Positions 1-33,019 of a stretch of 33,019 nt of DNA are shown piece after piece. Within the stretch, counting starts at the first letter, position 1; every line of letters starts with the position of its first letter. Source of the DNA: Sphaeroforma arctica JP610 (taxonomy: Eukaryota); NCBI RefSeq assembly GCF_001186125.1, contig NW_014039859.1, positions 7,244 to 40,262 of the forward strand, given 5' to 3'. The notes beneath the pieces were generated by a model. That model had not been told where the DNA came from and searched no databases. It saw only the letters and a list, made by a program, of their open reading frames with translations. The translations under genes and the position numbers were made by a program.

Positions 1-21
1 GTGTGTGTGTGTGTGTGTGTG
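1..21. repeat. (GT)n microsatellite at the window start
   Basis: gtgtgtgtgtgtgtgtgtgtg read directly. Confidence 0.9.
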
Positions 22-237
22 CACGTATGTTCACACACACTCATGTGTGTGTGCTGGTTTATGTCTAGGAACCGATTACTGTGTGGCTAGGGGCTATAAT
101 TTCAGAAACTAATTGTGTGCATCTGTATGTGCATTATTGGAATAAGTCGGAGATATTGTTGTGCTATCAATTGTAGTTAAAGAGTTTTGATACACGCACT
201 CGCAATCATATCATCCCTATGTTTCGCAGTCACGTAC

Positions 238-517
238 CGTCATTCATCAATTGCTTGTTTATCATAGACATTGCTTGCGGGGGCAAACGCCCATCATTTA
301 TCATGATAGAACGCATTGCTTTCTTTCCAGCATACTTGAAGCTCATGTTGGAAGTGTATATTGTTTGGTAGTCTGGGTGTTTATTCTGGGTCTTCTCGTT
401 ATTAGCGAGGAAGATTCTGATTTTATTAAAATACAGACCGGCATCAGAAGCTGTTCTGCTGTGTGCAGCCTGCACTGCACTCCTGATGACTGGCGAGTGG
501 TTACTGCAGTCGTTCAT
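238..517 (-). CDS. Probable coding exon of an unidentified minus-strand gene continuing off the left end of the window
   Basis: Open frame MNDCSNHSPVIRSAVQAAHSRTASDAGLYFNKIRIFLANNEK...INKQLMND ends at a strong donor G|GTACGT (intron starts at 237). A possible acceptor (TTTTTAG) lies just upstream at ~527. No family recognised. Confidence 0.4.
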
Positions 518-1186
518 TTGCTGTTCTAAAAATTGCGATCAGTTCGGAACTTTGAGGAAAAACTATGTTTGTGAACTGAGACTCTCTGGAGTGCCCTGTC
601 AAGTGTTACTCAGAAGTAGTCAGAACTCATAGTGTTTGTACCACATTTTGTAATGTACAGATCGAAACGAGGCCTGAGGCTCATCAGAGCCTCAAACTCA
701 GAGCCACAAGCAAACCCTCCCAAGCTCCCACTTGGACAGGCCCAGGGCCCAATGCCCCAAACCCAGCGGCCAGACCGCCTTTCTCTACTACTCTCGTTAA
801 ATCTGTATTTAGTACAGAGAGAGTGCGTGTGTGTCCAGGGGAGACTGTGCCAAGGGCTATTAATTATTATACATATTGGGCCCCTGGAGCCCAATAGAAA
901 TGTTCGCTGAATGAAAAATGGATTCTCCCAGGAAAGCTGGTTTTTTTAGTCATAAGTAGTCTATTGTTGTGTTTTCTAATAAAAAGAGTGCTCGTCTCAG
1001 ACTTCAGACTGAGTTCAGAGGGCAAGCAAGTGCTTTGTTTTTGTTTTTTGATTTTGTTTTTTCTACAAATTAAAAATAATATAAATAAAAATAAAAGCAA
1101 AATGCTTTATTTATCTAAAAATCTGCCGGAGTATATACGTTCAAAAAAATATATATATATGAAATACTAGTAGCAGAGTGGTGAAC

Positions 1187-1222
1187 TGGTGACTGGTGAC
1201 TGACTGGCTGACTGACTGACTG
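1187..1222. repeat. (GACT/GACTGGT)n simple repeat
   Basis: tggtgactggtgactgactggctgactgactgactg. Confidence 0.7.
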
Positions 1223-1518
1223 TATGTATTATTATTTTTTGAATAGTTTTGTTTTTACAAAATAATAGTGTATTTTTTTGTTTCCACCTTTTACTCTCAA
1301 GTCTCAAGTCTGGCACTGCCAGGCGCCAAGTCGCCAACTGTCTTTGTTATGTATTATTTTGAAGGAGAAAAATATATATAAAGAGAAGAAAGGTGGAGGA
1401 ACTTGTGAAGATCGAACAGTTATGCTGTTATGGTCAATGGTGTGCAGTTATTATCAAGATACGTAAAAAGTACAGCGCATGATCTTGTGCACTGTGCAAG
1501 GTGGTCCGTGCCCCGTGG

Positions 1519-1766
1519 TACTAGAAAATCTGCGCGTGTTGTGCCGTCTTTTTTTTTAAAGGATAAATGCGTATAAGTGAGAACATTAGTACTTCAAAAT
1601 ATCTGTACTTTATGGTGAACACAACAGTGTATAGTCACTATGCATTGATACCATTATCGAAAGAAGAAAGGAGGAGGAATGGACGCTCTGTGAAGGTCAG
1701 TTATGGCAATGTTATGATATATCATGACAAAATTTCCAATATGATACTAGAAAATCTGCGCGTGTT
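1519..1766 (+). repeat. 22-bp perfect direct repeat TACTAGAAAATCTGCGCGTGTT at 1519-1540 and 1745-1766
   Basis: Two identical copies read directly. Confidence 0.85.
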
Positions 1767-3685
1767 TCTCCATCACTTCAAGATGCGTGTGAATATATAC
1801 CAAGACAATAACAGTCAGTTGACTAGACTTGGCATTTAGCTTCCATCTATAAATAGTGAAATTGAATACTGATACCAAGTTTTTTAATTTCTTTAACAAG
1901 TGCTTACACACCGATAGAGATCACCTGGATCCTGATCCGACACAATCTTCGCTAAAGACTACATTACTCTTCTGTCTATCTACCAAGTTAGTGCTTTGCT
2001 CTTGCGAAACACGACAATAGTCTAGTTGGCCGCGATGTAAGTAACACATCCTTTCGTGAGTGTACACTGGAGTCTATCTTGCCTCGTGCAGACAACTACC
2101 ACGAAGCTGGCACGCGCACAGAGTTGAGCCGAGGGGACCCTCGAGTTTTCGGTTTGGCAGTCAACAATCCATACATTTTCGATCGTGTATCCGGGTTGTG
2201 CTAACTTCATCAAGGGTCTACCCTGCAAGCTTCAATATTCGTTTTGTGGAATGTATCTTCTTGAGTTTGTGGGCGATAATGAAATGTCGCTGGTACAACT
2301 GGCAACAAGTCGAGGCGAGTGCACAACTAATGAGATGGCTTGCTCCACACAGGTTGAGTTTATCAGCTACGCGTTGATGGTCCGGTCATTGGTGGCGAAG
2401 ATCTGTACAGAATTAAAACATATGAGAACTGTGCTCAGTATAAATAGAGCACAATGTATCGGAATGCGGATTCTTGTCTACTACAAAATTACTTTAGATT
2501 GGTGTATATAATAAAGGTCCACACGCTTGAGAATGCATGTTCAATTTTCATAATCCTTGTTCTCGTATCTATCAAGTCATATCAATTTTAGACCTCTACA
2601 CACAATTGATGTGCACAACTGCCAAGTGGCCTGCGATGAATAAGTCACAGAAATTCTGAGACAGCTGACGCATTTGCTTAGTAGTGCAAAATCGCAGTAT
2701 TGAACACAACACAACACAACATTTTGTGGAAGATAGCCGAGTGTCCTGAAATACTATCTGTTTTACTGTTTATCTAAAAGAAATACGATAACCAGATAAA
2801 TCGACACATGCAAAGCTGCCATCCAGACCAGAATTTTACGCAATAGTCAACTATCCGTCGTTCAAATAATTGTTCTATTTTAAAACCTATCTCAGCAAAA
2901 AGCAGTAATATGCATATGCACTTAGCGGTGCAAAGTCACAGAACTGTTGACAATAAAATGAGGAAATCCGGTAAAGTATCTTGGGGTACAACAGAACCAT
3001 ATTTTGCTGTTGTTTATCGAAATGAAACGCGATGAACAGATATCTGTAGGTAGTTGATTTGCGACACATGCTTCAAGTTTAAATTAGTTCTGACAGCCAA
3101 AATTAATTGCTAAGTGGTGCAAACTAGAAGAATTGTTACTCGCGCTGTTTGTAAAACCGAAACACGATATTCAGTTCTCTACACGCAAATGGTGTGTAGC
3201 ACAGCCATTTGGATCAGACTGCCGCACCAAAATCAGCCTTGACCACTTCATATGAATATATAACTATTGACAGCATAAAGCAAGTGTTTAGTGGTACAAC
3301 TCGCACAATCATTCAATAATATATGCATTAGATGGCAAATTAACTTTAAAAACTTCATAGAACACGGAGACCTAGGCATACTGGCTATTCCTGAACGCAC
3401 GAATTCTTAGTAAAGGTGAGGGTATAGAGTTTTTTTCAGAAGCAGATGAACACTCCAAATTGGACGTATGCTTCACAGCACTTTATATATTCTTGCTAGT
3501 ATATAGTCGCCCTAGCGTGTCTATATTCATACACAGTAGTTGTTCCTACATCGCATAGCTTCCAGAGGTACACTTTACTATGAACTAAAAACCCCCTATA
3601 TATGTGCAACATCAATTGCACGGCGTTTATTGTATTTATAAAAATACACCACACCCCAGTCATAGACCTCAGAATTCCAAATGCT

Positions 3686-4002
3686 GGGGTCTGGGACTCT
3701 GGGACTGAGGGGACCTGGGGGCTGGGGCCGCTGGGGGCCTTGCGCTGACGTCGGCTCGCTCTGCATTCAAGTAAACGTTCAACGGAAATGCAACAAATAA
3801 TTGAAATTTGTACGTTTTAAAATGCAAAAAAAAAAAGATATACATATTGCTAACTTCGAAAATTACACGCCCTTAAATTCTCATAAACGTTTAGTTAACG
3901 TATAAACAATTAATTTCTGTAACGTTTTAACGAGAACCCAATTAAAGGTTGTCTTGGAGGCTGGGGGCCGACTGGGGACCCTGGGTCTGGGCCCGCTGGG
4001 GG
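3686..4002 (+). promoter_or_regulatory. Two G-run clusters upstream of RPL11 (3686-3737, 7 runs; 3963-4002, 5 runs) plus a CRE-like TGACGTC at 3746-3752
   Basis: CTGGG(G)-based runs with short loops in AT-rich DNA, 320-640 bp upstream of the RPL11 ATG. A regulatory role is inferred from position only. Confidence 0.4.
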
Positions 4003-4323
4003 CTGTAGAATTCACACATGTGTAATGTGCTGGGTAGAAATTAACGACAAATTGGAAATGTCTAAAATGTTTTAAATTTTCAATATTTTCATTGAAGGTG
4101 GGATGAACTATGTTGATGATATAGTTTACGACATTCAAGTTAATTCGTAGGTAGAGAATTGGGATGGTGCGCGTGCACCACTGACCTGTGAGTTCCATTT
4201 GGGCGCAGAACCAGTGAGCACGAACAAAGTTGTGAATCATTTTGAAGGTGGTATTAGAACTCACTGCGGATAAAGCTCTCTGTCTTTTTTTAGTTTAGCG
4301 TTTCTCTCTGGACTAATTGCAAA

Positions 4324-6392
4324 ATGGTACGTACACACCCACACAGTTGGGCTTCTTGCATGCGCACAGCAATACACACAGTATCTCGTCGCTCAGTATA
4401 CCCATCGAATGCACAATGAAAGAAGAAACTTAGTAACGCGAAATTCTACACAGTGAAATACACCGAAGATGCAGAGATCTGGACTTCAATACGTATAATT
4501 CGTATGATATAAGAATGTTTTAACAACTTGAAGGAACTATCAGCTCAACAAGCAACGACATGACGACAGCCAATATATTGAAACATTCCAGACAAAGATG
4601 GCACATATCATTGAAACGTCCATCACACCACAAATATTTATGAGTACATATGCATGTACGTATATATCTTATATATATATATATATATATATTCGTATAT
4701 ATCTGTCAATGTTCTCACACATATGCCCTAGTGGTACGAGGAAGAAGGGCATGCAGCACATGTGTCAGAAAAGTGAAGACCGCACGGGTAGTAGCCGATA
4801 TATTTGTATATTGCTTGGCACAGTGTGGTAGCACTCTACGTGATGATAATAACAATATGGTATTCAACCAGGAAATGACAGATGCAAGTAATGGATAGAT
4901 AAGTGTATATTGTATGATGCTTGTTGAGCACATTTTCAACAAAGAATGTATATAATACTAATTTGCGCTCGTAGAGTGGTATGCTATCATAACATCTGTC
5001 GATATATTCACTGATAGATCACATACAAACAAAATTGTACACTCTTATACCTCTGCACTAAGCAATCACACTCGTATGCACATGTAATACACTTCTAATA
5101 TGCACGCTTCTATACACGCATTCGATTAGGCTTCCGCTGCCGAACCCGCCCAGACCAAGGCGAACCCCATGAAGGATCTTCGCGTCCGCAAGCTGTGTGT
5201 GAACATCTGTGTAGGAGAGTCAGGTGATCGTCTGACCCGTGCCGCCAAGGTACTAGAGTCTCTTACCGGACAGGAACCCGTTTTCTCAAAGGCCCGATAC
5301 ACTGTGCGATCTTTCTCTATTCGTCGTAATGAGAAGATTGCCGTGCACGCCACCGTACGTGGACCCAAGGCGGAGGAGATCCTCGAGAAGGGACTTAAGG
5401 TATGTATGGGCAGACATGCGTGTTTACAGGGTGATTTAAGTAGGTGCCTTTATTTGAATAGATGGATTTAATTGTTTGTTAGGGTGTTGCATCTAAATTG
5501 TACATATACACATTGTAAAGAACGCGATTATCGTATAGGAACTGTTTCTACTGTGTACAACGCATACAAGTTTGCTTTTGTGCGTGAATATGGTATGTAT
5601 GTTGATGTACTATGTAAAAACTGCGCACTGCGAGAACGGATCCCAATGATGCATAAAATGTCCATGTGAATGACATCAACTGATTAATTCAGATAACACC
5701 ATCTTTCGGCTGAGAGGAATTCGTTTCGCATATCTATTAATGTACAATCACTTGTTTGGGGCTTTGTACTGCTGTTGTATTTGTGTGGAATATAATATAG
5801 TTCTCTGCCTTGCAATCGAATATGTGTATCTATGTATAAGGTTATAGAATACATTCTTACATAGTATATTGGTATTATATCGAGTGTTCATGTGCAACAA
5901 TGTCTCGTGTCATACAGGTTCTCGAATACGAGTTGAAGAAGAGCAACTTCTCGCAGACCGGTAACTTCGGATTCGGTGTACAAGAACACATTGACTTAGG
6001 AATTAAGTACGATCCCAGTATTGGTATCTACGGTATGGACTTCTTCATTGTTATGGGCCGCCCCGGATATTGCATTGCCAAGCGCAAGCGCAAGAACAAC
6101 AGAGTTGGATACCCTCACCGTTGTACAAAGGAAGAGACCATGAAATGGTTCCAACAGAAGTTCGATGGTATGTCATCTCTTTGCTGTATATTTTGCTTGT
6201 TTTTAAAACTGCATATAACTCAGCTTTATGTCCTCGAATGCTGGGTTAGATCTATCGATGTGTGAAAACCCATCTTATTGTCTATAATGTATCCATATAG
6301 TCATTGTGTAGAATATTGGATGCAATAGCCAATGCTTACAAGTATTTTCTCGCGTTTATTTTCACAATGTAGGAATCATCCTTAACAAGTAG
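4324..6392 (+). CDS. RPL11: 60S ribosomal protein L11 (uL5), 180 aa; exons 4324-4326 (ATG only), 5130-5399, 5918-6167, 6373-6392
   Basis: Spliced translation [44 protein letters not shown]...[45 protein letters not shown]...[13 protein letters not shown]. Introns are GTACGT..TAG, GTATGT..CAG and GTATGT..TAG with compatible phases 0, 0, 1. A pyrimidine-rich tract (4276-4309) precedes the ATG. Confidence 0.97.
5641..5718 (+). ncRNA. Box C/D snoRNA in RPL11 intron 2; predicted guide for 2'-O-methylation of the LSU rRNA adenosine equivalent to yeast Am807 (snR39/snR59, SNORD32/SNORD51 target site)
   Basis: C-box variant ATGATGC (5646-5652), D'-like CTGA (5680-5683), D box CTGA (5710-5713). The D box is directly preceded by CACCATCTTTCGG (5697-5709), the exact complement of the conserved LSU segment CCGAAAGAUGGUG. 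The D+5 rule points to the second A of GAAAG. Confidence 0.85.
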
Positions 6393-6454
6393 ATTCATAA
6401 CAACTCTGGTCGGGCGTGCTGGATGATTATAGCGAGCATTCTGTCAGCTGCAGC

Positions 6455-6460
6455 AATAAA
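6455..6460 (+). terminator. Polyadenylation signal of RPL11
   Basis: AATAAA about 60 nt after the TAG stop, followed by GT-rich sequence. Confidence 0.6.
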
Positions 6461-7939
6461 AGTTCATGTGGGTCAGTAAACAGTTGTCAGGGTTTTCTTA
6501 GTATGCTAGCTCGTGTGTACAAGGTGCAATGTAGTGAATCTGTTTTGTTGTGTGTATTCTTGTTTTCACGATGACAGTCAACAATTTAATAGTTTTCACA
6601 TCTTCATGGGCTTGTGTATTCTTCAGTCGCTGTCTTTTATGCAGTAGTATACGAGCTGTATTTTAATATTTGCAAGGGTATCTTGCGTGGCCATGGTTTT
6701 CGAATTGAATGGAATATGAATTGAATGGAATATATATATGTTTACATTGATATTAATATTGTGATCTTCGGAGTGTATATGAGAACGAGCTGTATAAAGA
6801 ATGGATGTGCGTATGTATTCAACGCTAGTGTTTGTCAACTTCTACCGACGTGTTATACTACTAAGAAAACCTAAACCCCCAATCGAAAGTAGAACAATAC
6901 GAGCGAAATTTGTCGTGTATAATGCACGTGCTCGTATATCCGTTAGCGGGTGTATTTACATATTGAGATGTGGACTATATGATCTGTTCATTGCGTGCAA
7001 GAGTCTAGAATCTGTCAGTTCAGTCGTAGGTGCTTATTGATGTCTGAAGGTGGAGAGGATGTAACGGAGCATAGGTCATTACTTTTCGTGCATCGCTCTA
7101 TATGCATGTATGAGATGTAAGTGGTTAAAATATATAAACAAATCTACCACAGCTTGCTATACTCCGATTTCTCAAAAGCTTTTGAATTACCCAGAAATTC
7201 TTTCACATACGTATTCGCCTTGACTGTTGGAAGTATGTGGCGAACAGTATGTTTATCGCTATATATCAGCTACTGTCTTTCTACTTAGCCTGCCGAGATC
7301 AGGTCGTTCATTCTTAGTATATCGCTCTCTGTGTGATGGTTTATGAAAGTATACACTCGGAATTGTAGGCTCAAACTGTCGACACCTATCAGTATGAGGT
7401 CAGAAACAGATTCCCGTGTGTCGAAGAAAATAGAATAAGGTTTTACATACACTTCCTCATATTGTTACTTTAGTGGAATATGTTTTTCCTCCAGTGCATA
7501 AGTTCTTTGTGTTCACGTATATATATTCGTAAGGTGAATTTCTGAGGCCTATAGCCAAGTATCTTGCTTATGGCAGGGGCGATAGTTGTCAGACAGTTAT
7601 TTGGATGGGAGCTGTCTAGCCCTGTGATATACAAATAATCTGTTGGTCCACAGGGTCTGACTCCGAGATATCTGGAATCAGTTGGAATATATTTTTATTG
7701 ATGAAATTGAATAATATTTTGGAAAAAGACACTCCGAAACAGTGCAAATCTCAATTGTAAATATATTTAAATTTAAAACTAGCAAATGTACAACTATACA
7801 CAGTTATATTGAGTATTGACCTACTTCATGATGGCTATATCAATGTCTGCTGCTTCGGCACTATCTCTTGATTTGGTGGATGAATAGAGTAAAGAACAAT
7901 TACATGAATTCGACCCAATTGATAGTGTGACCAGATGCA

Positions 7940-9050
7940 CTTTTTGAAGCTGCTTTCGACAATACGCCAGAACCTACTGGACTAGGCGAAGATCAATCGG
8001 ATTTAGTACATGTGTGGCGCCATGCACTTAAGGATATTTTCCATCTAATGGATATGTTGCCAGTGTCAAAAATTCATGGTTATCACTGGGAGTTTTAGCA
8101 AGTCTTTCGCGATGCCATTGTTGCAGATAGTGTGGATGATATGAAGAAAGTATCCAAGGGTACTTGAACAGCGAGGAGACACTTAACAATATGTTAGAGG
8201 CCGCAAATACATACGTAGAAAAGTCAGGAGACATATTCCAGGGCCTCGACGAAACAGTACGTAATGTTAGAGGCCGCAAATACATACGTAGAAAGTCAGG
8301 CGACATATTCCAGGGCCTCGACTGCTTCATAAACGTGTGAAGAGGATCTTTGATCCAATGCAGGAATGGCTAATTCGCGTACCGGCGCGACGCTATACAA
8401 TGACAAGGCTAGACAGCAAGCAAAAGTAATACTCGAGCTTAGAAGGCGACTACGTATCCGACCCACTGGATGTGAATTTGTATACGTGTGACAAAGTAGT
8501 CACGGCGGTATCTAGCTGTAGTTGTGTGCTAGAGAATTGAACAATGTAGAATCCGTCATTCATCAGACCTTATCCCTCAGGTTCGGATATACAATTACAA
8601 AAGGTACATTTGTTATCGACTTCATGGCATACATGAGACAACAAATGATACAAACAAGACATAAAACAGTCATTGGATACTTCGAGACTGAATTGGTGGA
8701 TTGGAGAACTGTATCCAAGACTGGATGTCTACGTTGCGACCAACGCAACTTTTGAATTTGCACCTTTGCGACATTTATTTGATGGACGATTCTAAAATCC
8801 AATTGGAGACCAAGCTGGATGATAAACGAACCCCAAAAGACTATGATCATATTTATGTTTATGTAGAGACATGCAAACCGTACAGGAGTAGCTTCTGTTT
8901 GCGCAATTCAGTCGGCAGGCTGAATCTTACAGCTTAGACAGAAGTGAGAAAAATCGTTTAATTATGGCAGAATGGAACAAGCGAGTCGTAGGTAGTACAT
9001 GTCGAGACGACTCGAGCTCAACTATTGATATGCACTGAGCGCATATCAAC
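7940..9050 (+). mobile_element. Degenerate DDE DNA transposase, C-terminal part; likely Dada superfamily (DxxH type)
   Basis: Colinear motifs across stops and frameshifts: LKDIFHLMDMLPVSKIHG..F.QVFRDAI (DxxH at 8033-8044), KVRRHIPGP, TGATLYNDKARQQAKVILEL, YVSDPLDVNLY (8451), CARELNNVESVIHQ (putative catalytic E at 8549-8551), MAEWNKRV (8964). The order matches the fungal/fish family I recall as DPFH...RVRRYIPPP...GYISDPPGV...CxRGTNSVE. The superfamily name is from recall, not a search. Confidence 0.7.
8191..8322 (+). repeat. ~60-bp near-tandem duplication inside the transposase remnant (8191-8250, 8264-8322)
   Basis: atgttagaggccgcaaatacatacgtagaaa(a)gtcagg[a/c]gacatattccagggcctcgac occurs twice, 13 bp apart. 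Confidence 0.9.
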
Positions 9051-9052
9051 GG

Positions 9053-10549
9053 CAGAGTCGCATAGTGATGAATGGCACTTGCATTCGCAATTGAGAGATA
9101 GTGTTGAAGTATATGGTGAAACAACTGAAGATGTGACCTAAAACCGTCAAGCTGGGGTGGCTTTACCAAGCCTCGAGCCAAAGCAAACTAGATACTGGAG
9201 CTGAGTACTTGCCGCTTTCGGCAAACCTGACACAGACAATATTGCAAGACCGGTAGCAATGGAAGTTCAAGAGAAATCAAGGTCAAACCAGCGTTGTCGG
9301 CGCCAGAAGCATTTTCCAATAAACCTGACCCGTACCAATGGAAGTTCAAGAGAAATTATGGCAAAACCAGCGCCGTCGGCGACACCGGACATGCGGACAT
9401 ACATACTGTCCAATATATCTTGATCGGCCAGCTCTACAGCCGAATCCGGAATCGAACAACAGTACACAAATCAAGCAAACTCAATCAAATCAGCAACCAT
9501 AATATGATCAACCAACGAGTAGACAAACCTTCTTCAAAACAACAGCAGAGTCGCATAGTGATGAATGACACTTGCATTTGTAATTGAAAAATAATACTGA
9601 AGTATTCACTTAAATAAATTAAGAGGTGACCAGTGCGCAGGAAAAAATCGACAGGCCGAGGTTGCTGTACCACGATTCGAGTCAAAGCAAATTGCAGCTG
9701 ATACTGGAGCGGAATACTTGCCGCTGCCCTTCGTAAACCTGATACGGACAACATTGCGAGACCAGGAGCAACGAAAGTTCAAGAGATATCAGTCATCCAC
9801 ACCTTACCCACACCTTGCATACTGTCCATCAAATCTTGTTCGGCCCGCTCTACAGCCGAATCCGAAGTCGAACAATTGTACAAAAACCAACTAACTCAAC
9901 AAAATAAGCAATCACATGATTAATCAACGAGTATACAAAATTGCTTCAAACAGCAGCAGAGTCGAATAGTGATTTACGACAGTTGCATTCGCAAGTGAGA
10001 AACGCTAAAATAATTGAAGAGGTGACCAGTTCGAAGGAATAAAATTGTCAACCAACCGGAGGATACTGTATCACGTTTCGAGCCGGAGCAAACTGTAACT
10101 GATACTGGTGCTGACTACTTGCTACCTTTGGTATTCCTGATACAGGCAATATCGCAAGACCAGTATTAATGGAATTTAAGAGAATTTAAGGTCAAGATAG
10201 CGTCGTCCACGTACATACTATCCAATACGTCTTGAACGGCCCGCTCTAAAGCGGAATTTGGAATCGAACAACAGCACATCAAACCAACAAACTCAACAAA
10301 ATCAGCAATCACAACACGATCAATCAACAAGTATTTAAGCCTGATTCAAAACAACAGCAGAGTCGTATAGTGATGTACACTTGCATTCGCAATTGAGAAA
10401 TAATACTGAGGTACCCGCTAAAATAGCTGAAGAGGTGACCAGTACGCAGAAATAAAATCGTCAAGCCAAGGTTACTGTATCATGATCCGAGCCGAAGCTA
10501 ATTGTAGCTGATGCAAGAGCTGAGTGCTTGCTGCCTTTGGCAAACACTG
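9053..10549 (+). repeat. Diverged ~400-bp tandem repeat (~3.5 units), apparently once protein-coding
   Basis: Anchor cagagtcg.atagtgat...cacttgcattcgcaattgaga at 9053, 9546, 9957 and 10358 (periods 493, 411, 401; unit 1 has an internal duplication). Confidence 0.85.
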
Positions 10550-11017
10550 GTGATCACGAGGGAAACTTTTATTTTCGCACTTACATACGGAGTGCGTTAC
10601 AGCTTAAATCCATATCAAACATTGTCTCGTCAGGACGATTACACATTGTAAAGGAAGTAAAAGTATTATTTACTTGAGCTACTTAACCGTACTGGTGTTA
10701 TATGCCATACAATCGTTTTCCCTAAACGTTTATTTCTTACACGTATAGAAGACATAACAATGATTCTTCTACTTCGAAGAAACGGAAATCTGAGACGAAG
10801 ACTGGCACCGCCGGCGCCGAAGCAAACAAGGCCGTCGCCGAAGAGAACAAGGTCACTGCCGAAGCAATTGTCGCCAGCAAAAACCGCCAAGCAATGAAGA
10901 AGCTCAGACTAGAGAAGCAAGGGGGTCTGAAAAGACTACAGACTTAAAGAGCACGCAAGTGGATTCATTACACCCTACCTTTGCTCTAGAAGAGTAGAAT
11001 AAGAAATTTACCCTCAT

Positions 11018-11105
11018 ATGGGCAACGTTATGAATAGATTCTGGCTTCTCTTGCCATGTGTTACCATGGCTAGAGAAGGTAGAAAGTATTCATAACGTTG
11101 TACAT
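11018..11105 (+). ncRNA. Candidate pre-miRNA / hairpin RNA (88-nt symmetric fold-back); transcribed strand not established
   Basis: 36 of 41 positions pair (including 2 G-U), no bulges, 6-nt loop TGTTAC. The stem includes a perfect 14-bp CAACGTTATGAATA/TATTCATAACGTTG. The hairpin is certain; expression is unknown. Confidence 0.45.
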
Positions 11106-11785
11106 CCTTGCTTGCGGGAGTCACATAATGCGGCCTTACTATAAAGGTGAAATAGATGGAATGATTCATAAAGATAGCAGAGTAATAAGTCGGTGACCAA
11201 GGTGATATTCGTCAACAAAATTACATTGCTATCTTAATGTGGTCACTAGTCGCATTACGACTACAGAGATTATACTCGCAAGGAAACATAATATGGAAAA
11301 CGGATTCCATATGGAAAACGGATTCCATATGGAAAACAGATAAAGGAGCGTATACATACTATCGTACACCTTTTATAGACGGTACACTTTATAGCTGGAT
11401 TAACTTCAGACGCTCTTGACAACCTAGACCATTGAAAAATCTTTTAATGGAAAGCGGCGTAAACGCCTACATAAGTCACAAGCTGAAAAAGATAGCATTT
11501 TCATCTGAAGGCGTGGAAGGTAAAATGCACACGCCAAAAGTATTAATCCTAAGCATTACAGCGCACTTTTCATACATATGTTCCAAAGACTTTGAAGCCG
11601 CAAAAAGCGTCCAGTCGACTATCAAGGACCTACTAGACCTACACTCAAAACTCACAGAAAAACCGAGAATACTTGAGATCTACGCCTGAAGAACATTGAC
11701 TATATGTTTTCTTTTGTCGCTTTTTGTTCACAATCGGCTTGAGTTAGCAACTAGTCTCTTTTAAAAACCAATACTGGGTGGGGGC
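11055..11785 (+). mobile_element. 3' end of a degenerate Ty3/gypsy retrotransposon (integrase C-terminus, chromodomain-like region, PPT at 11776-11784)
   Basis: HVLPWLEKVESIHNVVHPCL, SRITTTEIILAR and AYTYYRTPFIDGT..W.TSDA align by eye with the 23036-23613 fragment (HVTSWLQKIEHMQNVVYPCL, HRIPTSELSFAR, GYTYYKTRFMDGTVAWLTSDA). GGGTGGGGG lies just before the LTR start. Confidence 0.75.
11291..11341 (+). repeat. 18-bp tandem repeat (ATATGGAAAACGGATTCC) x ~2.8
   Basis: Read directly; gives WKTDSI repeats in ORF 11237. Confidence 0.9.
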
Positions 11786-11787
11786 TG

Positions 11788-12119
11788 TGTAGTAGCCGGG
11801 TCTCCGCATTAGATTCATTGTATTTAACCGTACTCTTAAAAAGTCCTTAAACTAGGTCTATCAAAGGCTTCGAATGGTTTTATTATATATTACTTTACCA
11901 TTTTACAAATCAGATATTTAGAGTAAGCTCATTCGAAGGCAAAGATTTATTATCTGAAAACTTCAGTAGCGAGATGGCTCAAGGGCTCAACCGAGAACAG
12001 GTAGGTTTCCAGGGACTATTAACGTTTCCAATTTTATCTTCCGAGCAGCCAACCAGGTTGCCAGTCAGATCTGGGCTAACCGGTAAATCCTGATTCGTGG
12101 CTAACCATTGGTTATTACA
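11788..12119 (+). mobile_element. Probable 3' LTR (~332 bp)
   Basis: Starts TGTAGTAGCC just after the PPT and ends GGTTATTACA, an imperfect terminal inverted repeat (8/10) with TG..CA ends. Confidence 0.6.
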
Positions 12120-15100
12120 ATGGCTATTCACGAGGCAAACATAACTTTAATAGTAGACTACTTTTGCACTTACATTAACTAAAAGACATGAAATAATACT
12201 GAGTACGTTAGAACTTAAGCCGTTGACATCGTCTTGTCAGACCGATGTTTACACTGGAGACTGTCAATACGGAGCCTTTCAGCAGCTACGAGGATAGAAA
12301 CGCCGTTATTTTGTTTGCACTTTGCTCTGCCAGAGATCGCGCTTTGAAAGGTTCAAACGTCGGTCTTAAAAATGATAACATCGCTTTATAATTTACTGAG
12401 ACTCGTTGTGATTTTAGTATGAACTATACTTGCAAATCTGTTGCAACAGAACGGAGTAAATCCCGTTGTGATGGCCTTACATATCTAGCAATTTACATTA
12501 GAGTTAGCATGCGCTGCCCTTATGATAGAATAGCTTGTAGTGCGAACACGATATAAAATATCGATTAATTAACGTTCAATTCTAATGTACAGTGATTTGC
12601 AAATCAATATGCTCAAGTCTGATTCTATCTATAGAACTTGTGGCCTACGATGCTGCAGGTACGTGATTGCCGATTGTTGGTTGCCTAATAAAAAATATCT
12701 TCCCTTGAGTTATCATAGTAAATTACAGCACGCAACAACTTGACACTCGTGCGCATTTCGGATATTTCAGTGAATATGCATAATACGAATCGCATGTACA
12801 CTTCTTTCGCGATCAGTTCCAGCAATTAAAATTAAGGCTTAAGAGCCCTCACTTTGAAGTATTAAGTGCATATTAATTGGATGGACTTTGCGGAGAATAC
12901 GTATACTTTGTATCAATAGCCTACTGACGATACCCTTGCTTATACATAGTTATTTTGCTAAAGTTATCGAGTGTGAATGAGAGGTTTCCAGTCATGCATT
13001 TGGATGGAATCATACGAATCGCCAATATATCGATTGCGCGCTTTTATATACTCGCAATACAACCTGGGCCAACTCGTTGACAATATAATAAAGAAATTTA
13101 TTAGATTGAGCATTTGATATATGCTATCGCGCACCATAAGGCCTATTGATTTTTATCCGTGTGCATGTGTACGTGAACAGTTTTATACTAGGGGCTGATA
13201 CAAACCTATGGCACTGTTAAATATTTACACTTGATTATCTACCTGAGAGCATTTTGCTTGGTAAAGGTCCATTGTAAGGGTTTATGTCTTTTCAAGAACT
13301 TTAAACATTTCACAACATTTCACAGACGGTATACTCAGTGAATGGCTAGCAGTATGTTGAACATACGAAGAGTGCATTCCCGATACACAACTAGACAATT
13401 TATGTAAGCAAGGGCATGGTAGATTTACGATGAGACCTACAAATACAAAATTTGTATACACAATACTTGCTTTGACTTGCTCTGTTTGCAACTTGTGCTA
13501 CAATGTTATCATCGATATATATATACATATCTATTTGGAAATGTAAATTGAAGTTTACATAGCCAAAAGAAACACTCTTCTTTAGCACTATTTTTACACG
13601 CACTGGTGGCACAAATATTATGAGGCTACATAATTATAGTCTATACTCGTGCATAATCCACTAATGATTGCATTACAAAATATATTGCACGCTGTGTGGG
13701 AGGTGATTGAAAATCCACATGAGACTGTAGTATCAATGCGTATATTTGGTCTTGTCGATGATTGTACTGCATACAATTGTAGATAGCATTTAGTGTTGAT
13801 AACGGAGCCAATTTTGTATGCCCATCTGAGAATACCACAGAAGGAGTATTCTCTACAATTTAACAAATTTAACATTGTTTGCTGTAGCACCATAGTGGCT
13901 GATAGATCGAACATAATCAAACCACTGTGCTGGTAATAGAGAAGTCAATTCTATTTAGTATGTATGTACTAACAGAGAATATTTGAGTTTAAAAATATTA
14001 AAGTGGAATCAAAATCCAATCAGAACTACATGTAATAACAATGGAATACTATCGACTAGGTTTATGAATCATAGATATCGTCTCACATGTCAATGGACTT
14101 TGAAAGGGACATTATTTTTTATTGCAATTTTTGGTAAATTGTTGAGTGTCTACATGCACATCAGGCTTCATATTCGTTGGAGAGGTTCTGGGAAGATTGA
14201 AGAGAAATTAGAATTGTAGAACTGCCGCGAGAAACTCGGGGCGAGTGATACAACGATGGAAACTACCGTGCGTGAATTCGTGACGATGGATAGGGAACAC
14301 TTTCACCATTGGATGAGAGCTAAAATCGTATACCATTATGCGGAATAGAGCTGGCCCACACTCGTAGTGGTAAAGGAGTATTTTCAGATACATTGAACGT
14401 GATACCATGAAGAATGAGGTCATCATCCGCAATTCTGTTTTGGAGCGAAGTTGGAGGCTGCCGATGGCACACCATACAACTGATATTTTTGATATATCTT
14501 GGTTAGCCATAGCGGGAAGTATCATGAGCGTTATCAGGAGCCTCGAAGAGTTGGTTCGTACAAAATTCTGAAGCTAGTACCTCATAAGAGTGATGAGACG
14601 AGGTATGGGGAACATAAATTTGTTGGTCAGTACTGAATAAGGGTAAATTGGTACCCGCTGTTCATGGAGAAGGAAGCTCCCGAGATGTTCTTGGAGATTC
14701 TATATGCCGTGGTAGTCATGTCAATTTCGTAGCTGTTGTAATAAGCTCAATCCAATTGGCGGTAGATTTGCCGGCAGCCACCAAGTCTCTTCAAATTGGC
14801 GTGCTGGAAGTAAACTGCAGAAGTTGTTAGCGTGCGATGTGGGGGACAAATAGTAAAGTGCTAGTGTATCTAAAGTATGGTGCATTCGAATGAATTTATT
14901 TATGATCTCACCCTCAGTTATATACTGATGGTGTTTCTACTAGTGTTCAACCACTTGGGTTGGCCAGGGTAAAAACTCATATGATCAGTATGAGAAACCT
15001 TATGCAGAACACTTTAGCACTTGGATATATTTTCTAGAAATAAATATACCATATTCTCTGTTACTACACTCAGTCTCGGACCTCGGCTCTCGGCTAGCCG

Positions 15101-15910
15101 GTGGCCCGTGTCCTTTAAATAGAATAATCTAAGAAGAAGTCTTAAATTACTCTTACGTTCTCTCGGGCTGACCCACCTATACTTATATTAATTTGAGAAC
15201 AAGTCCCAAATTACTCTCGGGCTGACGACGTAAAATTTTATTAACGTATATAGAAATACGTCTACTACTGTAGTCTCTCAGAAGTGGCGAAGCCGTATGC
15301 GCTGGTACAGGAGTGTTGGGAATGCAGTGCTTGTTATGATGGCTGCTGCTTGGATTAGTGCTGAGTTGTGCCGCTCGTACAATGGATTGAATGCGGCATG
15401 CCATATATAAGGGGCCCATGCAGTAATGTACAGACTGTCAGTAGCCGTTGACAGAATGAATATCTCGAATATTGTCAACCTATTTTGCGGATGGCACGAG
15501 CTGAATCCATGAAGCCCATACGCCCAAAAGGACACTATAGCCTGGAGTATTACTCGGTTAATAAACAGTTCACATTGCGATGAGAGAGTGTAAATCGTAT
15601 ATCACGTCCACTGAATTATAAATCAAAAACTGTGGAATTTCTATATTGGTGCCTTGAATAACCATGTATACTGTTATCCTTCTATATATGAGGCAATTAT
15701 CTCTGTCTGCGACTTACATGTATTCTGTGTGATTTAGATTCCGGATTCTGAGCCAGTCGCTTAAAAGTCAGAATATATCATGTGTATAAAAACTTTTGAA
15801 TCCGCCGTCAAATAAACCTTAACAGAATTCATTTTTATAGTGTAATCGCAACATTGAATCTGCAGATATTTTCTTTTTATCAAATAAGATACAATAAATT
15901 TATTTCATTC

Positions 15911-16439
15911 ATGCTTACATTCAACATATCAGAAGCAGAACGAAACCAAGCGTTGAATTTCAATTTTGAAGATGGCGCGTCAACGGGAGATGCACGGACA
16001 TCGCAGCGTAAGCCACTCTCGCTGAGGGAATCAGCTTGTCCGGTTGATGATATGGAACACGAAGATACACCTTCGCCGTTCCAGGCGGACATCACCGTCA
16101 TACAAAATCATCTATCGCAATCCAATCAAGGGTTGCCGTGATGTGGTCCTCGTTGCTCAATTTCCTTGTGGGATGAATATTCATGATTTCAGGGAGACAG
16201 AATTCAACAATTGCACAAACAAGGTGACCATATGTTGTGATGTGGAAACAAAGTGTACAAACATGAGTGTTCACCGTCTGCCTAAAGATGCGAATGACGG
16301 CTGTTGTGCGCTTTTTCATGCACAGTTTTACGATATGGTGCTGCAAACTACCGAGGGGGACGTATACGCCATCTTGTGGCCGTTGATGGAGCCTGTGGTG
16401 GTCAAACCAGATAACATTGTAGGGCATTATCTTAACTAA
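15911..16439 (+). pseudogene. Possible frameshifted coding remnant, product unknown
   Basis: Overlapping ORFs 15854-16141 and 16044-16439 join into a protein-like read (MLTFNISEAERNQALNF.../...SYKIIYRNPIKGCRDVVLVAQFP...) with one frameshift. No family recognised. Confidence 0.25.
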
Positions 16440-17669
16440 ACCCCAAACTCTAAATTGTTACCTAACTTAAGGTGTATGCGGAGGGCAATTGATCTGAGAA
16501 CAAGCTCATCGCTAGCCCATCAATCAATACTTTCAATATCTCATTCTCAAATCATCACATGAATCTGATTTCATTAAGTTTTATTGGCATTTGAGTATAT
16601 ACTAAGTAGGAACTTTCGGGTGAAGGTGACCGATGAGGACATATATACAGCAGAACACTAATAGCGCGATAGATTTTAAGTCTGGAAAGTTGAACGGCCT
16701 GAACTACATCGAAACAAAGTATAAAAAGGTATTTTTAAGTGTGCTTATTTTAAATAGTTTTAAATGAAATACGAGTCGCTAATTTGTGCTATCTAGATGG
16801 AGTAGAATACAAGCTATACATAATTTTCTATACCAGATCAGTTTTGTGAGTTCTACATATATCTAAAGTACGTTGCAGAACCCAGAGCACCCCTGCTATA
16901 TCACTGTAGTATATATTTTGTACATGCAATGTATCTACAATCTACTTGATAGCACAGTTGCACTCTTTTAATACTCCTCATTAATGTTATTCTCTCGTTC
17001 GTGGCTGGCTGAGATAGTAGGGTGAGAATATTTAATGCTCGTAGGTCTCCTTGTATTAAATCTTAGCATAGTGGAATGAGGGCTAGGATTACACACATGT
17101 GCCATTGAATATAGTTAATACTATAGGATAAATAGGATTAGCTGATGGCTCCACGGAACAAATCGTGTATATAGTGCGTAGAATAATTTAGTGATATTGC
17201 TTTGTGTCTGACGTGTTCAGATACCTTTGTACGCATATGTCTCCGTAATGCCTAAAGTATTTGACATTGACAACTATCAATTTGTATCTACTGCACTTAA
17301 GCAACAAATTTCCATGTTGACTGAGGCATACTCGCGTGTATTCACGAGATTCCGCGTTCACTCGCGCAAAATTGCGAGGAATCGCAAAAGCTAGCGAAGC
17401 TAACAAATTCCATCGCCGTCGGCAAACCCCTTTGAAATTGCCACCATGACGATTTACGCTTCACTATATTCTCGTACATCTCGGTGTATCATTCACATGT
17501 TCAAGATAAAGAACATGCTAATTGTTATACTGAAAATCTTCAAGAGTTCAGACATATTCACATAAGTGGTAGTTTACAAGAACATAGTGGACACCCAAGT
17601 ACATTGTTAGGTACTACCGTACCACAACGTGTACAGATTAGAAATTTTCCAAGCACTACAACTTCTCAT

Positions 17670-18890
17670 AAACCCATGTAAACTACTGTACCCTACGATT
17701 TGCTTCCTCATGTCCCGGATGGTTGATCACTGTAGATCCCGCATATATTTCAGGAACTCGAGTGCAGCAACCTGGCAAGCTATAAAATTCAAACAATAAC
17801 GGTGTGCTCCCAAGGATGCTTGCCACATGCCTGTTTGCCATGCTTAAGAACGTATGAGCCGTTCGAGGGATAAGCAGTTGCTTCGCCTGCATCGTGGAAA
17901 GGAGCAATGGGAATCACACACGGCGCCCGTGAATTTAACGGCACACATATTGTTGCGAATGCTTTATCAGCCAATACCTTGCATAGCGCCTTACGTATTG
18001 TGCGCGACAATGGGTTCATCTATGCATTGTATTTATTCCAGTCAAACTTGAAGCCCCCACTCCCCCCCCCCGGTCCGCCTTAAACCACCAGTACTGCCAA
18101 AGTTGCGTGTTGTGGTGAGAGACAAGGGAATCGACATCATTGGATTCGAAATGAGTTTGGACCTGGTCAAAGAAAACCCTAAATACTCAAGCTTCCAGCA
18201 AGATGTACAGAACACAGCCGGGAGGAAAGTATCCGCCATACCCTATGTTTGATAATTTGATTGTAAAATCATATTGTGCAATAATGTGATGCGAACGTTG
18301 CAACATACTATTTAATTTTAACTTTAATGTACATGTTGATTAGCGCCTTGTGATCCGTGTGCACTGTAGAACGCTGTCCGATCAAATGATCATGGAAGTG
18401 AACTAATGCATACGTGAGTGCTTTTAGTTTCTATATAGAGATGGCGTATATTTGCTATTCCTTGTTTTCCCGTCGTTGCCAAAATCATTTGCATTCGTCT
18501 CCAACTCTAGCGTTACCCATTCCACAGGATAATTCACACGGACTGCGGACACAATGCTGTTCTCAGTTAATATTCCGGTTTCCAGCGATCACCAATTGGT
18601 TCCCTGGCTTGAGTCTAGACAACGTCCGTGATAGGGCTACTTTATGTGCAAAGTCGGGTAAATGTGCATGGAAAAGATTTTTTCGGCCCTAATGCGTGTG
18701 GGTGCAATATACATCTGACATCTTGGTATCGGCCAACTACTTATACGCTACTGTTTCTCCTGATCCACGATAATCCACTGAGCATATACCTTCTTTCTCC
18801 GAGTACCATTGTCTCCCTCACGGTAAAGTGACACTTTTTACGTTTGAGATTGAAGTTCTTATCCATTAAGCGCCGAATGACCTCAAAACG
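17670..18890 (-). mobile_element. Highly degenerate Ty3/gypsy pol fragment (RT C-terminus, RNase H, Dam-like MTase, pre-integrase linker); relative of the 20235-23035 element
   Basis: EVIRRLMDKNFNLKRKKCHF, PNFAHKVA, EPIGDRWKPE, LVHFHDHLIGQRSTVHTDHKAL, FESNDVDSLVS, DWNKYNA*MNPLSRTIRKAL..VLADKAFATICVPLNSRAP, PRTAHTF and NHPGHEEANRR are all colinear with the neighbouring copy. Confidence 0.85.
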
Positions 18891-19069
18891 TTTAACGCAT
18901 GTTTCAACGTAAACGGGTTGTGGAAACGTTAGTTTGTTTAAAAAAATCATTAGGCTTTTTTCTGTGAGTATATACGTAAACGCATATGACTAAAAGCGTA
19001 AAACTCATGTGACTGAAAGCATAACGTTTATGAATGTTAACAAAGATTGTTCGCTTCTCGTCTGTCTAT

Positions 19070-19171
19070 GGTGCGGGCGGTTACCATTGTACTATATAAT
19101 GACTCTAATAACAATTTACTGTCCTCTTTCTTCTATCATCACAGGGTTGACCGCGTGCGACACCCCTGTTT
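19070..19171 (-). mobile_element. Candidate PPT + short LTR (19162-19088) + PBS-like sequence
   Basis: Minus strand reads AAACAGGGG|TGTCGCAC...TATAGTACA|A|TGGTAACCGCCCGC. The LTR would be only 75 bp and has no second copy in the window. Confidence 0.35.
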
Positions 19172-19371
19172 GTGACGCCCACCAATAGCGGGTATCAGTG
19201 ACAACTCCTTATTGTTCCTGACCATATCGTAGTATACCATTAAACCTATTTACTCTGGTCTGCTCTTGTTCTTATTGACTTGAAGTGTTATGTATGAGAT
19301 GAGCGTGGTGTGATGTCCTCATGAGCATACTTGAGATGGACACGCTTTCCGTGACTTCGTCACAGCGCCTT

Positions 19372-19522
19372 ACATATTCCGCCTGCTACACCAATAGGGT
19401 TACGCATGTTCTGTCGTCTACGAAATAGTGTCTCAACTGTACCGCCTCCTACGTAACACGTTGCACATGTTCCGCCTGTTGCGTAATAATGTTGTACACG
19501 TTCCGCCGTCTACGTAATAGTG
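19372..19522. repeat. Degenerate ~31-33-bp minisatellite x5
   Basis: Units resembling acatgttccgcc(g)tctacgtaatagtg. Confidence 0.65.
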
Positions 19523-19566
19523 CTACCAATGGTTTCGTTTGGTATGCAACACCACTCCGGGCGACT

Positions 19567-19873
19567 ATGCAACACGCTTGAGGCTGCGGGTTCCTACCGA
19601 CTCTCAAGTCTTCACGCAAAGTTCAATGCGGCGTGTCCTCAGGGTTGCTCACCTCTGAGTAAGAGTCAACAGGTTGCTCGCCTGTACTCTCAGCATCTAA
19701 ATAACCATACGGTCTATTCTGTCGACTGGGTGCCATGCAACACGCTAGTGAGGCTGCGGTTGCTCACCGACTTCAAAGTGCCTATGCAAAGTTCAATGCG
19801 CCGTGTCCTCAGGGTTGCTCGTCACTGAGTTAGAGTCAACAGGGTGCTCGCCTGTACTCTAAGCATATAGATA
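19567..19873. repeat. 168-bp-period tandem duplication in the retrotransposon 3' region
   Basis: atgcaacacgct..gaggctgcg...caaagttcaatgcg.cgtgtcctcagggttgctc...cgcctgtactct.agcat starts at 19567 and 19735. Confidence 0.85.
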
Positions 19874-20234
19874 TACTTGCCACTCACCACCACCGCTCGT
19901 GTTTAGCGACGTATGGCGTCGTGTGTTTGTTTGTTTCTATTTCTGTTATATTAATGTTGCACCTATATTCTTATTAAGCTAGTGTAAGCCCTTATTCGTT
20001 CACGTGTTTGTGTTGTCTTCTCATAGTGTATAGTGCAGCAAATTACTTTTATCATTTCCATGTTCTGTTGTTGTCGAATATGTGTCATGTTTATTTATCG
20101 TACTGTATGCACTATTGTGTCTTCTAATAGTGATCTGTGCAGCTCGTGCATATTATATATTCGAATACAGGTGTCTATTCTATATATAAAATCTTTTAGT
20201 AAAACAATGTTATCCCTCTAACATTTACAATCGG

Positions 20235-23035
20235 TTATACCAGTGTGTTGTCATCACCCATGCATGCAGCAAGGACGCAACCTCGGCCAGACATACCATC
20301 GAGCCAGGCTGCTCTAACCTTGTACCAGGCGTCGTTGTCGTCGACTTTCACGCGTTTGAATCCGTTTGCGATATGCGGGCACGACGTCGAGATCGTCAAA
20401 GGCATGTAGGAGATCCTTCCAACCAACGTACCAAATATTCCGATTGTTGAGTCGCCTCATTGTGACGGTGCGATATGATGTGTCCTCTCTCCATAGAGAT
20501 TTATCAAGTGGTGGTTCCGTAGCCCAATGTACAAGCCGAATAATCTCCACATTCACGGGTCGGTCTCTGAGCTCAGGCGGCTTGCTGCCATCCTTTGCTC
20601 GTAGATGGTAACTCTGATTTTCCCGACTATGAATAACGTACGGACCAAGCAATGGTATCATGGCTTTGGTTGTCGTTCGCTGTGCGAGTATCATGACGAC
20701 GTTCCCCGTCTTAAGTTCAATCAAATCAAATTTGCGCATCTGATCCGTAGCCTCTGCCATGGCTTCAGTATACTTAATTGTTTTCTGATGAAGTTTTGGT
20801 AGGAAAGTCTTCTCTTAATCGTCTAACCTCTTTAACCATGCATCATTCGTGGTAGGAATATGACCAGGTAAGTCATTAGTCATGTTTGCGAACGGGACAA
20901 GTCGTCGACCAAAATAAACGCTGAATGGTGCTGACTTGCGACGTCGTGATATCTGAAGGTTCTGGTATAACATAGTAAACGGTAAACGTTCATCCAACAA
21001 CTCCGGACACCCAACACACAATGCGCGCACACATTTGTGGATTTCTTTATGTCAGCGCTCCGCCGCACCCAACGTCTGCGGGCGGTATAGTTTTGACGTC
21101 TTGTGTATAATGCCCAACGCTCGTGTGATGGGTTTGACAAAATTGTTTACAAATTCAGTACCCTCGTCACACTGAATCTTACGCGGAAATCCATGCTCAC
21201 CAAACACTGACACTAACTCTGCCGCCACTGTCTTTGCATCCTTCGCAGGTATCGCCCGTAGAATAGAGTAGCCCGACGCCACATCAAGCACATGCAAAAT
21301 AAATTTGTTTCCTTTCGTGGATGTGACCGCCATAGGAATGAGATACATTTGTCTGTGATCCCAGGGGTACCGAGCGATAATATTCATTAAAGGATGAACC
21401 CCCTTCTTGATCGTATCGTTGCCCAGGCATGTGTGACATAACTTGCGGACCACTTCTGTGATTGAAAGCATCTGGTACCAGTGATGCCCATCATCCCGCA
21501 TCTGTTGTACTGTAACTGCTGGCGCCGGATGTCCTTGTTCATGAAATTGCCATGTCAACTGTGCACGACGGTTCACTTCCTCGTGCCCTGGATGATTCAT
21601 CACTGTAGCGCCCGCACATATCTCAGGAATTTGTGCAGCGATCTGTCGCGTTCGTTTCGTCATCAACGGCTGTGCCCAATCTTCCTGATAACGTGTACTA
21701 GCGTCTTCACATACAGGTACCTCCAAGCCTAAGTCACACCAAAACGATGGATTGACTTTGTACCCAGATGGAGGGCCAATACTTACCACGATGGTATGCT
21801 CCCGCGGGGTTTTACCACAAGCCTGTAAGCCGTGCTTCGAGAATGTGTGAGCCGTACGTGGGAAAAGTAATGGATCTGCTTGCATCATCGACAGAAGTGA
21901 AGAAGAAACGGAAACCATGGTGCACGTGTGTTCAACGGTAAACATATTGTCGCCGACGCCTTGTCCTGCAACACCATACGCAACACCTTATGTATAAGAC
22001 GCCATGGTGGGCTCACCCATGCGTTGTATTTGCTCCAGTCAAACTTAAACGCCCCGCCATTCTTGTCGTACGACCAGTATTGGCGAAGCTGAGCGTCATG
22101 ACTCGAGGCAAAGGCATCGACACCGTTTGGTCCAAAGTATTTCTGGATCTGGTCCAAGAAATACGGAAACAACTTCCAACATGACGTATAGAACACCGCG
22201 GGGTAGTTGATTACCCTCGTGCCCTCATGAACACGCCTCCACATGTCTGGTAACTTGTTCAGTTCTCCAGGTGGATGTGTAATAGTACAATTGAACTGTG
22301 CAATATATGATGTCATCGTTGCAACATACTATTCAGCTTCAGCTGAGTGTTCATGTATATGAGAGCCTTATGGTCTGCGTGTACAGTAAACCGCTGTCTA
22401 ATGGGATGATCATGAAAGTGAACCAGAGTATAGGAAAGTGCTAATAATTATTTTATCCGAGTTGCATATGTCTGCTATGCCTTGTTGAGAGTCTTTGAGA
22501 AGAACATCAGGTAATGTTTGCGTCCGTCAATCAATTGAAACAATGCGCCACCAATCCCATAGTCGCTTGCATCCGTTTCTAACTCAAGTGGTACACCATC
22601 AACAGGAAAGTTCAACCTGACTGCCGACACGATAGCCTCCTTCATCTGATCCCACGCCAATTGATGTTCTGGCTTCCAACGATCTCCAATGGGCTCCTTT
22701 GACTTAAGTTTAGAAAATGTTCGGAGTGGAGCTACCTTGTGTGCAAAGTTAGGTAGATGATTATGTAGGAAGTTTGGTATTCCTAATGCAGAGGCAATAT
22801 CCCTTTGACATCGTGGGACTGGCCAGTCAATTAAACGTTGCTGTTTCTCATGATCCACGTCAATGCCTTTAGTTCGTATCTTCTTTCTCAGGACTATCAC
22901 CTCTCGCACCGCAAAGTGACATTTCTTCTGATCAAGTTTGAAGTTATTCTCCGTCAGGCGTCGAATGACCTCTTGAACCGTAGCAATGTGCTACTCGTAG
23001 TCGTCCGACGCAATTATTAGGTCATCAACATAGCA
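20235..23035 (-). mobile_element. Ty3/gypsy LTR retrotransposon pol pseudogene: RT - RNase H - Dam-like DNA amino-methyltransferase - integrase (HHCC, DDE, GPY) - chromodomain-like tail
   Basis: YVDD (23021-23032), KLDQKKCHF, LELETDASDYGIGGALFQ, DHKAL, NKLPD; MTase VDAFAS / DW..YNAWVSPPW; H-x3-H...CHTC; GFPRKIQCDEGTEF; PQTLGAAER; GPY (20638-20646); WYVGWKD. RT-RH-IN order is gypsy. Several stops and frameshifts; the first integrase Asp reads Tyr. Confidence 0.93.
21780..22180 (-). pseudogene. DIRS1-type Dam-like N6-adenine (amino) DNA methyltransferase domain within pol
   Basis: FGPNGVDAFASSHDAQLRQYWS (motif I, 22104-22121); AFKFDWSKYNAWVSPPWRLIHKVLRMVLQDKASATICLPLNTRAPWFP (motif IV SPPW, 22002-22013); LLSMMQADPLLFP. 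One frameshift near 21905. Confidence 0.85.
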
Positions 23036-23613
23036 TTGCACGTCCAGTCCCGCAACGGTTTGGCAAAACTGCGCCCGAGAAACACGTTACTTCGTGGCTA
23101 CAAAAGATCGAGCATATGCAGAACGTTGTTTACCCTTGTTTACTCGAGCACAAAAATTGTGTCCTACATAAAACGTATGACCGATGGAATAATACTAAGA
23201 ACATTGTTCAGTTCAAAGTTGGCGATTTTGTTAATATTATAAATCGCAATGCCAACGTTACCAAATTCTCTTCTAAGACAATTGGACATTTTGTTATTTC
23301 CTACCACGAAGAGAAGAGTGATACTTACAAAGTAAATAACATAGATGGTACTAGCGCAACTAATCTAGGCACTCACCGTATCCCTACCTCTGAACTCTCA
23401 TTCGCTCGCTCATTGGATTCTGATGTCCCAGTTATGGAGTCAAAATTCATACATATAATTGACAAAACATCCAAAGACGGATACACTTATTACAAGACCC
23501 GTTTTATGGATGGGACAGTAGCTTGGCTAACCTCCGATGCGTTTCGTAAATCTCGCGACTTTGTAGAAATACGGCCTCCGGTCAGTCTAAAATATCAAGA
23601 TCAATTGAGATAA
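23036..23613 (+). mobile_element. Ty3/gypsy integrase C-terminal fragment with chromodomain-like end
   Basis: SWLQKIEHMQ..., QFKVGDFVNI (SH3-like), KTIGHFVI (GPY/F-like), DTYKV, IIDKTSKDGYTYYKTRFMDGTVAWLTSDAF (chromo-like). It abuts the YVDD of the minus-strand element. Confidence 0.7.
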
Positions 23614-23779
23614 TACATTGGTTTTTATTTGTATTTTAAATAATTTACTACAAGCTCTTTTTCCAATATTTCCAAAGTGTTCTAAATTCACTTTGATGGC
23701 TCCAATAGCCTGAGTATTTGGTATGACTCATCTACTTGGACCTATTTGAGACATTAGTAGATGTAGGATATTATAAACT

Positions 23780-24400
23780 AAATTTTATAATCTCCGAACT
23801 ACTACTTGTAGACTTTGGTCCTCCCGCCAATCTCCAAAATCCAATAAGTCTTTTTCTTTTTTTAACTTTTCTTCAGATGNNNNNNNNNNNNNNNNNNNNG
23901 AGTTTAATATAGTTTGAAACCTAGTAATTTCCATCGAAGTTTACAACTTCCTCTTGTCACGAGATAAACGGAACGAGTTTCCTCAGGTGACTACAAACCC
24001 GGATGGATATGAAATTCCCTATTTGCCACAATTTTCTATGTGGCTAAACTTTCTGATCTGCTTACCAACAGAGCAGAAAATTCTTCGAGCTTACTTACTA
24101 ATGAAGAACAACCATTGGCTATTACCTTACCAAGTAATAAACGTAAGGTGCCTACATCGGAAATGGTTACTGGACCAAATACTAAACGACATAGAATACA
24201 ACATGAGTATTGAACTCGTACATATAGGCACATACTTACTCGATAAGCCTTGACCGAAATCGGTTTACTTTGGTTTTCGCTTTACGAACTAGATCGTACC
24301 AAATTTTATAATCTCTGAACTACTACTTACAGGTTTTGGTCTTCCCGTCAACCTCCAAAATCCAATAAGTCTTTTTCTTTTTTTAACTTTTCTTCAGATG
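23780..24400 (+). repeat. ~100-bp direct repeat (23780-23879, 24301-24400), roughly 90% identical
   Basis: aaattttataatctc.gaactactactt...aatccaataagtctttttctttttttaacttttcttcagatg occurs twice; the first copy ends at the N gap. Confidence 0.85.
23880..23899. other. Assembly gap (20 N)
   Basis: N run. Confidence 1.
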
Positions 24401-25360
24401 AAACTTTATTTATATTAGCAAATGTATTAACTTTACTTACGTTTTTATGTCTATCTACAAATTAGACATGTGGTCATGAACACTTAGTACTTCTAATGAA
24501 AATTATTCAATAAAGAACAGCTAGAGGTACGTCCTGTGTGATCGAGGATATTAAGGCTCTTACCAAGAGGCAGTCCCGATCATTCTTACACAAGTTACCA
24601 CTGCTCAATCCTAAATGACTTAAATTGTATCTTAGTTTATATAACATAGTTTAAAACATAGAAATATCCATCAAAGTTTGCATACGTGAATAGCTTAAGC
24701 TAGTCGTCGGCAGCCTAAAATACATGTGTTTGGGCCCAGTGCAAGTACTAATTACCTTAAGGAGTTTTTGCACACATTTGAATGGTTCCAGGCTATTACT
24801 GAGCGGTTCGAGCAATATATACAAACAAAGTCGGGGGAAACGTGTTTCAAGTATTCGTCGCAGTTCTTGACCACTTTGCAGAAATATCGCCCAGAAACTT
24901 GGAAGGATTTGGACCCAGAGGATGTTAAGGAGGACTTCATAAAGAAATATCCAAAGTCGCATCCGTCGGTTCGTTAATGATAAAAAAAAAATGGACGCCA
25001 GAAGCGCTTAGCACCGGCACATCTTTAGGCTGGTGGGCATGTAGAAGGTTCGGGACTTCTAATGAAATTTCGAGACTCTTCGGTACATACCCTATATCTC
25101 GGCGGGTCCCGAATGATGAGTCATGATTCCGGAAATTCATTTTGTATTTTTACTTCAGGGCCCAAGCCAGGGTTAGTCGTATATAACCAGGCCCTGAAAT
25201 TTTTTGAGTGTCATTCTGCATGGGTCATACTTAAATTGTCTATGTATATTCAAGAACAGAGCAAAGTGTCTACGGATATATGTACATAGACGATGACGCC
25301 ATGAGAAAGTTCAAGAACATCGTAGCAGAGGGTTTTCTAGGCGCGTGCCTTTCCCTCTCA

Positions 25361-25465
25361 CTACGAGTGTTATAGTTATAGTCAATAGCCTAGGATGTTA
25401 GTAGTACAAATTCTACGAGTGTTATAGTTATAGTTACTAGCCTAGGATTTTAGTAGTACAAGTTC
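25361..25465. repeat. 52-bp tandem duplication
   Basis: ctacgagtgttatagttatagt.a.tagcctaggat.ttagtagtacaa.tt starts at 25361 and 25413. Confidence 0.9.
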
Positions 25466-25721
25466 GTTCGAGAATAGATAGAAATAGGTTCCGGCGGACT
25501 ATAAAAGCAGTCCACGTCCAGCGTTAGAGTCCAGGCTTTCACTAAGAATATAAGGAACACAAGGACGAAGAAGACTAAGACTGCTTGTATCGTGCGCCAA
25601 AACTGTAATAATCATTTTTGGGCCGATTTTGGATTTGGAGAATAAGGACCGAACTTTTGGGAAATTCGAGGGACCATAAAAAAAAAGGCATAAGGTACAT
25701 ATGTACAAAATATGAACATCA

Positions 25722-25849
25722 TAGCCTTCTCGATAGACAGCAGGGATACGAGCCTTTTTTATTTATAATAGATATGTATGTAAATTAGCCTTCTCGATAG
25801 ACAGCAGGGATACGAGCCTTTTTTATTTATAATAGATATGTATGTAAAT
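25722..25849. repeat. Perfect 64-bp tandem duplication
   Basis: tagccttctcgatagacagcagggatacgagccttttttatttataatagatatgtatgtaaat x2. Confidence 0.95.
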
Positions 25850-26696
25850 ACCAAATATTGTTCTATCTTCAGGAGTCTATGTCACTCTTTGTACATAAAT
25901 ATGTTTGTCTAATTTTCAGAAGGTTATGGTATGATATATTGTTAACAACTGTGTAAAACAGATATGTACGTACATACGACGTACTTTTGAAGACAAAATG
26001 CCGGTAAATTCTGGAGAACCAATCAATTTAACTAAAAAGTAAATGTTGTGTTTATTTATTGTTTCTACTTTTGTTACTATTTACGAAAGGCAGAGAGGCT
26101 CCGGGCTCCGAGTATCTATTTTTTTATTAAATAAATAAATAAATAATAGTATTCAATATTCACCCCGTATTCTTAGAGAGATACGCACGTAAATATGCTG
26201 TAACCAAGGCCTCTGCCATTGGGACAGCGAGTCTTCAGACTCACCCGTGTGATATAAGATATAAAGCTGGCTCACTAGTTGTTAGATAATATACCACCAA
26301 AAACAACGCGTGATATAGCTTTATAAGCAGTAGAGTGCTATTCCTAGGCGGCTTCATACCATGTCTCTGTTTAGGTCGGTTCAACACACAATTCACCAAG
26401 AGTAAAATTAAGAGCGTGATTACCGCAGTACAAACGACCTATGACAATTAGATCCAGTTTACCAGGCGCGTACGAGAGCCAAACCAACTATATTGATGTA
26501 GATAAGAATCCCAAGATGTCCTTGGCTCCGAAGACACCCAAGGGTGTGAAAAATTCAGTTTCAAGACAATCATCCAGTTCGAGACCATCGACTCCTCTCA
26601 GCAGAAGAGGTGTGTACATTCGTATAAAATTTGAAGTGTAGCTCTAAGTTATTATGCAATTCAACAGATGGCATGATTGTCATCTCCTGGCTTTAA

Positions 26697-27032
26697 NNNN
26701 NNNNNNNNNNNNNNNNNNNNNNNNNNNNNNNNNNNNNNNNNNNNNNNNNNNNNNNNNNNNNNNNNNNNNNNNNNNNNNNNNNNNNNNNNNNNNNNNNNNN
26801 NNNNNNNNNNNNNNNNNNNNNNNNNNNNNNNNNNNNNNNNNNNNNNNNNNNNNNNNNNNNNNNNNNNNNNNNNNNNNNNNNNNNNNNNNNNNNNNNNNNN
26901 NNNNNNNNNNNNNNNNNNNNNNNNNNNNNNNNNNNNNNNNNNNNNNNNNNNNNNNNNNNNNNNNNNNNNNNNNNNNNNNNNNNNNNNNNNNNNNNNNNNN
27001 NNNNNNNNNNNNNNNNNNNNNNNNNNNNNNNN
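26697..27032. other. Assembly gap (336 N)
   Basis: N run. Confidence 1.
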
Positions 27033-27372
27033 ATGTATATGTTTATATACATTTTGTTTGCATATACCTTAAGATGCATTTATAGTTTTGTAAATTAGCG
27101 TTCTTTTGATTGATTGGTTCAGTGTTTCAATATTCGAATTCTGTTCTGGTCACTCTTGAGAATGTACGGAGATCACTAAGTATGGTCTAAACATATATGC
27201 ATTTCTCTCCGTATTACTGTGGTTAGTTCCGTGCGATATCGAGCGCGAGTGAATCAACGCCTGCCTGCCTGTATAGCCTGATTTACATCAACCTGCCGGC
27301 CGATGGCATTATACACTCAGCTCAATATTCATTCGAGTTTCTTTTGCGCTTGTTCCCCTAATCACATCCCAG

Positions 27373-30300
27373 ATACAGAAACGATGAATCCTGAAGACGC
27401 GGTGAGTGTGAAGTGGCACCTGGACGAGTTCAAGCAGAATCTGGTGTCCATCCTGAACGATCCTATGGTAATCGTGTGGCAGATAAAGTGGGTATAGCTG
27501 AGGTGTTTTCAAACCATCCTAAGCCGTAGGTTTTAGTATTTACACTATGTTGTATAGGATTGTGTATGTTATGGGCAGTCGTATCGTCCGGGGTTCAGCT
27601 CACATGACCGGCTTTTTCATGTCTGACAAAAGGCAATGAGTGTGCGTTTACCACCTCTCACTATAGTATTCACAAATAGGCTTATAGTAATCTCAACACT
27701 TTAACGGGGGGTTGATTAAGTCGTGAGTGTGTGTTTACCACCTCTCACTATAGTATTGACAAATAGGCTTGTAGTGGTCTCAACACTTTAACGAGGGGTT
27801 GATTTAGTCGTGAGTAGCAGTCCAAAATACAGAACCAAATGTTATGGCGTGATGATTCAATCCCAAATCCCAGTTTGCGTGAATCATCTGGCACACACAA
27901 ACTACCTTCATCCTCACACAACCCGCTACAATGGCAGAAAATGGCACCAAGAGCATGATGTCTCCCATACGGTCCTCTGTTGTATAAAAATATATTCTTC
28001 TTAACCGTGGCCCACACCTGACTTATAGTAGTCTTCTGGGGGTGGGTGGGATTAATACCTACCATGATGACCACGACTTACAAACACAGTTAGTTCTCTC
28101 ACATAGGCATCTAGGACCGTTACAATGTCCCGCATTCTTTCTATGCCACGATTGAGATATATAAGAAGACACGCGGATGTCTACTACCAAATCCCTTAGC
28201 TGTGGCGCAATCCGCTTCTTCGCATAGAATGATTAGAGCATAAACTGCATTTACAAAACCCATCCCACCTGACTATAAATGGGGGAATCAACCTTGACCA
28301 TGATGGCGTAATCGCTCCATCACAGTACGTACGTAATCGTTCTATAGAGTGACGCAATGACTCTTAAACAGTCCTCGGAGGGAGACAACGATATGTAGTG
28401 CACCAACCTTTGCTGTCATGTCGTATACCTACTTCAGGCCTCCAAAGTAGATAAAGATACCTACTACAACGACTGGGGCTCTGCGTTCGTAAACGAGGTG
28501 TGTCCTCCCTCCGTTCTACCGCCGGTCACCGTACGGGATTTCGACAAGTACTTCGGTAAGATAACAGAGAGAAAGTACCACACCCTCAAGAAGAACCGAC
28601 AGGCCATGAAAGCCGCCACCAAGCTCAGAGAAAAGGAACTCGCCCAAGCCAACGACGCACGGGGCCCGTCGCAGAACGGTGAGTGCGTGGGGATTGCCCA
28701 GTGAGTGGGTGAGAGTGTGGACATGGCGGTGTGAGTCTGCGGCTGTGCGGAAACAGTCGGGCGAGTGTGTACAAGTGAGCGTGTGGGGGTGTTGTATGTA
28801 TAGATAATCGAGTTGGCGGGATTTAGAGCTATCAGACGGACTGAGTATGTGTGAGAAACAAATTGAAAGCCGCCCATGCAAATGAGTTAAAATATACAGC
28901 CGATAGCAGAGAGAGTGAGTGAGTGCGTGCGTGCGAACAATCGATAGGGTGTGGCAGAGATAATCGCGTGGGTCTAAACCAACAGCCAAATGAGCGTGAG
29001 CCTCAATCGAGCGCCTGTGTGTTTCCGCTGAGATGTCGAGTCCTTTGCCCCCCGTCCTCTTCCCTTCTCATTTGGACTCGAAATATTTGGACTCGAAATA
29101 TTTGGACTCGAGCCTGCATGTACTGTTCGCGTGGGTTTGTATGCGTATCTACTTGCTGGTCTGTCAGTGTTTAGGTGGTCGCCGTTGCACTGTGTGTACG
29201 CGTACAACGGTTTGTCTATGAAATAGTACCGAGTCACTCACACGCCCGCACGCTTTGCACGCTATGCACGGCGTCGCACCTGTGCAGATATGAAGTCCAT
29301 CGCCAAGGCTGTCCAGGATGTGCCCAGCATCTTCTTCACCCCAACATTTCACCTGGAGGACTCCCAAACCTTTAAACTGGTCTTCACGCATGCCGGTATG
29401 TGAGGGGATCAAAACTCAAGTGGTATACTATTATACATAGTAGCATGTACACCCAGTGCAAAGTGATAGTAGAGCACTGGTATGTGCTTTTGGGTCTATA
29501 CACGCACACATGCAAACATGTTTAGCGTATATGCATGGCGAGTATCGACTTATCTGTCCGCACACCAGTAAGCAATCGTATCTGGTGGGCGTGGGTGGGT
29601 GTGGTGCTACGGGTAGGTGTGGTGCCACGGGTGATCCTTTCAAACGGAACCGCCTTCATCAGTTCTATGGCTTGTAATTCCAGAACACATACGGCTGCGC
29701 TGCCCTATGCACAGCTCAGTTGCACGTGCTTGATTGGGACTATCGTGACTATTTGAATGTGGTATATACAGTGATGTTCTGAGCGTAGTATGAGTCCGGC
29801 TGGTAGTAGGTTCGGTGGGCTTTGGCTGGCGAAAGTTGGTGAGGCCTGGCAGGTTATTTATAGAATCGAGTTCGATAGTAGTCCACTTCCGCTCCGGATT
29901 GGTAGAGTTCTGTGGGTGGTTCTGTGGGAACTGACTGCGGCTCCTCGGGACGGCCCTCTCAATAATGAGCCGTTCTCAGAATGTAGACAGATTGGTAAAC
30001 ACGTTTTGATATGGACCTCCACGCCCTGTGGTCCATGTGCAGCGCCGTTGCATCGACCAGTACGAATACGCGCCCAAGTACCTGCAGGTTACCAATCATC
30101 GACATAGACGCAGAGCAAGTGTACATAGGCATTCACACACACACATCACGACCCACCTTTTTTATACTTTGTGCCTTTGAGCAGAACCAACTAAGGTATT
30201 TTGGAGGCTGTGTCGACTGCTACTAACGTATGTGCGTGTATGTGCTTTGCCTTCCATATTTGTTATCACTGCTCCAGGGTCAGAAGAGCAGGACTACGAA

Positions 30301-30429
30301 AATGAAGCTGAGCAACAGCTATCACCACGTGGGGGTAACCATGACAACCACGCAATGGACAATGTCAGTGAGCGAAGTAGAGGCGATGAGAGCATCAACG
30401 ACGACCCCAACGGCTGGGTAGAGTCGAGG
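27373..30429 (+). CDS. VPS54: Vacuolar protein sorting 54 (GARP subunit), partial N-terminal region; exons 27373-27467, 28438-28678, 29288-29395, 30278-30429
   Basis: Spliced KWHLDEFKQNLVSILNDPM-ASKVDKDTYYNDWGSAFVNEVCPPSVLPPVTVRDFDKY...-DMKSIAKAVQDVPSIFFTPTFHLEDSQTFKLVF resembles Vps54 N-terminal motifs (NL.A.LNDP; WG.DF; LP.I; VP.IF....F.L.D..TF). GT-AG junctions have compatible phases 0, 1, 1, and a TACTAAC branch point lies at 30221. The fourth exon is low-complexity and assigned by phase only. Confidence 0.85.
27637..27815. repeat. 87-bp tandem duplication in a VPS54 intron
   Basis: tgagtgtg.gtttaccacctctcactatagtatt.acaaataggctt...gttgatt.agtcg starts at 27637 and 27724. Confidence 0.9.
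29070..29111. repeat. 15-bp tandem repeat (ATTTGGACTCGAAAT) x ~2.8
   Basis: Read directly. Confidence 0.9.
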
Positions 30430-30434
30430 GTATG

Positions 30435-30465
<31 letters not shown>

Positions 30466-30472
30466 CACACAC

Positions 30473-30557
<85 letters not shown>

Positions 30558-30566
30558 GTGTGTGTG
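30435..30566. repeat. Compound (CA)n-(TA)n-(TG)n microsatellite
   Basis: About 105 bp of interrupted (CA)n, followed by (TA)n and (TG)n. Confidence 0.95.
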
Positions 30567-30706
30567 TATTCTAATTGAGTATCTCTATCAGATCACGAAT
30601 ACTCCAACATGCACGGGGCAAAAGCTCGCCCGCTGAAAATCTAAATATAGAATCATATGTACCCACTTAACATTACCGTATATATTCTAATACACATCTT
30701 TTATAG

Positions 30707-33019
30707 ATCACGGATTCTCAACGCGCATGGGGCAGAAGCGCACCCCGCCAAAAGTCTAGGTATAGCTGCACCTCCCCATATGAAGGACCAGACCCTTTAC
30801 TTTCTCTATGAGGGCGGAGATGCCTGTCGCGACGGCAAGTACGAGCGCCAGACATTGCTGACAATGCGATGCGGGCCTACCTTGGTATGTTACAAGGTTT
30901 TTTAGGATTATAAAGTTTAGGGTTTAGAGGTTTCGGGGATTTTTGGTATGTTAGAAGTGCGTTGTGTTGTTGATAGCTAAGATATGCACCTAACGATTGT
31001 CGTTACGTTGGTATGATACACGTTTCATTCATAGCCATAACTATTTTCTCCCATCTCCACCACTTAATTCATAGCCATAGCTATTTTTTCCTAATCTGTG
31101 TGTATGTAGGGTGCGCCAGTATTCCTCCAAGAAACACCCGAGTGCCAATTCCAATTTGAGTGGGTGACGTCAGCCGCGTGCGGTGTTGGGTATGTGAATC
31201 CTTTGCCAGTGATATCACTGTCATATGCATGACACATGTGTATGATGTTGTTGTGGCAGTTCAAGTGTGTGGTGTACATGTGACATGTGTGTGACGTTGT
31301 TGTGGCAGTTCAAGTGTGTGGTGTGCATGACACATGTGTGTGACACGGTGGCAATACGTGTGTGATGTGTATGTGTCATTATCTTGACGTATGACGTTAC
31401 CTGTGTAGGGCTGTGTGTGACATTGCTGTGTATTTGTGGTGACATGTGCCTGCCAAGTGGTTGTCATGTTTGTGACTTCTCTATGGAACACTCACTCTTG
31501 GCATTTGTTTGTGGTATCAAGTACAAGGTTAAACTATGTATTACCCCCTCACTCTACGCCACTCACGCGTCACACAACAAAGCACGTGCCTATGACATCA
31601 ACCGCACCCGTGATATTTCTTTAGTGTTTTATACTGCACACACCCCTTAGTGTTTTATACTGCACACACCCCTTAGTGTTATATACTGCACACACAAGTC
31701 TACACGCATCTGTATATGATCCCAGTTACACCGAACTCTCTCTGTAGTACACACCTCACACACACCGCTCAACATACCCCCCCCCCCCTCCACACCCACA
31801 ACACACACAACACACACACACAACACACACACAACACACACACAACACACCCACACCCACCAGCTTTGCACCGGACCCCGAGGCGTGTGTGGCCTACGAC
31901 GCAACCAATGAGATCGAGTACGATCTATCAGATCTCAGGATCGATTTGCCATGGACAACCACGTACGGCGACAGAGGCGGCGGAGGTACTTTCACGTACA
32001 GTCTGAGTGTGTGCCAACCCCTGCCGTCGAGTGTTGCATGTGTGGCGCAGGACCCAGGAGGGCCAGGGGCGAAGATAGGCGCATGCCTGGTGCAGAATTT
32101 TATCGGTATGAGTTGGAGTGTGTGTGTGTGTGTATATATTGGTTGGGTTTGTGTGGGTATATCGGGACGCACATATAGGTATTATACATATATGTATATA
32201 TATATATATATATATGCCTTGTTGGCAGCCTTGGGTAGTAGCATGTTTATGTGTCCTCGCTAATATGGATAGCTTTTTCAATAACTTCGATTTTAGTGAC
32301 ATACTCATGCATTTATTAGAATATATAAACTTGAAATAAAGCCACCCTTAAATGAATGTCCAACCATATAAACCTGATAACATACGCATACTGTTGTATA
32401 CGTCTCACTGCATGCGATACTGCACCTGGTTATGTGTTTCTCTCGACTGTGCTGTGTGTACCAGTTCGTAAAAGTATAGAACACCGGACAGCTGCACCCA
32501 GTGTACATTCACCTATTAGTTTTTTGAACTTTTAAGGTTTGTAGTTTTTAAAACCCTTCCTGTCGGTCTGTCCAGCTATGTAGCACCTAAACCCCTTTGC
32601 ATACACTTAATCCCCTCTTTCGCACCCCTTCTACTCTGAAGTATGTAGATACGTATGTCAATGTCATGACGCAAGGCAGCCGCTTGACATATCCTCTCTG
32701 TGTTCCTATTACCACTGCATCATTACACTCTATAGGCACACCAAACAAGTACCCATTGCATTTTCTCTCTATTTTTTTCATCCGTTCACACATATTCCTT
32801 AAACCTACACCCACATATTTCTTTCACCCATACCCACAGCCTCGCAAGGGGTGGTAAGCGAAGCCTATAATATCGGAGACTACACAGATAGCGTACGCCC
32901 CACAGTACATGAGGGTGTACTGTCACTGCAGTACCAGTCCGACCATAGGTGCCCTGCACCCATCCGCCATTCATCTGATGCACCTGTGTCTTCATACCTG
33001 GCAAAGGTTTATATTCAGG
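30707..33019 (+). CDS. Cation-independent mannose-6-phosphate receptor-like protein (tandem MRH/CIMR repeats), partial; exons 30707-30884, 31110-31189, 31864-32105, 32840-window end
   Basis: SLG...LYFLYEGGDACRDGKYERQTLLTMRCGPTL-GAPVFLQETPECQFQFEWVTSAAC ends one MRH repeat. ACVAYDATNEIEYDLSDL..W...TYSLSVCQPL...C...GACL...AYNIG...GVLSLQY....C is the next. Intron phases 0, 2, 1 are compatible. Confidence 0.88.
31220..31450. repeat. TG-rich degenerate minisatellite in an intron
   Basis: Repeated gacacatgtgtgtgac / gttgttgtggcagttcaagtgtgtggtgt units. Confidence 0.7.
31621..31695. repeat. 26-bp tandem repeat (TTAGTGTTTTATACTGCACACACCCC) x ~3
   Basis: Read directly. Confidence 0.9.

Follow-up and report, generated by a model that had tools for sequence, protein, structure and literature searches.

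Introduction

DAM domains have been reported in Ty3/gypsy elements, with at least four transfers from DIRS elements (Fernandez-Moreno et al., bioRxiv 10.64898/2026.05.21.726589), and it is from this preprint that the DIRS-to-LTR direction of methyltransferase (MTase) capture is taken. One of the groups that it describes, the "Ichthyosporean DAM-LTR lineage", occurs in Pirum gemmata, in Abeoforma whisleri and in Sphaeroforma arctica, and is characterized there as lacking chromodomains at an HMM cutoff of 1e-5. DAM-LTRs exceed other LTRs in 6mA and in expression, both in S. arctica and in Abeoforma; AMT1 is found in 9 of the 13 DAM-LTR species, and in the model that the preprint proposes, RNA-DNA intermediates are methylated first and AMT1 maintains the mark afterwards. 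Further, the same study reports that eukaryotic DAMs brought no gain of 6mA in dam-minus E. coli, and that the retroelement domain aligns to only a part of prokaryotic Dam, without part of the target-recognition region. PCIF1 is not mentioned in the main text of the preprint.

Iyer et al. (PMC4738411) place the DIRS1 MTases in a PCIF1 clade and judge all of them likely to be inactive. According to PMC8931429, PCIF1 is an RNA m6Am enzyme that methylates capped as well as uncapped RNA. PMC12695648 suggests that AMT1 binds hemimethylated ApT, and PMC6338049 assigns DAM to DIRS and cytosine MTases to both groups. With the preprint (May 2026), the architecture described below is already known in kind and in S. 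arctica, and the possibility, which a previous sequence-only reading of this DNA could not confirm, that it was undescribed falls away.

Results

The DNA analysed here, referred to throughout as the window, is a stretch of 33,019 nucleotides from S. arctica. Six-frame translation and a listing of its open reading frames revealed, on the minus strand from 23074 to 20317, the C-terminal half of an RT, RNase H (RH), a Dam domain, an HHCC/rve/GPY integrase (IN) and a chromodomain remnant. This stretch is almost certainly a dead, 5'-truncated copy of an S. arctica Ty3/gypsy retrotransposon with an MTase between RNase H and integrase; the architecture and the host are both observed directly. The features of the locus are as follows.

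22679..23074, minus strand: gypsy-type RT, C-terminal half, 5'-truncated; YVDD at 23032-23021; stop at 22993; 46% to P0018 354-611; best PDB hits are Ty3 RT, 4ol8 and 7q5b
22233..22678, minus strand: connection/RNase H; RT_RNaseH_2 match at E 5.9e-16; stops at 22477 and 22450; frameshift near 22310; the NKLPDMWRR end lies in the MTase frame
21781..22181, minus strand: Dam-family (PF05869) amino-MTase domain; VDAFAS (motif I-like) at 22121-22104; SPPW (motif IV) at 22013-22002; frameshift near 21890; conserved tail at 21882-21781
21570..21780, minus strand: linker joining MTase to integrase, read in the frame of the latter
20500..21569, minus strand: integrase; HHCC at 21543-21427; rve core with the second Asp and the Glu kept; GPY at 20646-20638; stops at 21054 and 20817; 51% to P0151
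20317..20494, minus strand: chromodomain remnant at the pol C-terminus, in two frames (20494-20405, then 20403-20332)
19000..20313, minus strand: repeated 3' non-coding part (3' UTR, possibly LTR); 31-nt tandem repeats at 19408-19519; repeat pair 19567-19703/19735-19873; purine tract at 19134
17685..18950, minus strand: a second copy, older and further decayed, with RT-end, RH, MTase and linker in the order of the main copy and 65-77% nucleotide identity to it
23084..23613, plus strand: piece of another element, one of very high copy number, with a weak likeness to an integrase C-terminus (P0151, E 1.4e-8, 24%), abutting the truncated 5' end

We call the copy dead because of the stops in RT/RH and integrase, because of frameshifts in late RH, in the C-terminal part of the MTase and around the chromodomain, and because the first Asp of the DDE triad of its relatives is Tyr in the window integrase. 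It is 5'-truncated because the protease and the N-terminal half of the RT of P0018, the closest intact relative, have no match anywhere in the window. The Ty3/gypsy order RT-RH-IN is nonetheless present with HHCC, the DDE core and GPY, the first catalytic Asp being substituted in this copy. Of the HHCC/DDE/GPY integrase that the sequence-only reading had named, HHCC, the rve core (E 1.5e-8) and GPY were thus recovered, whereas the DDE triad is broken at its first residue and GPY lies further downstream than that reading had carried the element. The purine tract at 19134 was considered as a PPT and rejected, there being no TG after it. No tRNA genes were found in the window. Dinucleotide counts gave no CpG signature, and ApT is not enriched in the element (o/e 1.08 vs 1.03-1.05 in the flanks). 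Elsewhere in the window, the exon at 28402-28704 matches S. arctica SARC_08114 over 80% of its length, with 100% identity.

The MTase motifs previously pointed out, and their in-frame position after the end of RNase H, were all found again on the minus strand: the open frame 22328-21888 holds NKLPD (the RNase H end, 22259-22245), VDAFAS, DWSKYNAWVSPPW, RLIHKVL and ATICLP...APWFP. Pfam Dam (PF05869) matches this ORF at E 1.7e-6 and 28.3 bits, where the cutoff is 28.1, and the Dam-like assignment therefore stands. TIGR01712 matches it at E 3.2e-4, far under the TIGR01712 cutoff, and phage DNA MTase profiles (PF05869, TIGR01712 and phrog_111) are the ones favoured in sequence profile searches. 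The domain is compact, at about 140 aa; it extends ~35 aa beyond the frameshift, and a linker of ~70 aa precedes HHCC. At E<=1e-3, 1272 proteins match the MTase ORF. Motif I D-x-F is almost invariant, and the named MTase relatives nearest to the window are S. arctica SARC_12577 (76%) and SARC_07150 (48%), together with three Abeoforma whisleri proteins. A word-based search, which is weak, found no longer relatives of the MTase ORF among 20 candidates; a scan of metagenome with P0001 gave 1 weak locus among 32 candidates, which was left aside, and a scan of viral contigs with P0018 gave 0/8.

Presence of the domain across the family was observed directly. Among the best 150 of the 1272 MTase hits, 12 combine the MTase with rve in a single protein and a further 2 have a gypsy-type RNase H; 47 have an RT without a strong gypsy RH (DIRS-like), 1 has a tyrosine recombinase, and the remaining 88 consist of Dam alone or are fragments. 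The 1288-aa P0018 (protease-RT-RH-Dam-IN) runs collinear with window positions 23074 to 20329 (E 1e-147), and a protease is found in the intact relatives P0018 and P0022. The best PDB sequence match of the window RT is Ty3 RT. In an RT-RH tree made by a quick method without Dam-less gypsy references (55 rows: 12 LTR-type plus the window and 42 DIRS-like; 3 dropped), the window belongs to the LTR-type clade (100 SH-aLRT) as sister to P0018 (95) and apart from the 42 DIRS-like rows. Similarly, an integrase tree of 15 rows joins the window to P0151 (100/99) and then to P0018 (89/90). A tree of the whole MTase domain (44 rows: 14 LTR-type, 27 of 46 DIRS-like, 2 others and the window) puts the window and SARC_07150 (100/99) inside a clade of 13 rows, together with the three Abeoforma proteins and LTR polyproteins (99/94); the clade with Abeoforma has 95/87 in another tree and is unresolved with the 100-aa core alone, from which 7 rows were dropped for having no parsable motif. 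The trees are unrooted and say nothing on the direction of MTase capture. In contigs from four sequencing runs, summed depth over the MTase is ~21-70x that of the 17000-17467 stretch and over the integrase a similar 24-45x, depth not being copy number; one diverged contig from these runs is collinear with linker, MTase and RH.

Comparison of the two window copies indicated that the MTase is clearly under purifying selection at the protein level. Mismatches in the MTase are distributed 19/23/46 of 98 by codon position, and dN/dS is 0.13 for the MTase (pN/pS 0.29, bootstrap CI 0.19-0.43, 95 codons) and 0.17 for RT/RH-N (127 codons), values that are rough because dS between the copies is near saturation. 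It is scarcely credible that the MTase represents a DIRS fragment nested there by chance, or that RT and integrase come from separate elements. Frameshifts do flank the MTase core on both sides, and the copy adjoins another element at 23084. However, the RT-RH lies in the LTR-type clade beside P0018, the integrase also groups with P0151 and P0018, the MTase belongs to an LTR-only clade, intact polyproteins have the same domain order, a tblastn search with one query (the YR of P0133) gave no tyrosine recombinase match in the window, and the second window copy shows the same order and purifying selection; the intact collinear relatives rule out a nested fragment. With the separate RT, integrase and MTase trees and the dN/dS on the domain, which the sequence-only reading had called for, its proposal of a gypsy lineage with a DIRS-related MTase inside pol is borne out. 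Overall, the sequences support the view that the MTase is an integral pol domain of this gypsy lineage and, by its apparent kinship, a DIRS-related amino-MTase.

SPP(Y/W) at motif IV is typical of N4C-MTases, and the SPPW of the main copy had raised the idea that the enzyme makes N4-methylcytosine (4mC). In the 15 LTR-type relatives, motif IV reads NPPW in 12, NPPF in 1, HPPW in 1, RPPW in 1 and SPPW in none; in the 45 DIRS-like relatives it reads NPP(W/F) in 30, the remainder showing FPPF, HPPF, another sequence or no motif. In the older window copy, the first position of the motif is Asn. Because 13 of the 15 LTR-type relatives have NPP(W/F) and the older copy has Asn, SPPW in the main copy is probably decay from NPPW, and the earlier 4mC inference is therefore without basis. 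A 4mC product could draw on the SPPW of one of the surveyed MTase hits (P0052) as well as on the usual form of the N4C-MTase motif, but it is highly improbable, given that Ser is found in 0/15 LTR-type relatives and that the main copy bears many further decay mutations. The N4-cytosine MTase class was rejected, since SPP(Y/W) is not conserved in the LTR-type relatives, whose motifs are, by direct observation, intact.

The chromodomain remnant at the integrase end was absent from the sequence-only reading. PF00385 matches the pol-tail piece 20494-20405 at E 0.013, the match of the tail to that of P0151 outscores every one of 5000 shuffles, and a leave-one-out clade profile scores it at 24.0 bits. 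In clade relatives, all Pfam Chromo scores are weaker than 1e-5 (E 4e-5 for P0151, 6e-4 for P0160, 1e-3 for P0157, 0.014 for P0010, 0.055 for P0012 and 0.082 for P0021), and no Pfam Chromo match is listed for P0022, P0018, P0007 and P0015. Alignment of 10 clade tails with 5 outside chromodomains gave a probability of 98% (E 1.9e-13), for tails chosen by eye and by a first profile, a choice that favours a match. Leave-one-out chromodomain scores are 24-54 bits in 8 of the 10 tails, 13.3 in the truncated P0007 and 4.7 in P0018, and the Abeoforma P0022 tail scores 21.5 bits against the outside chromodomain profile alone. The weak P0018 and P0007 scores count against a fully uniform chromodomain in the clade. 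On these profile comparisons, the window copy and most clade members carry what appears to be a divergent chromodomain-like tail under the Pfam threshold. Whether the tail of the window subfamily binds histones is uncertain because, judged by chromodomain motifs, its aromatic cage looks incomplete. The absence of chromodomains given for the ichthyosporean lineage would thus not hold for these tails, which questions its description and not the placement of the window copy, because a named member, Abeoforma P0022, also departs from it.

We next consider the predicted fold. AlphaFold models of the truncated MTase of the window (pLDDT 86.5) and of a complete relative, P0003 (pLDDT 92.1), directly recover a methyltransferase fold, their matches being SAM-dependent methyltransferases (the top ones, for the window model). 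In VIA-align, PCIF1/CAPAM comes first for the window model (Z 7.7 vs 6.5 for T4 Dam) and for the P0003 model (Z 10.2, rmsd 3.0, 133 aligned). With P0003, DIMT1 follows at 9.7, KsgA at 9.3, M.TaqI at 8.1, T4 Dam at 7.8 and E. coli Dam at 7.6; PCIF1 is within 1 Z unit of DIMT1, PH1948, KsgA and ErmE, and the top 15 rows are RNA methyltransferases. In Foldseek, the window model has PCIF1 at the top (E 0.08-0.16) and the P0003 model KsgA/DIMT1 (E 0.001-0.003), PCIF1 being absent from the 50 ranks listed for the latter; neither model has a Foldseek match at E<=0.001. A profile search of PDB sequences with the MTase gave no methyltransferase and did not reach PCIF1. On the models, T4 Dam appears to be a poorer match to the fold than PCIF1 and RNA adenine methyltransferases, which makes an RNA or hybrid substrate possible. 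A shared fold by itself fixes neither substrate nor function.

Discussion

Our best explanation is that the locus is a dead Ty3/gypsy copy whose intact relatives use their MTase to put 6mA on their own cDNA, which AMT1 then maintains; taken as a whole, we regard this account as about evenly balanced between right and wrong. During reverse transcription in intact relatives, the MTase would place N6-methyladenine on the cDNA of the element itself, either single-stranded or paired with RNA. Brought into the particle together with pol, it would meet single-stranded or hybrid nucleic acid beside RT/RH, and the substrate would be handed over by these neighbours rather than being free duplex DNA, a hand-over that would fit a compact domain lacking part of the prokaryotic Dam target-recognition region. 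After integration, host AMT1 would maintain 6mA, so that the new copy stays transcribed, and the divergent C-terminal chromodomain may add integration targeting. Within this mechanism we infer that the enzyme is likely to be active, that nascent cDNA is its likely substrate and that a hand-off to AMT1 is likely. Such self-methylation would agree with the preprint's model and with the 6mA enrichment over S. arctica DAM-LTRs, catalysis being predicted. Against methylation of cDNA stand the negative E. coli assay, the view of Iyer et al. that such domains are inactive, RNA methyltransferases as the best structural matches and the lack of ApT enrichment in the element; moreover, the 6mA enrichment could be a consequence of transcription and not its cause. 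For the mechanism alone, that is, 6mA seeded on single-stranded or hybrid cDNA and kept by AMT1, we would put the chances at even or slightly below.

An active PCIF1-like RNA MTase might mark the element's RNA, at its 5' end or cap or at an internal adenosine, or the tRNA primer, with benefits in translation, packaging or escape from RNA surveillance, and genomic 6mA would then be a by-product of transcription. We consider this unlikely, although PCIF1/CAPAM is the top VIA-align match for both models (Z 7.7 and Z 10.2), KsgA/DIMT1 lead the Foldseek ranking of the complete domain, the top 15 VIA-align rows are all RNA methyltransferases, and such an enzyme would account for the negative E. coli DNA assay; DIRS1 MTases sit in the PCIF1 clade (PMC4738411) and PCIF1 acts on capped and uncapped RNA (PMC8931429). 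These points are offset by top Z values tied within 1, by weak Foldseek E-values (0.001-0.16) with PCIF1 outside the 50 P0003 ranks listed, by sequence profiles that favour phage DNA MTases (PF05869, TIGR01712, phrog_111), by a profile search of PDB sequences that missed PCIF1, and by the fact that a common fold proves no function. The domain might instead be a catalytically silent SAM- or nucleic-acid-binding scaffold that serves the polyprotein or particle structurally. The inactivity ascribed to DIRS1 MTases in PMC4738411, the E. coli result of the preprint and a motif IV that varies in DIRS-like relatives (NPP(W/F) in 30/45) would suit this, but the retention of NPP(W/F) in 13/15 LTR-type relatives and the almost invariant D-x-F of motif I make it doubtful. 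A PCIF1-like enzyme working on the element's RNA or RNA:DNA intermediate in the particle, combined with the overlooked chromodomain, would amount to a writer-plus-reader retrotransposon in an animal relative, in which a writer acting on RNA would explain the failed DNA assays; we offer this tentatively and think it improbable. We retain seeding of 6mA on cDNA, with maintenance by AMT1, as the preferred reading.

The locus carries little weight as a discovery, because the architecture and the species are already in a preprint and the copy is dead. What is added here is direct evidence of purifying selection on the MTase in an LTR context, removal of the 4mC lead and a corrected description in place of "no chromodomain". 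Intact natural NPPW polyproteins suitable for assay are at hand (P0018, P0022 and P0157), and the PCIF1 kinship makes RNA, capped RNA and hybrids relevant substrates alongside DNA. As S. arctica is cultured and a 6mA map of it exists (bioRxiv 10.64898/2026.05.21.726589; Nanopore data of that preprint under GSE331346), a functional test is feasible.

Among known systems, T4 and E. coli Dam share with the domain the SAM-dependent fold and an amino-MTase motif IV, but give lower Z values (7.8 and 7.6), and the retroelement domain aligns to only a part of prokaryotic Dam. PCIF1/CAPAM is the top structural match and, according to Iyer et al. (PMC4738411), belongs to the clade of DIRS1 MTases; the likeness is one of fold, at 13-22% identity, and PCIF1 is described there as a much larger, WW-fused cellular protein. 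DIRS1-type elements (RT-RH-MT plus YR) likewise have a PF05869 domain right after RNase H, but according to PMC3783388 they have a YR and lack a protease and DDE integrase, unlike the window, with its gypsy RT-RH, its DDE integrase and no YR match. Assignment of the window copy to the DIRS1-type YR elements was rejected, as rve is present and tblastn with the P0133 YR gave no match.

The Chlorophyta DAM-chromovirus-like and Chloro-Ochrophyta DAM-LTR clades also have Dam between RT/RH and integrase, the first with a chromodomain, but they are separate captures according to the preprint; relatives with a strong chromodomain (P0008, P0028, P0120 and P0016) fall outside the MTase clade of the window. 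The Ichthyosporean DAM-LTR lineage differs in that the preprint gives it no chromodomain, whereas the window copy and most clade members appear to have a chromodomain-like tail. It has in common with the window a grouping of the MTase with the three Abeoforma proteins (99/94), and also the host species, a gypsy RT-RH, the absence of a tyrosine recombinase, a DDE integrase and a Dam domain in pol.

Second copy and repeats around the main DAM-LTR copy

The decayed DAM-LTR pol copy lies among further repeats and host genes, as follows.

5130-6265 (+), ribosomal protein L11 (uL5) gene, with intron
9040-10470, direct-repeat block made up of three to four degenerate units, each ~400-500 nt
17685-18950 (-), second RT-RH-MTase copy
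19408-19873, tandem repeats with a 31-nt unit, plus two copies of a 137-nt repeat
23084-23945, fragment of a very high-copy element
23880-23899, assembly gap inside that fragment
25361-25465, two-copy tandem duplication, 52 nt
25722-25849, two-copy tandem duplication, 64 nt
27637-27810, two-copy tandem duplication, 87 nt
28402-28704 (+), SARC_08114 exon
31751-32263 (+), frame matching the mannose-6-phosphate receptor repeat (PF00878, E 7.2e-5)

The second copy, which belongs to the same family as the main copy but is older and decayed, adjoins the latter directly, and both are truncated near the same RT point. The repeats at 19408-19873 occupy the 3' region of the main copy, and their length differs between element copies. 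The high-copy fragment, which abuts the truncated 5' end of the main copy, showed a contig depth ~1000-10000x that of the single-copy stretch (from sequencing runs, and not a copy number), and a + strand ORF within it bears a weak likeness to an integrase C-terminus. Because loose ends are numerous at 23562 and 23945, these positions are suggested to be element boundaries. The reading frames of the 9040-10470 block are riddled with stops, and the SARC_08114 exon had no match in the Pfam profile search.

Breadth of the MTase clade

In the MTase tree, the polyproteins P0001, P0005/P0157, P0010, P0012, P0015, P0018 (an intact collinear relative), and P0021, matched in MTase searches and drawn from ENA, JGI, NCBI, and Logan, fell into one clade with the elements from Abeoforma and Sphaeroforma. 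Because these database polyproteins share that clade, the DAM-LTR lineage may extend beyond the three species of the preprint that names it (bioRxiv 10.64898/2026.05.21.726589).
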